Positions 1 through 64,000 are shown, counted from the stretch's first letter. The stretch: 64,000 nucleotides of DNA from an uncultured Verrucomicrobiota bacterium (GCA_938003985.1 CALKWZ010000073.1:6295-70294), one strand, 5' to 3'. Numbers and translations are program-made. Notes: generated by a model not told the origin, from the letters alone.

Positions 1-271
1 AGCCGATGAAGTCGCCCGTCGCGACCGCCCCGCCGGCCATGATGGCGCCGCCCTTGCCGATCGGCCGCGGCTCCACCAGAACGCGCAGCTGCGGATGGCG
101 CGCCTGCAGGTCGCGCACGACGTCGGCCGTGCGGTCGGTCGAGCCGTTGACGGCCACGACGATCTCGAAGTCGTTCCCGTAGCGCTCCGCGAAGTACGGC
201 AGGTAGGCGCCGAGCATCTTGCCGATGCGCGCCTCCTCGTTGTAGGCGGGCACGACGATCGAGAGCTTCAT
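1..271 (-). CDS. Glycosyltransferase family 2 (polyprenol-phosphate sugar synthase-like), partial; C-terminus lies beyond the window start
   Basis: Reverse-strand translation from the ATG at 271..269 gives MKLSIVVPAYNEEARIGKMLGAYLPYFAERYGNDFEIVVAVNGSTDRT..., a classic GT2/DPM1-like N-terminus. The start overlaps the upstream stop as ATGA. Confidence 0.7.
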   Translation of the reverse strand, partial: MKLSIVVPAYNEEARIGKMLGAYLPYFAERYGNDFEIVVAVNGSTDRTADVVRDLQARHPQLRVLVEPRPIGKGGAIMAGGAVATGDFIG

Positions 272-2001
272 TCCTCGGCCGTTTCCGCCGGCGGCGTCCA
301 CGTCGGCATTTCCTTCTTCAGCCGCCACAGCACGAGATCCGTGCCCGCCTGGCCGAAGCCCGGCACGACCTCCACGCGCTCGAAGCGCGTGGCCAGGATT
401 TCCGCGAACGCCAGCCCGTCTTCGCGCGAGACTTCGGCCACCTCGGGCGACCGGATGCTCAGGCTGTAGCCGCTCAGCGCGGCGATGGGCGCGTTGGTTT
501 CGGTCGCGAGCAGTTCGAGCAGCATGTCGCGGTTCAGCACGCCGATTTTTTCGGCTTTCGCGCCCTCCCAGTCGGGATAGTAGCTGAACGGGCCCATTTC
601 CAGGCCGTGCGGCACGGGCAGGTTCGCTTCCACGGCCAGATAGACGTCCTGGGTCAGCAGGTGCGTGCCGCCCTCGGCGACGGTCAGCTCGCGCACCCAC
701 TTGGCCATGTCGCGCAACTGGGCCACGGGGCTCTGCTCGCGCAGGCGCCACCAGATGCGGTCGCGGCCGGCCACGACCCAGCTCTGCGCCAGCGGCGAGG
801 AAAACGCGAAGAGCGCGCAGGTGAGCCACGCCACGGTCAGGATGGCCAGCCGCCGCGCGCTGCGCAGCTCGGGCGAACCGCCGTAGCGCCGGTGTTCCTC
901 GCGCAGCCACCAGCGCGCGCCCGTCGCGGCCAGCGCCGCGCCGAAGATCGGATAGACCGGCACCTGGTAGTCGTCGTAGGGAAACGGCGCGGCCAGATGC
1001 ACCAGCGCCAGCGCGCCGACGGTGAACCACAGGAAGGCGTTGAAGCGCGGCGCGATGTCGCCCGGACCCGGATATTCCGGAGACAGCTCGGTGGTCGGCT
1101 CGTCGGCGCCCGCGCGCAGCAGAACGTAGCGGACCGCCAGGATCAGCAGGAACAGCCCCGCCACCGCCGCCGGATAATAGGCCTGCGCCAGGCGCGACAG
1201 GCAGCCGATCTTGAAGGCGATCTGCGCGAACGCCGTGCCGGCTTCGCGCAGGGAATGGTACTCGATCACGCCGAAGCGGAAGCCGTCGCGGCCCAGCATC
1301 GCGAAGGGCAGGATCGTCAGGCCCAGGCCCAGCAGGCCGCCCAGCCCGAAGTCCAGCCAGGCCCACGGCCGCAGGCGGCGGCGGAACAGCAGCAGATAGA
1401 GCCCGCCCGTCGCCAGCGCCGCCCCGAGGGAAATCCGCGTCGCCGCCGCGCACGCCAGCAGGAAGCCCGCCGCCGTCGCCGCCCGGAAGCCCTTGCGCGG
1501 ACCCACGAACGAGAGCGCCAGCAGCCCCGCGCTCAGGAACAGGCTCGCCAGCGAATAGGTCTTCACCACGGTGGTGAAATAGGACTGGTAGACGTTCGTG
1601 GCGATCAGGATGAAGGCCAGCCCGCCCGTGAAGCGCTGCGCCGGCCGCGGTCCGGCGCGCATCGCCAGCCAAGTGGCGAACAGCAGCCCCAGCGTGCCGA
1701 AGGCCCAGGTGACGCCCCGGCCGCCCAGCAGCCCGAAGCGCCCCACCCACGGTTCGGCCCAGGAATAGACCAGCGGCAGCATCGGCGCCTGCGTGAAGGC
1801 GAAATCGCGGTACGGCACCAGCCCGGCCGCCATCTGCTTGGCCGCATAGAGGTACCAGCCCTCGTCCTGGTTCAGTTCCCCCATCCACACGTTGATGCCC
1901 GACAGGCCCAGCCAGGCGGCGATCACGACGGCCGCCAGCGCCAGATGCCCCCAGCGCCACGCGCGCCCCGCCGGTTCGGCCGCTTTGCTTGCTGCTTCCA
2001 T
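268..2001 (-). CDS. GT-C fold membrane glycosyltransferase, ArnT/PMT-like (GT39/GT83-type)
   Basis: The 577-aa product has an N-terminal TM helix followed by a loop carrying the DE..Y motif (ELNQDEGWYLYAAKQMAAGLVPYRDF) and many TM segments. The start is the ATG at 2001..1999 (MEAASK). The rest of the listed 1141-aa ORF is upstream read-through. Confidence 0.65.
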   Translation of the reverse strand: MEAASKAAEPAGRAWRWGHLALAAVVIAAWLGLSGINVWMGELNQDEGWYLYAAKQMAAGLVPYRDFAFTQAPMLPLVYSWAEPWVGRFGLLGGRGVTWAFGTLGLLFATWLAMRAGPRPAQRFTGGLAFILIATNVYQSYFTTVVKTYSLASLFLSAGLLALSFVGPRKGFRAATAAGFLLACAAATRISLGAALATGGLYLLLFRRRLRPWAWLDFGLGGLLGLGLTILPFAMLGRDGFRFGVIEYHSLREAGTAFAQIAFKIGCLSRLAQAYYPAAVAGLFLLILAVRYVLLRAGADEPTTELSPEYPGPGDIAPRFNAFLWFTVGALALVHLAAPFPYDDYQVPVYPIFGAALAATGARWWLREEHRRYGGSPELRSARRLAILTVAWLTCALFAFSSPLAQSWVVAGRDRIWWRLREQSPVAQLRDMAKWVRELTVAEGGTHLLTQDVYLAVEANLPVPHGLEMGPFSYYPDWEGAKAEKIGVLNRDMLLELLATETNAPIAALSGYSLSIRSPEVAEVSREDGLAFAEILATRFERVEVVPGFGQAGTDLVLWRLKKEMPTWTPPAETAEE

Positions 2002-2088
2002 ATGGCCGCCGATTGTTGCCCGAAGCCCCCGCCCGCCGCAACCCCAAAATGGTTGCCGGACAGCGGGCTCCGCGCTATCGTGAAGCCC

Positions 2089-3828
2089 ATGAACCCACCC
2101 TCTTTCGCCCCCGTCCCCGCCGCGCGCCTCGAGGAATACTCCTCCGCCTGCACGCTCTCGGACATGGAAATCTTCGTTTTTCCGTCCCTGCTCTATCCCC
2201 TCGTCCTCGCCAACCTGATGTCGCCCGCCATCTGGAAATGGCGCGACGACCCGTGGTTCGCCAACTTCGCCAAGCTCACGCCGTACCGCCGCATCTTGCG
2301 TCTGAAGCAGTACGTCATGGACCACTACGCCTTCAACCTCGACCTCGAGACCTGGGGCCTCACCACCCAGGAACGCGAGATGGCGCGCTTTTCCCCGTAC
2401 CTCGCGCCGGAGACCATCGCCCAAAGCAACGCCCTGTTCGGCTACGAAGGCGACAAGTTCTACTTCTCCCTCGACATCCGCCGGCACTTCGGCCTGGACA
2501 AGTACACCCGCGACGTCATCCCGTACTGGAAGACCGAAACCGTCGAAGCCATGGACGCCTTCCGCTACAAGCCCGGGCACCGGACCGGCGCCGGCGAATG
2601 CGTCTCCCTCTCCACCCTCTACGCCGCGGCGCTCTATATCCTCTGCGGCATTTCCCTCGACGACGTCTTTCTCGTCGCCACCCCGCTCCACTCCCAGAAC
2701 TTCGTCGACGTCCACGACGGCATCCTCACCAACAACCGCCGGCTCGTCACCAAGGCCATGTGGTTCAACGGCACCGAACTTTCCGCCAAGGCCCGGCGCG
2801 CGCTCGAACACGAGCAGGTGACCATCGTCGCCCACCGCACCGGCTGGGTCCACGCCGTCTATCCCGAGGCCTCCATCGACCACGCCGCCTACGAGCGCTT
2901 CCGGGCCAAGCTGGGCGCGTTCGTGCGCACGCCCGTCACCTCCGAAATCCTGTTCAATTTCCTGCGCCAGAATCCCGCGCGCCAGAAATGCTTCCAGATC
3001 GAACACGCCTGCTGCGGCAAGCGCCGCTGGATCCCCGCCGAACGCGCCTATGCCTTCGAGAACTCCTGTTCCTTCAAGGTCTCCGACCGCACCCGCGACA
3101 AGCTCCTCGCCGAAATGGACGAGGACGATTTTTTCGCCGAGCCCCTGCCCGACCGCATCCCCCTCAACAAGTTCGACGAATTCTTCAAGCAGGGCCAGGT
3201 CGATCTCGACAACGAAGAAGACCTCCAGCGCCTCGCGCGCGAAGTCGACTGCTACCACGCCGGCGCCTGCGAGATCATCAAGGAACTGCGCGCCTTCTGC
3301 CACCTCGAACCCCGCTGGCCCGACGCCGGCCAGCCGCGCCAATTCGTCCGCGGCCCCGCGATCGACCTGCCGCCCGGCCTGACCCGCGAAGAAATCATCG
3401 CGACCCTCGCAGCGCAGCGCGCCGCCAATCCCGTCGCCGATCTCGCGTTCTACGCTTTCCGCGATCTGGCCCGCACCGATCCGCGCCCGTTCCTCAAGGC
3501 CGCCATCGAACGCTCGCCCGTCTGCGTCGAAGCCGCCAAGACCATGGAACTGTCCATGATCCTCGCTTGCTTGCGCGAAATGGAAGACGAATCCATCTAC
3601 GACTCCACCCGCGCCGCGCAGCCCGACGAAGTCTGGAACGCCCACCGCGGCGACGGCTTCGAAAAAGCCCTCGTCCTCGCCGCCATCCTGCATGCCCGCG
3701 CCCCCGCCGCTTCCTTCACCCTCCGCGCCGCCGGCGAAACCGCCACCTTGGTCTTCGACGGCAAAGAATACCCCTTCGCCACCCGCAAAGGCCTGCAGCT
3801 CGACCTCGCCTGGCCCCTCGCCACTTGA
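2089..3828 (+). CDS. Transglutaminase-like (Cys-His-Asp core) domain protein, hypothetical
   Basis: Start MNPPSF at 2089. The core GAGECVSLSTLYAAALYILCGISLDDVFLVATPLHSQNFVDVHDG matches the transglutaminase-like cysteine protease arrangement C...H...D. It is divergent from the ArnT-like gene. Confidence 0.55.
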   Translation: MNPPSFAPVPAARLEEYSSACTLSDMEIFVFPSLLYPLVLANLMSPAIWKWRDDPWFANFAKLTPYRRILRLKQYVMDHYAFNLDLETWGLTTQEREMARFSPYLAPETIAQSNALFGYEGDKFYFSLDIRRHFGLDKYTRDVIPYWKTETVEAMDAFRYKPGHRTGAGECVSLSTLYAAALYILCGISLDDVFLVATPLHSQNFVDVHDGILTNNRRLVTKAMWFNGTELSAKARRALEHEQVTIVAHRTGWVHAVYPEASIDHAAYERFRAKLGAFVRTPVTSEILFNFLRQNPARQKCFQIEHACCGKRRWIPAERAYAFENSCSFKVSDRTRDKLLAEMDEDDFFAEPLPDRIPLNKFDEFFKQGQVDLDNEEDLQRLAREVDCYHAGACEIIKELRAFCHLEPRWPDAGQPRQFVRGPAIDLPPGLTREEIIATLAAQRAANPVADLAFYAFRDLARTDPRPFLKAAIERSPVCVEAAKTMELSMILACLREMEDESIYDSTRAAQPDEVWNAHRGDGFEKALVLAAILHARAPAASFTLRAAGETATLVFDGKEYPFATRKGLQLDLAWPLAT

Positions 3829-4400
3829 TCAGTTGAAAATCCCCTTTTTTGCCCGCCCAAGCCCGTTTGCGAGGCATTTTTTTTGGCGATTTATTGCCTC
3901 CGCAGGCCTCTCCGGACCCGCCAAGCGCCTGCCCAGCCCTAAAAACCCCCGATTAAGCAGGAAAACAGGAAACACACAGGAAAACAGGATCAAGCCCCCA
4001 TCCCTTCCTGTTTTCCTTCTAAAATTCCCCGTTTTCACGGGTTTAGGCCGATTTTCGGCCGTTTTCGTGGTTTGTGGCCCGTTTGGGACCTGTTTCGGGC
4101 CCGTTGCGAGCCATTTTCGGCCCTGAAAACGCCCTCCGCGGTCATTTTCGTCCGAAAAATGCCTCCCGAGAGCCTCCTTTTGCGAAGGAGGCATTGCGCG
4201 GCGCCCCGAAACCGGCATAAAGCCTCCTTCGCGCTCGGTTCACGCCCGCCCGCCCGCGCCCTATTCCCCAAGCCCGCAGCCCGTTGCGCCATTGACCCAC
4301 CCCCGCCTTTCCGCTATCCTTTTGCCACTCAGGAAGATTCACCCCGCCACGTAAAACCTCCTTGAAGGAGGGTGAATAAAACGGTTCTGCAAAAGGAAAT
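3829..4400. promoter_or_regulatory. Long repeat-rich noncoding leader (570 bp) upstream of the low-GC cassette
   Basis: No credible ORF. Direct repeats CAGGAAAACAGGA occur at 3958-3970 and 3977-3989. At least six (A/G)TTTTCG(G/T) motifs flanked by CC/GG lie between 4029 and 4153. Perfect 8-bp hairpin GCCTCCTT-ttgcg-AAGGAGGC at 4172-4192 and a 5-bp hairpin CCTCC-ttgaa-GGAGG at 4357-4371. Half-site CCACGTAAAA at 4347-4356. SD AAGGA lies 6 nt before the ATG at 4401. Confidence 0.4.
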
Positions 4401-4787
4401 ATGAAAAGCAACTTAATGATAGCACTCGGCGTAGTCGTTGTATTATCGCTTATGGGAGCAACGGTATTTATTGGTCTGCAATCCATGAGCGCTGCACATG
4501 CGGACATCCCCCCGCCGACAGTTAAGACCATTTCCGATTTTCGCTCCTGGCGCCCTACTTTTACCACTGCGCATCTCATTACTTTCGGCTGGTCTAGCAA
4601 CTACTACATTGACAATGACAATGCGCGATACAGCTCACGCGGGCCGCGCACATATGTTTTTAGTACATCGGGAAAATATCTTGAGACGTCGGACCTTACG
4701 GCCGATATGCGCAGCTTTGCATTTGCCGCCAGCAAAGGCGTAAACATTACTAGGGTTAATATTGACGATATACCAATACCGGAATGA
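4401..4787 (+). CDS. Hypothetical small secreted protein (low-GC islet, ORF-A)
   Basis: 128 aa with signal peptide MKSNLMIALGVVVVLSLMGATVFIGLQSMSAAHA and SD AAGGA upstream. Local GC is about 45% against about 70% background. No recognisable family. Confidence 0.55.
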   Translation: MKSNLMIALGVVVVLSLMGATVFIGLQSMSAAHADIPPPTVKTISDFRSWRPTFTTAHLITFGWSSNYYIDNDNARYSSRGPRTYVFSTSGKYLETSDLTADMRSFAFAASKGVNITRVNIDDIPIPE

Positions 4788-4798
4788 ATAATGCGCAG

Positions 4799-4862
4799 AA
4801 CAAGCGGGTCCAGGGTACCCGCCACAAGGTGTCGGATCCCCTGACCCGTGACGTTCGACGAA
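4799..4862 (+). repeat. 64-bp direct repeat, copy 1 (about 94% identical to 5491-5554)
   Basis: aacaagcgggtccagggtacccgccacaaggtgtcggatcccctgacccgtgacgttcgacgaa, located at the ORF-A/ORF-B junction. Imperfect internal dyad (cgggtccagggtaccc / ggatcccctgacccg). Confidence 0.85.
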
Positions 4863-4866
4863 TAAA

Positions 4867-5553
4867 ATGATTATGCGCACAATGGCACATCACCGATACG
4901 CGGCCATCATAGCTGGTGCATGCAACGCTATTATCGCCACTTCCGCCATGTCCGACGACATTCCTTGGATTACGCTTGAGAACATCAGCCTGAATCCAAC
5001 CAGCTTTTATGTGTCCATCAATGTAACCAATACCTGGTCACCATATTATTTCGCCCTGGAGGCATACGAAGGAGAACCTGTGGGGTCCACCGGCGGGGTT
5101 GAGCGAGCCATCGTATCCGATTGGGTGCAAGGAACGGGCTCGGCCTTGGTCTTGTATGACACCTCTGCCCCCTTGTCTCAATCAGGGCGTACATACAATG
5201 TCGCGGTCACTCCGGATATCGGAGGATTCTACATCCTTGGTCCAAACGAAATCTTTGCCCCTTATCCCTTCTTCAGATCGCCCGACATTTCTTCGATCAT
5301 CGTAACGCCAACAAATGCGGGCCAAGTCTTGGCCATCACATATGGCGAGGGCTTGTATACCAATACGGTCTATGTCTTGAGTGACGAAGCCTCGGGGTTC
5401 ATTCGAGTCAAGGGAACCAACAATATCCCGACAAATGCGGTCATCGAGCGCAGCACGGATCCCATTAGATGGGCCACAAAAAAAATGTCGAACAAGCGGG
5501 TCCAGGGTACCCTCCACAAGGTGTCGGGTCCCCTGACCCGTGACGTGCGATGA
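4867..5553 (+). CDS. Hypothetical secreted protein (low-GC islet, ORF-B); C-terminal 20 aa encoded by repeat copy 2
   Basis: 228 aa with signal-like N-terminus MIMRTMAHHRYAAIIAGACNAIIATSAMS and a beta-rich body. GC about 48%. Tail ...NKRVQGTLHKVSGPLTRDVR. The stop overlaps the next start as ATGA. Confidence 0.55.
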   Translation: MIMRTMAHHRYAAIIAGACNAIIATSAMSDDIPWITLENISLNPTSFYVSINVTNTWSPYYFALEAYEGEPVGSTGGVERAIVSDWVQGTGSALVLYDTSAPLSQSGRTYNVAVTPDIGGFYILGPNEIFAPYPFFRSPDISSIIVTPTNAGQVLAITYGEGLYTNTVYVLSDEASGFIRVKGTNNIPTNAVIERSTDPIRWATKKMSNKRVQGTLHKVSGPLTRDVR

Positions 5554-5554
5554 A
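5491..5554 (+). repeat. 64-bp direct repeat, copy 2
   Basis: aacaagcgggtccagggtaccctccacaaggtgtcgggtcccctgacccgtgacgtgcgatgaa has 4 mismatches to copy 1 and spans the ORF-B end and the ORF-C start. Confidence 0.85.
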
Positions 5555-5972
5555 GAACGACCGGAAACTGCTGCGAAAGGTTGGCGCGCTGGCCATCCTG
5601 CTGGGCGTTTATCCGGCGTTTGTTCTCGGCTACTCGTGGAGTTGCGTGCTGCGGTCGGATTTGCGCGGCGGCCGGCATGGCCCGCTCGATGCCTATCGCC
5701 ATGCTCTCGCCAGCGCGGTGGTGGCGTACACGTTGAACGAGTCGGCGGTTGACCTCATCACTGTCCTGTTTGAATCGAAGGGCAAGGACTCCAATCGCAT
5801 GGACGGCCACAACAACCGCATCGGGGCCCGCCTCGGCGCCCACGCCGATTCATTCCGCGACCTTGAACCCGCCGTGCGGCAACATGTTGGGAACGGCGCC
5901 GTCGCTGCGGTCGAACCGGATCAAATCACCTGGTTGCCGGAGAACAAATGGCGCGATGGTTGGATTTGGTGA
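5550..5972 (+). CDS. Hypothetical membrane-anchored protein (ORF-C)
   Basis: 140 aa with N-terminal TM (VGALAILLGVYPAFVLGY). The ATG is embedded in repeat copy 2. GC is intermediate (about 62%). No recognisable family. Confidence 0.45.
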   Translation: MKNDRKLLRKVGALAILLGVYPAFVLGYSWSCVLRSDLRGGRHGPLDAYRHALASAVVAYTLNESAVDLITVLFESKGKDSNRMDGHNNRIGARLGAHADSFRDLEPAVRQHVGNGAVAAVEPDQITWLPENKWRDGWIW

Positions 5973-6005
5973 CCGGTCCATGAAAATGCCATTCCCATAA
6001 TCGCC

Positions 6006-6389
6006 ATGCTCCGCCTCTACGTAGATCAGATCGCGCGGTTGTTTCCGGACGCTTCGAAGGCGGAGCTGCGGTTGCTGCTGGCGGCGCGGCGGGCGATTCT
6101 GAAGGCCGTTCCGGCCTGCCACGAGCACGTCAAATGGGGCGCGCTCTCCTACCAGAAGCCGGACCCGGACGGCGCGATCAAAGGCGGCATCTGCCAGCTT
6201 TATCATTGGCGCGGCCAAGTCCTGGTGGGCTTCGTCCACGGCGCGTTTCTGCCCGATCCCGCGCGGCTGCTGCAAGGCACCGCCAAGGCCAAGCGCACGC
6301 TCCCCATCCCCGCCGCCGCCTTCCTGAAAGACCGGCGTTTTCTCGATCTGCTCCGCGCTTCCGCCCGGTTCGATCCCTGCAAGCCGTAA
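6006..6389 (+). CDS. DUF1801 (YdhG-like) domain protein
   Basis: 127 aa containing HEHVKWGALSY, typical of DUF1801. Confidence 0.65.
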   Translation: MLRLYVDQIARLFPDASKAELRLLLAARRAILKAVPACHEHVKWGALSYQKPDPDGAIKGGICQLYHWRGQVLVGFVHGAFLPDPARLLQGTAKAKRTLPIPAAAFLKDRRFLDLLRASARFDPCKP

Positions 6390-6461
6390 AGCGGCGGAAT
6401 ATCGAAATTGACCTCGAACCGGCGCGGAAATTGCGCTACGAATCCGCGGTGAGGAATCCCG

Positions 6462-7604
6462 ATGGCGTTGCGCGTGTTGATCGTACCGGACAAGTTCAAG
6501 GGGACGCTGGCGGCCCCGGCGGCCGCGGCGGCGATCGCCCGCGGCTGGAGCGAAGCGCGGCCGCAGGATGTTCTTGAACTCGTGCCCATGTCCGACGGCG
6601 GCGAGGGCTTCGGCGAATTGCTGGGGACGCGGCTCGGCGCCGCGAGGCGGACCTGCGCCACCGTGGATGCCGCGGGCCGGCCTTGCCGCGCGGAATGGTG
6701 GGCTGCACCGGAGGCCGGCACGGCGATCTTCGAGACTGCGCAGGTGAACGGTCTGGCCCGGCTGCCGCCCGGGCAATTCCACCCCTACCAGCTCGACACG
6801 TTCGGCATCGGCGCGGTGCTGCGCGACGTCGAACAGGCCGGTCTCCGCCGGTTGATCCTCGGCCTGGGCGGCAGCGCGACGAACGACGGCGGCTTCGGCC
6901 TGGCGCGGGCCTTGGGTTGGATTTTCCGCGACGGCGCCGGGGCGGAAATCCGGTCCTGGACCGAGCTGGACCGGTTGGCTGCGGCGGAACCCCCGCCGCG
7001 TCCGCTCGGTTTTGAGCAGATCGTCGTCGCGGTGGACGTCGCAAATCCCCTGCTCGGTCCCACGGGCGCGACGCGGGTCTATGGTCCGCAAAAGGGCCTG
7101 AAGCCGGAAGACCTGGACCGGGCCGAACGCTGCCTCGCCCGGCTGGCCGCAACGCTCAAGCCGCAACAGGGCCCCGCCGCCGAACAGGAACCGGGCGCGG
7201 GCGCCGCCGGCGGACTGGGCTACGGCTTGAAGGCTTTTGTCGGCGGCGCATTCCGGCCCGGCGCGGCCATCTTCGCGGAACTGGCGGGACTGGATGAAAA
7301 GATCCGGCAAGCGGATCTGGTGATCACCGGCGAAGGCGCGCTGGACGAGCAATCGCGGATGGGCAAAGGCACGGGATTCGTCGCGGATCTGGCCGCGCGC
7401 GCAGGCAAGCGCTGCCTGTGCCTGGCGGGGCGGATTTCGCCGTCGTTCCGCGTTCCCTCCCCCGACGGGGTCGTCGGGGGCGCCAAGGACTTCGCGGCGT
7501 GGGCCATCGTGCCCGACGTCGCGACGGAGACCGAATCGCGCGCGCACCCGGCGGAATGTTTGCGGCGCCTGGCGGCCCGCGCGGCGGCGCAAGTTGTTGG
7601 ATAA
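6462..7604 (+). CDS. glxK: Glycerate kinase
   Basis: MALRVLIVPDKFKGTL..., GGEGFG, GGSATNDGGFG and ITGEGALDEQS are conserved glycerate kinase motifs. Confidence 0.85.
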   Translation: MALRVLIVPDKFKGTLAAPAAAAAIARGWSEARPQDVLELVPMSDGGEGFGELLGTRLGAARRTCATVDAAGRPCRAEWWAAPEAGTAIFETAQVNGLARLPPGQFHPYQLDTFGIGAVLRDVEQAGLRRLILGLGGSATNDGGFGLARALGWIFRDGAGAEIRSWTELDRLAAAEPPPRPLGFEQIVVAVDVANPLLGPTGATRVYGPQKGLKPEDLDRAERCLARLAATLKPQQGPAAEQEPGAGAAGGLGYGLKAFVGGAFRPGAAIFAELAGLDEKIRQADLVITGEGALDEQSRMGKGTGFVADLAARAGKRCLCLAGRISPSFRVPSPDGVVGGAKDFAAWAIVPDVATETESRAHPAECLRRLAARAAAQVVG

Positions 7605-7644
7605 GCCCCCCCGCGGCCTTGGCCGTGGGAGGCGAAGTTGGCTC

Positions 7645-7667
7645 CCCCATGGCGCGAGGCCATGGGG
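7645..7667. terminator. GC-rich hairpin between convergent genes (possible bidirectional terminator)
   Basis: Perfect 9-bp stem CCCCATGGC-gcgag-GCCATGGGG lying between the glxK stop (7604) and the giant gene stop (7693). No T-tract. Confidence 0.45.
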
Positions 7668-7692
7668 CCCGCCCGAACGGCTTTGCCGCGGA

Positions 7693-10600
7693 TCAGGGCG
7701 CGCGCTGGACGCCGATGCCGTAGAAGTAGGTGCCGAGTTCGGCGGGGGCGGCGTTGGTGTAGCCGTTGGTCGGGGCGGTGGCGCCGATGTTGCCGACGTG
7801 CTGGGTGAAGGGCCCGGCGACGTTGGTCGCGCGCCAGATCGAATAGACGCGGCCGGTCACGCTGGGCCAGCGGAAAACCAGGTTCGCCGTCGCGGTCTGG
7901 TTGGTGGCGTAGGGCGCCAGCGCCAGCACGGACGAATTGGTTTTCGGATTCGTGCCGGCGATGAATTCGTCGTAGTTGCTCCGGCCGTCGCCATCGTCGT
8001 CGCCCGCGGGCACGCCGTTGGTCGCGCCGCTGAAATAGGTGCTTTCGTACACGTCCGGCATGCCGTCGCCGTCGCTGTCGGCGTCCGGATCGGTCTGCAC
8101 GCCCGTCACGATCACGTCGTCGAGCGCGATGTTGCTCGTCACCTTGTTCCAGGTGAACCGCAGCTGCGTCGCGGATTCGGACAGATCGAAGGCGTAGGTC
8201 GTACCGACGTTCGACGGGTTGGTGACCACGCCCACCGTCGCCCAGTTCCCGCCGACGTACTGCGCCACCTCGAAGGTGCCCGTCCCCGCCGTCGTGACCG
8301 CCCGCATCCAGAACGAGACGTTCGTCGCGCCGAAGAACGTCGGACTGGCGATGGCGTCGCCGTCGCTGTCGAATTTGACCGACGGCGCCGCCCGGCCGTA
8401 GTAGGTGGCGGGATAGTTCGTGGTGACGCCGCTGAACGTCCAGCCCGCGGGCACGGCGGGCGTGACGTCGAAGGGCTCGTCGATCAGCGTGACGGAATTC
8501 GTGTCCGGCTCGGCCACGTAGGTCGCGGCGAAGGAGTTGGTCGTGCCGTTGGTCGTGGCCGTCGCGACGTCGGCCGGCGCGATCCAGCCCGTCGCCGCGC
8601 CGAACGACACCGTGTGCGCGCCGGCGGTCAGGCCGGTGGCGGCGGCGCCGCTGGCGCGCCACGCGCCGCCGTCCACGCGCCATTGCGCGCCGGCGGCGAC
8701 GGCCTCGGCGGGCTGCAGCGTGACGGACAGGGCGCCGGTCGTGGGCGGCGCCGCCCCCGCCTGCCCCTTGAGCTGGATCTCGTCCAGGTAGTAGAAATCG
8801 TTGGTGTTGTTGGCGCTCGCCGCGTCGAAGAAGACCACGCGCGCCATGATCTGCGTGCGGACGTCGGCGATGGCCAGCACGTACGGGGTGCCCTGCGGCT
8901 GCCGGTTGGTGTCGACCAGCGTCCCGTACTCCAGCTGCAGGTTGCTCAGGCCGTCCGCGATCTGCGTGCCGATGGCCGACGGCGACCACGTCGCGCCGCC
9001 GTCGTAGCTGACGGACACGTGCAGGTCGTCGCCGCTGTCCGGTCCGTTGGCCGCGAACGGGATCGTCAGCGTCACGTTCGTATAGCCGCTGATGTCCACG
9101 TTGCCCAGGACCACCGCCGGATTGACCGCCCCGTTCGTGGACCCGCGCAGGCGCACCGCGCTTGCGCCGGACAGCACCTTGTCCGCGTTCGTCGCCGCGG
9201 CCGCGCCGAAATCTTCGTTGGTCGCCAGCCCGCTGCCGTTCAGGGGCACGTAGCTCCAGCTCCAGGGATGCACGTCCGCGCCGTCGAAACCCTGCGACGC
9301 GATGCAATCCGCGCCGGCGGGCTGCAGGACGTAGGTCCGCGTCACGGTGCCCGTCGCGCCGGAGACGACCGTCACGTTGGTCGCGGCGGGCGTAGCGTAG
9401 CCCGCAACGGGGCCGAAGGTCACGGTATAGCCACCGGCGGCCAGATTGGTCGTGGCGCCCGCGGCGATCCAGCTCGCGCCGCCGTCGAGGCTCCACTGCG
9501 CGCTCGCCGGCGTCAGGTTCACCGTCAGCGCCCCGGGCAGGTCGGCGTAGGTCTTCGTGAAGGACGCCGCCTCGCCCGCGGACAACGCGTAGTTGGTCGC
9601 CGCCGGCGCGGCATAGCCGCTCACCGCCAGGAAGCTGATCGTGTGCGTCTTGACGGTCAGATCCTGGACGGTGGCCCCGCTCTCGTTCCAGTTGGTGCCG
9701 CCGTCCACGCTCCACGCGGCCCCGGCGGCCACGGCGCCGGCAGGAGCCAGCGCGACCGTGATCGAGCCGGGCAGCGCCGTGTAGCTGTAGGACCGGACCA
9801 CGTTGCTGTTGGCGTAGACGGTCGTGTAGCCCGTATCCGGCACCACGTAATTCGAGACGGTCTTGAAGGTGAAATACTGGCGGCCGGCGAGCAGATCATA
9901 GGCCGTGGCGCCGCTGTCGTACCAGGTGTTGCCGCCATCCACGCTCCACTGCGCGCCCGCGGACACGGCCGCCGCCGGACTCAGGTTCACCGTCAGGTCG
10001 CCCACCAGCGCGACGTAGGCGCCCGTGATGGAAACCGCGGCGCCGGCGATGGTCACGTTGGACGCGGCGGGCGTCGTATGGCTGTCGACGTCCTGGAACG
10101 TCACCGCGTAGGTGCCGTTGGTCAGGTTGGAGAGCGTGGTGCCGCTCGTGCGCCAGACGGCGCCGCCGTCCACGCTCCAGCGGCCGTCGGCCACGGCCGT
10201 GGCCGGCGTCAGCGTCACGGTCAGCGAGCCGGAGGCCGAGGCATAGACGGAGGTGAAGACGTTGGTCGCGCCCGCGGTCACCACGACGGACGTCGCGGCC
10301 GGCGTGAGATACCCGTCCACGGCGCCGAAGGAAACCTGGTAGGTGCCCGCATTGAGGCCCGTGCGCACGCTGCCGCTGACGTTCGTGGTGCCGGCGACGA
10401 TCCACCGCCCCGCGTTCGTCGCGGCCGCCGGCGAGAGCACGACGCGGATGGCGCCGGGCACGGCCGAATCGCCGAGGAACTGCATGGCCTTGGTCATCAC
10501 GGTCGCGCGGGTTTCCGCGTTGGTGATGGTTTCGAACGGGAAGCCCATCACGACGGTGCGGTAGGTGGCGTTGCTGTACTGGACGATCGCGCCGCTGGTG

Positions 10601-13600
10601 CCCGCGGCGCTCGCGCCGTACACCGCGGCGGTGACGCCGCCGCTGCCGACGCGCAGCACGTCGGGATAGTTCGCCGCGTAGACCTGCGGCAGCAGGTTCG
10701 TGTAGTTGAAGGCGATGGAGACGCCGTTGAGGAAGCCGCCGGCCGTGCCCGTGACCTGGCCGGTGGCGCCGCTGTCGGCCGAATAGACCGCGCGCAGCAC
10801 GTTGGTGAAGAAATTCACGTCCGCGGCCGAGGACACCCCCGCCCGGCCCAAATCCCAGCCGATTTCCGCGCCGGAAACGAACAGCCGGCCGCCGGCGTTC
10901 AGGTAGGCCGTCGCGGCGGTCTGTTCGGCGGAGCCGAAGGTCTCGTCCACCGTGGATTCCTCGCCCAGGATCCAGACGACCTTGGCGTAGTTCGTCAGCA
11001 GCGCCGACGAGACGAGCGCGGCGCCGACGTAGTCGAAGGTCTGCCCCGCCGCCGCCAGCGCGAGGCCGTGTTCCTTGACGTAGTCGAAGTGGTTGATCAT
11101 CCGCGGCCGCACCAGCGTCACGTTGCCGTTGAGGCCGTTGGCGAAGTAGCGCGTCGGCGCCAGGCCCGCGTCGTTGCGCGTGAAGCCGTCCACGACGAGC
11201 ACGCCCGCCTTGGCGCCGCCGGAAGTCACGCGCACGCCGGCCACGGCGGAATCGAACGACTCGCCGCCGGCGTTCGTCGCGCAGACCTTGAAGAAGATCG
11301 TCGCGCCCGCGTTCAGGTTGGTGACCACCTTGTTCGTGGCGCTCGCGCCGGAGACCGGGATGGGATTGCCGAAACCCTGGCCGTCCGTGGAGGTATAGAG
11401 GACGAAGCCCTGCGGCAAGCCGCCGCTGGCGGCGTCGCGCGCGGGCATGGCCCACGACACCGTGACCTGGCCGCTGCCGGAATTGACCGCCTTGAGGTCC
11501 GTCGGCCGATCGGGCGCGTTGGTGTTGACGATGCCGCTGGCGTAGTAGCCGGCCAGGTGCTTGATCAGGCCGCGCGCGGTCGCGCGCGCCAGCCATTCGC
11601 GGCCGGCGGGCAGCTTCAGCACCGCGCAGTCGTTGGAGTTGTCGTGGAACGCCACTTCGTTGATCGTGGTGTCCATCTTGAGGAACACGCTGGAATTGTA
11701 GATTTCGCCGTAGGTGCTGCCGTAGAGATAGCCGGTGCGCGTGCTCCAGCTGGGGATCACGCTGTTCGTGCCGGCGCGCAGGTCGACGTTGCACTGGCGG
11801 GCCAGCGCGGCGGCGAGGTTGGTCTGCGCGGCGTAAAGGGACGGATAGCCGGACTGGATGCGCGTGTCGTAGAGGCCGATGGCGCCGCGGCCGGTGCCGT
11901 CGCCGGCGTTGGAGTGGAAGCCCACGTAGACCCGCTGCCAGCGCGCCGCGTCGTTGGAGCGGCACATGTAGGCCGCCATGCGCGCGGGCTGGCCGATGTT
12001 GTCGCTGCGGTCGTCGTAGCCGGCCAGGTCGTAGAGCGTGGCGTCCATCCCCTGCCCCATGGACTTGATGGTCCAGAAGCGGCCGGATTCTAGTTCCGAT
12101 TCGAAGCCCGAGATCCCGGCCGTGCCGCGCGCGACGTTGCCGCGCCCGTTGCCGAAGCGGATGGCGTCGGCGAAGACGGACGAGCCCTCGGCGCCGCCGG
12201 GCGCGTAGTTGCCGATGTTCACGCAGCCGTTGGTGCCGGCTTCGAAGTGGTAGTTGCCCAGCCAGACCCAGCCGCAGCCGACGTCGCGGTGGTTCACGCG
12301 CACGTCCGTCACGCCGCCGGAATGGTACACGCGGTACAGCTGGTTGGCGCGGTCGGAACCGTGGCGGACCCAGGTGTAGACCGGATATTCGCCGGCTTCG
12401 GGCAGATTCGGCCGGTAGGAGGCCCACGACGTCGAGCCGTTGGTGCTGATCGCGGCGTAGCGGTACGGCACGGCGTCGCCGGCGTTGCCGTAATAGATGG
12501 ATTGCGTCGAGTTGTACCACGTGCCGCCGAAGGTGACCTTGCCGCGGGCCGTCTGGTTGGTGTCCATGTTGTCGAGCACCACTTCGTTCGTCTGGTAGCC
12601 CAGCGGCCGGATCGGGACGACCGTGCCGCCGGCCTTCCAAACCGCTTCCGCGAACCGGTTCATCTGGTCGACGTTGCCCATGTCCTCGTTCACGGCGAAC
12701 AGCAGCGGGCGTTCGGGGATCCACGCGGTCAAGGCCTCGTTCGCGCCGAAGCCGTGGCCGGCGCTGGTGTAGACCACCACGCCGGACAACGGACCGGTCG
12801 GCTGGGCCGCCGCGACCTGCGGCAGGCCGGTTTCGTCCGGCGTGCCCAGCGGTTCTTCGCCGCCGCCGGTTTCGCCTTCGCCCCCGCCCGTCTCGCCGCC
12901 GCCTTCTTCCGCCGCGGCGCCCATCGTGCCTTTGGTCAGGATCGTGCCGTTGTAGCCGACGGCCACGAACTGGTCTTCGGCATAGCTGATGCCGCGCAGG
13001 AGATTCGTCGTGCCGGAGGTTTCCGCCTCCCAGGTCAGGCCGTCGGTGGAACTCCAGATCGACCCGTTGGCGCCCGCCGCCTTGAACAGGCCCGAGCAGT
13101 AGGCCGAGCGGTAGAAATAGACGCTGTTGGTGGTGAAGCTCCAGGAAAGCCCGTCGGAGGAACGCAGGATCCGCTGGTTGCCCACGGACACGTAGTAGCC
13201 GTTGCCGTACGTCACGTCGGAAAGATACTGGGAGGTGCCGGACGTGCGCGGCGTCCAGCTCAGGCCGTTGCTCGACGTCAGGATCAGGCCGCTCTGGCCG
13301 ACGATGACGAAGAGCGGGGATTCCGCGGACGCTTCGTTCGTGTCGCCCGCGTTCACGAAGTCCATGCCGTAGCCCACGCCCTGCAGCGACGCGTTCGTGC
13401 CCGACGCCACCGCCGACCAGGTCGCGCCGTCGGTCGAGCGCACGATCGCGCCGCCGTCGCCGCAGGCCACGTACGTGCCGTTGCCGTAGGCCACGCCGCG
13501 GAACAGCGCGTTCGTCGGCGAGGTCCGCGACGTCCAGTCGAGGCCGTTGGTGGAGGTGACGATGGCGCCGCTTTCGCCGACGACCACCCACAGCGGGCCG

Positions 13601-15288
13601 TCGCCGTTCACGTTCATCAGCAGGCCGCTCTTGCCGCTGCTGCGGGCGGTCCAGTCGATGCCGTTGGTGGAGGTGTAGAGCGCCCCGCCGGCCCCGCTGG
13701 CCACGTGCAGGCCGGCGCGACTGCCCACGCCGTAGAAATTCGCCGTATGGGCGGACACGCGGTTCGTCCAGGGCGCGGTCGCCGAGGAACCGCCGGTCTC
13801 GCCGGGATCCGGATCGGGCGGCGGCGCCGCGCCCGCGCCGAACTTCTCGTCGATCAGCTGCCAGAGTTCCGTCTTGCCGGTGCCTTGCGTGAGGTTCCAG
13901 ATGCCGATGCCGCCCATCCCCTTCGTATTGGACAGGTCGTACTTCATCCCGAGGCTGGCGACGTCGTCGTAGAAGCACTGGTAGGCGGTGCTGTTGGAGA
14001 CGTAGACGTAGTACGGCACGCTGCCGTTGTTGTCCCATTTCTTGCCGTACTTGGCGGCTTCCGATTCGCAGGCGCCGTAGGTCAGCGCGGCGGAATAGGC
14101 GCTGCCGAGGCTGGCGGCGCCGAGGTTCGTGCTGGCGGCGGCCCAGCGGCGCCCGTAGTACGGCACGCCCAGCATCAGTTTGTTCGTCGCGATGCCCTTC
14201 CCCAAATAGTAGTTCATGGAGTAGTTCACCGAGCACCACGAGCTGGCGCCGATCCACTGCGCGCTGCTGGTCAGCGGCGCCACCGGGCCCGGCGTGCCGC
14301 TGCCGGAATAGTAGTAGTCGTAGCCCATGACGATCGCGTAATCCATGCCGAAGGCGGCGTAGTTGGACACCGCGAAGTTCGCGTACCAATCCACCGACGG
14401 CAGCGCGATCGAGATCTCGTAGTTCGGATTCGCCGCGTGGAACCGCGTCGTCAGGTTGCTCATGAAGGTCGTCAGCGCCGCCGTCGCGCCCGTCCACGAG
14501 CCCACGCCTTCGAAATCGATGTTCACCCCGTCGCCGTCGCCGGGCAGCGTGCGGTTGGTCATCGCGATCAGCAGCTGGGTGATCAGGTTGCTGCACGCGA
14601 CGGAATTCGTCAGGAACCGGTGCGTGGCGGCGTCGCCGAACAGCGTCGCCGTCAGCACGACCTTCACGCCGTTGCTGTGCGCCCACTCCACCACGGGCGA
14701 CGTGCCCCACGAGCCCATGCTGTCGGCGTTGCCGTTGGTGGAATTCACCGCATAGGAGAAGTAGGCGATGGTCGTCAGGTTCGTGTACTGGTAGTTCTGG
14801 ATATCCGTCATCGTCGCCCAGGACGGATGCCAGCCCAGCACGCGCTTGCCCGCGGCGATGGCCTTGGGCGCCGCCAGCGGCTGGACGGTCGGCTTGGGCT
14901 GCCGGGACGGCTTGGCGGTCGGATCGAAATCGGTCGGCGTTTCGCCTTGGTGTTCCTCGAAGGCGATCTGGAGCGGGCTCTTCCAGTCGGCCAAATATTC
15001 CGGCACGACGAAGGCGGCCTGCTCGGCCTCCTCTTCCGTGGCGCCCATTTCAAGCGCGGTCGCTTTCGCCAGGCTGCGCGCGCGCGCCACGGCGGGCGAC
15101 GTTTCGGCGACGTCCGGAATTTCCGGCAGAGCCACGTCCACGCCCGTTTCGTCCCAGGCATCTTGCCCCGCCACCTGGTTTTCGGTACCGGCCGGGACCG
15201 GTTCGTCCAGACCTTCCGCCCGCCCGCCGGCCAGCGTTAGACAAAAGAACAGCCCGCCCAATACGCCCACGTGAATGCGCCGATTCAT
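7693..15288 (-). CDS. Giant secreted multidomain protein (2531 aa) with GH18 chitinase-like domain
   Basis: Start MNRRIHVGVLGGLFFCLTLAGGRAEG (signal peptide) at 15288..15286. Domains in order: GH18-like (DGVNIDFEG); BNR/Ycf48-like beta-propeller (STNGLDWTSRTS, SSDGLSWSF, STDGLTWEAETSG); Amidase_3-like (VVVYTSAGHGFGANEA ... GFHSNAG ... AFHDNS); FN3; ThuA/GATase1-like; about eight Ig-like repeats (G..TV.LSPA.A..GA.WSVDGG..W); choice-of-anchor-like module; TSP3 Ca-binding repeats (DPDADSDGDGMPD, GDDDGDGRSNYDE); conserved C-terminal tail. The upstream in-frame extension to 15471 was rejected. Confidence 0.85.
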   Translation of the reverse strand: MNRRIHVGVLGGLFFCLTLAGGRAEGLDEPVPAGTENQVAGQDAWDETGVDVALPEIPDVAETSPAVARARSLAKATALEMGATEEEAEQAAFVVPEYLADWKSPLQIAFEEHQGETPTDFDPTAKPSRQPKPTVQPLAAPKAIAAGKRVLGWHPSWATMTDIQNYQYTNLTTIAYFSYAVNSTNGNADSMGSWGTSPVVEWAHSNGVKVVLTATLFGDAATHRFLTNSVACSNLITQLLIAMTNRTLPGDGDGVNIDFEGVGSWTGATAALTTFMSNLTTRFHAANPNYEISIALPSVDWYANFAVSNYAAFGMDYAIVMGYDYYYSGSGTPGPVAPLTSSAQWIGASSWCSVNYSMNYYLGKGIATNKLMLGVPYYGRRWAAASTNLGAASLGSAYSAALTYGACESEAAKYGKKWDNNGSVPYYVYVSNSTAYQCFYDDVASLGMKYDLSNTKGMGGIGIWNLTQGTGKTELWQLIDEKFGAGAAPPPDPDPGETGGSSATAPWTNRVSAHTANFYGVGSRAGLHVASGAGGALYTSTNGIDWTARSSGKSGLLMNVNGDGPLWVVVGESGAIVTSTNGLDWTSRTSPTNALFRGVAYGNGTYVACGDGGAIVRSTDGATWSAVASGTNASLQGVGYGMDFVNAGDTNEASAESPLFVIVGQSGLILTSSNGLSWTPRTSGTSQYLSDVTYGNGYYVSVGNQRILRSSDGLSWSFTTNSVYFYRSAYCSGLFKAAGANGSIWSSTDGLTWEAETSGTTNLLRGISYAEDQFVAVGYNGTILTKGTMGAAAEEGGGETGGGEGETGGGEEPLGTPDETGLPQVAAAQPTGPLSGVVVYTSAGHGFGANEALTAWIPERPLLFAVNEDMGNVDQMNRFAEAVWKAGGTVVPIRPLGYQTNEVVLDNMDTNQTARGKVTFGGTWYNSTQSIYYGNAGDAVPYRYAAISTNGSTSWASYRPNLPEAGEYPVYTWVRHGSDRANQLYRVYHSGGVTDVRVNHRDVGCGWVWLGNYHFEAGTNGCVNIGNYAPGGAEGSSVFADAIRFGNGRGNVARGTAGISGFESELESGRFWTIKSMGQGMDATLYDLAGYDDRSDNIGQPARMAAYMCRSNDAARWQRVYVGFHSNAGDGTGRGAIGLYDTRIQSGYPSLYAAQTNLAAALARQCNVDLRAGTNSVIPSWSTRTGYLYGSTYGEIYNSSVFLKMDTTINEVAFHDNSNDCAVLKLPAGREWLARATARGLIKHLAGYYASGIVNTNAPDRPTDLKAVNSGSGQVTVSWAMPARDAASGGLPQGFVLYTSTDGQGFGNPIPVSGASATNKVVTNLNAGATIFFKVCATNAGGESFDSAVAGVRVTSGGAKAGVLVVDGFTRNDAGLAPTRYFANGLNGNVTLVRPRMINHFDYVKEHGLALAAAGQTFDYVGAALVSSALLTNYAKVVWILGEESTVDETFGSAEQTAATAYLNAGGRLFVSGAEIGWDLGRAGVSSAADVNFFTNVLRAVYSADSGATGQVTGTAGGFLNGVSIAFNYTNLLPQVYAANYPDVLRVGSGGVTAAVYGASAAGTSGAIVQYSNATYRTVVMGFPFETITNAETRATVMTKAMQFLGDSAVPGAIRVVLSPAAATNAGRWIVAGTTNVSGSVRTGLNAGTYQVSFGAVDGYLTPAATSVVVTAGATNVFTSVYASASGSLTVTLTPATAVADGRWSVDGGAVWRTSGTTLSNLTNGTYAVTFQDVDSHTTPAASNVTIAGAAVSITGAYVALVGDLTVNLSPAAAVSAGAQWSVDGGNTWYDSGATAYDLLAGRQYFTFKTVSNYVVPDTGYTTVYANSNVVRSYSYTALPGSITVALAPAGAVAAGAAWSVDGGTNWNESGATVQDLTVKTHTISFLAVSGYAAPAATNYALSAGEAASFTKTYADLPGALTVNLTPASAQWSLDGGASWIAAGATTNLAAGGYTVTFGPVAGYATPAATNVTVVSGATGTVTRTYVLQPAGADCIASQGFDGADVHPWSWSYVPLNGSGLATNEDFGAAAATNADKVLSGASAVRLRGSTNGAVNPAVVLGNVDISGYTNVTLTIPFAANGPDSGDDLHVSVSYDGGATWSPSAIGTQIADGLSNLQLEYGTLVDTNRQPQGTPYVLAIADVRTQIMARVVFFDAASANNTNDFYYLDEIQLKGQAGAAPPTTGALSVTLQPAEAVAAGAQWRVDGGAWRASGAAATGLTAGAHTVSFGAATGWIAPADVATATTNGTTNSFAATYVAEPDTNSVTLIDEPFDVTPAVPAGWTFSGVTTNYPATYYGRAAPSVKFDSDGDAIASPTFFGATNVSFWMRAVTTAGTGTFEVAQYVGGNWATVGVVTNPSNVGTTYAFDLSESATQLRFTWNKVTSNIALDDVIVTGVQTDPDADSDGDGMPDVYESTYFSGATNGVPAGDDDGDGRSNYDEFIAGTNPKTNSSVLALAPYATNQTATANLVFRWPSVTGRVYSIWRATNVAGPFTQHVGNIGATAPTNGYTNAAPAELGTYFYGIGVQRAP

Positions 15289-15506
15289 AGTAACGAGAAT
15301 CGTCACAAAGCCCGGTTGCGGCGTCAAGCGCGGGGTGTCCTGAAATCGACATTTGGTTTTTGTTAAATCTGGGCCAGAAGCCCATTTTATGTTTGCCAAC
15401 CGGCGGCGTGCAGAGCGAGGATTTCCCGCGTGATGGCGGCACGCCAGGTCGGGATCGGGTTTCCCGGCCATTCACGGCGAGCCGGCATTGCCCTAACGGA
15501 GGTCGC
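15289..15506. promoter_or_regulatory. Divergent intergenic control region between the two giant genes
   Basis: 218-bp AT-richer spacer (tttggtttttgttaaatctgggcc...). GGAGG SD lies 6 nt before the ATG at 15507. A weak sigma54-like GGCACG-N4-GTCG element was not pursued. Confidence 0.3.
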
Positions 15507-18500
15507 ATGAGTGCTCGGTGGGTTCGCTCGTTGCTGGTGCTGTTCGTTCTCTTCTCCTTCGGTCTTTCTTCGGCCTTCGCGGCCAAGAGCAAAGCCAAAC
15601 CCAAGGCCCAGGAAGCTCCGCCTCCGGCCGCCGTCGAAACGGAAACCGCCGGCCTGCCTCCGGCCGAATTGACCGTGGGCTTCCAGGTCCGCGATTCCGA
15701 AACGGAAGGCATCGGCGACCTGCTCGTGCCGGTTTGGAATCCCGGCGGCACCGGTCTGCTGTTCCTCAATCCCCGCACGGCCATCGTCGACCACGACGAA
15801 CAGGAAGGCAACCTCGGCCTCGGCTATCGCCAACTCCTGCCCAAGCTGAACACGATCCTCGGCGCCAACCTTTACTACGACTACCGCGACACCGGCTCGT
15901 TCAACTACGACCAGTGGGGCTTCGGCCTGGAACTGCTCAGCCCCTGGGTCGACGCGCGCGCGAACTACTACGATCCCGACGACAAGCGCAACGTGGTCGC
16001 CAGCGAAACCCAGACCACCGTCAGCCAGACCGTCCGCACGTCGTCCGCATGGCGCGATCCGTACGCCGAAGACCACTACGTCCTCCAGGACTTCGTCACG
16101 ACCCGCACCCTGACCACGTCCACCAGCACCAAGACCTTCGAGCAATACGAGCAGGCCCTCGGCGGCTACGACTGGGAAATCGGCCTGCGCCTGCCCATCC
16201 GGTCCGACCACGTCGAAGCCCGGCTGTTCGGCGGCTACTACGACTTCGACCGCGATTTCGGCGACGATGCCCGCGGCTGGAAAACCCGCGCCGAACTGCG
16301 CGTGCGCAACAGCCTCTTCCTGGATGCCGGTCTGTACGAGAACGAAGACCTGACCGGCAGCGACTGGTTCGCCGGCGCGCGCTGGTCCACCCCGCTGGAT
16401 CTCGGCCAACTGGCCCGCGGCCGCAATCCGTTCGGATCCGCCAAGGCGCGCCTGCGCGGCGAACCCCGCGCCGCTTCCGCCCGCTTGACCGAAATGGTCC
16501 TGCGCGATCCGCAGGTCCGCCTCGAGCAGTCCAAGTTCCTCGAAAACAAAGCCCTCCAGCAGGACGGCTCCAGCTCCAGCCAAAGTTCCTCCGGCCAAAC
16601 CTTCGTGCTGCTGCCCGACGTGCAGTTCGTGCACGGCGATGCCGGCGTGTCCGGCGACGGCACCGCGGAGCGGCCCTTCACGACCATCCAGCAGGGCGCC
16701 AACGCCGTCTACGGCTCGCGCAACGTCTACGTCTACAACGCGTCCGGCCCCTACAACGAGAACGTCGTCCTGCTGCCGGACACCACCCTCTGGGGCAGCG
16801 GCAGCCTGATCCTCGGCTACGGCGGCAAGACGTTCGGCAGCGGCATCCACCCCATCGTCGACGGCCTCAGCCGCGGCCCCGCCATCACCATGGCCGACCG
16901 CACCACCGTCCGCGGCATGGGCGTCCGCAACACGGAGCAAGGCGGTCCCGACCAAATGGTCATCCTCCCCGGCCTCCCCACCTACAACGTCCGCCGCGTC
17001 GGCATCTACGGCGCCGACGCCACCGACCTGACCATCCTCGACAGCATCGCCATGGGCAACGAGATCGGCGTCCTGCTGGGCCGGGTCGGCGATTTCCGCC
17101 TGACCTACCGCAATAACCAGGCCTCGCAAAACGACGTCGACGGCTTGCAGATCTGGGCCGATGGCGCCGGCGGCGGCCTCTTCGACGCGGACGTTTCCGG
17201 CAGTTCCTTCGATCAAAACGGCAATTCCGGCCTGTTGCTTTCCGCCAACGGCTATGGCGGTTCCTTCGTCCGCATCCGCGATTCGCAGGCCTTGGACAAC
17301 CCCGGCGCCGGCTTTCAATCGATCCAGCAGAACTCGTCGTTCGCCATGGCCCTGCTGTCCGGCCTGAACGCCCACGGCAACACCATCGGCATCCAGAGCG
17401 TGCAGGACAACGTCGATTTCGCCCTCGCCAACATTTCCGACAGCGCCGCGAACGACAATCTGGCGTTCGGCATCCAGAACGTCCAGAATGCCGGCTTCGT
17501 TTCCGTCGGCGTCATCGGCATGCCGAACGGGCTGGACACGCTGGCGTCGAGCCTGGCTTCGCTGATCGGGTTCCCGCTCCCGCCCGAAGTCGGCATGTTC
17601 TTGGCCCCCTCCGGCCCCGTCACGGCCAACGGCAACGGCGTCTTCGGCGTGCAGTCCATCATCACGGCCGATTCCGGCCTGGCGTTGGGAGCGCTCTTCG
17701 ACATCACCGCCAACAACAACGGCGTCTTCGGCATCCAGGCGATCAACCAGAGCCCCAACGGCGTCGCCGTCGGCCTGGCCGGTTCGTCCCAGAACCTGCG
17801 GGAAATCCTGCGGCTCGGCGACAGCGTCGCCGGACTCTTCGGCCTCGATCTGCCGCTGACCATCCCCGGCGGCGGTCACATGGAAGCGAACGGCAACGGC
17901 GCCGGCGGCTTCATGATGCAGACCATCGGCGACAGCGCCGCCATCAATGCCGTGGTCGGCCTGGAAACCCTCGGCAACGGCGGCTTCGGCACGATGCTGG
18001 GTACGTATTCCGACAGCCTCTCCATCGCCGCCCTGGCCCGCCTGTACACGGCGGAAAACGTCGGCGCCGGCCTCCTGTTCGACGTCTACGGCCTCGACGT
18101 CGGGGCCATCGGCCTCCTGGCCGACGTCTTCGCCGACGTCAACGGCGACAGCGGCATCACCGCCTCCGTCGACAGCCCCAACGGCTTCGCCGTCCTCGCG
18201 TCCCTCTCCACCGACGTCCTGCGCCCCCTGGGCGATTCCCTGGGCGAGATGTTCCTCGGCGCGCCGCTCGACGTCCCCGGCGCCCCCTTCGGTCCCGTGG
18301 TGGCGTCCGGCAACCTCGGCAACGGCTTCACCGCCAACGTCACCGGCAACGACTTCGCGGCCGCCGTCCTGCTCGACACCTGGGCCGACGGCAACTCCAA
18401 CAACGGGTTCGATCTCACCGTCGCCTCCGCCAACGGTCCCTCGATCGCCGCCATCCTCTCCAGCGACGTCGTGCTGAACCTGGTCAACGACATGGGCGTG

Positions 18501-19733
18501 CTGCCCGAGCCCATCGTCTTCGATCCGCTCGGCTACGTCTCGGCTTCCGGCAACGGCGCCAACGGCATCGTGCTCAACCAGAACGGCAACGACGGCGCCT
18601 ACGCCATTCTCGCCGGCATCCGCGCCGACAACAACGTCCTCGGCGACGGCATCCAGGCCTCGCTGACCTCCGCGGCCGGCGACGCCTACGCCATCCTGGT
18701 CGACGCCGACGCGGCCGGCAACGGCGACGACGGCATCGATCTGAGCCTCGCCGCCGACGGCTACGCCATCAGCGCTCTCCTGTTCTCCGACGTGGACGAC
18801 AACGTCGACGACGGCCTCCACCTCGTCCAGAACAGCGCCAACGCCGATGCGTTTTCCTTGTTGGCCAACACCGAGGCTTGGAGCAACGGCGGCGTCGGCT
18901 TCTGGGCCGACGTGACGGCGCCCAACGGCGACGCGGCCATTTGCGCCACCGAAGTCGAAGCCAACTACAACGACGGCCGCGGCGCCCGCTTCACCCTCGC
19001 GGCCGGCGACGAAGCCGCCCTGCTGGTCGGCACCAACGCCCTGCCGCTGTTCGACATGGAATTCAGCGGGTTCCTCGGCGCCAGCATCCTCGATACCTTC
19101 TGGGACGTGATTCCGCAGGGCTCGGCCGAGTTCAACAACAACGGCGGCGGCGGCCTGTACGCCGACCTGACCAGCACCGGCGGCAACGTCTGGCTGGACG
19201 TCGACGGCGCCGAAGCCTCGATCAACGCGAACAACGGGTTCAACGTCACGCTGAACGCCTTGGCCGGCGAAATCGCCAGCTTCTTCGGCCAAACCACGGC
19301 CGACAACAACGGCAACAGCGGCGTCAACCTGACGCTCAACGGCGCCGGCCCCATGGCCTCGGCCTGGTTCGACGCGGTCGGCACCAGCGGCAACGGCGGC
19401 AACGGCATCACCGTGGACGACACCTACAACGGCACGGTGCACGTCGGCGGCCAGTACCTGGTTTCGCAGAACAACGTCGGCAACGGCGTGCGGCTGGTCC
19501 TCTCGGGCCTGGGCGGCGTGCCGGTGATCGACTTCGGCGGCGGCCTCCTGGGCAGCGTCGGCCAGAGCTCGATCTTCGGCAACGGCAACCGCGACTTCCG
19601 CTACAACAACGGCGGCGGTGCCACGGCCATGGCCGAAAACAACTGGTGGGGCACGGTCGCCCCCGTCGCCGGCCAGTTCGCGGGCAGCGTCGACCGCACG
19701 CCTTGGCTGCTGACCGATCCGAACGCGCCGTAA
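15507..19733 (+). CDS. Inverse-autotransporter-like outer-membrane protein with parallel beta-helix passenger (1408 aa)
   Basis: Signal peptide MSARWVRSLLVLFVLFSFGLSSAFA. The N-terminal about 350 aa resembles the intimin/invasin beta-barrel (LGANLYYDYRDTGSFNYDQWGFGLELLSPWVDARANYYDP; ARLFGGYYDFDRDF). The remainder is Gly/Asn-rich PbH1-type beta-helix repeats (ANGNGVFGVQSI, ANNNGVFGIQAI, NNNGNSGVNL). Confidence 0.7.
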   Translation: MSARWVRSLLVLFVLFSFGLSSAFAAKSKAKPKAQEAPPPAAVETETAGLPPAELTVGFQVRDSETEGIGDLLVPVWNPGGTGLLFLNPRTAIVDHDEQEGNLGLGYRQLLPKLNTILGANLYYDYRDTGSFNYDQWGFGLELLSPWVDARANYYDPDDKRNVVASETQTTVSQTVRTSSAWRDPYAEDHYVLQDFVTTRTLTTSTSTKTFEQYEQALGGYDWEIGLRLPIRSDHVEARLFGGYYDFDRDFGDDARGWKTRAELRVRNSLFLDAGLYENEDLTGSDWFAGARWSTPLDLGQLARGRNPFGSAKARLRGEPRAASARLTEMVLRDPQVRLEQSKFLENKALQQDGSSSSQSSSGQTFVLLPDVQFVHGDAGVSGDGTAERPFTTIQQGANAVYGSRNVYVYNASGPYNENVVLLPDTTLWGSGSLILGYGGKTFGSGIHPIVDGLSRGPAITMADRTTVRGMGVRNTEQGGPDQMVILPGLPTYNVRRVGIYGADATDLTILDSIAMGNEIGVLLGRVGDFRLTYRNNQASQNDVDGLQIWADGAGGGLFDADVSGSSFDQNGNSGLLLSANGYGGSFVRIRDSQALDNPGAGFQSIQQNSSFAMALLSGLNAHGNTIGIQSVQDNVDFALANISDSAANDNLAFGIQNVQNAGFVSVGVIGMPNGLDTLASSLASLIGFPLPPEVGMFLAPSGPVTANGNGVFGVQSIITADSGLALGALFDITANNNGVFGIQAINQSPNGVAVGLAGSSQNLREILRLGDSVAGLFGLDLPLTIPGGGHMEANGNGAGGFMMQTIGDSAAINAVVGLETLGNGGFGTMLGTYSDSLSIAALARLYTAENVGAGLLFDVYGLDVGAIGLLADVFADVNGDSGITASVDSPNGFAVLASLSTDVLRPLGDSLGEMFLGAPLDVPGAPFGPVVASGNLGNGFTANVTGNDFAAAVLLDTWADGNSNNGFDLTVASANGPSIAAILSSDVVLNLVNDMGVLPEPIVFDPLGYVSASGNGANGIVLNQNGNDGAYAILAGIRADNNVLGDGIQASLTSAAGDAYAILVDADAAGNGDDGIDLSLAADGYAISALLFSDVDDNVDDGLHLVQNSANADAFSLLANTEAWSNGGVGFWADVTAPNGDAAICATEVEANYNDGRGARFTLAAGDEAALLVGTNALPLFDMEFSGFLGASILDTFWDVIPQGSAEFNNNGGGGLYADLTSTGGNVWLDVDGAEASINANNGFNVTLNALAGEIASFFGQTTADNNGNSGVNLTLNGAGPMASAWFDAVGTSGNGGNGITVDDTYNGTVHVGGQYLVSQNNVGNGVRLVLSGLGGVPVIDFGGGLLGSVGQSSIFGNGNRDFRYNNGGGATAMAENNWWGTVAPVAGQFAGSVDRTPWLLTDPNAP

Positions 19734-19761
19734 GGCCGCGCAACGCGCACCCGCAACGAAC

Positions 19762-19794
19762 GGGGCCGGGCAATCGCCCGGCCCCTTTCTTGTT
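19762..19794 (+). terminator. Rho-independent terminator of the beta-helix gene
   Basis: GGGGCCGGGC-aatc-GCCCGGCCCC (10-bp perfect stem) followed by TTTCTTGTT. Confidence 0.6.
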
Positions 19795-19812
19795 CCGCTG
19801 CGCGCCGAAATC

Positions 19813-20700
19813 TCAGCCGGCCGCCGTCCCGATCTTGGAGCCCAGCGCCGCCTCGGCGATGCTGCGCCCGTCGCGCAGGCGCGGCGTCACGCGCGGCACC
19901 CACATCATGCGCCGCTTGGCCCGCAGCACCATGTGGTGGTCCGGCAGGAAAAAGAAAATCCCGTCGAGCACCCCGGCCAGCCAGAACACCGGCGCGAACG
20001 CGGCGAAAACGGCCGCGGCGCGCTTCAGCCGCCGCACGTCCAGCGCCGCCGGTTCGCAGGAGGCCGGAATCAGCCCCGCGAACAGTTCCGCCAGCAGGTT
20101 CGCGAATTCGGTGAAGAACCGGCCGTAGCCGCTCGTTTCCTGCACGTCGAACCCGTCCTTGAGCACGTCGAAGAGTTCCGCCGGCGTGAAGCCCGGCCGG
20201 ACCAGCGGCCGCGTGGGATCCGTCAGGCCCGCCCATTTCCGGAACAGCTCCACCAGCGTGCGCCGCTTGCGCCGCACGTGCAGGATCAGCCGCGTCCGCG
20301 ACCGCATGACCCGATGCAGTTCGGCCATCAGCTCGGCGGGTTTCTCGACGTATTCGAGCAGATCGCTGGCCACGATGGCGTCGAAGGCGGCATCTTCGAA
20401 GGGCAACTGCGGCAGATCCGCCAAATGGATGCGCCCCACGCCCGCTTCCGCCAGCAGCTCCGCGTGCGTCTCCCCCGCCGCCAGGCTGCTCCAGGATGCC
20501 CCGCCGCCGCCGCCCGCGTTCTGCATGGCCACGCCCAAGGCGTCGTCCGCCGTCGTCTCCAGCACTTCCTGGCCGTTGATTTTGTCCAGCAGGCGCATCG
20601 ACCGCGCCAGCAGCTTGCGGCGCAAAGGCGACCGCAGGAAAATCTTCATCCGCAACTGGACGACGTCCGCGGTGACGGCACTGGTGGCTTCGGCGCTCAT
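19813..20700 (-). CDS. Class I SAM-dependent methyltransferase domain protein
   Basis: Start MSAEATS at 20700. Motifs FDAIVASDLLEYVEKP and ...TRLILHV match MTase type 11/12 motifs II/III. Motif I is degenerate. Confidence 0.55.
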   Translation of the reverse strand: MSAEATSAVTADVVQLRMKIFLRSPLRRKLLARSMRLLDKINGQEVLETTADDALGVAMQNAGGGGGASWSSLAAGETHAELLAEAGVGRIHLADLPQLPFEDAAFDAIVASDLLEYVEKPAELMAELHRVMRSRTRLILHVRRKRRTLVELFRKWAGLTDPTRPLVRPGFTPAELFDVLKDGFDVQETSGYGRFFTEFANLLAELFAGLIPASCEPAALDVRRLKRAAAVFAAFAPVFWLAGVLDGIFFFLPDHHMVLRAKRRMMWVPRVTPRLRDGRSIAEAALGSKIGTAAG

Positions 20701-20834
20701 TACGCCCCGGAATATGCCATCGCCGCCCCCGGTTTGTCCAGCCCGCGCCGCGCGGCGCCGCGCCAACGACCCAACTTCGGCCTTGTTTTCCCCCCGGCCT
20801 TGCCGCATGCTTTCGATCCAAATTCGGTGAGCGC

Positions 20835-22199
20835 ATGATTCTCCGCCACTTGCTGTTGCCCGACATCCTCGATCTCGTCGAATCCGGCCGTCTCAACGAC
20901 GTCCGCGAGTTCCTGGCCATGCAGCCGGCGCCGGAGATCGCCGAATTGCTCACCGCCCTCGAAGACAAGGACCGCGTCCTGCTGTTCCGCCTCCTGCCGC
21001 GCCATCTGGCCGACGAAGTCTTTTCCCTCCTCGAACTGCCGTTCCAGGACCTGCTGCTGAAAAACATGGCGCAGGAAGAAGTCCGCCAGGTGCTTTCGGG
21101 CCTGTCGCCCGACGACCGCACCGCGCTGTTCGAGGAGCTGCCCGCCCGCGTCACCAAAGGCCTGCTCGGCCTGCTGGACGACCAGGACCGCAAGCAAACC
21201 CTGACCCTGCTCAGCTATCCCGAAGGCAGCGTCGGCCGCCTGATGACCGACCGCTACGTCACGGTCGAGCCCGGCTGGACCGCCGCCCAGGCCCTGGCGC
21301 ATCTGCGCCGGGTCGGCACCGATTCCGAAACCATGACGATGATCTACATCGTCGACGAGAAGGGCCGCCTGACCGACGACCTGCGCCTGCGCAAGATCAT
21401 CCTCGCGCCGCCGGAAACGCCCGTCGCCGATTTGCTGGACGGCCACTATGCCTCGCTCCACTCCCTCCAGGACCGCGAGGAAGCCGTCCAGGTGTTCCGC
21501 AAATACGACCTCTACGCCCTGCCCGTCGTCGACGCCGACGGCGTGCTCCTCGGCATCGTCACCGTGGACGACATCCTCGACGTCGCCGAACAGGAGGCCA
21601 CGGAAGACTTCCACAAGCTGGCCACGGTCAGTCCGCTGCAGATCAGCTTCAAGGACGCCACGCTCGGCCTGCTGTTCCGCAAGCGCATCGGCTGGCTGAT
21701 CGGGCTGGTGGTCGTCAACATCTTCACCGGCATGGGCATCAAGATGTTCGAGGAAACCATCGTGGCCGTCGCCGCCCTGGTCGCCCTCATGCCGCTCTTG
21801 ATCGGCAGCGGCGGCAACGCCGGCGCCCAGGCGGCCACCCTCGTCGTCCGCGCCATCGCCACCGGCGAAATCGGTTCGGGCGACTGGTGGAAACTGCTGC
21901 TGCGGGAAATCGGCGTCAGCACCGCCATCGGCCTGGCCATGTCCTGCGCCGCGTTCTTCCTGGGCTGGGCGCTCGGCGATCTGCGCGTCGCGCTCGTGGT
22001 CGCCATCAGCATGACCACCGTCGTGATCGCCGGCAGCCTCATGGGCACCGTCTTGCCGATGGTCCTCAACCGGCTCAAGCTCGATCCCGCCACCGCCAGC
22101 GTGCCGCTGATCACCTCCATGGCCGACATCCTCGGCGTGCTGATCTATTTTTCCATCGCCAACGCCGTGCTGCGGTTCGTGCACCTGCCCGCGACCTGA
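20835..22199 (+). CDS. mgtE: Magnesium transporter MgtE
   Basis: 454 aa with CBS pair plus C-terminal TM domain (LIGSGGNAGAQAATLVVRA; PLITSMADILGVLIYFSIA). Confidence 0.9.
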   Translation: MILRHLLLPDILDLVESGRLNDVREFLAMQPAPEIAELLTALEDKDRVLLFRLLPRHLADEVFSLLELPFQDLLLKNMAQEEVRQVLSGLSPDDRTALFEELPARVTKGLLGLLDDQDRKQTLTLLSYPEGSVGRLMTDRYVTVEPGWTAAQALAHLRRVGTDSETMTMIYIVDEKGRLTDDLRLRKIILAPPETPVADLLDGHYASLHSLQDREEAVQVFRKYDLYALPVVDADGVLLGIVTVDDILDVAEQEATEDFHKLATVSPLQISFKDATLGLLFRKRIGWLIGLVVVNIFTGMGIKMFEETIVAVAALVALMPLLIGSGGNAGAQAATLVVRAIATGEIGSGDWWKLLLREIGVSTAIGLAMSCAAFFLGWALGDLRVALVVAISMTTVVIAGSLMGTVLPMVLNRLKLDPATASVPLITSMADILGVLIYFSIANAVLRFVHLPAT

Positions 22200-22216
22200 T
22201 CCGAAAGGAATCCCCC

Positions 22217-23056
22217 ATGCAGATCCGACTGACCTCCGGTACCGTTTTCCTCCTCGCCGCGCTCTTCGCCGCCGGCGCCGCCGCCCAGCAACGCATCGAA
22301 TTCCAGCGCCAGAAATTCGACCGTTCCCGGTTCGAGCGGGCCGGACAATCCGCCGAGCCGGCACCGGCGCCCGCCGCGCCGGCCGCCGAACCCGTCGGCA
22401 CGTGGCCCCCGCCGGTTGCCGCCGGGACTCCGGCCCCCATGGCCACGGAAACGCCCGCCCCGGCGCCGACGTCCGAATTCGGAACCCCGGCGCCGGCATC
22501 CGAGTTCGGCGCCCCGGCCGCGCCGGCCGCCGGCGCCGCTCCCGGCGGCGCGTTCCCAGCCGGCCCGCCGCCGTCCTATCCCGCCGGCGCCACGCCCGAG
22601 GAACGGGCCGCCATCGACGCGCCGCTGTTCGACCAAGTGCCCAGCAAATGGTTCAACAACGCCAAGGACTACCCCGAACTGCGCGAACTGCAGAAAAAAA
22701 CCGGCGCCTGCATGCTCGTCTATTTCAAGAATCCGTCCGTGCCCAACGAAAAGGGCCTGTGCAGCTGGTTCGAGAAAAGCATCACCACCGACATCGACTG
22801 GCGCAAGGCGATGAAGTACTTCATCAAACTGGAGATCACCCTGCCCGGGCCTTCCGCGGTGCGGGATTTGGTCGACCAGTTCCGGGTGATGCGCACGCCG
22901 TCCATCTTCGTGGTCAAACCCGGCGAGACGATGCCGTTTCGCCTGATGGTGTTCGAGTATCCCGAAGGCGGCGGCCGGCCCAAGCCCGTCGAAGTGCCGG
23001 TCGTGCTCGAGGCGCTCAAGGGGCGCTGCACGCCGGCCTACCAGACGCTCTTCTAG
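22217..23056 (+). CDS. Hypothetical secreted protein, Pro/Ala-rich linker plus thioredoxin-like C-terminal region
   Basis: Signal peptide MQIRLTSGTVFLLAALFAAGAAAQ with AGGA SD. PAPAPAAPAAEP low-complexity linker. C-terminal about 140 aa is globular. Confidence 0.6.
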   Translation: MQIRLTSGTVFLLAALFAAGAAAQQRIEFQRQKFDRSRFERAGQSAEPAPAPAAPAAEPVGTWPPPVAAGTPAPMATETPAPAPTSEFGTPAPASEFGAPAAPAAGAAPGGAFPAGPPPSYPAGATPEERAAIDAPLFDQVPSKWFNNAKDYPELRELQKKTGACMLVYFKNPSVPNEKGLCSWFEKSITTDIDWRKAMKYFIKLEITLPGPSAVRDLVDQFRVMRTPSIFVVKPGETMPFRLMVFEYPEGGGRPKPVEVPVVLEALKGRCTPAYQTLF

Positions 23057-23061
23057 GCCGC

Positions 23062-24027
23062 ATGGGCGGCGCCGTCCAGTTCCGGGCCATCGCCCGCCTC
23101 GCCGCGCTCGAGGCCATCCGCCGGCCCGTCTTCCTGCTCGTCAGCCTGTCCGTGCTCGTCGGCATCGTCGCGCTGCCGCTGCTGCTCAACTACACCCTGG
23201 GCGATTCCGCCCGCATGGTACGCGACAGCGCCCTCGCGCTCTATTTCGCCGGCGGCCTGCTGCTGGCCGCCCATGCCGCCGGCGAGGCGCTTGCGCGCGA
23301 ACTGCGCCGCGGCACCGCCGCCGCCGTGCTGGCCAAGCCCGTTTCGCGCGCCACGTTTTTCCTCGCCAAGACCGCCGGCGTCGCCGGCGCGCTGTTCCTG
23401 TATTCCCTCGCCGCCTGGGCCGCCGCGCTGCTGGCCGCGCGCGCCGGCGCCGACGACCTGCGGCTCGACTGGGCCGCCGAGGGCCCCGCGCTGCTGGCCG
23501 TGACGCTCGCGCCGGCCGTCGCCGGCGCCTGGAACCACCGCACCGGCCGGCCGTTCGCCTCCGCGGCGTTCTTCCTGCTGCTGGCGTTCCTGCTCGCCGC
23601 GCTGGCCGTCGCCGCGTTCTTCCCGACGCCCCTCGAACGCCTCGCGTTTCCGGCCAACTTCGCCTGGCCGCTGCTCGGCGTCGGCCTGCTGCTGTACTTC
23701 GCCCTCGGCATGGCCGTCGCGCTGGCCGCCGCGCTGGCCACGCGCCTGCCGGTCACGCCCGTGCTGCTGCTCTGCGCGGGGCTGTTCCTGTTCGGCCTGA
23801 TGGCCGACTACTTCCTCGGCCCGCACCTGGCCGATTCCTGCGCCGCGCGCGCCGCCTACGCCCTCCTGCCCAACGTCCAGGCCTTCTGGCTGCTCGACGC
23901 CCTCGACGGCGGCGCGCACGTCCCGGCCGACTACCTCGCCGCGGCCGCCGCCTACGCCGCCGCCTGGGCCGCCGCCGCCCTCGCCCTCGGCTGCGCGTCT
24001 TTCCGCCGCCTGGAGATCGCCGGATGA
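23062..24027 (+). CDS. ABC-2 type transporter permease
   Basis: 321 aa with six hydrophobic segments, directly upstream of an ABC ATPase gene. Confidence 0.7.
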   Translation: MGGAVQFRAIARLAALEAIRRPVFLLVSLSVLVGIVALPLLLNYTLGDSARMVRDSALALYFAGGLLLAAHAAGEALARELRRGTAAAVLAKPVSRATFFLAKTAGVAGALFLYSLAAWAAALLAARAGADDLRLDWAAEGPALLAVTLAPAVAGAWNHRTGRPFASAAFFLLLAFLLAALAVAAFFPTPLERLAFPANFAWPLLGVGLLLYFALGMAVALAAALATRLPVTPVLLLCAGLFLFGLMADYFLGPHLADSCAARAAYALLPNVQAFWLLDALDGGAHVPADYLAAAAAYAAAWAAAALALGCASFRRLEIAG

Positions 24028-24030
24028 GCC

Positions 24031-24144
24031 TTTTTACGTGCTACGTAAATCCCGCCGAACGTTTTTACGTACTACGTAAAACCCGACCCAAAGTTTTTAC
24101 GTTCTACGTAAAATTTCCCCAAAGTTTTTACGTTCCACGTAAAA
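24031..24144. repeat. Array of four tandem 8-3-8 palindromes TTTTACGT-N3-ACGTAAAA (about 31-bp period)
   Basis: Copies at 24031-24049, 24062-24081, 24094-24113 and 24125-24144 are each perfect inverted repeats, AT-rich in a 70% GC genome. They lie between the permease stop and the ATPase start. Confidence 0.9.
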
Positions 24145-24158
24145 TCCGCTAAAACCCT

Positions 24159-25082
24159 TTGCGTGCCATGGAAAACCCGCCCGCCATCCAAGCGACCGAC
24201 CTCCGGAAAACGTTCCGCGACTTCTGGCGCCGGCCGCGCGTCGAAGCCGTCCGCGGCATTTCCTTCGCCGTGCCCGCCGGCCAGGTCTTCGGGCTGCTGG
24301 GCCCCAACGGCTCCGGCAAATCCACCACCATCAAGATGATCCTCGGCCTGCTGTTCCCCACGGCCGGCCGGCTGGACGTCCTCGGCGACGCGCCGCGGGC
24401 CGTGGCCGTCAAGAGCCGCATCGGCTACCTGCCCGAGGAATCCTATCTCTATCCCCACCTCACGCCGGCCGAAACCCTGGCGTTCTACGCCCGGCTGTTC
24501 CGCCTGCCGCGCGCCGTCGCGCGCGACCGCATCGAGCAACTGCTCGAGATGATCGGCCTGGCCCACGCGCGCAACCGCCCCGTCGGCGAATTCTCCAAGG
24601 GCATGGCCCGCCGCATCGGCCTCGCCCAGGCCCTGCTCAACGATCCGGACCTGGTCATCCTCGACGAACCCACCGCCGGCCTCGACCCGCAGGGCACGCG
24701 CCAGGTCAAGGACCTGATCCTCGCCCTCGCCGCGCGCGGCAAGACCGTGCTGCTGACGTCGCACCTGCTGGCCGACGTCGAGGACGTCTGCGCGCAGGTG
24801 GCCATCCTCTTCAACGGCCGGCTCCTCGCGCAGGGCACGCTCGATGCGCTCCTCGCGCAGAAGGACAAGACCACGCTGACGTTCCCGACTCCGGCCGATC
24901 CGGCCACGCTGCGCCAGGTGCTCGCCGCCGCGCGCGCCGCGCTCGGCGCCGACCCGGACGTCGACCATCCGCGCCAGGCCCTCGAACCTTTTTTCCTGCA
25001 CGTCGTGGCAACCGCCGCGCGCGACGGCGCCGCTTCGGGCGCGGTCCCCGCCGCCCCGCTGGCGCCGTTTCTCCAGAAATAG
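24159..25082 (+). CDS. ABC transporter ATP-binding protein (ABC-2 family)
   Basis: Walker A GLLGPNGSGKSTT, signature-like FSKGMARRIGLAQAL, Walker B LVILDEPTAGLD. The start is either TTG at 24159 or ATG at 24168. Confidence 0.85.
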   Translation: MRAMENPPAIQATDLRKTFRDFWRRPRVEAVRGISFAVPAGQVFGLLGPNGSGKSTTIKMILGLLFPTAGRLDVLGDAPRAVAVKSRIGYLPEESYLYPHLTPAETLAFYARLFRLPRAVARDRIEQLLEMIGLAHARNRPVGEFSKGMARRIGLAQALLNDPDLVILDEPTAGLDPQGTRQVKDLILALAARGKTVLLTSHLLADVEDVCAQVAILFNGRLLAQGTLDALLAQKDKTTLTFPTPADPATLRQVLAAARAALGADPDVDHPRQALEPFFLHVVATAARDGAASGAVPAAPLAPFLQK

Positions 25083-25154
25083 GCTTGCCTCGCCTGCGCA
25101 AGAGTCCTATTGTCCCTCGTTTGTTTTCAAAAGCACAAGAAGGAGCAATGAATC

Positions 25155-26246
25155 ATGGCCAAGATTGATTTTGGCGGGACGAAGGAAAACGTCGTCACGC
25201 GCGCGGAATTCCCCCTGAAGAAGGCCCAGCAGGTCCTGAAGGACGAAGTCATCGCCGTCATCGGCTACGGCGTGCAGGGCCCGGCCCAGTCGCTGAACAT
25301 GCGCGACAACGGCGTCAAGGTCATCATCGGCCAGGACCCCCGCTTCAAGGGCGATTGGGCCCGCGCCATCAAGGACGGCTTCAAGCCCGGCGTCAGCCTG
25401 TTCGACGTGGAAGAAGCCTGCGACAAGGCCACCATCGTCATGATGCTGGTCAACGACGGCGCGCTGAAGTACGTCTTCCCGCGCGTGAAGCCCTACCTGA
25501 CCAAGGGCAAGGCCCTGTACTTCTCGCACGGCTTCGGCTGGGTCTACCGCAAGCTGACCGGCGTCGATGCTCCGAAGGGCGTGGACGTCATCATGGTCGC
25601 CCCCAAGGGTTCCGGCACCTCCGTGCGCCGCAACTTCCTGGCCGGCGTCGGCATCAATTCCAGCTTCGCCGTCGAACGCGACGCCACCAAGCGCGCCCGC
25701 GAGCGCACCTTGGCCGTCGGCATCGCCGTCGGTTCGGGCTACCTGTTCCCGACGACGTTCGAGCACGAAGTGACCTCCGACCTCGTCGGCGAGCGCGGCG
25801 TGCTGATGGGCGCCCTGGCCGGCATCATGGAAGCCCAGTACGACGTGCTGCGCAAGAACGGCCACAGCCCCTCCGAAGCCTTCAACGAGACCGTCGAGGA
25901 ACTCACCCAGAGCCTCATCCGCCTCGTGGACGAAAACGGCATGGACTGGATGTACTCCAATTGCTCCGCCACCGCCCAGCGCGGCGCGCTCGATTGGAAG
26001 CCCCGCTTCAAGAAGGCCGTCCTGCCCGTCTTCAACGCCCTGTACAAGGCCGTGAAGAGCCAGGCGGAAGCCAAGCGCGTCATCAAGGTCTGCGGCGCCG
26101 CCGACTACAAGAAGAAGCTCGACGCCGAACTGGCCGTCATGGGCAACTCCGAGATGTGGCGCGCTGGCGCGGCCGTCCGCTCCCTGCGCCCGCACGAGAA
26201 GGCCAAGACCAGCACGGTCGGCATCAAGGGCCGCGGCAAGAACTAA
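25155..26246 (+). CDS. ilvC: Ketol-acid reductoisomerase
   Basis: VIGYGVQGPAQSLNMRDNGV and full-length KARI similarity. AAGGAG SD upstream. Confidence 0.95.
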   Translation: MAKIDFGGTKENVVTRAEFPLKKAQQVLKDEVIAVIGYGVQGPAQSLNMRDNGVKVIIGQDPRFKGDWARAIKDGFKPGVSLFDVEEACDKATIVMMLVNDGALKYVFPRVKPYLTKGKALYFSHGFGWVYRKLTGVDAPKGVDVIMVAPKGSGTSVRRNFLAGVGINSSFAVERDATKRARERTLAVGIAVGSGYLFPTTFEHEVTSDLVGERGVLMGALAGIMEAQYDVLRKNGHSPSEAFNETVEELTQSLIRLVDENGMDWMYSNCSATAQRGALDWKPRFKKAVLPVFNALYKAVKSQAEAKRVIKVCGAADYKKKLDAELAVMGNSEMWRAGAAVRSLRPHEKAKTSTVGIKGRGKN

Positions 26247-26265
26247 GGTTCCCCCGCCCCCTCCG

Positions 26266-26293
26266 CCCGCCGGGTTTTCCCGGCGGGTTTTTT
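26266..26293 (+). terminator. Rho-independent terminator of ilvC
   Basis: CCCGCCGGG-tttt-CCCGGCGGG followed by TTTTTT. Confidence 0.65.
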
Positions 26294-26326
26294 CATGCCC
26301 CGCCGCGGCCGGCGCAAGTCGGCGGA

Positions 26327-26905
26327 CTACTTCGCGGCGCGGCCGGCCCGGATCGCCGCCACCACGCCTTCGGCCATTTGCTTGCGGACGTCGGCCGGCA
26401 CGCCGGCCACGTCGGCCGCCAGCGTCCCGTCGCGCGCGACGGCGAACATCCGCGGCAGCTTGCCCACCCCGAACGCCACGGCGGCCTTGTGGCGGGGATC
26501 CAGCAGCACGTCGATCGGCAAGGCCCGGTCCTGCTGTTCCAGGAACCGCGCCAAGGCGAAGCCCGCATTCTTCGGACAAACCAGCACCAGATAGAAACGG
26601 ATTTGCCCGCGCAGCGCCGGCCGGTCCGCCACCTTCCGGGCCACTTCCACGAAGGCCGCCACGGCCGGATCGCCGGTTTCGGCTTCCGGATCCACGAACA
26701 GCAGCGCGGCCGCCGACCGGCGCGCGTCGGGATATTGCGGATCGGTGCCGTAGACTTCGGCCAGGAATTTGTAGCTGTCGCCGGCCGAGGTCAGCAACGT
26801 CGGGGCGGGCGCCGGTGCGCCGATCCGCACCGGGGGCGCCGCGACCGCCGCGCCGGCGACGAAAACCAATCCCCATCCGATCCACCGCGCCAGTTTGCTT
26901 TTCAT
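26327..26905 (-). CDS. Hypothetical periplasmic protein, thioredoxin-like fold (no CxxC)
   Basis: Signal peptide MKSKLARWIGWGLVFVAGAAVAA. ATGA-coupled to the upstream gene. Confidence 0.5.
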   Translation of the reverse strand: MKSKLARWIGWGLVFVAGAAVAAPPVRIGAPAPAPTLLTSAGDSYKFLAEVYGTDPQYPDARRSAAALLFVDPEAETGDPAVAAFVEVARKVADRPALRGQIRFYLVLVCPKNAGFALARFLEQQDRALPIDVLLDPRHKAAVAFGVGKLPRMFAVARDGTLAADVAGVPADVRKQMAEGVVAAIRAGRAAK

Positions 26906-29196
26906 GATGCCCTCGGCCTTTCTTCTTCTTCATCATCGCACGCGCCGCCGGCCGCGGCAAGCATGGGCCGCGCCGCGATCGCCGCCGCCGCCAGATTCAA
27001 CCCGGCCACCAATCCCAGCGTCGTTTGCGTGCCCAGGACCGGAATGGCCCACAACCCCGCCAGCAAAGCCGCCGCGCACGAGCCGGCCAGATCCACGGCA
27101 TAGACGATGCCGACGGAATGCCGGCCCGCCGGCCGCCCGGCCAGATAGATCCGGTTGGCGACGGGAAATTCGTAGCCCGCCAGGCCGCCCAGCATCGCGG
27201 CCCACGCCAAAAACGCGATTTGCAGGCCGGTCCCCGCTCCGGCGCCCGCCGTTTCGATCCCGCGCAGGAACGGAATCGCCGCCGCGCCGCCAACGGCCAC
27301 GAGCAAATGGATCGCCGCCAGCGTGCCCGGCCCGGCGCGCGCGAGGCGGCGCGTGGCCAGCGCCGCGCCCGCGGCCATGCCGGCCATCAGCGCGGCCAGG
27401 ATCCGCGCGAGCTTGTAGTAGAGAAAACCGCACTGGGCCTGGAACGCGATCAGCAGCGCGAGTTCCCCGGCCATGAGCGAGAAGCTGCCGAGGCCCATGC
27501 CCCACGCGCCGAGGCGCGGCGTCCGCCGGCCGCGCACGGAAAACGCCATGGCCAGCGCGACGGCGACCGCCGCGGCCGCGCCCCAGGGCCACGTCGTTTC
27601 GCCGAGGCGAGTCGCCGCGGCCGCCGCGCGCGGATGGAACGAGCGCAGCCAGTAGGCCAACTGGTACTGGCACGCGATCGGCCGGCCGTCGCGGTTGATC
27701 TGCGCGGCGGTCTGGGACTCGAACGCCGCGCGCACCTTTTCGATGCGGTCGGTTTCCAGCCGCAACCGGATCGCCGGCGGGATCGCGAAGTCGTTGTCCA
27801 ACCCGCGCTGCTCGTAGCGCGCGAGCCATTCGTCCGCGGCCGGCGGCGGCGCGGGTTCGGCCGTCGCCAAATAGAGGATCTCGTAGTCGGGCAGCAGCGC
27901 CACCGCCGCGAATTCCGCGCTCAACGTCCGGTAGATCGAAGCCCCCAGCCGTTCCAGTTCCGGGCCGAGATAGTCCGGCGCGAACGCCAAGCGCACCGCC
28001 AGCACCCCGCCCGGCGCCAGATGCCGGCGGACGTCGCGGAAGAATTCCCGGACGTAGTAGCGGTTGATCAGCGTCGTGGCCGGATTGGGCAGGTTGACGA
28101 GCACGACGTCGACGTTGCCCGGCGCCGCGCGTTTCAGGAAATGCCGGCCGTCGTCGAACGCGACGTGCACGCGCGGATCGGCCAGCGCCGCGCGGCGCGC
28201 GGCGCCGCCGTGTTTTTGCGCCAGCGCGATCCAGGCCGGATCGAGTTCGACGTAATCCACCCGTTCCGGCGCGTGCTTCAGGATCTCGCCCAGGACGCCG
28301 TTGAAGCCGCCGCCGATCAACAGGACGCGGCGCGGCGCCGGATGCGCGAGCAACGCCAGGTGGGCCAGGTTTTCGCTGGCCTGCGGCTCGTTTTCGGCCC
28401 CCAGCAGCAGCCCGTTTTCGTGGTAGTTGAGCTGGCGGTCCAGCGCCGTGACCGCCAGATGGCCGTAGATGGATTGCCGCGACTCCACGAGGACCTGCCC
28501 CGGAAAGCGCCAGGCCTCCAGCCGGCGGCCGATCCGCTCGCCGCGGAGCGCCGCGGGGGCCAGCGCCAGCAACGCCGCCACCAGCGCCAGGCGCAGCCCG
28601 ATGCCGCGCCGCCCGCCGACGGCGCACAAGACGTAGCCGGCCGCCACGTTCAGGAATCCCAGCCATCCCACCACCCGGACGGGATCGAGAACCACCCCAA
28701 TCCAACTGAAGAGCAGCCCGCCCAGCACGAAGCCGGCCGTTTCGAAGGCGTAGCCGCAACCCGCCGAACGGCCCGGCTCCGGCGAATGCCCGGCCTCCCA
28801 CGCGCGGACCCCGACGGCGAATTGCCGGCCCAACCCGAAACACAGCGGCGCCAGCGCAACGAACGAAAACGCCATGGCCGGCAACAAATCCGGCACGGCT
28901 CCCGGCAGCGTGCCCAGCAGGCTCCGGCTGGCCCGGATCAGCAAGAACACGGCGGGCAACGCCGCCGCCGCCCAGAGATGGGCCAGCGCCAATGAACGCG
29001 GCGCTTTCTCCGCCCGGCCGATCCGCCCCCCGAACCCGGCGCCCAGCGCGCTCCAGAACAGCCAGCCGAACAAGGTCCAGCCGATGAAAAACTCGTTGCC
29101 CGAAAAGACGAACGCCAACTCCCGCACCAGCAGCACCTGGCCGACCAGCGCGGAAACGCCCAGCGTCACGAACGATCCTGCCACGGCCCGGTTCAT
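26902..29196 (-). CDS. Fused polytopic membrane domain plus spermidine synthase-like (aminopropyltransferase fold) protein
   Basis: 764 aa. N-terminal about 250 aa are TM-rich. The central region carries VLLIGGGFNGVLGEILKH...VDYVELDP (SpeE-like SAM/dcSAM fold). A second TM block sits at the C-terminus. Confidence 0.7.
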   Translation of the reverse strand: MNRAVAGSFVTLGVSALVGQVLLVRELAFVFSGNEFFIGWTLFGWLFWSALGAGFGGRIGRAEKAPRSLALAHLWAAAALPAVFLLIRASRSLLGTLPGAVPDLLPAMAFSFVALAPLCFGLGRQFAVGVRAWEAGHSPEPGRSAGCGYAFETAGFVLGGLLFSWIGVVLDPVRVVGWLGFLNVAAGYVLCAVGGRRGIGLRLALVAALLALAPAALRGERIGRRLEAWRFPGQVLVESRQSIYGHLAVTALDRQLNYHENGLLLGAENEPQASENLAHLALLAHPAPRRVLLIGGGFNGVLGEILKHAPERVDYVELDPAWIALAQKHGGAARRAALADPRVHVAFDDGRHFLKRAAPGNVDVVLVNLPNPATTLINRYYVREFFRDVRRHLAPGGVLAVRLAFAPDYLGPELERLGASIYRTLSAEFAAVALLPDYEILYLATAEPAPPPAADEWLARYEQRGLDNDFAIPPAIRLRLETDRIEKVRAAFESQTAAQINRDGRPIACQYQLAYWLRSFHPRAAAAATRLGETTWPWGAAAAVAVALAMAFSVRGRRTPRLGAWGMGLGSFSLMAGELALLIAFQAQCGFLYYKLARILAALMAGMAAGAALATRRLARAGPGTLAAIHLLVAVGGAAAIPFLRGIETAGAGAGTGLQIAFLAWAAMLGGLAGYEFPVANRIYLAGRPAGRHSVGIVYAVDLAGSCAAALLAGLWAIPVLGTQTTLGLVAGLNLAAAAIAARPMLAAAGGACDDEEEERPRAS

Positions 29197-29324
29197 GGCA
29201 TCATCCTACCCCCGCCGCGGACGCAGGCCAACCCGAAACGAAACGGTTGACCAGAATCCCCTTTTTTCGGTCGCAGAGGCTTTAATCAAATCGTTATCTT
29301 CTTCCTTACCCCGCGAGGCATTCC

Positions 29325-32300
29325 ATGAATCACCATAACTCTCCACGCTCCCTTTTCCGCGCGCTTTTCGTCTATGCGTGGACGGTTTTCAGCGCCACCG
29401 GCGCTTGGGCCGCGGACATCCTCGCCGAGGATTTCGCCACGCTGACGGACACGGCCCTTCCCGCGGGCTGGACCAGCAGCAAGCCGTCCGACTTGGATTA
29501 CACGGGCGAACCCTTCGTTGGCGTCGCCGCGCCGGCGTTCAAATTTTCGGCCACCGGCAACACCCTCACCAGCCCCGCGTTCGCCACGGGCGCGGCCAGC
29601 GTCCAGTTCTGGGCCTACGGCAACGGCGGCGCCGGCAGCACGATCGCCGTCGAGGGTTTCTCCGGCGGATCCTGGGCGACGCTCGACTCCGTGTCCATCG
29701 CCCAGAACGACGGCACCTACACCGTGACCGTGCCGGCGGCGACCACCCAGTTGCGCTTCACCTTCACGAAAGTCGTCAATTGCGCTTTCGACGACGTCGT
29801 GGTCCAAGGCGCCGGCGAAGACCCCAACCTGTCCGCGCCGGCCACGCTGGTCTTCGGATCCCTCGCCCCCGGCACCGCGGCCACGCAGACGCTGGCCCTC
29901 GCGAACACCGGCGCGTCGAACGTCCTGAACCTGACTTCGTTCAGCCCCGCCAGCGGCGACACCGCGAAGTTTTCGGTCGGCGCCCTGCCCGCGTCGCTTG
30001 CGCCCGGCGTTTCGACGAACATCCGCGTGGTCTACACCCCCGGTGCCGTCACCGGCGTCGCGCATTCCGCAACCTTCAACCTGATTTCCAGCGATCCTTC
30101 CACGCCCACGAATCCGATCGTTTTCTCCGGTTCCACCGTCGGCGCGTCGCTCACCATCTCGAACATCCAATACAGCGTTTCCGGCGCTTCCCCCCAGGCC
30201 GGCAACCGCGTGACCATTTCCGGCATCGCCACCTATGCCGATCCCAGCGGCTACGCCCTCGCCGATGCCGGCGGCGGACCGTGGAGCGGCATCTACGTGA
30301 ACGACCTCTACCACCGGCCCAATCCCGGCGACCACGTCCGGCTCAACGCCCTCGTGCAGGAATCCAGCGGGCTGACCCAGCTGACCACCGTCTCGAACTA
30401 CGTCGTGCTCGCCACGAACCAGTCCGTGCCCGTGACGACCATCCGCGGCAACCAGCTCGCCACCGAGGCTTATGAAGGCGTGCTCGTCCGGATCACCAAT
30501 ACCGTCGTCCAAAACACCAATTACAGCGGCGGCAAAACCTATTGGCAGGTCTCCGACGGCTCCGCCAGTTTCCTCGTCGGCACCCGCGCGCCCTACCGCT
30601 ACGTCTGGACCAACAACGCCCGGCTGACCGCCATCCGGGGCCTGTCCTTCACCAACTTCATCTCGCCGCGCTTCGACGCCGATTTCGAAGGCCGCCCCGT
30701 TTTCGAATACGCCCTGCGCGGCCTCGTCATGACCCCCGAGGGCCCCCGCACCAACTGGACCGTCCACGTGCGCGACGACGAAATCCTCGCCGTCACCAAC
30801 GCCGCCATCCCCGGCGTCACCAACCTCGATACGGGCGGCATCATCTATCCCGGCCTCTTCGACGTCCACAACCACCCCGCCTACAACTCGTTTCCCACCC
30901 TCATGTTCAACAACTTCCCCTACGGCCACCGCGACGAATGGGGCGAGTCGGACAGCGAATACGACGCCTGGAAATCCGTGCGCACGTCCCTGCGCACCGC
31001 GGCCAGCGACAGCACCACGGACAGCATCACCAAATACGGCGAAATCCTCGAACTCATCGCCGGCTGCGTCGCCATCCAGGGCCAGAGCAATGCGGACACG
31101 GAACATACCCATCCCGACGTCCTCCTGTTCAACGTCGAGCAATTCCCCGCCCGGACCTGGAACGACATTTTCCCGTGGACCAGCACGGTGGCCGAGCGCA
31201 CCAACCTCCTCGCCAAAATCGAAGGCGGCGCCGTCAATGCCAGCATCATCCATTTGTGCGAAGGCACCGACACCGTCGCGCGCGCCCAGTTCGCCACCTG
31301 GCGCGATTGGGGCATGTTGAACGAAACCGTCGCCATCATCCACGGCGCCGCCCTGCAGGCCGCCGATTTCGCCCAGATGGGCGCCGTCGGCGCCAAGCTC
31401 ATCTGGTCGCCCATGTCGAACATGAAGCTCTATGCCGGCACCGCCAACGTCAAGGCCGCCAAGCAGGCCGGCGTGACCATCGCCATTTCCCCCGACTGGA
31501 CGCCCAGCGGCTGCTACAACATCCTCGAGGAACTCGGCTATGCCTGGCAATTGAACCAGACCGTCTTTTCGAACGCCTTCACGGCGCGCGAGATGACCGA
31601 CATGGTCACGATCAACGGCGCCAAATGCGCCGGTCTCGACCACCGCTACGGCAAGATCGCCGTCGGCTACAACGCCGGGCTCTGCGTGATCGAAGGCGAC
31701 GTCGCCGATCCCTACCTGTCCCTCATCCAGGCCCGCCCGCCCCAGGTCCTGCTGACCGTCGTGGACGGCACCCCCCGCTACGGCGAGCCCGCCCTCATGT
31801 CCGCTCTCGGCGTGGCGGGCGAAAGCGTCACCGTCAAGGGCCGGGCCAAGAAACTCAATATCGCCGTCGTCCATCCCTTCCTCGAATACAGCCAGCACAC
31901 CTTCGCCACCATCCGCACCAACCTGATCGCCGCCCACGGCACGCTCGCCCCCACCGGCGAGCTCGACCGCGACGAACTCCAGTTCCTCGACTTCGCCCTC
32001 CTCCAAGGCGGCCACGAAGACGACGTCCCGCCTTTCCGCGCCGACAGCCCCTTCTCGTCCGCCCCGTCCGCCACCGTCACCAACGACGTCGGCGGCAACC
32101 TGTCCCTCGCCTTCCGCTACCAGGATTTCTGGGACAACGACACGTTCATCACCAACCTGACCCACACCATCTTCATCGCCCCCGCGCGCTACTCGAACCT
32201 GTTCGTCCAGACCATCGCCACCAACCGCGCCAACACCCCCGCCAACCAGACCGTGCCGTTCACCGTCGGCTTCCGGGACATGCACACCAACTACGTCTTC

Positions 32301-32780
32301 GTCTTCGAAACCCGCGACGCCCAGGGCAACGTGCGCACCACCGTTGCGACCAACGTCTTCAAGGTCAAAACCTACACCGGCGGCGATACCGACGGCGACG
32401 GCCTGCCCAACGAGTGGGAAATCGCCTATTTCGGGGGCTTTTCCAACGCCAACCCCATCGCCAACCTCGACGGCGACTGGCTGAACAACCTCCAGGAATA
32501 CGTCGCCAACACCCTGCCGAACAGCTCCGGTTCCGCCTTGTCGGAAGACGTCCCGGAACCGATGCCGCTCGGCAACGACGTCTGGGAAATCCAGTCCCCC
32601 GTGCCCACGTTCACCAACCGCATCTACGACGTGTGGCGCACCACGAATTTGCTGGGCCAGATCGTCTGGACGCCGCTCAACCTCGGCCGCCCCGGCACCG
32701 CGGCCGGCACCGCCGTCGTTTTCCGCGTCACGAACGCCCTGGACGCCGCCACGTACCGCACCGGCGTCCGGATGCCCTGA
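29325..32780 (+). CDS. Large secreted protein with metal-dependent amidohydrolase domain and adhesin-like modules (1151 aa)
   Basis: Signal peptide MNHHNSPRSLFRALFVYAWTVFSATGAWA. N-terminal module AEDFATLTDTALPAGWTSS...DDVVVQG is homologous to a module in the giant protein. Amidohydrolase HxH motif GLFDVHNHP. TSP3-like GGDTDGDGLPNEWE and a C-terminal tail shared with the giant protein. Confidence 0.75.
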   Translation: MNHHNSPRSLFRALFVYAWTVFSATGAWAADILAEDFATLTDTALPAGWTSSKPSDLDYTGEPFVGVAAPAFKFSATGNTLTSPAFATGAASVQFWAYGNGGAGSTIAVEGFSGGSWATLDSVSIAQNDGTYTVTVPAATTQLRFTFTKVVNCAFDDVVVQGAGEDPNLSAPATLVFGSLAPGTAATQTLALANTGASNVLNLTSFSPASGDTAKFSVGALPASLAPGVSTNIRVVYTPGAVTGVAHSATFNLISSDPSTPTNPIVFSGSTVGASLTISNIQYSVSGASPQAGNRVTISGIATYADPSGYALADAGGGPWSGIYVNDLYHRPNPGDHVRLNALVQESSGLTQLTTVSNYVVLATNQSVPVTTIRGNQLATEAYEGVLVRITNTVVQNTNYSGGKTYWQVSDGSASFLVGTRAPYRYVWTNNARLTAIRGLSFTNFISPRFDADFEGRPVFEYALRGLVMTPEGPRTNWTVHVRDDEILAVTNAAIPGVTNLDTGGIIYPGLFDVHNHPAYNSFPTLMFNNFPYGHRDEWGESDSEYDAWKSVRTSLRTAASDSTTDSITKYGEILELIAGCVAIQGQSNADTEHTHPDVLLFNVEQFPARTWNDIFPWTSTVAERTNLLAKIEGGAVNASIIHLCEGTDTVARAQFATWRDWGMLNETVAIIHGAALQAADFAQMGAVGAKLIWSPMSNMKLYAGTANVKAAKQAGVTIAISPDWTPSGCYNILEELGYAWQLNQTVFSNAFTAREMTDMVTINGAKCAGLDHRYGKIAVGYNAGLCVIEGDVADPYLSLIQARPPQVLLTVVDGTPRYGEPALMSALGVAGESVTVKGRAKKLNIAVVHPFLEYSQHTFATIRTNLIAAHGTLAPTGELDRDELQFLDFALLQGGHEDDVPPFRADSPFSSAPSATVTNDVGGNLSLAFRYQDFWDNDTFITNLTHTIFIAPARYSNLFVQTIATNRANTPANQTVPFTVGFRDMHTNYVFVFETRDAQGNVRTTVATNVFKVKTYTGGDTDGDGLPNEWEIAYFGGFSNANPIANLDGDWLNNLQEYVANTLPNSSGSALSEDVPEPMPLGNDVWEIQSPVPTFTNRIYDVWRTTNLLGQIVWTPLNLGRPGTAAGTAVVFRVTNALDAATYRTGVRMP

Positions 32781-32831
32781 CCGCCGCCGAAAGGCTTTGA
32801 CGCCGGCGCCGGCCGCCGCGAGAATGGCCGC

Positions 32832-33593
32832 ATGAAACCCTGGTACGAAGCGCTGTTCGCGAACTACGCCCGGAAATACGACGCGGAGTCGTTCACCCAA
32901 GGCACCGCGGGCGAATGCGACTTCATCGAAACGGAAATCGGGGGCGACCGGTCCGTTCGGATTCTCGATATCGGCTGCGGCACCGGCCGGCATGCCATCG
33001 AACTGGCCGCCCGCGGCTATGCCGTCGTCGGCGTGGATCTGTCCACGGCGCAACTGGCCCGCGCCCGCGCCAAGGCCGCCGAGCGCGGCCTGACCGTCGA
33101 TTTCCGTCCGGCCGACGCCCGCGAACTGCCGTTCGCCGCGGAATTCGATCTGGCGCTCATGCTGTGCGAAGGCGCCTTCCCGCTGATGGAGACGGACGAC
33201 ATGAATTTCCGGATCCTGCAAGGCGCCGCCCGCGCCCTGCGCCCCGGCGGCAAGCTGATCTTCACCACCCTGAACGGCCTCTTCCCCTTGTTCCATTCGG
33301 TGAAGGATTTCCTGGACGCGGCGGCCCGGCCCGGCCAGGCCGCCACCCTCCGCAGCACCTTCGACCTGATGACCTTCCGCGACCGCAACGTCACCGCGAT
33401 CGAAGACGACGACGGCCATCGGACGGAATTGGCCTGCGACGAACGCTACTACGTCCCCTCCGAAATCGCCTGGCTGGTCAAAACGGCCGGTTTCGCCGCC
33501 CCGGAGATCTTCGGCGCCAGGTTGGGGGCCTACAGCCGCAACGATCCGCTGACGCCGGACGACTTCGAAATGCTGGTGATCGCCCGCAAATAG
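32832..33593 (+). CDS. Class I SAM-dependent methyltransferase
   Basis: Motif I ILDIGCGTGRHAIELA, motif II FDLALMLCEGAF, motif III LRPGGKLIFT. Confidence 0.85.
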   Translation: MKPWYEALFANYARKYDAESFTQGTAGECDFIETEIGGDRSVRILDIGCGTGRHAIELAARGYAVVGVDLSTAQLARARAKAAERGLTVDFRPADARELPFAAEFDLALMLCEGAFPLMETDDMNFRILQGAARALRPGGKLIFTTLNGLFPLFHSVKDFLDAAARPGQAATLRSTFDLMTFRDRNVTAIEDDDGHRTELACDERYYVPSEIAWLVKTAGFAAPEIFGARLGAYSRNDPLTPDDFEMLVIARK

Positions 33594-33623
33594 CCGGCGC
33601 TGCCGGAACCGGTCGCCGTCGAC

Positions 33624-34058
33624 CTACGCCTTGCGGGCAAGGAGCTGGGCCAGGATCCGCGCGAAGCGCGGGTCCTGCTTGATGGGCGCGAAGTCGTCGT
33701 CGTCCTGCATCCATTCGGCGTCGTCGTAGCCGAGGGCGACGGCCTTTTCCAGCGCGGCGAAGGCGGCCTCGGCCTGCCCGGTCAGCGACAGGCTGCAGGC
33801 GAGATTGTACCACGCGGTCGGCGACGCGGGATCCATCTGGACCATCTGGCGGTCGGCGGCCAGGCCGTCCTGGTAGCGGCCCATTTCGGTGTAGAGGCAG
33901 CCGAGGCTTTCCACCACCGCGGGATGGTCGGGCAGGCGCGCGCGCACGCCTTCGAGGAATTCCACCTCGAGCCGGCGCGCGCGTTCCTCCGCCGCCGCGC
34001 GGGCGGCGGCGGCTTCGGCGGATTCGCCGGGCGTTTCGTCTGGACGGGTCTCCCGCAT
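33624..34058 (-). CDS. TPR repeat protein
   Basis: WYNLACSLSLTGQAEAAFAALEKAVALGYDD and other TPR-like helices. Confidence 0.55.
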   Translation of the reverse strand: MRETRPDETPGESAEAAAARAAAEERARRLEVEFLEGVRARLPDHPAVVESLGCLYTEMGRYQDGLAADRQMVQMDPASPTAWYNLACSLSLTGQAEAAFAALEKAVALGYDDAEWMQDDDDFAPIKQDPRFARILAQLLARKA

Positions 34059-34068
34059 CGGCGGCCGG

Positions 34069-35373
<1,305 letters not shown>

Positions 35374-35489
35374 GGGTTTGTTCCCTTCCTGTTTTGGCTG
35401 GAAAGCAAAACACCTCGTCGCGCATGCGCGGCGGGGTGTTTGCGGGGAGCCTGGCCGGCTCCGCTGGGCGGCGCGAGTCTCCGCGCGCC

Positions 35490-35738
35490 CTACGCCTTCT
35501 TGGTGGCCTTGCCCGCCTTCTTGACCTTGCCGGCCTTGATGCAGGACGTGCACACCGTCAGCGTCTTCACCCCGCCGCCGACCTGCGCGCGCAGTTTCTG
35601 CAGGTTGGGTTTGAACACGCGTTTCGTGACGGCCGTCGTGTGCAACCCGATGCCGCCTTTCTTCTTGGCCAAGCCGTGGCGCACGATCCGCGACCCCGAG
35701 GCCGCACCTTTTCCGCAAATCTGGCATACTGTGGACAT
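35490..35738 (-). CDS. rpmB: 50S ribosomal protein L28
   Basis: MSTVCQICGKGAASGSRIVRHG...KRVFKPNLQK...LTVCTSCIKAGKV. Confidence 0.9.
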   Translation of the reverse strand: MSTVCQICGKGAASGSRIVRHGLAKKKGGIGLHTTAVTKRVFKPNLQKLRAQVGGGVKTLTVCTSCIKAGKVKKAGKATKKA

Positions 35739-35946
35739 TCTTCTCTCCTCGTAAAAAGTGCGCGAACTATAGCCCCCGCCCCCGCCCCGCGCAAGCGAAA
35801 AGCGCGCGCCTCCGGCACAAAGCCGCCCGCGGCCCGCGCGACCCCCGCCGCGGACCGCGCCGGCGGGCCCGCCGCGAGATTGACCCCGCCGCGGCCCGTG
35901 CCGTATGATGCGCGCGTTTTCCAGATCTATTGCAGCGAGGTTTCAG

Positions 35947-36687
35947 ATGGGTTTGCTTTTCATGGCCGGAAGCCTGCCGGTGGCGGGCGTCTTCTATTCC
36001 TTCCAGATTTCCGACAACGTCGGCAAGGGCATCGTGGTCTTCCTGATCCTCGCCTCCGTCTGGGTCTGGACCATCATGCTCGCCAAGCATCTCGAACTGC
36101 TGCGGGCGGAACGGGTCGATCGGGATTTCAGCCGCGCCTTCGATCGGCAGATCAATCCGCTGGAGATCTTCGTGCGCGGACCGGCCCATCCCAACAGCCC
36201 GATGGCCAAGGTGTACGCCGCGGCCTGCGTCGCCGTGAAACGCGAGTTCGAAGCCCAGGCCAGCAAGCAGAACCGGGCCCTGAGCCAGATCGACCTGTCG
36301 CAGGAGCGGCTGACGGCCCTCCAGATCGACGCGATCCGCAAGGTGGCCGAATGCGCCGCCGCCGACCAGATCCTGCTGCTGGAAGACCAGATGGCCTGGC
36401 TCGGTTCCGCCTACACGGTCGCGCCCATGCTGGGGCTCTTCGGCACCGTCTGGGGCGTCATGGTCGCGTTCGAGGCCATGGGCCAGCAGGGCGGCGCCGA
36501 CATCACGGCCGTGGCGCCCGGCATCGCCAGCGCCCTGCTGACCACCGTCGTCGGCCTGATCGTCGCCATCCCCTCCGCCATCGGCAACAACAAGCTCAAC
36601 GAGAAGATCCGGTTCCTCGGCATCCAGATGGAGAACTTCGCCGACAAGTTCGCCACGAGCCTCCAGCAAGCCTTCCTCTACGAATAA
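35947..36687 (+). CDS. exbB: MotA/TolQ/ExbB proton channel protein
   Basis: TM regions and LGLFGTVWGVMVAFEAM motif. GAGG SD 7 nt upstream. Confidence 0.8.
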   Translation: MGLLFMAGSLPVAGVFYSFQISDNVGKGIVVFLILASVWVWTIMLAKHLELLRAERVDRDFSRAFDRQINPLEIFVRGPAHPNSPMAKVYAAACVAVKREFEAQASKQNRALSQIDLSQERLTALQIDAIRKVAECAAADQILLLEDQMAWLGSAYTVAPMLGLFGTVWGVMVAFEAMGQQGGADITAVAPGIASALLTTVVGLIVAIPSAIGNNKLNEKIRFLGIQMENFADKFATSLQQAFLYE

Positions 36688-36696
36688 GGAGCCGCC

Positions 36697-37101
36697 GTGG
36701 CCCGCCGCACCGCCCTCAACCGCAGCCGGCTCATCAGCGAGCTCAACATGACGCCGCTGATCGACCTGACGTTCCTGCTGCTCATCACCTTCATGATCAC
36801 GATCCCGCTCGTCGAGCAGGGCATCCGCGTCCGCTTGCCGAAGGGCAAAACCAGCGAGCTGGACACGGCGCGCACGTTCTCCATCGCGCTCAACGACAAG
36901 GCCGAGCTGTTCTTCGACAATCTGCCCACCACGCCGGAACTGCTGGCGAACGACCTGAAAGCCAAGGCCGAGGCCGATCCGGACGTGACCATCCTCGTGC
37001 GCGCCGACGAGGCGATTCCCTACGGCAAGGTGGTCGCCGTCCTGCGCCTGATGCACGAGGCGAACATCACCCGCATGGCGCTCGTCACCGATCCCCGGTA
37101 G
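36697..37101 (+). CDS. exbD: Biopolymer transport protein ExbD/TolR
   Basis: GTG start with AAGGAG SD. MTPLIDLTFLLLITFM. Confidence 0.85.
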   Translation: MARRTALNRSRLISELNMTPLIDLTFLLLITFMITIPLVEQGIRVRLPKGKTSELDTARTFSIALNDKAELFFDNLPTTPELLANDLKAKAEADPDVTILVRADEAIPYGKVVAVLRLMHEANITRMALVTDPR

Positions 37102-37104
37102 GCC

Positions 37105-37806
37105 ATGACGCGGGACTTCCAGCGCGCCGGCTTGCGGGTCAGCCTCGTTCTCCACGGCATCGCGCTGGTCCTGATGCTCGTCTTGCCGTGGATCCTTCGC
37201 GCCTGCGAGCGCCGCCGGCCCAACGAGAAGCTGATGTTCGTCGAATTCACCGTTTCCGTCCCCCCGCCGCCCGCGCCGGAAGCGCCGTCCCCCGAACCGC
37301 CCAAGCCCGAACCCAAGGACGACATTCCGGTGCCCGACCAAGTCGCAAAGAAGCCGGAACCGGAAAAGCCCAAGGATATCCGCCAGACCAACCGCATCGT
37401 CCGCAAGGATTTCCCCCCGGCGCCGAAACCCAAGGACAAGCCGCTGTCCGAGGCCGAAATCGCCCGCCTGCTCAAGATGGGCGCGCGCATCGGCGACACC
37501 ACGTCGATTCCCGATGCCGGCCAGCTTGCGCTCGGGGCCTACTACAACCACGTCCACGAGCGCATGTACGCCGTCTGGCAGCAACCGGCGCAGCTGAAAT
37601 CCCTGCCGGGCCTCAGCGCCGAAGTGCGCATCACCGTCGCGCCCGATGGCCGCATCTCGGACCGCGCCAAGATCCGCGGATCCGGCAATGAACTCATGGA
37701 CGACTCCGTCATGAAAGCCGTGAATTCCGTCAAGGCGCTGCGGGCGCTGCCGCTCGGGCACAAGAAACCCGTGGACATCCACGTCGTCTTCGAAATCGGC
37801 GATTAG
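37105..37806 (+). CDS. tonB: TonB family protein
   Basis: N-terminal TM, Pro-rich spacer (PPPPAPEAPSPEPPKPEPK), C-terminal TonB domain. Confidence 0.7.
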   Translation: MTRDFQRAGLRVSLVLHGIALVLMLVLPWILRACERRRPNEKLMFVEFTVSVPPPPAPEAPSPEPPKPEPKDDIPVPDQVAKKPEPEKPKDIRQTNRIVRKDFPPAPKPKDKPLSEAEIARLLKMGARIGDTTSIPDAGQLALGAYYNHVHERMYAVWQQPAQLKSLPGLSAEVRITVAPDGRISDRAKIRGSGNELMDDSVMKAVNSVKALRALPLGHKKPVDIHVVFEIGD

Positions 37807-37826
37807 CCCGCCCCCCCCCGCCGGCG

Positions 37827-38552
37827 CTACTCGTCGTAGTATTCCACGTCTTCCTCGGCGGCCGGAAGCACCTCGTAGCCTTCCTCGTCGACGGGCGGCA
37901 ACACGCCCTCCTCGACCAGCTTGGCGTCGTTTTCCGGCGACAGCTGCACCGGCAGCGGCGGCATGGTGCCGCCGCGGAGGATTTCCATCTGGTATTCCTG
38001 CAAATGCTTTTCGAGCGCCTCGCCCGTGTAGACCGGCTTGGGCACCTCGACCGGCTTCTGGCGTTCCAGCATCCGCATGCGCCGGCGCTCGGCGTAGGAC
38101 AGGCGCCGCTCTTCGGCTTGCTTCTTCCGTTCCTCCATCGCGCTGGGAGGAATCACTTCGCTGCCCGCCACGTCGTTCATCGACAGCTCCACCGCCTGGC
38201 CGTCCTTCTGGAGCACGGCTTTTTCCTGGTCGTAATCGACGTCGAGCAGTTCGATGCCCCGTTCCGGCCCGCCGCCCAGCACCAGCGTGAAATAGCTGTT
38301 GTCCTTCTTGTCGGTGATGGCCACGCGCAGGTTGCCGTCTTCCAGCTCGTAGATGCCCGAGAGCTGGAGACTGGCCGCGAAGGATTCGCCCACCGGAATG
38401 ACCCGCTCCGGCTCCGCCGGCGCATCCGGCGGCGTCCCGAACGGCTGGCGGTCGAGAATGACCTGATAGTCCGCGAACGGACGCACGGCCGGTTCCGCCC
38501 CCCAGGCGGTCGCGCCAGCCAACACGGACCAGATTACCATCCACCGTTTCAT
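37827..38552 (-). CDS. Hypothetical periplasmic protein
   Basis: Start MKRWMVIWSVLAGATAWGAEP (signal peptide) at 38552. Glu-rich C-terminus. Confidence 0.55.
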   Translation of the reverse strand: MKRWMVIWSVLAGATAWGAEPAVRPFADYQVILDRQPFGTPPDAPAEPERVIPVGESFAASLQLSGIYELEDGNLRVAITDKKDNSYFTLVLGGGPERGIELLDVDYDQEKAVLQKDGQAVELSMNDVAGSEVIPPSAMEERKKQAEERRLSYAERRRMRMLERQKPVEVPKPVYTGEALEKHLQEYQMEILRGGTMPPLPVQLSPENDAKLVEEGVLPPVDEEGYEVLPAAEEDVEYYDE

Positions 38553-38591
38553 GCCCGGCATCCTATCCATCGGGGGGGCGTTCGACAAGGG

Positions 38592-39833
38592 CTATCGCGC
38601 CGGCCCGACCAGCTCGAACGCTTCCTGGAACAGCCGGCGCACGTGGCCCGGCACGAGCACCAGATGGTTGCCCAGCGGCGCCTCCAGCAATTGTCCGGCG
38701 GACGCCGGCGGAATCCGCACCCGGACCTGCGTCCGGCACAGATCGCCCGCGTGGCGGTTTTCCAGCAGCGTGCCTTCGGCGCCCCACCAGCGGTCCAGTT
38801 CCGCGCCGCCCAGCCGCAGCAACGTGACCGGCCCCGGCGGAAACGTGCCGTCGATCCCGACGCCCAGCCCCGATTCGAAATGCGTTTTCAGGCGGTGTTC
38901 CCCGACCAATCCCAGCGGCACCGTGCAGTGCGCCAGCAGGAGCTCGCCTTTGCGCGCGTCCAAATCCGAGGGATTGGCCATCCAGCCCGCCTTGCCCGTC
39001 AGGTGCCACAGCCAGCGCAGCAGGATCGCCGAGGGCACGTCGCCCTCGCAGCCCGCCGTGATGCCTTCGTCGGCCAGCCGCGCCAACGCCAGGCAGCCCG
39101 TCGTGCCGTCTTGCGTCACGAGATCGAAGCAGCGCACCGTCACCGCGCCCAATCGGTAGCTTTCCGCCAACGCCTTGAGGCCGCGGTAGACGCCGACGGC
39201 GCGGGCAAACGCCTCGCGGGTGACGCCTTCGCGAGCTTGGGCGCGTTCCCACGCCGCGTATTCCGGTCCGGCGACCGGCGTCGGATCCCGCGCGACGTGC
39301 GCGCGCAGCTCCTCGACCGCCAGCGGCACGATTTTCAGGCCGAAGCGCCCGGCCACCGTCTCGGGCCGATGCGCACTGGCCACCAGCCAGTCCGAGCTGG
39401 CTCCGACCAGGCCGAGCCGATCGTCCGCCAGCCGGCGATTCGCCTCCAGGCAGCGGGCGGTTTGCTGGATGTCCTCCAAGGTCGCGACGTCGTCGGGCGC
39501 GCGCAACAAATAGATCCGGCCCGTTCCGTTTTCCTGCTGGACCTGGGCGAGGATTTCCAGCGACGCCGGCAAGGAATTGTGGGCCGCGTGGGCGATCAGC
39601 AGCAGCGGTCCCGTCTTGCCCTGCTGGCGCCGCGAGCGGTAGCGCCGAATCACTTCGCTTTCGACGCCGCCGGTCTGCACGAAGACGAACGCCAGTTCCT
39701 CGCCGTCCGCCACCGCGCCGTCGATCCGTTTGCCGCCGGCTTCCGCCAAAGCCCGTTCATGCCCCGCCAACGCGTTCGACAGACTGTGCCGGTCGTGCAG
39801 TTTCGACGCCACCGCGAGATATTTGAAGCTCAT
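38592..39833 (-). CDS. Putative sugar isomerase, L-fucose/L-arabinose isomerase-like family (weak)
   Basis: 413 aa. GCEGDV and the surrounding region resemble the isomerase C-terminal domain. Low certainty. Confidence 0.45.
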   Translation of the reverse strand: MSFKYLAVASKLHDRHSLSNALAGHERALAEAGGKRIDGAVADGEELAFVFVQTGGVESEVIRRYRSRRQQGKTGPLLLIAHAAHNSLPASLEILAQVQQENGTGRIYLLRAPDDVATLEDIQQTARCLEANRRLADDRLGLVGASSDWLVASAHRPETVAGRFGLKIVPLAVEELRAHVARDPTPVAGPEYAAWERAQAREGVTREAFARAVGVYRGLKALAESYRLGAVTVRCFDLVTQDGTTGCLALARLADEGITAGCEGDVPSAILLRWLWHLTGKAGWMANPSDLDARKGELLLAHCTVPLGLVGEHRLKTHFESGLGVGIDGTFPPGPVTLLRLGGAELDRWWGAEGTLLENRHAGDLCRTQVRVRIPPASAGQLLEAPLGNHLVLVPGHVRRLFQEAFELVGPAR

Positions 39834-39937
39834 GCGCGTTCCTTGGTTTGAAGTCCGAATCTACCGTCCGGCCGCCGTTCCGGCAACAGCGGACTTGAAC
39901 GCCCCCGCGTTTTGTGGTTGAAGCAGAGCCGACCCAT

Positions 39938-40011
39938 GCCCCGGTAGCTCAGTTGGACAGAGCGGCGGTTTCCTAAACCGTAGGTCGGAGGTTCGATCCC
40001 TCTCCGGGGTG
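39938..40011 (+). tRNA. tRNA-Arg (anticodon CCT)
   Basis: Cloverleaf folded by hand: acceptor GCCCCGG/CCGGGGT, D-arm GCTC/GAGC, anticodon stem GCGGT/ACCGT with loop TTCCTAA, T-arm GGAGG-TTCGATC-CCTCT. CCA is not encoded. Confidence 0.8.
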
Positions 40012-40030
40012 CCGCTTGCTCCGGCCGCCG

Positions 40031-41035
40031 TCACCACCGCAACGTGCGGTTGGTCTGGAAATCCCCGCAATAGATGCGCAGTTCGCTCGGCGGCACCAGC
40101 GGCACGACCAGTTCCATCTGCTCGCCCTTGGCGTGCGGCTGGATCTTGAATTTCTTTCCGCCGGCCAGCGCTTTCATTTTGGCGTCGTAGGGAATCGTCC
40201 GGATGAACAACAGTTGGTCGGTGCGGTTCTCGACGGTGAGGCTCACCTGGAATTCTTTGTTGGGCAGCTTGCGGGTCTTGACGCCGACGATGGCAAGGGG
40301 CTCGGCTACGCCGGTCGGCGCGCTTTGCGGATCGAACTTCTTGAGGGCCCGGCGCGTCGCCTCGTCTTCTTGCGCCTGCTTCTTGGCTTCCGCCTGGTCG
40401 CGCAGATACTTCTTTTCGGCCGCGGGATCGAAGCCGTACCGCTTCCGCACGTCCTCCGGCAACGACACGAACCGCCGCTTGGTCACGCCGCCGGCGTGGC
40501 GGAAGGTCAGCCCGTCCGGCTCCGTCTGCAGCACTTCCACCTTGCGGAAAATCTGGCCGTCCACGGTGATGATGTCGTCGGGGCCCGGCGGCTCGATCGG
40601 CACGGGCGTGGCCGTCCGCACCCGGTCGCGCGCTTCTTTGTCGGGAATGTCCGTGAAATACACTTTGACCGAGCCGCCGTCGTGGTCGAGTTGGACCGCG
40701 TAGGATTCGACTTTCCGGACCACGACGTTCCGGTAAATCCGCCCACCCCGGACTTCCAAATCATCCGGCCCCGCCGGCGGTTCGGGCGCGGATGCCTCCT
40801 TGGCCGGCGTCAGGTCGCTGGCCATGCGTTTGTAGTATTCCCGCAACTCGGGCAGGACGGCGCTGAACGGGATCGTGGCTTCGCCCCCGTCGTGCCGGAT
40901 GAACAGCCCTTGCCGGTCGTGGCGCAGGACCTTGACGTTGGTGTAGGTGGCGTTCTGCAACGTCGTCAGGTCTTCCCCCCGGGCCGCCAGCGTCCCCAGC
41001 GCGATCGCCATCCACAGGACTTTGCGCAGATCCAT
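40031..41035 (-). CDS. Hypothetical secreted protein with internally duplicated module
   Basis: Start MDLRKVLWMAIALGTLAARG at 41035. Two similar about 100-aa segments (…FSAVLPELREYYKRM… / …FVSLPEDVRKRYGFD…). Confidence 0.6.
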   Translation of the reverse strand: MDLRKVLWMAIALGTLAARGEDLTTLQNATYTNVKVLRHDRQGLFIRHDGGEATIPFSAVLPELREYYKRMASDLTPAKEASAPEPPAGPDDLEVRGGRIYRNVVVRKVESYAVQLDHDGGSVKVYFTDIPDKEARDRVRTATPVPIEPPGPDDIITVDGQIFRKVEVLQTEPDGLTFRHAGGVTKRRFVSLPEDVRKRYGFDPAAEKKYLRDQAEAKKQAQEDEATRRALKKFDPQSAPTGVAEPLAIVGVKTRKLPNKEFQVSLTVENRTDQLLFIRTIPYDAKMKALAGGKKFKIQPHAKGEQMELVVPLVPPSELRIYCGDFQTNRTLRW

Positions 41036-41153
41036 GGCCGCTCCTTTCGCTTGTGGGAAGAATACACCGGAAACGCTCCGCGCGAAAGCCCAAATCGGAA
41101 AAGGATTCGACCGCGCGATTCCCACCGCGCCGGCCTTCTGCTAGGATGCCGCC

Positions 41154-42227
41154 ATGGTGGAAACTCAGTCCATGCGTCCCGGTCTCGAAGCGCTCGATCC
41201 CGCCTGGTTGGCCGGGCGGCGCGTCGGCCTCGTGGCCCATCCCGCCAGCCGGGTTGCCGACGGCCGCCATGCGGCCGAATACCTCCGCGGATTGGGGGTG
41301 CGGCTGACCGCCCTTTTCGGCCCTGAACACGGCTTTTTCGGCCGCGGCGGCGCGGGCGAAGCTATCGCCGACGCCGCCCACGCCGATTGGCAAATCCCGA
41401 TTTTCTCGCTTTACGGCGCATCCCGGGCACCCACGCCGGCGATGCTCGATCTCGTGGACGTGTTCGTGTTCGACGTCCAGACCATCGCCTGCCGCGCCTA
41501 CACCTACGTGTCCACCCTGCGCCTGCTGATGGAGGCCTGCGCGGCCGCCGGCAAGACCCTCGTCGTCGCCGACCGGCCGGATCCCCTCATGCGGACCCCG
41601 CCCGACGGCCCCCGACTCGATCCGGCGTGCGCTTCGTTCGTTGGCCTGGTGCCGACCCCATTTTGCTACGGCATGACGCCCGGCGAAACGGCCCTGTTCT
41701 TGCGCGCCGCGCTCGCGCTCGAAACCCTCGATCTGCGCGTCGCGCCCTGCCCGGGGCTGTCGCGAACGCTCGCGCTCCGCCAAATCTATCCGACGTGGCT
41801 GGCGACCTCGCCCGCCATCGTTTCCCTCGAAAACGCGTTGTGCTTCCCGCTGACGGTCTTCTTCGAGGCGCTGCCCATGATCGACCACGCCCGCGGCACG
41901 CCGCTGGCGTTCCAGCGCATCGGCTCGGCCCACGTCGACCTGTCCGGCCTGGTCTTGCCGCCGCTGCCCGGCGTGCGCGCCGCACCGTGCGAATATCCCG
42001 ACAAGCACGGCCAGACGTTGCGTGGCTTCGCCTTCGAGGTCGTCGACCCCGCCGCCTACCGGCCCGCCGCCGCCGCTTTCGCGCTGATCTCCGCGGTGGA
42101 AAACCACGTGGGTCCCGCGCTCTGGGAGTTTCCCGGCAGCCGGCCGGAATTCTATGCCCAGCTCTGGGGCACCCGCACCCCCGCCCCGCCTTGGACGCGC
42201 TTCGATATCCCCCATCTTCTATACTGA
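41154..42227 (+). CDS. DUF1343 family protein (NamZ-like exo-beta-N-acetylmuramidase family)
   Basis: GLVAHPASR...LFGPEHGFFG, typical of the DUF1343 N-terminus. Confidence 0.7.
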   Translation: MVETQSMRPGLEALDPAWLAGRRVGLVAHPASRVADGRHAAEYLRGLGVRLTALFGPEHGFFGRGGAGEAIADAAHADWQIPIFSLYGASRAPTPAMLDLVDVFVFDVQTIACRAYTYVSTLRLLMEACAAAGKTLVVADRPDPLMRTPPDGPRLDPACASFVGLVPTPFCYGMTPGETALFLRAALALETLDLRVAPCPGLSRTLALRQIYPTWLATSPAIVSLENALCFPLTVFFEALPMIDHARGTPLAFQRIGSAHVDLSGLVLPPLPGVRAAPCEYPDKHGQTLRGFAFEVVDPAAYRPAAAAFALISAVENHVGPALWEFPGSRPEFYAQLWGTRTPAPPWTRFDIPHLLY

Positions 42228-42265
42228 TTTTTGCGGATCGGGGGTCCGTGGGGTAGCTTGCGGAC

Positions 42266-42865
42266 ATGAAATCGCTGGCGCTTACCATGGTCGTGCTCGC
42301 GGCGCTGGCCGCGCCGGCCCAATCCGGAGACGACATGAATCCTTCCGCCCCGACCGAAACCGCCACGTTCGCCGGCGGGTGTTTCTGGTGCATCGAGGAA
42401 ATCTTCCGCCAGCAGCCCGGCGTTTTGAAAGTCGTTTCCGGCTACACGGGCGGCGAAACGAAGAATCCCACCTACCGCGAGGTGTGCGCCGGCGACACCG
42501 GCCATGCCGAAGCCATCCAGATTGCGTTCGATCCCCAACGGATCGCCTATGCCGATCTGCTCGCGGTTTTCTGGAAAGCCCACGATCCCACTCAACTCAA
42601 CCGCCAGGGCGCCGACGTCGGCACGCAGTATCGGTCGGCCATATTCACGCATTCCGAGGCGCAGGCGTCCGCGGCGCAGGCCGCCAAGAGCGCCGAAAAC
42701 GCTTCCGGCCGCCATGCGCGGCCCCTCGTGACGGAAATCGTGCCCGCCGCGGAATTCTATCCCGCCGAAGATTACCACCAGGAATACTACCGCAACAACC
42801 GCCGCGCCCCCTACTGCCGCGCCGTCATCCAGCCCAAGTTGAAGAAACTCGGGCTGGATGACTAA
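42266..42865 (+). CDS. msrA: Peptide methionine sulfoxide reductase MsrA (secreted form)
   Basis: Signal peptide followed by catalytic GGCFWC. Confidence 0.9.
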   Translation: MKSLALTMVVLAALAAPAQSGDDMNPSAPTETATFAGGCFWCIEEIFRQQPGVLKVVSGYTGGETKNPTYREVCAGDTGHAEAIQIAFDPQRIAYADLLAVFWKAHDPTQLNRQGADVGTQYRSAIFTHSEAQASAAQAAKSAENASGRHARPLVTEIVPAAEFYPAEDYHQEYYRNNRRAPYCRAVIQPKLKKLGLDD

Positions 42866-42912
42866 GACCCAACTGCGGAAAACGCGAAACCCGCGGTTGA
42901 ACGCATCGGGTT

Positions 42913-44727
42913 CTATTCCGGCGCGGGGGCTTGGCCGTTGTTGAGAGCCAGATAGCGGTAGAGGCGGCGGTAGTAGCCGTCCTGCCGCAGGAGTTCCTCG
43001 TGGGTGCCCTGAGCGACCAGCTTACCCTGGTACAGCACCAGGATCCGGTGGGCATGGCGGATGGTGGAGAGCCGGTGGGCGATGATGATCCCGGTGCGGT
43101 TCTGCATGACGCGGCGGATGGCGTCCTGGATCAAGGCCTCGGTTTCGCTGTCCACGTTGGCGGTGGCTTCGTCGAGGATGAGGAGGGCGTCGCGGTTCTG
43201 GGCCATGGCGCGCGCGAGCGCCAGCAGCTGCTTCTGGCCGGCGGCGAGCCCCCCGCCCCGCTCGTTGAGCACCGTGTCGTAGCCGCGGGGCAGCTTGCGG
43301 ATGAAGCCGTCCGCGTTCACGTAGCGCGCAGCTTCTTCGATGGTTTTCCTTGAAATGGCGGGATCCAGCAGCCCGATATTGTCGGCGACGGACGCCGAGA
43401 AGATGAACGGCTCCTGCATGACGGCCCCGATCCGGCGGCGCAGGTCGTGGCGCCGGACGGAACGGACGTCGGTTCCGCCGATGGAAATGCGGCCCTGCTG
43501 GACGTCGTAGAACCGCAGGAGCAGGTTGATGAGCGTGGTCTTGCCCGAGCCGGTGGCGCCGACGATGGCGACGGTCTCGCCGGGCTCGATCCGGAACGAG
43601 ACGTCGCGGAGCACCCAGTTTTCATCCACGTAGGCAAACTGCACGTGGTCGAACGCGATCGGGCCCGCCGCCGGGAGCGGGACGGGCGCGGGGGGATCGG
43701 GAATCCGCTGCGGTTCCTCGAGCAGCTCGAAGATCCGTTCGCTGGCGGCAAGCGCCTGCTGCAACGTGCCGGCGCGGTTGGACAGGCCGTCCAGAGGCCG
43801 GAAGAAGTCGCGGACGTAGGTCAGGAAGGCGATTAGCACGCCGAGGGTGACCGCCCCGGATCCGGAGAGGATGCACGCGCCGCCGACGCCCAGCACCAGG
43901 ATGGTGGCGACGGCCTGGGCGAAGTCGAGAACGGGGAAATAGAAGCTGAACCAGCGGACTTCGAGAAAACACGCATCCCGCATGATCCCGTTGATGCGGG
44001 CAAACCGCTCGCGGATGGTCGGTTCGCGGCCGAAAAGCTGGATGGTGGCCATCCCCGCGAGGGCTTCCTGGGCGTTGGCGTTGAGGGCCGATTGCGCCCG
44101 CCGGATCGCGCGGTTGGCCATCCGCACGCGCGTGTTCGAAAACAGGAACGCCGCCACCATGAACGGAAGGATCAGGAAAAGCGCCAGCGACAGGACGGGG
44201 CTGACGTAGATCATGAAGGCGAACACGCCGAGAATCTGGAACACGTCCGCCACGGCCCCCACGACGCCGTCCGAAACGAACCGCTGCAGGGTATCCACGT
44301 CGGACGTCACCCGCGTCATCAGGCGGCCGACGGGCGTCCGGTCGAAGTACTGGAGATGCAAGTCCAGCGCCCGGCGGAAGACGTCGTGACGGACGTCGCG
44401 GACGACTCCCTGCCCCATCTTGGCGGCGACGATCGCGTGGAGATAGCGCAGAACGATGCCGGCCAGGCTGATGCCGAATATGAGCGCGCCCGTCCGCAGG
44501 AGGCCGTTCCAGCGGACGTCCAGGGCCAAGGTCGCGTCGCCGATCCAGCGGTCGACGGCGTTCCGGATGAGGACCGGCGGAACGTTCATGCCCACGCTGC
44601 CCAGGATGGTCAGGACCAGAATCCCCCCCATGGCGCCGCGGTAGGGTCGGGTATAGACCAGCAGCCGGCGAAGCAGACGGACGGTTTCGCGCGCGCTCGG
44701 GATCTTGGTTTCCGGGGTGGGGTTCAT
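42913..44727 (-). CDS. ABC exporter, fused permease/ATPase (heterodimer partner B)
   Basis: 6-TM domain plus Walker A GATGSGKTT and signature LSGGQKQLLALARAM. Confidence 0.85.
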   Translation of the reverse strand: MNPTPETKIPSARETVRLLRRLLVYTRPYRGAMGGILVLTILGSVGMNVPPVLIRNAVDRWIGDATLALDVRWNGLLRTGALIFGISLAGIVLRYLHAIVAAKMGQGVVRDVRHDVFRRALDLHLQYFDRTPVGRLMTRVTSDVDTLQRFVSDGVVGAVADVFQILGVFAFMIYVSPVLSLALFLILPFMVAAFLFSNTRVRMANRAIRRAQSALNANAQEALAGMATIQLFGREPTIRERFARINGIMRDACFLEVRWFSFYFPVLDFAQAVATILVLGVGGACILSGSGAVTLGVLIAFLTYVRDFFRPLDGLSNRAGTLQQALAASERIFELLEEPQRIPDPPAPVPLPAAGPIAFDHVQFAYVDENWVLRDVSFRIEPGETVAIVGATGSGKTTLINLLLRFYDVQQGRISIGGTDVRSVRRHDLRRRIGAVMQEPFIFSASVADNIGLLDPAISRKTIEEAARYVNADGFIRKLPRGYDTVLNERGGGLAAGQKQLLALARAMAQNRDALLILDEATANVDSETEALIQDAIRRVMQNRTGIIIAHRLSTIRHAHRILVLYQGKLVAQGTHEELLRQDGYYRRLYRYLALNNGQAPAPE

Positions 44728-44731
44728 CGCA

Positions 44732-46477
44732 TCAGAGAACGGCGGCCAGTTGCTGCATCTCGTGCAGGCGGCGGTAGTAGCCGGGCTGCCGGATCAATTC
44801 CGCGTGGGTGCCCTGCTGGGTGACGCGTCCGTTTTCCAGCACCCAGATCACGTCCATGGCCACCAGGGTGCTCACCCGGTGGCTGACCAGCAGCGTGGTG
44901 CGGGTCGAAAAGACCGGCTGCAGCTTGCGGAGGATGGCCGCCTCCGTTTCGGTGTCCACCGCCGCCAGCACGTCGTCGAGGATGAGCAGATCCGGATTGC
45001 GCGCGAGCGCGCGGCCGATGGAGGTGCGCTGGCGCTGGCCGCCGGACAGGGAGACGCCCCGCTCGCCCACCAGCGTCTCGTACTGCCGGGGCAGCTGCTC
45101 CACGTCGGCATGGAGATGGGCGACGTCCGCCGCCGCCAGAATGGTTGCCTCGGTCGGGTCCGGCGTCCCAAACGCGATGTTGTTGGCCATCGAATCGGAG
45201 AACAGCATGGGTTCCTGCTCGGCCATGCCGATCCGGCCCCGGAGGTCCGCCAGCGGGACCTCGCGCACGTCGCGCCCGCCGATGCGGACCGCGCCGGACG
45301 AGACGTCCCACAGGCGCGGCAGCAGGGAGACCAGCACGGTTTTGCCGCTGCCGGTCGGCCCGGTGATGCCCACGCGGGTTCCCTCCGGAACGGCCAGGCA
45401 CACGTCGTCCAGCAGGGTTGCCGCCCCCGCCTTCACGGTGACGTGGTCGAACGCGACGTCGCCGCCGGCGGGCGCGGCCTGCCCGCGTAGCGGCGCCGGA
45501 TCGGCGATGGCCGGTTCGCGCTCCAAAACCTCGCGGATGCGCTCCCAGCTCGCCCACGAGCGCTGGAGGAGACTGATCACCCAGCCCAGCGAAAGCAAGG
45601 GCCACTGCATGTAGAGGAGATATTGGTTGAACTGCACGAATTCGCCCAGCGTGAGGCGCCCCTGGATGACCAGGCGCCCCCCCGCCAGCAAGACCAGCAC
45701 CGAACTCAGGGTGAACCAAAACGCGGCAAACGGATGGGTGCCTTCATGGACGTAGGCCAAGCGCAGGTTTTCCGTCCTGAGCCGTTCGTTCTTGTTCCGG
45801 AACAGATCGAGCCAGCGCGGCTCCACCGCGAACGCTTTCAGCGTCTGGATCCCCGTGAAGGTTTCCTGGTTGAAGCTCGCCATCTCCGAGAGCTGATCCT
45901 GAACGGCGAGATGCCCCTTTTTGATCCGCCGCGCGAACCACGTGAAACTCCCGATCATCAGGGGCACCAGGATCAGGACCATTCCGGCCAGCGGAGCGTT
46001 GAGGGAAAACATGACGCCGAAGGTCAGGAGAAACACGAAAACCATGCGGGCGTTCTGCATCAGCCCCTGGCCAATGCCCATGCCCACGGAACGGACGTCC
46101 GAGGACAAGCGGTTCATCAGGTCGCCGGTATGCTGTGCGCGGTAGAAGCCGCGGTCCAGCCGGGTCAGGTGGTCGAACAAATCGCCGCGGATGCTGGTTT
46201 CCACGGCATGGCCCACGCGGAGCGGAAGCTGGCGCATCCAGAACGAAAGCGCCGACGAAACAAGCGTGGCCCCGCCGTAAGCGGCCAGCCAGGCCCAAAG
46301 TTCCCGGCGCGCCAGCGTGCCCGCCGTCAGGCCGTCGATCACGACGCGCGAGATGAAGGGGATTCCGACGCTGAACGCCACCGTGAACAGCGACAGGAAA
46401 ACGCCCCCGAAGATCGAACGACCGTGCGGGATCACGTAGTTTCGCAAGCGGCGAGGATGGGTTGGCGCGTCCGGCAT
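44732..46477 (-). CDS. ABC exporter, fused permease/ATPase (heterodimer partner A)
   Basis: GPTGSGKT, LSGGQRQRTSIGRAL. The start MPDAPTHP at 46477 is preferred. An alternative upstream ATG lies at 46531. Confidence 0.8.
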   Translation of the reverse strand: MPDAPTHPRRLRNYVIPHGRSIFGGVFLSLFTVAFSVGIPFISRVVIDGLTAGTLARRELWAWLAAYGGATLVSSALSFWMRQLPLRVGHAVETSIRGDLFDHLTRLDRGFYRAQHTGDLMNRLSSDVRSVGMGIGQGLMQNARMVFVFLLTFGVMFSLNAPLAGMVLILVPLMIGSFTWFARRIKKGHLAVQDQLSEMASFNQETFTGIQTLKAFAVEPRWLDLFRNKNERLRTENLRLAYVHEGTHPFAAFWFTLSSVLVLLAGGRLVIQGRLTLGEFVQFNQYLLYMQWPLLSLGWVISLLQRSWASWERIREVLEREPAIADPAPLRGQAAPAGGDVAFDHVTVKAGAATLLDDVCLAVPEGTRVGITGPTGSGKTVLVSLLPRLWDVSSGAVRIGGRDVREVPLADLRGRIGMAEQEPMLFSDSMANNIAFGTPDPTEATILAAADVAHLHADVEQLPRQYETLVGERGVSLSGGQRQRTSIGRALARNPDLLILDDVLAAVDTETEAAILRKLQPVFSTRTTLLVSHRVSTLVAMDVIWVLENGRVTQQGTHAELIRQPGYYRRLHEMQQLAAVL

Positions 46478-46555
46478 GGTGGAACGAATCGATCTCCGGC
46501 GATTCTTAAGGCCGCATTCCGGCGGAGTCAAGCGGCGGCCCCGCCGGAAGACGGT

Positions 46556-47678
46556 TTACTGCGCCGCTTCGCCGCGGTTCTGCTTGAGCCACGCCTCGAT
46601 GAACAATTCGAGGTCGCCGTCGAGCACGGCGTCCACCTGGCCGGTTTCGGCCTCGGTGCGGTGGTCTTTCACCATCGTGTAGGGCTGCAGGACGTACGAA
46701 CGGATCTGGTGGCCCCAGGCGATTTCGCCTTTCTCGCCGTAGAATTTGTCCATCTCGCGCTTCTTCTTGTCCTGCTCGAGTTCGTAGATCTTGGCGCGCA
46801 GGATCTTCATGGCGCGCGCGCGGTTCGAATGCTGGCTGCGCTCGGCCTGGCAGGCCACCACGATGCCCGTCGGCAGGTGGGTCAGGCGAATGGCGCTGTC
46901 GGTCTTGTTGACGTGCTGGCCGCCCGCGCCGCCGGACCGGAACGTGTCCACGCGCAGGTCTTTCTCGTCGATTTCCACTTCGACGTCGTCGCTGATTTCC
47001 GCCACGACGTCGAGCGAGGCAAAGGACGTGTGCCGCCGCTTGGCCGCGTCGAACGGGCTGATGCGCACCAGCCGGTGCACGCCGCGTTCGGCCTTGAGGA
47101 AGCCGTAGGCCCACGGTCCGCTCACCATCAACGTCGCGCTCTTCACGCCGGCTTCGTCGCCGGGCTGGTAATCCACCGTGGAGACCTCGAAACCCTGTTT
47201 CTGGCAATAGCGGTCGTACATGCGCAGCAGCATGGCCGCCCAGTCGCACGATTCGGTCCCGCCGGCCCCCGCGTGCAGCGTCAGGAACGCATTGTTGGCG
47301 TCGAACTTGCCCGTCATCAGGGACTGCAGTTCGACGTGCTCGTACTGCTTTTCCAGCCCGGCGACCTGCTTGGCCATCTCGACCACGTCGGGATGGTCTT
47401 CGGCCACGTGGCCTTCGTCCGCCAGCAGGCCGGCCATCAATTCCAGCTCTTCCTGGTGGGCGACGAGCCGGTCGTACGGCCCCGTCACCGCCTCCAGCGC
47501 GTTCTTGCGGTCGATCGTCGCCCGCGCCGCGCTCTGGTCGTTCCAGAAATCGGGCGCGGCCATCCGCTGCGTCAGTTCCTCGATGATCCGTTTTTTGCCG
47601 TCGACGTCAAAGATAGCCTCGCATTCCTGCGAGGTGTTCTTTCACGAACGCGATGCGCGTGGAAAGCTCGTCTAACAT
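46556..47678 (-). CDS. prfB: Peptide chain release factor 2, with programmed +1 ribosomal frameshift (join 47678..47610 and 47608..46556)
   Basis: Frame 0 reads MLDELSTRIAFVKEHLAGMRGYL then TGA (CTT TGA C). The +1 frame continues DVDGKKRIIEELTQRMAAPDFW... through SGGAGGQHVNKTDSAIR. SD-like GAGG lies 3 nt upstream of the CUU. Confidence 0.9.
47606..47612 (-). other. RF2 autoregulatory +1 frameshift site CUU UGA C
   Basis: On the minus strand: CTT (47612..47610), TGA (47609..47607), then C. Confidence 0.85.
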
Positions 47679-49249
47679 GGTACCCTTTGCGTTGTCCGCC
47701 GCTTGCGAAGCGCCGCCGCCAGCCACAAAACCGTCGCGACGGCGCAAGCGACGCCGTAGATATCTCCATAACGGGCGTAGAACGTCAAGGACGCCGCGTC
47801 CTCGGGCACCGGGACCGTCGCCCACAGCACGCCCGGCCCGTCCGTCCCGCCCGCGCCGTCGGACAGGAACGCCGCGACGCGCCCCGACGGTTCGATCACG
47901 CAGGTCACGCCCGTGTTGCACGCGCGGACCAGCGGCACGCGGTTTTCCACGGCCCGGAGGATCGCGTTGCGCATGTGCTGGCGCGGCTGCACGCGGGCAT
48001 CGAACCAGGCGTCGTTCGTCACGTTCACCAGCATCCGCGCGCCGGCGCGCACGTCGGCCCGCGCCAAATCCGGCAGGATGTCTTCGAAGCAGACCAGCGG
48101 CGCCAGCGGCACGTCGCCCTTCCCCGCCCGGAAAACGGCGCTCTCCGTGCCGGCGGTGATGGTGGCGGGCCAGCCCCAGGCCACCTGCCAGGCCGCCGGC
48201 ACGAGTCCCGCCAGCGGGATGAACTCCCCGCCGATCACCAGATGCCGCTTGTCGTATTCCCCGGCGATGCGCCCGTCTACGTCGAACAAGAACGCGCTGT
48301 TGAAGTATTCCGGTTCGCCGGATTCCCGCACGGCGGTGTCCAGCGACCCGGTCAGGATCGGCGTGCCGTTGGTGCACAGGCTCCACACCAGGTCGTAGCT
48401 GTTCGAGCTGTTGCGCACGTCGTCCGGCAAGGCCGTTTCCGGCCAAATCACCAGCTCCACCGCCGGATCGGCCTGCGCCTTGCGGGTCAAATCCGCCAGC
48501 CGCTCGTAGATCATGAGGATTTTCGCCCGCACCCATTTTTCGTCCTGCGGAATCGAGGGCTGGACCAGCGCCACGCGGATCGACCGGCCCGACCCCATTT
48601 TCACGATGCGGTCCGCTTCCTCCACCCCGCGGGCCGTCCACGCCCCCCAGCCCAAAGCCAAGGCCACCAGCCCGGCGCCGGCCGCCAGCGCGCGCCAGCC
48701 GCGCCGCTCCGCCAGCGCCCAGGCCAGCAGGGCGTTGGCGAACGCCGCCAGGCCCGTGACCAGCCACACGCCGCCGAATTCCGCGAGTTGGACCGCCGGC
48801 AACCAGGGCGTCAACGCCGCGCCCAGCGTGTTCCACGGAAATCCCCCGAAGATCCAGCCGCGCAGGAATTCGCTACCGGTCCAAATGATCGTCGTCGCCG
48901 CCGCGAACCCGGCCGCGCCTCCGCGCCAGCGATTCGCGGCCAGCGTGGCCGGCAGGAAATAGATCGCACAATAGGCGCACACGGCCAGCCAGCCCAGCAC
49001 CGTCACGTTGGTCAACCAACTCATGCTCAACAGCCAGAACAAGAGACCGGCCGCGAACCCCATTTTCAGCGCGAGGCGGGCCGGCACCTGCCGCGCCATG
49101 ATCCACAGCGGCACCAGCGCCACCCACGCGGCCCAGGTCCATTCCAACGGCGGAAACGCCGCAAAAAACAGCAGGCCGGACGCGGCGGCGCAGGCCGCCG
49201 CCGTCCATTCGGCCGAAGTGGAGCGTTGGATCTTCATCGGGCCGCCCAT
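47672..49249 (-). CDS. lnt: Apolipoprotein N-acyltransferase
   Basis: N-terminal multi-TM region plus C-terminal CN-hydrolase domain (VALVQPSIPQDEKW, LVCFEDILPD). Alternative start at 49237 (MKIQRS). Confidence 0.85.
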   Translation of the reverse strand: MGGPMKIQRSTSAEWTAAACAAASGLLFFAAFPPLEWTWAAWVALVPLWIMARQVPARLALKMGFAAGLLFWLLSMSWLTNVTVLGWLAVCAYCAIYFLPATLAANRWRGGAAGFAAATTIIWTGSEFLRGWIFGGFPWNTLGAALTPWLPAVQLAEFGGVWLVTGLAAFANALLAWALAERRGWRALAAGAGLVALALGWGAWTARGVEEADRIVKMGSGRSIRVALVQPSIPQDEKWVRAKILMIYERLADLTRKAQADPAVELVIWPETALPDDVRNSSNSYDLVWSLCTNGTPILTGSLDTAVRESGEPEYFNSAFLFDVDGRIAGEYDKRHLVIGGEFIPLAGLVPAAWQVAWGWPATITAGTESAVFRAGKGDVPLAPLVCFEDILPDLARADVRAGARMLVNVTNDAWFDARVQPRQHMRNAILRAVENRVPLVRACNTGVTCVIEPSGRVAAFLSDGAGGTDGPGVLWATVPVPEDAASLTFYARYGDIYGVACAVATVLWLAAALRKRRTTQRVPC

Positions 49250-49309
49250 TCTGCCACGTCGCGCCCGCCCCGCAACCTTCGATTTCCCACGGCCGCGCCG
49301 GCGGCGAAC

Positions 49310-51343
49310 TCAAGGATCCGGCACGGGGGCCAAGACGGCCCGATCGAATTGCAGCGCGCCGGAAGCGCTCGCTCCGCTGACGTTCACGACGAACCGCGCC
49401 CAGGAAGAACCCGCCGGCGCGGTCGCCCGGACGGTTTTCTGCGTCCAGATCTCCACCACGTCGCTCAAATCCACGCGGAGGGAATCGAGCAAGGAAAACG
49501 AGCCGTTGTAGAATTCGATTTTCAGTTCCTGGACGGCGGCGGTCCAATTGTTATCGACGTGGTCGGCCCAGAACCAGGCCGAAGCCTGATAGGTCTGGCC
49601 GGGCTGGGCCGCGCCTTCCTGCCACCAGCCCCCGAAATCGTCGCCGGACCAGGAACCGCGGACGGCGGCAGCGACGGCCCCTTGGCGGCAACGCCAGTCC
49701 ACCCGCGCCGCGCTGCCCCAAGCATCGCCATGGACGTCTTCGCCGGTGGACTCCCAATGCCGCGCGCGCGAATCGGACGACCCCGACACTTCGAAGCTCG
49801 CGTTGCCGAGCAAGTTGCTCGGTTCGTTTTCCATTCGGGCCACGGCATAGAACGCCGCGGAATCCGCGGGATCGCCGTCCACGAAAGACGGAGCGTAGTT
49901 CGTCGCTGCGAATTCGCCGCTGACGCTGGTCCAATTCGCTGAATCCAGGGAGTCGGTACGGCGCACCTCGTACCGATCGCCTTGCTGGGCGTTGAACCGG
50001 ATTGAAAACGCCCCCCCCGCGCCCGGCTCCAAACGCACCACCGGTTGGGTCGAACTGAAGCGCAGGGACCCGTCGCCGAGAATGACCATGCCGTACCACC
50101 ACGGCGGCGCGTAGGTCGGATACAGCGCCTGGACGGCGTTGAACCAGGCCACGAATGCCTCGCCGATGGATTGGCCCAGCGCAAGCGGCTCGTAGAAATG
50201 GCGATCTTCCCAGATCCCGCCTGTTTTCGTGCTGCCCCAGGCCACCAAGCCCGAATCGCCGGGGTTGTGCACGACCAAAGCGCCCAAATTGTTGGTTTCC
50301 GTGTAATCGCACCCTGAACAGACGTAGAACGAGTAGAACAAGGCCGGAGGCATCCAGGCCAGGTAGTTGGAGGCATAAAGGTACCTGAATTCATTCCGGT
50401 TGTCTTGGTAGAACCCATGGCCCTGGGAATATCCATGCGAACGGACGAAGATCAGTTCGTAGACATTGGTCAGCTGCTGCCGGTAATCGTTCGCCGTGGT
50501 GTTCTCCGCGTCCTGCACCACCCGGAGATGGTCGGCGCCGTAATTCAACCCGATCGTCTCCGCATCGTCGGCCATCATGTAGGACCAATCGTCGTCGTTG
50601 TAAAGCAGCGCCCGCTTGGCCGGCAGGAGCTGGAACGTCCGATAGCGATGGTTTTTGCCGAAATAGGCGTTCAGCAAGGCGCTTTCCGCACCCGCCAACG
50701 GCAAATCGTCCGCTTTGAGCCGCGACACCCAGATTTCCAGATCGAGGTTGCCGCCGCGCGTATCGTACTTGCCGGCGGCGAAGGGCGGCGTTTGGTTGGT
50801 ATCCGCCCAGGTACCGTCCAAATCCATGTAGAAGAGGTCGCACGGAAAATCCTCGAATTCCAGCCCCCAGCCCCAATCTTGGTACATTTCATAGACGACG
50901 TGAGGCAGATCTCCGATCAGGATCGCGCCGTTCAACGACGCCGGCTCCGCGTAGAGAGCGGCCAAGAGCTGGCGCAGGTCTGCCGCGCTGCCGCCGGAGT
51001 AGGCGTACAAAAGCGGGTCGTATCCATCCGCCTCCAGATCGGCCAGAAAATGGGTCGTTGCGGCGCCGACGCCGGCCAACGCGTTGGAATGGACGATCAC
51101 GCATAGGCGGTTGGTTGCGGCATCGCGCGGCGTCGCCCGTACGCCGGCAACGGGAACAAGTTTCGACAAATCCCGCGGCCCCTTGCCGTCCGCAACGGCG
51201 TGGAGCGACTTCGGCCTTCCCTGCGGTTCCATCCAGCGCGTGACGGCTGGCGCCTGGGCAAACCCGCCGATCGACAGCGCCAGCCAGCCAAGCGCGATAC
51301 CCGGAAAGAGGGCGCGGCGGAAAGTTGGGATGGAGCATTTCAT
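49310..51343 (-). CDS. Hypothetical secreted protein with putative clan CD (C25/caspase-like) cysteine peptidase core
   Basis: Start MKCSIPTFRRALFPGIALGWLALSIGGFAQA at 51343 with GAGGG SD. His-Gly ... Cys dyad candidates at VRSHGYSQGHG and FYVCSGC, about 40 aa apart. Contains a copy of the tail module shared with the giant proteins. Confidence 0.55.
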   Translation of the reverse strand: MKCSIPTFRRALFPGIALGWLALSIGGFAQAPAVTRWMEPQGRPKSLHAVADGKGPRDLSKLVPVAGVRATPRDAATNRLCVIVHSNALAGVGAATTHFLADLEADGYDPLLYAYSGGSAADLRQLLAALYAEPASLNGAILIGDLPHVVYEMYQDWGWGLEFEDFPCDLFYMDLDGTWADTNQTPPFAAGKYDTRGGNLDLEIWVSRLKADDLPLAGAESALLNAYFGKNHRYRTFQLLPAKRALLYNDDDWSYMMADDAETIGLNYGADHLRVVQDAENTTANDYRQQLTNVYELIFVRSHGYSQGHGFYQDNRNEFRYLYASNYLAWMPPALFYSFYVCSGCDYTETNNLGALVVHNPGDSGLVAWGSTKTGGIWEDRHFYEPLALGQSIGEAFVAWFNAVQALYPTYAPPWWYGMVILGDGSLRFSSTQPVVRLEPGAGGAFSIRFNAQQGDRYEVRRTDSLDSANWTSVSGEFAATNYAPSFVDGDPADSAAFYAVARMENEPSNLLGNASFEVSGSSDSRARHWESTGEDVHGDAWGSAARVDWRCRQGAVAAAVRGSWSGDDFGGWWQEGAAQPGQTYQASAWFWADHVDNNWTAAVQELKIEFYNGSFSLLDSLRVDLSDVVEIWTQKTVRATAPAGSSWARFVVNVSGASASGALQFDRAVLAPVPDP

Positions 51344-51506
51344 CGTTCCCTCGGGCTCGTTTTCGCCTGGGGCTTCGCAGCCCAAATCGAAAGGATAGGA
51401 GGGCGGATCGGCAAAACCAAGCCTAATCCGGCCGGCGGGCAGCCGGGACGGAGTTTTCCGAACCTAGACCTATGCGCCCTGCGGCAATCATGCTAGTTTT
51501 CCCGCC

Positions 51507-52064
51507 ATGGCACTTGCGCCTTGCCATTCCATTTTCTGGAGTTTTCTCCGGATCGGTGCCGGCGCTTTCGGCGGCGGCATGGCCGCGTTGCCCGTGTTCG
51601 AGGCGGAATTGGCGACCCGCCGCGGCTGGTTGACGCCGCACGACGTCGCCGAGGCCTACGCCATCTCCCAGTCCGTGCCCGGCGTCATCATCGTCAATTT
51701 CGCGGTCCTGACCGGCCTGCGCCTGGGCGGCAAGCGCGGGGCGCTGCTCGCCGCGCTCGCCGTCGCCCTGCCCGCCTATTTCATCATTTTGGCCCTCGCC
51801 GCCCTGTTCGCCGGCCGCTGGGAAAACCGCTGGGTCGCGGCGGCTCTGGCCGGCCTGCGTCCGGCCGTCGTCGCCGTGGTCGCCGGCGCGGCGATCCGGC
51901 TCGGGCGCGGCCAGTTGCGCTCGCCGCTGCCGTGGCTGGCCGCCGCCGGCGGCGCCGCGCTGATGCTCGCGAAAATCCTGCCGCCCATCCCGTTGATCCT
52001 GCTCGGCGCGGCGGCGGGGCTGATTGGGCATGTCGCGCGCCGGAAGGATGCGGTGTCGCCATGA
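51507..52064 (+). CDS. chrA: Chromate transporter family protein, short-chain (half 1)
   Basis: FLRIGAGAFGGGMAALPVF and other CHR-family signatures. Confidence 0.8.
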   Translation: MALAPCHSIFWSFLRIGAGAFGGGMAALPVFEAELATRRGWLTPHDVAEAYAISQSVPGVIIVNFAVLTGLRLGGKRGALLAALAVALPAYFIILALAALFAGRWENRWVAAALAGLRPAVVAVVAGAAIRLGRGQLRSPLPWLAAAGGAALMLAKILPPIPLILLGAAAGLIGHVARRKDAVSP

Positions 52065-52603
52065 ACGCGCTGCTTCTGCTGTTCTGGACGTTTTTCCGCA
52101 TCAGCCTCTTCAGCATCGGCGGCGGCTACAACATGATTCCCTTGATGCAGCACGAAGTGGCCGCCCGCGGCTGGTTGACTCCCGAGCGGTTTCTCGACGT
52201 GCTGGCGGTATCGGAAATCACGCCGGGACCCATCGCGGTCAACCTGGCGACGTTCGCCGGCTACCAGGTCGCCGGCCTGCCGGGTTCGATCGCCGCGACG
52301 GTGGGCGTGTGCCTGCCCGGTGCGTTGTTGCTGCTGGCGCTGGGGGTCCTGGCCCTGCATCTGCGCGAGCGGCCGGCGTTCCGGGCCGCCATGCGCGGCC
52401 TGATGCCCGCCCTCGTCGGACTGCTCGCCGCCACCGCCATCCGGTTGGCGCTCGCGCTCGTCCCCGCCGGTGCGGCGCAACCCGGATTCCCCGCGCTCGC
52501 GATTTTCGCCGGCGCTTTCGGGCTTGTCCTGTGGAAAAACCCCCACCCGGCTTTCTTGATGCTGGGCGCGGCGACCGCCGGCGTGGCGTTTTCGTTTTTC
52601 TGA
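52061..52603 (+). CDS. chrA: Chromate transporter family protein, short-chain (half 2)
   Basis: FFRISLFSIGGGYNMIPLM. ATGA overlap with half 1. Confidence 0.8.
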   Translation: MNALLLLFWTFFRISLFSIGGGYNMIPLMQHEVAARGWLTPERFLDVLAVSEITPGPIAVNLATFAGYQVAGLPGSIAATVGVCLPGALLLLALGVLALHLRERPAFRAAMRGLMPALVGLLAATAIRLALALVPAGAAQPGFPALAIFAGAFGLVLWKNPHPAFLMLGAATAGVAFSFF

Positions 52604-52622
52604 GCGCGCGGGCTGCCGGGGC

Positions 52623-53980
<1,358 letters not shown>

Positions 53981-53984
<4 letters not shown>

Positions 53985-55327
53985 GTCGGTTCCTTCTCGG
54001 CAAGGGGAAATTCCAGGCGAAAGCACGCGCCGGAGCCGGCGGGCTCGATGGCGGCCAGCGTGCCGCCGTTCTGTTCGACGGCGGTGCGGGCCAGGAACAG
54101 GCCCAGCCCGGTCCCCTGCGGGCGCGTGGTGTAGAACATCTCGAAAATCCGTTCCCGGTCCGCCTTCGGGATGCCCGGGCCGGTATCGCGCACGTCGAGC
54201 CGCGCGCGCTGGCCGTCCCGAACGACCTCCACGGCCACCCGGCCGCCGGTTCCGGCGTGCTGGGTGGCATTGAGCAGGACGTTCAGGACGGCGCGCTTGA
54301 CCGCCGCGGCGGAAACGCGGACGAACACCGGTTCCGCCGGCCGGCGGACGTCGGCACCCACGCCGGAGGCCTCGAAGCGCGGCGCCAGCATCTCGATGCA
54401 CTCCTGCGCGCACGCGCCCAGATCCAACCGTTCAGGCGCGGCGGTCGCCGGCCGCGCCAAGGCCAGGAATTCCTGGAACACCTTCTCCATGCGGTCGAGG
54501 GTGTGCCGCATGCGGCCGGCCAGTTCGGCGATCCGCGCCGACCGTGCTTCCGCGCCGCGGGCGGTTTCTTTTTCCAGCATCTGCGCGTCCAGCCGGAGGC
54601 TGGACATGGGATTGCGGAAATCGTGCACGATGCCGTTGGCCAAGACGCCGGAAAACGCCAGATGTTCCTCCTGGCGGCGGGCCCGCTCGCGCCGTTCCTC
54701 GCGCCGCACCATGCCCGCCACCAGCGCGAGACATACCGCGAAGCAGCCGGCGATGGTCGCCAGGCTCAGGCGATAGAAGGAATCGATCGCGCGGCGCGCG
54801 GGCCATTCTTCCCATTCCACCGCGCCGCGGCGCAGGCCCAGTTCCAGCGCGATGGATTCGGCGCGCGGGTTGGTGACCGCCACCGTGAACGTCACCACCG
54901 GCACCGCGCCGGCGCCCGTCGCCAGCAGTTGCCGGCCGATGGCCACCGGGCCGTCGAAATGCATGTCCTCCGGATCCGCCGCGGCGCCGATCGCATCGGC
55001 GTGTTCCTGGAACAGCGTGACGCCGCTGCGGCGGACGGCCACGTATTCGAGGTCGTTTTCCACCTCCCGCACGGTGCGCAACTGGGCCGAGAAATCCCGC
55101 CAGGCGTCCGCGGCGCCGGCTTCGGCCGCCGCGGCCGCCCGCAATGCGAGGCTCATCGCCAACCACTGGCCGCGTTCACCCACGGCCAGCGCCGCGGCTT
55201 GGTGCACCGCGCGGCCGTGCCAGAGCCGCAGCGCGAAAAGCCCGCCGCCGGCCAGCAGGGCGATCAGCGCGACCCAAGCCGCCGCCTTCCAGGCGTACGA
55301 AAAGCGTCTGTGCGGTTGCGGTTCCAT
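53981..55327 (-). CDS. Sensor histidine kinase
   Basis: Start MEPQPHRR at 55327. Two TM segments, HisKA (GIVHDFRNPMSSL), HATPase (DTGPGIP, GTGLGL). ATGA-coupled to the response regulator. Confidence 0.8.
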
Positions 55328-55410
55328 TGAGCGGCATTCTAGCGCGGGGCGCCCGCCCCGCAAGTTTTTCCAGTTGTTTTCGCCGTTTGCTGCGGTATGT
55401 TGGGAAATCC

Positions 55411-55980
55411 ATGAGCCACGTGCTGCCCATCCGAACCTACGGCGATCCCGTCTTGCGGGAGCCCGCCCGGCCCGTCGCGAAATTGACGCCGGAAATCCAG
55501 ACGTTGATCGACGACCTGTTCGCGACGATGCGCGCGGCGCAGGGCGTGGGCCTGGCCGCCCAGCAGGTCGGGCGCACGGAATCCATTTGCGTCGTCGAAT
55601 TGCCCGAGGCCTACGACCGCGAAGACGAGGAAGGCCCCCGGCTCAATCCGGACGTGCCCCTCGCCCTGGTCCTGATCAATCCCAAGATCGTCGAGGAATC
55701 GGACGAGACCTGTTCCATGGAGGAAGGGTGCCTCAGTTTTCCCGACGTCCGCGGCAACGTCGAGCGCGCCTGGAGCGTCGTGGTGGAGCACCTGGATCGC
55801 GAGGGTCGTCCGCGACAAACGAAACTAAACGGATTTTTCGCCCGGGCGGCGCAGCACGAGATCGACCACTTGGCCGGCGAACTCTTCGTCGATCGCTTCA
55901 GCTACGTCAAGAAACTCGCGGTGAAAACCAAACTCCGGCAGCTCCGGGATGAGACGCTGGAGAAAATGCACGGGGCTTGA
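55411..55980 (+). CDS. def: Peptide deformylase
   Basis: GVGLAAQQVG, EGCLSFP, HEIDHL. Confidence 0.9.
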   Translation: MSHVLPIRTYGDPVLREPARPVAKLTPEIQTLIDDLFATMRAAQGVGLAAQQVGRTESICVVELPEAYDREDEEGPRLNPDVPLALVLINPKIVEESDETCSMEEGCLSFPDVRGNVERAWSVVVEHLDREGRPRQTKLNGFFARAAQHEIDHLAGELFVDRFSYVKKLAVKTKLRQLRDETLEKMHGA

Positions 55981-55993
55981 TTCCGGGCGGCGC

Positions 55994-56511
55994 ATGAATC
56001 CCCGTCTCGATCCGCTTTTCGCCCGCCGCAGCGTCCGCCAGTCCAGCCCCGTCCCGTTCCCGCGAACTTGATCCAGGACGTGCTGGAAGCCGCCATGGCC
56101 GCGCCATCGGCGAACGCCAAAGACCCATGGGAAATCATCGTCGTCCAGGAGCCCGCCACCCTCGCGAAGATGGCGGCCGGCTTGCCGTATGGCCGCATGT
56201 TGGCCGAAGCCGCCGTCGGGTTCGTCGTCTGCGGCGACTTGCGGCGCGCCAACGGCCAACAGCTATCCTATCTGCTGCAAGACGGCTCCGCCTGCATCGA
56301 AAACCTGCTGGTGGCGCTCTCGCTGTTGGGACTGGGCGGAGTTTGGCTCGGGGTGCATCCGCGCGCAGACCGTTTGGAACACGTGCGCCGGTTGTTCCAA
56401 CTCCCGGAAGGCATCGTGCCCGTCGGCGTGGTAGCCGCCGGCTATCCGGCCGAAACGCCGCCGCCCCGCACGCGTTTCGCGTCCGAACGGGTCCACCGCG
56501 AAACCTGGTAG
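55994..56511 (+). pseudogene. Nitroreductase family gene interrupted by a frameshift (N-terminal 25 codons in one frame, body in another)
   Basis: Frame A reads MNPRLDPLFARRSVRQSSPVPFPRT then TGA at 56069-56071. The body LIQDVLEAAMAAPSANAKDPWEIIVV... is in a different frame, starting at the TTG at 56068. Confidence 0.55.
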
Positions 56512-56515
56512 CCGG

Positions 56516-56866
56516 CTAGAACCCCCGCTGGATCGACAGCGTCGCGCGCGGATCTTCGCCCTCCATCGACGTTTCGTAGCCCATCCAGATGCCGGTCTGC
56601 GGCAAGCGGAATTCCACCCCCCGCACGCGCGGATCGGCATCCCACGTCGACAGTTCCGCCAGCGTGGGCCGTTCGATTTTCAGGCGCATGTCGGGCGCCT
56701 GGGCCGGATAGAGCCAAGCCAGGCTCAGGCGCTCCATGCCGGCGCGCAACGCGGGCGTGCTCAGGGTCAACAGCGGCGGCGGCGCGGCCGCCGGTTCGGT
56801 CGCCAGCGCCGCCGCGGCCAGGAACAACGCTCCGCCCCAGGTCCAGATGGCCCGATTGCCGATCAT
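56516..56866 (-). CDS. Hypothetical small secreted protein
   Basis: 116 aa with signal peptide MIGNRAIWTWGGALFLAAAALA. Confidence 0.4.
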   Translation of the reverse strand: MIGNRAIWTWGGALFLAAAALATEPAAAPPPLLTLSTPALRAGMERLSLAWLYPAQAPDMRLKIERPTLAELSTWDADPRVRGVEFRLPQTGIWMGYETSMEGEDPRATLSIQRGF

Positions 56867-56966
56867 GCGGCGATCCTATTCGATCCCTCGCGGCGGCGCC
56901 ACCCCAAACGCATGGCCATCTTCGCGCTTGCCATCGCCCCCCGGATTGGCCCAACATCCGCGCATC

Positions 56967-58034
56967 ATGGCGAGGATTCTCATCACGGGCGGCTGCGGCT
57001 TCATCGGCTCGAATCTGGCCGTGGCGTTCCGGCAGCAGGGCGCTCGCGTCGTGGTCTTCGACAATCTTTCGCGGCGCGGTTCGGAGATCCTGCTCCGGCG
57101 CGTCCAGGAAGCCGGCGCCGAATTCGTCCGCGGCGACATCCGGCATCCGGCCGATCTCGAACAGGTGGCTGGCCCCGTCGATTTGCTGATCGAATGCAGC
57201 GCCGAACCGTCCGTCTTGGTCGGCGTCAACGGCGACGACGCCGAATTCATGGTCCAGAACAATCTGGTGGGCTCGCTGCACTGCTTCGAGTTCGCGCGGA
57301 AGCGCCGGGCGCCGGTGATCTTCCTCTCCACGTCCCGCGTGTATCCCTACGACGCCCTCAACCGGCAGGAATACCGGGAAGAAGCCACCCGGTTCGTGCC
57401 CGCGCGGGAAAGCGCGGGCTTCGGCCCCGCCGGCGTCGGCGTCGATTTTCCCCTCCAGGGCGCGCGGTCGCTGTACGGCGCAACAAAACTGGCCTCGGAA
57501 ATCATGCTGCAGGAATACAGCCACCAATACGATTTGCCGGCGGTCATCGACCGCTGCGGCGTCGTGGCCGGCCCGTGGCAGCTCGGCAAGCAGGACCAAG
57601 GCGTGTTCACGCATTGGCTGGTCAGCCACCGCCTGAACCGCCCGCTGGCCTATATCGGGTTCGGCGGCCAGGGCAAGCAGGTGCGGGATCTCCTGCATAT
57701 CGACGATCTCGTCGAGCTCGTCCTGCTGCAAAGCCGGCGGATCGCGGAATTCCGCGGCGACGTCTTTCCGGCCGGCGGCTCGACGTTCTCCAACCTTTCC
57801 TTGCGGGAAGCCACCGAGCTTTGCCAGGCCATCACCGGCCGGCGCCTGCCGATGACCGCGCAGCCCGAAAACCGTCCGGCCGACGTGGCCTGGTTCATCA
57901 CCGACAACCGGCCCACGACGGCGCGGCTGGGTTGGCGCCCGACCCGCTCGGCAGAAACCATCCTCCGGGATATCCACGCCTGGCTCGAGGCCCACCCCGA
58001 TCTCGAAGCCGCCCTGTTCGGAAAACCCGCATGA
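56967..58034 (+). CDS. NAD-dependent epimerase/dehydratase (SDR family)
   Basis: Start MARILITGGCGFIGSNL. YGATK catalytic motif. Confidence 0.85.
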   Translation: MARILITGGCGFIGSNLAVAFRQQGARVVVFDNLSRRGSEILLRRVQEAGAEFVRGDIRHPADLEQVAGPVDLLIECSAEPSVLVGVNGDDAEFMVQNNLVGSLHCFEFARKRRAPVIFLSTSRVYPYDALNRQEYREEATRFVPARESAGFGPAGVGVDFPLQGARSLYGATKLASEIMLQEYSHQYDLPAVIDRCGVVAGPWQLGKQDQGVFTHWLVSHRLNRPLAYIGFGGQGKQVRDLLHIDDLVELVLLQSRRIAEFRGDVFPAGGSTFSNLSLREATELCQAITGRRLPMTAQPENRPADVAWFITDNRPTTARLGWRPTRSAETILRDIHAWLEAHPDLEAALFGKPA

Positions 58035-58780
58035 CCGCGCCTGCTCCGTTTTTCTCGATCGTCATCCCGGCCCACAACGAAGAAGGCGGCATCGCGGCGA
58101 CCTGCGAAGCCATCGCGGCGCGGTTCGCCCGCGAGGGCATCGCCGACTATGAAATCTGCGTGGTCAACGACAACAGCCGCGACCGCACCGAGGCGATCTT
58201 GCAGGAACTCTCCGCGCGGCTGCCCGCGGTGCGCTACGTGAACAACGCGCCGCCCAACGGATTCGGGTTCGCCATCCGCAAGGGGCTCGAGTCCTTCGCC
58301 GGCGATTGCGCCTGCATCGTCATGGGCGACCTGTCCGATTCGCCCGACGACATCCTCGCCTATTACCGCGAAATGAGGGCCGGCGCCGAGTGCGTGTTCG
58401 GCTCGCGCTTCATCAAGGGCTCCCGGGTGACCGATTATCCGCCCCACAAGCTGTGGCTCAACCGCCTGGCCAACACGTTCATCAAATTGCTGTTCCACCT
58501 GGACTACAACGACGTCACCAACGCCTTCAAGTGCTATCGGCGCGAGGTGATCGCGGGCATCCAGCCGCTGTTGTCGGCGCATTTCAACCTGACGGTGGAA
58601 ATGCCCCTGAAGGCCATCGTCCGGGGCTATTCCTACAAGATCCTGCCCATTTCCTGGACCAACCGCACGACGGGCGAGTCCAAACTCAAGATCAAGGAAA
58701 TGGGCAGCCGCTACCTGTTCATCGTGCTGTACGCCTGGCTGGAACGCACGCTTGCGCGCGGCGACTACCGCCGGCATTGA
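58031..58780 (+). CDS. Glycosyltransferase family 2 (polyprenol-phosphate sugar synthase, ArnC/DPM1-like)
   Basis: MTAPAPFFSIVIPAHNEEGGI...VVNDNSRDRT. ATGA overlap with the epimerase. Confidence 0.85.
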   Translation: MTAPAPFFSIVIPAHNEEGGIAATCEAIAARFAREGIADYEICVVNDNSRDRTEAILQELSARLPAVRYVNNAPPNGFGFAIRKGLESFAGDCACIVMGDLSDSPDDILAYYREMRAGAECVFGSRFIKGSRVTDYPPHKLWLNRLANTFIKLLFHLDYNDVTNAFKCYRREVIAGIQPLLSAHFNLTVEMPLKAIVRGYSYKILPISWTNRTTGESKLKIKEMGSRYLFIVLYAWLERTLARGDYRRH

Positions 58781-58788
58781 GCCCGGGG

Positions 58789-60294
58789 CTATTTCTTCTT
58801 CTCGAACACGACCTTCTTGTAGCGCAGGTCGTAGGCCGTGGGGAATTTCGTCGCGGCGGGGATTTCGTACAGCGGCCGATAGGCCTGCTCCAAACGCTCG
58901 TAGAGGGCGTACGAATTGTCTTCCAGCGGAATGTCGATGATCACGATGTCCCACGGATCTCGCGCCAGGAAGTTGCGCCGCTCCTGCGAGAGCATGTTGC
59001 GATCGAACCGCTTCTTGTTCCAGGAATCCTCGCCGGCTTGCGGCCAGGCTTTCTGGCCGGCCAGGAAACTCATGAAGCCCCGGTTGACCAGATAGCTGCT
59101 CTTGCCCGGCGTGGAAAGGATGCCCATGAGTTGCCGGTAACGGCCGACGTCTTCGTCGTTGATGAAATGCGGCCGCGGATCGTCGATCAGCGCGAGACCT
59201 TGCAGCGCGACGAGGGCGCCCAACACCGGCGCCGCCAGGCGGCCGTCGCGGAAAAAGCGATGGGCGTAGCCCAAGCCGACGACCAGCATGGCCATGTAGA
59301 AAAACCACATTTGCGACGAACCGGAACCGTATTTGCCGTTCGCGAAGCCGCCGGCGACGGCGGCCGCGCCCAACAGCAGCAGTTCCGGCCGGAACAGTCC
59401 TTTCCACGACCGCTCGTAGGCCAGCAGGCCCGCGGCGATGAACGCCACCGAGACCGCGTATTTCCGCGTCAGGATTTCGGTGAAGACCACCGTCCAGAGG
59501 CGCGACCAGATGATCGGCTGGTTCCGGTTCATTTCGAACACCCAATACAGGAATTGGGCATCCGCCCGGCTCTCGAAATAGACGATGCCCGCCAAGGTCA
59601 AAACGGCGAGGCCGGCGCCCAGCGCCGCCCCCTTGCGCCAGTCCTTCGCCAGCACGTAGACCGTGCCGGCCACCATGTAGGCCAGGCCGAGCTGCTTGCT
59701 CCAGAACGACGCGAAGAGCGCCAAGCCCGCCAGCACCACCGTCTTCCAGGACAGTTGCGGATCGCGCAGGAACAGGTAGAGCGCGAGAATGGAAAACGTC
59801 GCATGGACCGTATTGGGCCCGACGTCCACGAACCATTTCACCTCCAACCCGGCGGCCAGCGCCGCGGCGATGAATCCGAGAAACCGGCTGCCCGTCAGCC
59901 GGAATGCGCACCCGCCGACCAGCGCCATGCCGGCCAAGCCGAACAGACTGGCGACCATTCGCACCGCACGGATGTCCGGACCGAACAACCGAATGGTCCA
60001 ACCGAAAATCTGCGACGCCAGCGGCGTGTAGCCGTCCGTCACGTGCTCCACGTCGCCGCGGGGATAATAGCTGTGCCCGCCTTGCGAAAACTGATGGAAG
60101 TAGTGCATGTGCCAGGCGTCCGAGCCCGCCACGATCTCGGAATGGCGCACGTGGTTGGCCATCAGCGTCAACGCGATCGCCAGATGGATCGAAACGATCG
60201 CGCCCACCACCCACGCCCAGCCGCGGCTCCAGCCGGGCGCGGCGGCAACGGCCGCGGACGCGGGTTCCAAGTTCTTGACGGTACTGGATTTCAT
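58789..60294 (-). CDS. Polytopic membrane protein, putative GT-C type glycosyltransferase
   Basis: Start MKSSTVKNLEP at 60294 with AGGAG SD. More than 10 hydrophobic segments. Context next to a GT2 gene. Confidence 0.55.
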   Translation of the reverse strand: MKSSTVKNLEPASAAVAAAPGWSRGWAWVVGAIVSIHLAIALTLMANHVRHSEIVAGSDAWHMHYFHQFSQGGHSYYPRGDVEHVTDGYTPLASQIFGWTIRLFGPDIRAVRMVASLFGLAGMALVGGCAFRLTGSRFLGFIAAALAAGLEVKWFVDVGPNTVHATFSILALYLFLRDPQLSWKTVVLAGLALFASFWSKQLGLAYMVAGTVYVLAKDWRKGAALGAGLAVLTLAGIVYFESRADAQFLYWVFEMNRNQPIIWSRLWTVVFTEILTRKYAVSVAFIAAGLLAYERSWKGLFRPELLLLGAAAVAGGFANGKYGSGSSQMWFFYMAMLVVGLGYAHRFFRDGRLAAPVLGALVALQGLALIDDPRPHFINDEDVGRYRQLMGILSTPGKSSYLVNRGFMSFLAGQKAWPQAGEDSWNKKRFDRNMLSQERRNFLARDPWDIVIIDIPLEDNSYALYERLEQAYRPLYEIPAATKFPTAYDLRYKKVVFEKKK

Positions 60295-60457
60295 GCTTGC
60301 TCCTGCCGACAATGCCATCTGCTCCAAGGTCTGGATTTCTCGCGGAGTTGGCAAGCCCTTTTCCGCGGGAGACCGGGGTTCCGCGCGGATTTCGCTTCCC
60401 CCGCGCCGGCCGGCCCGCTACAGTTCGGGCCCATTCGTTCGACAGGAGAACCAGATC

Positions 60458-61780
60458 ATGGCAGGCATTTTCAAGGCATACGACATCCGCGGCATCTACG
60501 GCGAAACCCTCACCGACGACCTGGCCTTCAAGATCGGGCGGGCCATCTTCGCGTTCCTCGGCTGCAAGAAGGTCGTCGTCGGCCGCGACATGCGCCCCCA
60601 TTCGAAGCCGTTGTTCGAGGCCTTGGCCCGGGGTCTGGCCCTGCACGGGGCCGACGTCGTGGACCTCGGCATGTGCTCCACGCCCATGTCCTACTACGCC
60701 AACAAGGTGCTGGGCGCCGACGCGTCGGTCATGATCACGGCTTCGCACAATCCCGGCCCTTGGAACGGCTTCAAGATCTGCCGCGCGAACGCCATCCCGC
60801 TGTCCGGCGCCACCGGCATCCTGGACATCGAGCGCATCGTCCAAACCGAAGATTTCGCGCCCGAAGCCCCGGCGAAGGGCAAAATCTACGCTTTCGACGT
60901 CCTGCCGGAATACGCCGAGCACTTCCGCGCCTTCGCCGACGTCCGCCGGCCGCTGCGCGTGCTCGTGGATTACGCCAACGCCATGGGCATTCTCGAGGCC
61001 AAGACCTTCGACGGCTTGTTCGAGATCACCCCTCTCTTCGACGAACTCGACGGCACGTTCCCGAACCACGAGGCCAATCCGCTGGACACCCATACCCTCG
61101 CGGCCGCCCAAAAGGCCGTCCGCGCCGGGAAGTACGATTTCGCGGCCTGCTTCGACGGCGACGCCGATCGCGTCGGATTCCTCGACGAGAAGGGCGACAT
61201 CATTCCGATGGACATGATCACCGCCCTGATCGCCAAGACGATCCTCGCGCGGAATCCGGGCGCCAACATTTTCTACGATCTGCGCTCGTCGTGGGCGGTC
61301 AAGGAGGTCATCCTCGAAAACGGCGGCGTGCCCAACCGCAGCCGCGTGGGCCATGCGTTCATCAAGGCGCAGATGCGCGAAAAAGACGCCCTGTTCGCCG
61401 GCGAACTGTCCGGGCACTACTATTTCAAGGAAAACTCCTTCGCGGAGTCGTCCGCCCTGGCCGTGCTGCTCATCGCGAACCTCGTGTCGCAGTCGGACCA
61501 GCCCTTGTCGCAGCTCATCGCGCCCATCCAGCGCTATTTCGCCAGCGGCGAGATCAATTCCACCGTGGCCGACGCCCCCGCCGTCCTCGCCAAGCTGCGC
61601 GCGAAATACGCGGACGCCGACGTCCTCGAACTCGACGGGCTCAGCTTCGAATACCCCACCTGGTGGTTCAACGTCCGCTGTTCCAACACCGAGCCGCTCG
61701 TCCGCCTCAATCTCGAAGCCAAGACGAAGGCCGAAATGGAAGCCCGGCGCGACGAAGTGCTCGCGCGGATCCGGGGCTGA
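60458..61780 (+). CDS. manB: Phosphomannomutase/phosphoglucomutase
   Basis: TASHNP, DGDADR, GELSGH. AGGAG SD. Confidence 0.9.
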   Translation: MAGIFKAYDIRGIYGETLTDDLAFKIGRAIFAFLGCKKVVVGRDMRPHSKPLFEALARGLALHGADVVDLGMCSTPMSYYANKVLGADASVMITASHNPGPWNGFKICRANAIPLSGATGILDIERIVQTEDFAPEAPAKGKIYAFDVLPEYAEHFRAFADVRRPLRVLVDYANAMGILEAKTFDGLFEITPLFDELDGTFPNHEANPLDTHTLAAAQKAVRAGKYDFAACFDGDADRVGFLDEKGDIIPMDMITALIAKTILARNPGANIFYDLRSSWAVKEVILENGGVPNRSRVGHAFIKAQMREKDALFAGELSGHYYFKENSFAESSALAVLLIANLVSQSDQPLSQLIAPIQRYFASGEINSTVADAPAVLAKLRAKYADADVLELDGLSFEYPTWWFNVRCSNTEPLVRLNLEAKTKAEMEARRDEVLARIRG

Positions 61781-62665
61781 TCAGACCGCGCCCCAAAACC
61801 GGACTTCCGGTTCCAGATCGAAACCGAATTTCTCCCGCACGGCGGCCGCCATGCGCCCGGCCAGCGCCGCCACGTCGCGCGCCGTCGCGCCGGGACCGGC
61901 GATGAGGATGTTGGCGTGCTTGGCGAACACGTAGGCGGCGCCCGCGCGCATGCCCTTGGCGCCCACCTGCTCCAGATATTTTCCCGCCGCGCGGCGGGGT
62001 TCGCCGGGATGCGCCGGCGGCAGGTTCTTGAAGAAGCTTCCGGCCGTCGGATCCGTGCGCCAATCGGGATGCTTCTCGCGGCGCAGGGCGAGAATTTCCT
62101 CCCGCTCCGCGCGAAGCTTCGCGCGGTCGCCCGCCTCCGTGCGGAACCAAGCCCGCACGACGACGGCGCCCAGTTGCGGCAGCGACGACGCGCGATAGGC
62201 GAAGTCCAAGGCGGAACGCGGCAGTTGACGCGATTCGCCCGCGCGCGTCAGGATTTCCACGCGGTCCAAGACGTCGCCCAGTTGACGGCCGAAAGCCCCC
62301 GCATTGCCGCACAGACCCCCGCCGACCGTGCCCGGAATGCCGGATGCGAAACCCACCCCGCCCCGGCCGGTCGCCGCGGCGAATTCGGCCAGCGCGTCCA
62401 GCGGCGCCGCGGCGGACGTTTCGAGCGTGCCGTCGGCCGCCAGACGGCAATCCGGAGACTCCGCGGCGATCCGCAGCACGCATTCGGGAATTCCCGCGTC
62501 GGCTACGAGCAGGTTCGAGCCGCCGCCCATGACGCGCCACGCCCGCCCGGCGGCGTTCCAGTCCCGGAGGGCGTCCGCCGCCGCGGCCGCATCGGCAACC
62601 GTGGCGAGTTCGCGGCAAGGGCCGCCGAGGCGGAAGGTCGTGAATTGGGACAGCCGGGTTTCCAT
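61781..62665 (-). CDS. murB: UDP-N-acetylenolpyruvoylglucosamine reductase
   Basis: FAD-binding and MurB C-terminal similarity (TFRLGGP, GGGSNLL). Confidence 0.85.
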   Translation of the reverse strand: METRLSQFTTFRLGGPCRELATVADAAAAADALRDWNAAGRAWRVMGGGSNLLVADAGIPECVLRIAAESPDCRLAADGTLETSAAAPLDALAEFAAATGRGGVGFASGIPGTVGGGLCGNAGAFGRQLGDVLDRVEILTRAGESRQLPRSALDFAYRASSLPQLGAVVVRAWFRTEAGDRAKLRAEREEILALRREKHPDWRTDPTAGSFFKNLPPAHPGEPRRAAGKYLEQVGAKGMRAGAAYVFAKHANILIAGPGATARDVAALAGRMAAAVREKFGFDLEPEVRFWGAV

Positions 62666-62708
62666 TGCTCGGGACGCATCCTACGGCCGCCGCCGGCCCG
62701 GCGCCAAG

Positions 62709-63098
62709 CTATTCGTCGTCGTCGAGCGGCAGTTGCGCTTCGTAGGCGTCCGCGTCGAGCAGCTCGTCGAGATCGGCCGGATCGGCGGGCTTGAGTTTGA
62801 ACAGCCAGCCCTTGCCGAAGGGATCCTGGTTGACCAGTTCCGGCTGTTCGAGCAGGGCATCGTTGACCGCGACGACGGTCCCGGCGACGGGCGCGAAGAC
62901 GTCGTTGGCGGCCTTGACCGATTCGACCACGGCGACTTCGTCTTCCGCCTCGACCTCTTCCCCCACTTCGGGCAGCTCGACGAACGTCAGTTCCGACATC
63001 TGTTCCTGGGCATAGTCGGTGATGCCCACGACCGCCTGGCCCCCCTCGAGGCGGACCCAGCAGTGGGCACGCGTGAATCGCATTTCGCTCGTCGACAT
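62709..63098 (-). CDS. gcvH: Glycine cleavage system H protein
   Basis: Start MSTSEMRFTRAHCW. Lipoyl-lysine motif ESVKAANDVFAPV. Confidence 0.85.
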   Translation of the reverse strand: MSTSEMRFTRAHCWVRLEGGQAVVGITDYAQEQMSELTFVELPEVGEEVEAEDEVAVVESVKAANDVFAPVAGTVVAVNDALLEQPELVNQDPFGKGWLFKLKPADPADLDELLDADAYEAQLPLDDDE

Positions 63099-63228
63099 AA
63101 ATCGGACCTCCACACCTGAAACGGCCCGCTTTGTACCGTCCGGCCCGCGGCGGATCAAGCCTTGATTTCGCCGGAACGGAAAAAAACGCGCCCGGCCGGG
63201 GCCGGGCGCGCGGGAACCGCCGCGGGGA

Positions 63229-64000
63229 CTACCCGCTGAGACCGCCGATGATCGATACCAGCGGCATGAACAGCGCGATGACGATCGTGCCGACGACCAG
63301 GGCCAGGAAGATGATCAGCAGGGGCTCGATGATCGACGTCATGGCGGCGACGGCGTTGTCCACGTCGTCGTCGTAGGAATCGGCGATCTTCATCAGCATG
63401 TCCGGCAGCGCGCCGGTTTCCTCGCCGACTTCCACCATGCTGACGACCATCGGCGGGAAGACCTTCGAGGAGGCGATCGGCGGCGCCATGTTTTCGCCTT
63501 CCTTGACGGCGTCGTGGATGGTCGTGACCGCCTTGGCGATGACCTCGTTGCCGACGGTTTCCTTGACGATGTTGAGCGCCTGCAGGACGGGCACGCCGGC
63601 GGACATCAGCGTGCCGAGGGTGCGGGTGAAGCGGGAGATCGAGTTCTTGCTGATCAGCGTGCCGAACACCGGCGCGTGCAGCTTGAACTGGTCGATGCCC
63701 AGGCGGCCCTTTTCGGTCTTGGCCAGCAGCTTGAGGACGACCACGATCACCACGAGGACGATCAGGACCAGCGGGAACCGGTTGACCATCGTATCGCTGG
63801 CGTTCATGACGAACTGGGTCAGCGCGGGCATGCCCTTGCCGCCCATCAGGTCGCCGAAGATGTCGGCGAACTTGGGCACGATGTAGGTCATCAGGAAGCC
63901 GAGGATGGACAGGGCCATGACGAGCACGACGATCGGATAGGTCATGGCGCTCTTGACCTTGCCCTTGATCTTTTCGGCCTTTTCCTGGAATTCGGCGAGG
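63229..64000 (-). CDS. pilC: Type II secretion / type IV pilus assembly platform protein (GspF/PilC), partial; N-terminus beyond the window end
   Basis: C-terminal GspF domain (PKFADIFGDL, ...LLIIFLALVVG). Confidence 0.8.
   Translation of the reverse strand, partial: LAEFQEKAEKIKGKVKSAMTYPIVVLVMALSILGFLMTYIVPKFADIFGDLMGGKGMPALTQFVMNASDTMVNRFPLVLIVLVVIVVVLKLLAKTEKGRLGIDQFKLHAPVFGTLISKNSISRFTRTLGTLMSAGVPVLQALNIVKETVGNEVIAKAVTTIHDAVKEGENMAPPIASSKVFPPMVVSMVEVGEETGALPDMLMKIADSYDDDVDNAVAAMTSIIEPLLIIFLALVVGTIVIALFMPLVSIIGGLSG

Follow-up and report, generated by a model that had tools for sequence, protein, structure and literature searches.

The four phased, AT-rich palindromes that lie between the permease and ATPase genes of an ABC-2-type transporter are likely to be one copy of a dispersed, lineage-specific tandem palindromic repeat, inserted in the stop/start junction of the two genes and bridged by a small open reading frame (ORF), rather than a site for a regulator. 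The array is probably a tolerated repeat, either selfish or structurally maintained. Slippage during replication or unequal exchange most likely accounts for the gain and loss of its units, and its local effect is most likely neutral to mild. The locus is part of a 64,000-nucleotide stretch of DNA (68% GC) from an uncultured Verrucomicrobiota bacterium, which we refer to as the window.

The motif TTTACGT-N3-ACGTAAA occurs without mismatches at 24033-24049, 24064-24080, 24096-24112, and 24127-24143, with spacings of 31, 32, and 31 bp. When up to two mismatches were allowed, the 64-kb window contained four matches compared to 0.04 expected, and none of 100 shuffled sequences reached four. The array and its 31-32 bp period, first described in a sequence-only reading of this DNA, are thus real. 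Tandem Repeats Finder reported 24031-24149 as a repeat of period 31 with 3.8 copies and a score of 152, far above any other in the window. The perfect 8-3-8 symmetry originally ascribed to all four units holds for units 2 to 4; unit 1, whose right arm is ACGTAAAT, is a 7-3-7 palindrome. The features of the junction are:

23062-24027, plus strand: ABC-2-type permease gene, 321 aa; its stop codon, TGA 24025-24027, overlaps the ancestral ATG
24024-24152, plus strand: bridging ORF, 42 codons plus TAA, which crosses all four units in the ATPase frame
24031-24050, plus strand: repeat unit 1, TTTTTACGT-GCT-ACGTAAAT, a 7-3-7 palindrome with the outermost pair lost
24062-24081, plus strand: repeat unit 2, TTTTTACGT-ACT-ACGTAAAA, 31 bp past unit 1
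24094-24113, plus strand: repeat unit 3, TTTTTACGT-TCT-ACGTAAAA, 32 bp past unit 2, with an AAAG tag at 24090-24093
24125-24144, plus strand: repeat unit 4, TTTTTACGT-TCC-ACGTAAAA, 31 bp past unit 3 and preceded by AAAG
about 24158-24175, plus strand: fifth, degenerate hybrid unit, TTTGCGT-GCC-ATGGAAAA, in phase, 31 bp past unit 4
24168-25082, plus strand: ABC transporter ATP-binding protein gene, 304 aa

The upstream gene is a weak match to ABC-2 permeases and the downstream gene encodes an ABC ATPase. The permease stop at 24027 had been placed correctly. The ATPase start, previously assigned to TTG 24159, moves to ATG 24168, where a 304-aa database protein that is 100% identical over its full length, as well as all orthologs, begin. 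This ATG lies within the fifth unit, which reads TTTGCGTGCCATGGAAA (24158-24174). The right arm of that unit belongs to a sister type of the repeat (CCAC/CCATGG; compare the units TTTTCCACGCCATGGAAAA in ortholog L100 and TTTTACGTTCCATGGAAAA in ortholog L225), and it supplies both ATG 24168 and the first codons of the protein. The terminal half-unit of the window, CCATGGAAAA, is of sister type and now codes for the residues M-E-N of the ATPase.

From mgtE to ilvC, the genes seem to form a single tight transcription unit. At 26265-26288, after ilvC, is a canonical G+C-rich intrinsic terminator with a T tract, indicating that the organism uses ordinary terminators. Upstream of the permease, a 27-bp tandem repeat (2.3 copies, 22458-22518) falls in the Pro/Ala-rich part of a hypothetical secreted protein.

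We next describe the family to which the array belongs. From each of 185,579 species, we scanned one genome for pairs of units separated by 10-18 nt. The pattern was present at no fewer than 92 loci, and the matches listed all came from six MAGs that bear the label Kiritimatiellia, Verrucomicrobia, or Spartobacteria. Abundance of the motif across the genome was part of what the sequence-only reading had said would count against its proposal, and in these relatives the motif is abundant genome-wide. Among the matches listed, each carrier MAG contains at least about 20 loci, except the two least represented; per MAG this amounts to at least about 20 arrays and at least 50 units, with a palindrome of 19-20 bp. 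We scanned viral contigs for the same two-unit pattern and none carried it, and we rejected a phage origin on these grounds. A full-text literature search found no published description of the repeat. The family, with at least one sister family, appears to be undescribed in Kiritimatiellia.

Our census of 97 arrays consists of the loci listed plus the window. Among these matches, arrays of two, three, four, and five units number 25, 56, 10, and 3, respectively, so that the mode is three. Of the spacings between units, 143 are 31 bp, 15 are 32 bp, and 19 are 22 bp. The family unit can be written as AAAGTT-TTTACGT-NCN-ACGTAAAA followed by a GC-rich linker (about 7 nt), at a period of 31 bp, and its AT-rich hairpin form as TTTTACGT-N3-ACGTAAAA. 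The units are asymmetric: AAAGTT is conserved on one side and the middle base of the loop is C in 88% of oriented units, while conservation of the linker is poor. Hybrids with the other half-site (TTTTCCAyG / CrTGGAAAA) are frequent among end units, as at 24158-24175. We rejected a CRISPR array, in which unique spacers about as long as the 23-55 bp repeats lie between them, as the linkers here are 3 or 11-12 nt long and the conserved tag makes up part of each.

Among the matches listed, the 22-bp spacing is confined to one DAOTNL locus (L001) and to MAG JBFXHR, where it is part of a fixed three-unit composite. The composite spans about 70 bp with spacings of 31 and 22 bp, its first unit carries ACGTACA, and at least 17 copies are present among the labelled JBFXHR01 loci (L005, L013-L015, L019, L020, L034, L038, L042, L046, L050, L054, L061-L063, and L066). 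It looks as though this composite was copied whole, not grown unit by unit.

To place the arrays relative to genes, we called genes in the MAG loci using a simple codon-position GC (GC3) likelihood caller, which reproduces the known genes of the window; some of its starts and stops may be wrong. None of 94 arrays with at least two units lies inside a credible gene. The caller put the arrays at L031 and L078 within called genes, and we took these two calls as unreliable, given their implausibly long gene-to-array distances. Arrays lie between co-directional genes in 52 cases, between convergent genes in 28, and between divergent genes in one, compared to 374, 72, and 58, respectively, for the background of the same loci. 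Divergent contexts are therefore depleted (P=5.8e-4) and convergent contexts enriched (P=3.9e-6). Between co-directional genes, arrays are a median of 16.5 nt from the upstream stop and 67 nt from the next start. At 21 of the 28 convergent pairs, at most 25 nt are free on each side of the array. Unit orientation follows transcription (38:9, P=2.5e-5) and has no significant link to local GC skew (P=0.48); on the latter result we rejected a replication-strand bias.

The neighboring genes are functionally unrelated. They include lspA-miaA, GDP-mannose dehydratase, an ABC-2 permease, polysaccharide deacetylase, recN, and a lipid A acyltransferase with a HAD hydrolase; at the HAD-hydrolase locus, the array has two, three, three, and four units in four MAGs. 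All-against-all BLASTP of the flanking proteins revealed no gene family that recurs beside arrays within a genome, only ortholog groups with one member per genome.

These data bear on the proposal, made from the sequence-only reading, that the ABC transporter is controlled by a dimeric transcription factor, bound cooperatively to the four palindromes on one face of the helix. Palindromic sites with conserved arms and free central bases, spaced at 31-32 bp or about three helical turns, have the form of such an operator. However, the same arrays occur at 92 or more loci beside unrelated genes, mostly downstream of genes, with more than a third of the 81 classified arrays between convergent stops and a single array in a divergent, promoter-only region. 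This placement is the opposite of what is expected of operator arrays. At the locus itself, the array sits inside an operon, at a junction that was ancestrally an ATGA overlap, and has no promoter-like site in or near it; a consensus scan of the array detected neither a sigma-70-like promoter nor an intrinsic terminator with a U tract. The distribution largely refutes the operator reading, and we consider a locus-specific operator scarcely tenable.

A regulator shared with a second site in the window had also been suggested, from a half-site near 4350. The half-site ACGTAAAA does exist at 4349-4356. It is solitary and lacks a partner arm, its surroundings are low in GC (53%), and one such 8-mer compares to 0.33 expected by chance. 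We therefore discarded the shared regulator. Short tandem repeats are present nearby at 3958-4105 (CAGGAAAA in 3.6 copies, the 11-mer TTTCGGCCGAT, and the 11-mer GTTTGGGACCC), upstream of the 53-57% GC stretch at 4001-6000, which is possibly acquired DNA.

The history of the junction can be read from orthologs of the ATPase, of which many close ones exist. The gene order MgtE/CorA, hypothetical protein, permease, ATPase is conserved among the ortholog contigs we fetched, and the permease-then-ATPase order, which had been called atypical, is conserved across the clade and uninformative. Two orthologs of 80-81% identity lack both array and spacer, and their stop and start codons overlap as ATGA (L101) or TGATG (L102). 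Judged from these sequences, the overlapping stop/start is the ancestral, translationally coupled state. Among orthologs of 89-96% identity, which carry ACGT-type arrays, the number of units is two (L227/228 and L225/226), three (L093/094), or four (L095, which is UBA2281, and the window). L227 equals L093 minus one unit, and copy number thus changes on a short time scale.

At the same junction, five orthologs of 81-87% identity (L097, L098, L100, L103, and L229) have two to five units built on another palindrome, TTTTCCA-N5-TGGAAAA. This sister palindrome shares the T/A tracts and the 31- and 22-bp spacings, and in L097 also the AACTTT/AAAGTT tag. We detected no sister motif within the window. 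The sister family is present on at least 120 metagenome contigs; among the matches listed, arrays contain 2-11 units and the spacing is 31 bp in 166 cases, 22 bp in 128, and 30 bp in 32. From these comparisons we infer that an older array at this junction may have been converted to the ACGT type, except for the half-unit that was already coding. Between the sister-type array and the ATPase start codon, and immediately before that codon, four orthologs contain a tandem heptamer, ATTCTTA/ATTCTTC, in 4-6 copies (L098, ~3950-3995; L097, ~3960-3995; L103, ~2965-2990; L229, ~1460-1495).

The window and its orthologs have a small ORF that spans the array. In the window, its ATG overlaps the permease stop (ATGA), at the ancestral ATPase start, and the ORF ends 15 nt before ATG 24168. 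All array-bearing orthologs have an equivalent ORF of 21-74 codons that begins at the retained ATG and ends between -4 and +27 nt relative to the ATPase ATG:

window and L095: 42 codons, stop 15 nt before the ATPase ATG
L227 and L225: 21 codons, stop 15 nt before the ATPase ATG
L093: 28 codons, stop 25 nt before the ATPase ATG
L097: 44 codons, TGATG overlap with the ATPase start
L103: 53 codons, ATGA overlap with the ATPase start
L100: 74 codons, stop 6 nt before the ATPase ATG
L229: 58 codons, stop 3 nt before the ATPase ATG
L098: 39 codons, stop 27 nt before the ATPase ATG

In UBA2281, a public gene call annotates the 42-codon bridging ORF (L095 3857-3985, DDWR01000023.1) as a 42-aa protein. 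Such small-ORF calls, together with misplaced downstream starts, are likely to be annotation artefacts wherever arrays occur.

Whether an array can be read through depends on phase. A forward unit contains a TAA stop in one of three frames, while a reversed unit leaves a single frame open and closes the other two. Since 31 is 1 modulo 3, the reading frame rotates from one unit to the next; the 32-bp step between units 2 and 3 keeps the ORF of the window in the two open frames and out of the TAA frame.

Similar bridges are present in operons elsewhere. Of 16 operon-internal arrays at other loci, eight are bridged, compared to two of 16 when the spacer was reverse-complemented. In those eight, the start codon is at -4 (ATGA or TTGA) and the ORF ends between -4 and +15 nt relative to the next start. 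The remaining eight contain no detectable bridging ORF, revealing that bridging is not universal. A test for any open frame across the array was too strict and was confounded by orientation, and we used a phase test in its place. At nine of nine independent loci with a -4 start codon, the frame set by this codon extends to the next gene (P=2e-4 compared to random phase), and at seven of the nine it is the sole frame that does so. Several bridges begin exactly with ATG followed by AAAGTT and read MKVFTFYVK...SFYVLRK...FLRST before the stop. For the sister family, five metagenome loci were usable and showed no clear bridges. Sister arms of the CCAC type are stop-free in every frame, and read-through ORFs therefore come easily there.

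Several bridged arrays are flanked by ATGA at both ends (L016, ~947-1075; L049, the same locus in another MAG; L080; and L103, 2840-3004), and at the lspA-miaA junction the sequence is gcgccATGA...gcggcATGA. The paired ATGA could be the duplicated target site of an insertion, or could reflect selection for coupling at both ends.

These data suggest how the transporter genes could tolerate the array. The array would have inserted directly after the ATPase start codon, which overlapped the permease stop (ATGA), and the operon would still be transcribed as one mRNA. After finishing the permease, ribosomes may re-initiate at the old ATG and read through the weak A/U-rich hairpins; they would then stop 15 nt short of the new ATG, a codon donated by the last, hybrid repeat unit, and start once more from it. 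By this route, ATPase synthesis would stay coupled to the permease despite an insert of 140 nt, as has been proposed for MIRUs. As the gap is 15 nt and no obvious Shine-Dalgarno sequence precedes the ATPase ATG in the window, coupling at this junction may be weak.

The placement of the arrays also raises the possibility that, similar to classical REPs, they act as RNA. Where cistrons end in tandem A/U-rich hairpins, the hairpins would slow 3′-5′ exonucleases, cause transcription to pause or terminate (in both directions between convergent genes), or stall terminating ribosomes, and in this way determine how strongly neighboring genes are expressed relative to one another. REPs generally occupy the gaps between unidirectional or convergent ORFs, and they are believed to function as RNA (PMC3733652). 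Consistent with this possibility, the arrays are close to upstream stops, are oriented with transcription, and fill convergent intergenic regions where terminators are expected. The whole array, through pairing between units, also folds better than shuffled sequences (-40.7 compared to -26 kcal/mol, z = -4.2). However, single hairpins are weak, at -5.1 to -5.5 kcal/mol as RNA or DNA, and two of four ACGT-type units tested were no better than shuffles. There is no U-tract terminator pattern, while the canonical GC-rich terminator after ilvC lies nearby. We observed no compensatory variation within the family, and a sense-strand wobble test of the variable pair in the sister family gave no support for an RNA stem (C.A 44, U.G 28). 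Moreover, arrays that terminate transcription inside tight operons would be harmful. We regard action at the RNA level as possible but doubtful.

Thus, of the earlier suggestion of a REP-like element in a polycistronic mRNA, one part stands, in that the array is a dispersed extragenic palindromic repeat in an operon junction; the other part, that its hairpins set cistron stability, is unsupported, each hairpin contributing about -5 kcal/mol. An intrinsic (Rho-independent) terminator was rejected, as the stems have two G-C pairs at about -5 kcal/mol and no terminator-like site is present. Rfam returned only chance-level matches (E ≥ 0.69), far below gathering scores.

The arms of the repeat are far more constant than their surroundings. 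Over the four units of the window and of L095, a 91%-identical ortholog, arm positions are identical at 56 of 56 sites, while loops, linkers, and flanks are identical at 64 of 84 (76%) and third codon positions of the two flanking genes at 79-81%. Arms are therefore held by selection or homogenisation, and the rest drifts at about the neutral rate. Within the family, arm variants are single-sided rather than compensatory. Between the ACGT and CCA sister families, both arms changed together, while the T/A tracts, the tag, and the period were unchanged.

One explanation for such constancy is that the arrays are genome-wide binding platforms for a lineage-specific DNA-binding protein, such as a factor of the nucleoid or of chromosome organisation, or a recombinase belonging to the element, which would bind phased units cooperatively and keep the arms constant through selection for binding. 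The constant arms amid neutral drift, the single-sided variants, the joint switch of both arms, and the unsupportive wobble test all agree with such platforms, as do the preferred spacings of 22 and 31 bp, which approximate whole helical turns in both families. However, orientation tracks transcription and not GC skew, and a symmetric dimer on double-stranded DNA would have no need of such an orientation. We found no candidate protein, and simple tandem duplication of a 31-bp unit would equally yield a constant period. Although we consider binding platforms rather unlikely, they are compatible with a dispersed repeat at this junction as the best explanation of the locus and do not replace it.

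A more specific form of this idea is that the arrays are the visible half of an undescribed sequence-specific system, in which a lineage-specific protein recognises the phased palindromes, drives their spread and the concerted change of arms from CCA- to ACGT-type (with coding half-units frozen, as at ATG 24168), and perhaps acts at gene ends. We offer this as a speculation that is more probably wrong than right by a wide measure.

Mobilisation by a known system was also considered, namely that a REP-associated tyrosine transposase (RAYT) moves the units, which would then be canonical REPs. A tblastn search with E. coli RayT detected RAYT-like genes at three loci in these genomes (L055, L108, and L143), and the units are short palindromes in REP-like positions. 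The search for RAYT genes and REPtrons covered about 1.4 Mb of sequence. The L055 gene (2507-3109, minus strand) scores 75.8 bits with NF047646, just under the cutoff of 80. However, it is flanked by a different, GC-rich, GTAG-tagged REP (GTAGGGACGcCTCTCCGAGgCGTCC), with the AT-rich array 1.8 kb away, beyond recN. The conserved unpaired flank of the AT-rich unit is AAAGTT, not the GTAG/CGTC tag that defines REPs (PMC3733652), and GT[AG]G is found only in the stem or loop on the reverse strand. Further, the units are mostly direct tandem repeats rather than inverted REPIN pairs, and, as described above, no gene family recurs beside them within a genome. Mobilisation by a RAYT is very unlikely.

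The same MAGs carry a second, classical repeat family, the GC-rich, GTAG-tagged inverted pairs of GTAGGGACGcCTCTCCGAGgCGTCC, at L055 (2439-2510 and 2987-3056), L038 (7560-7584), L060 (5401-5425), and L073 (7102-7126); none is present in the window. The RAYT-like gene of L055 and its flanking GTAG repeats look like a REPtron.

The closest functional parallel to a bridged repeat comes from mycobacteria. As summarised in PMC12548453, small ORFs in MIRUs overlap or abut the flanking genes of operons, and downstream translation can stay coupled (Supply et al., 1997). To the extent that the summary describes them, MIRUs resemble our arrays in occupying tens of dispersed loci as short direct tandem arrays in operon intergenic regions, in varying in unit number between close relatives, in sitting at start codons or stop-start junctions, and in having a small ORF that abuts the flanking genes (here with the -4 nt ATGA spacing at L016, L038, L049, L080, and L103). 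The sequences are unrelated, the host phylum differs (Kiritimatiellia here), and our unit is an AT-rich palindrome of 31 (or 22) bp in a 68% GC genome. Because 31 is not a multiple of 3, successive units here are read in different frames, and an array remains open only at particular unit numbers and spacings (3 x 31 = 93; 31-32-31). Where arrays lie between convergent genes, as over a third do, bridging is impossible. Homology is implausible by composition (AT-rich compared to GC-rich MIRUs) and by host; the arrays work like MIRUs and are not members of that family.

REPs are short extragenic palindromes that follow coding regions and lie mostly where neighboring ORFs are unidirectional or convergent (PMC3733652), and our arrays share with the REP/BIME elements of Enterobacteria and Pseudomonas (the GTAG/CGTC super-families) both high copy number and this placement. 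Both also form composite clusters with hybrid or variant end units and are lineage specific, with sister families in related genomes. In contrast to REP/BIMEs, our units lack the GTAG/CGTC tag, are not the repeats that flank the RAYT-like gene, have AT-rich stems of about -5 kcal/mol, and form direct tandem arrays at a fixed period instead of alternating in orientation.

Two other systems share part of this architecture. The BOX elements of Streptococcus pneumoniae (boxA-boxB(n)-boxC) are likewise modular, dispersed intergenic elements with a variable number of short tandem middle units and distinct end modules; their sequence, unit size, and host are unrelated, and we know of no translation-bridging role described for them. 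Tandem NrdR boxes are 16-bp palindromes about 31-32 bp apart, centre to centre, and thus similarly spaced by about three helical turns. Unlike our arrays, which are downstream of genes at dozens of unrelated loci, operators of this type are in the promoters of a coherent regulon with few loci.

Our findings remove a false lead, as the AT-rich phased palindromes are not a regulator site for the transporter. They also indicate that gene callers will misplace starts at such junctions, as with TTG 24159 and the 42-aa "gene" of UBA2281. The family offers a clean case of genome-wide constancy, and of concerted change, in the arms of a repeat. Unit number (two, three, or four in near-identical strains) could, though improbably, act as a heritable dial on downstream translational coupling, since each 31-bp unit that is gained or lost shifts the bridging ORF by one frame. 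Variable unit number could also mark strains of Kiritimatiellia in wastewater and anaerobic digesters, where organisms similar to UBA2281 are present. To our knowledge, repeat-borne small ORFs that bridge operon junctions are known only from mycobacteria. By joining REP-like placement with MIRU-like, junction-bridging small ORFs, this family would provide a second, independent natural example of a repeat that invades an overlapping stop/start junction without breaking translational coupling.
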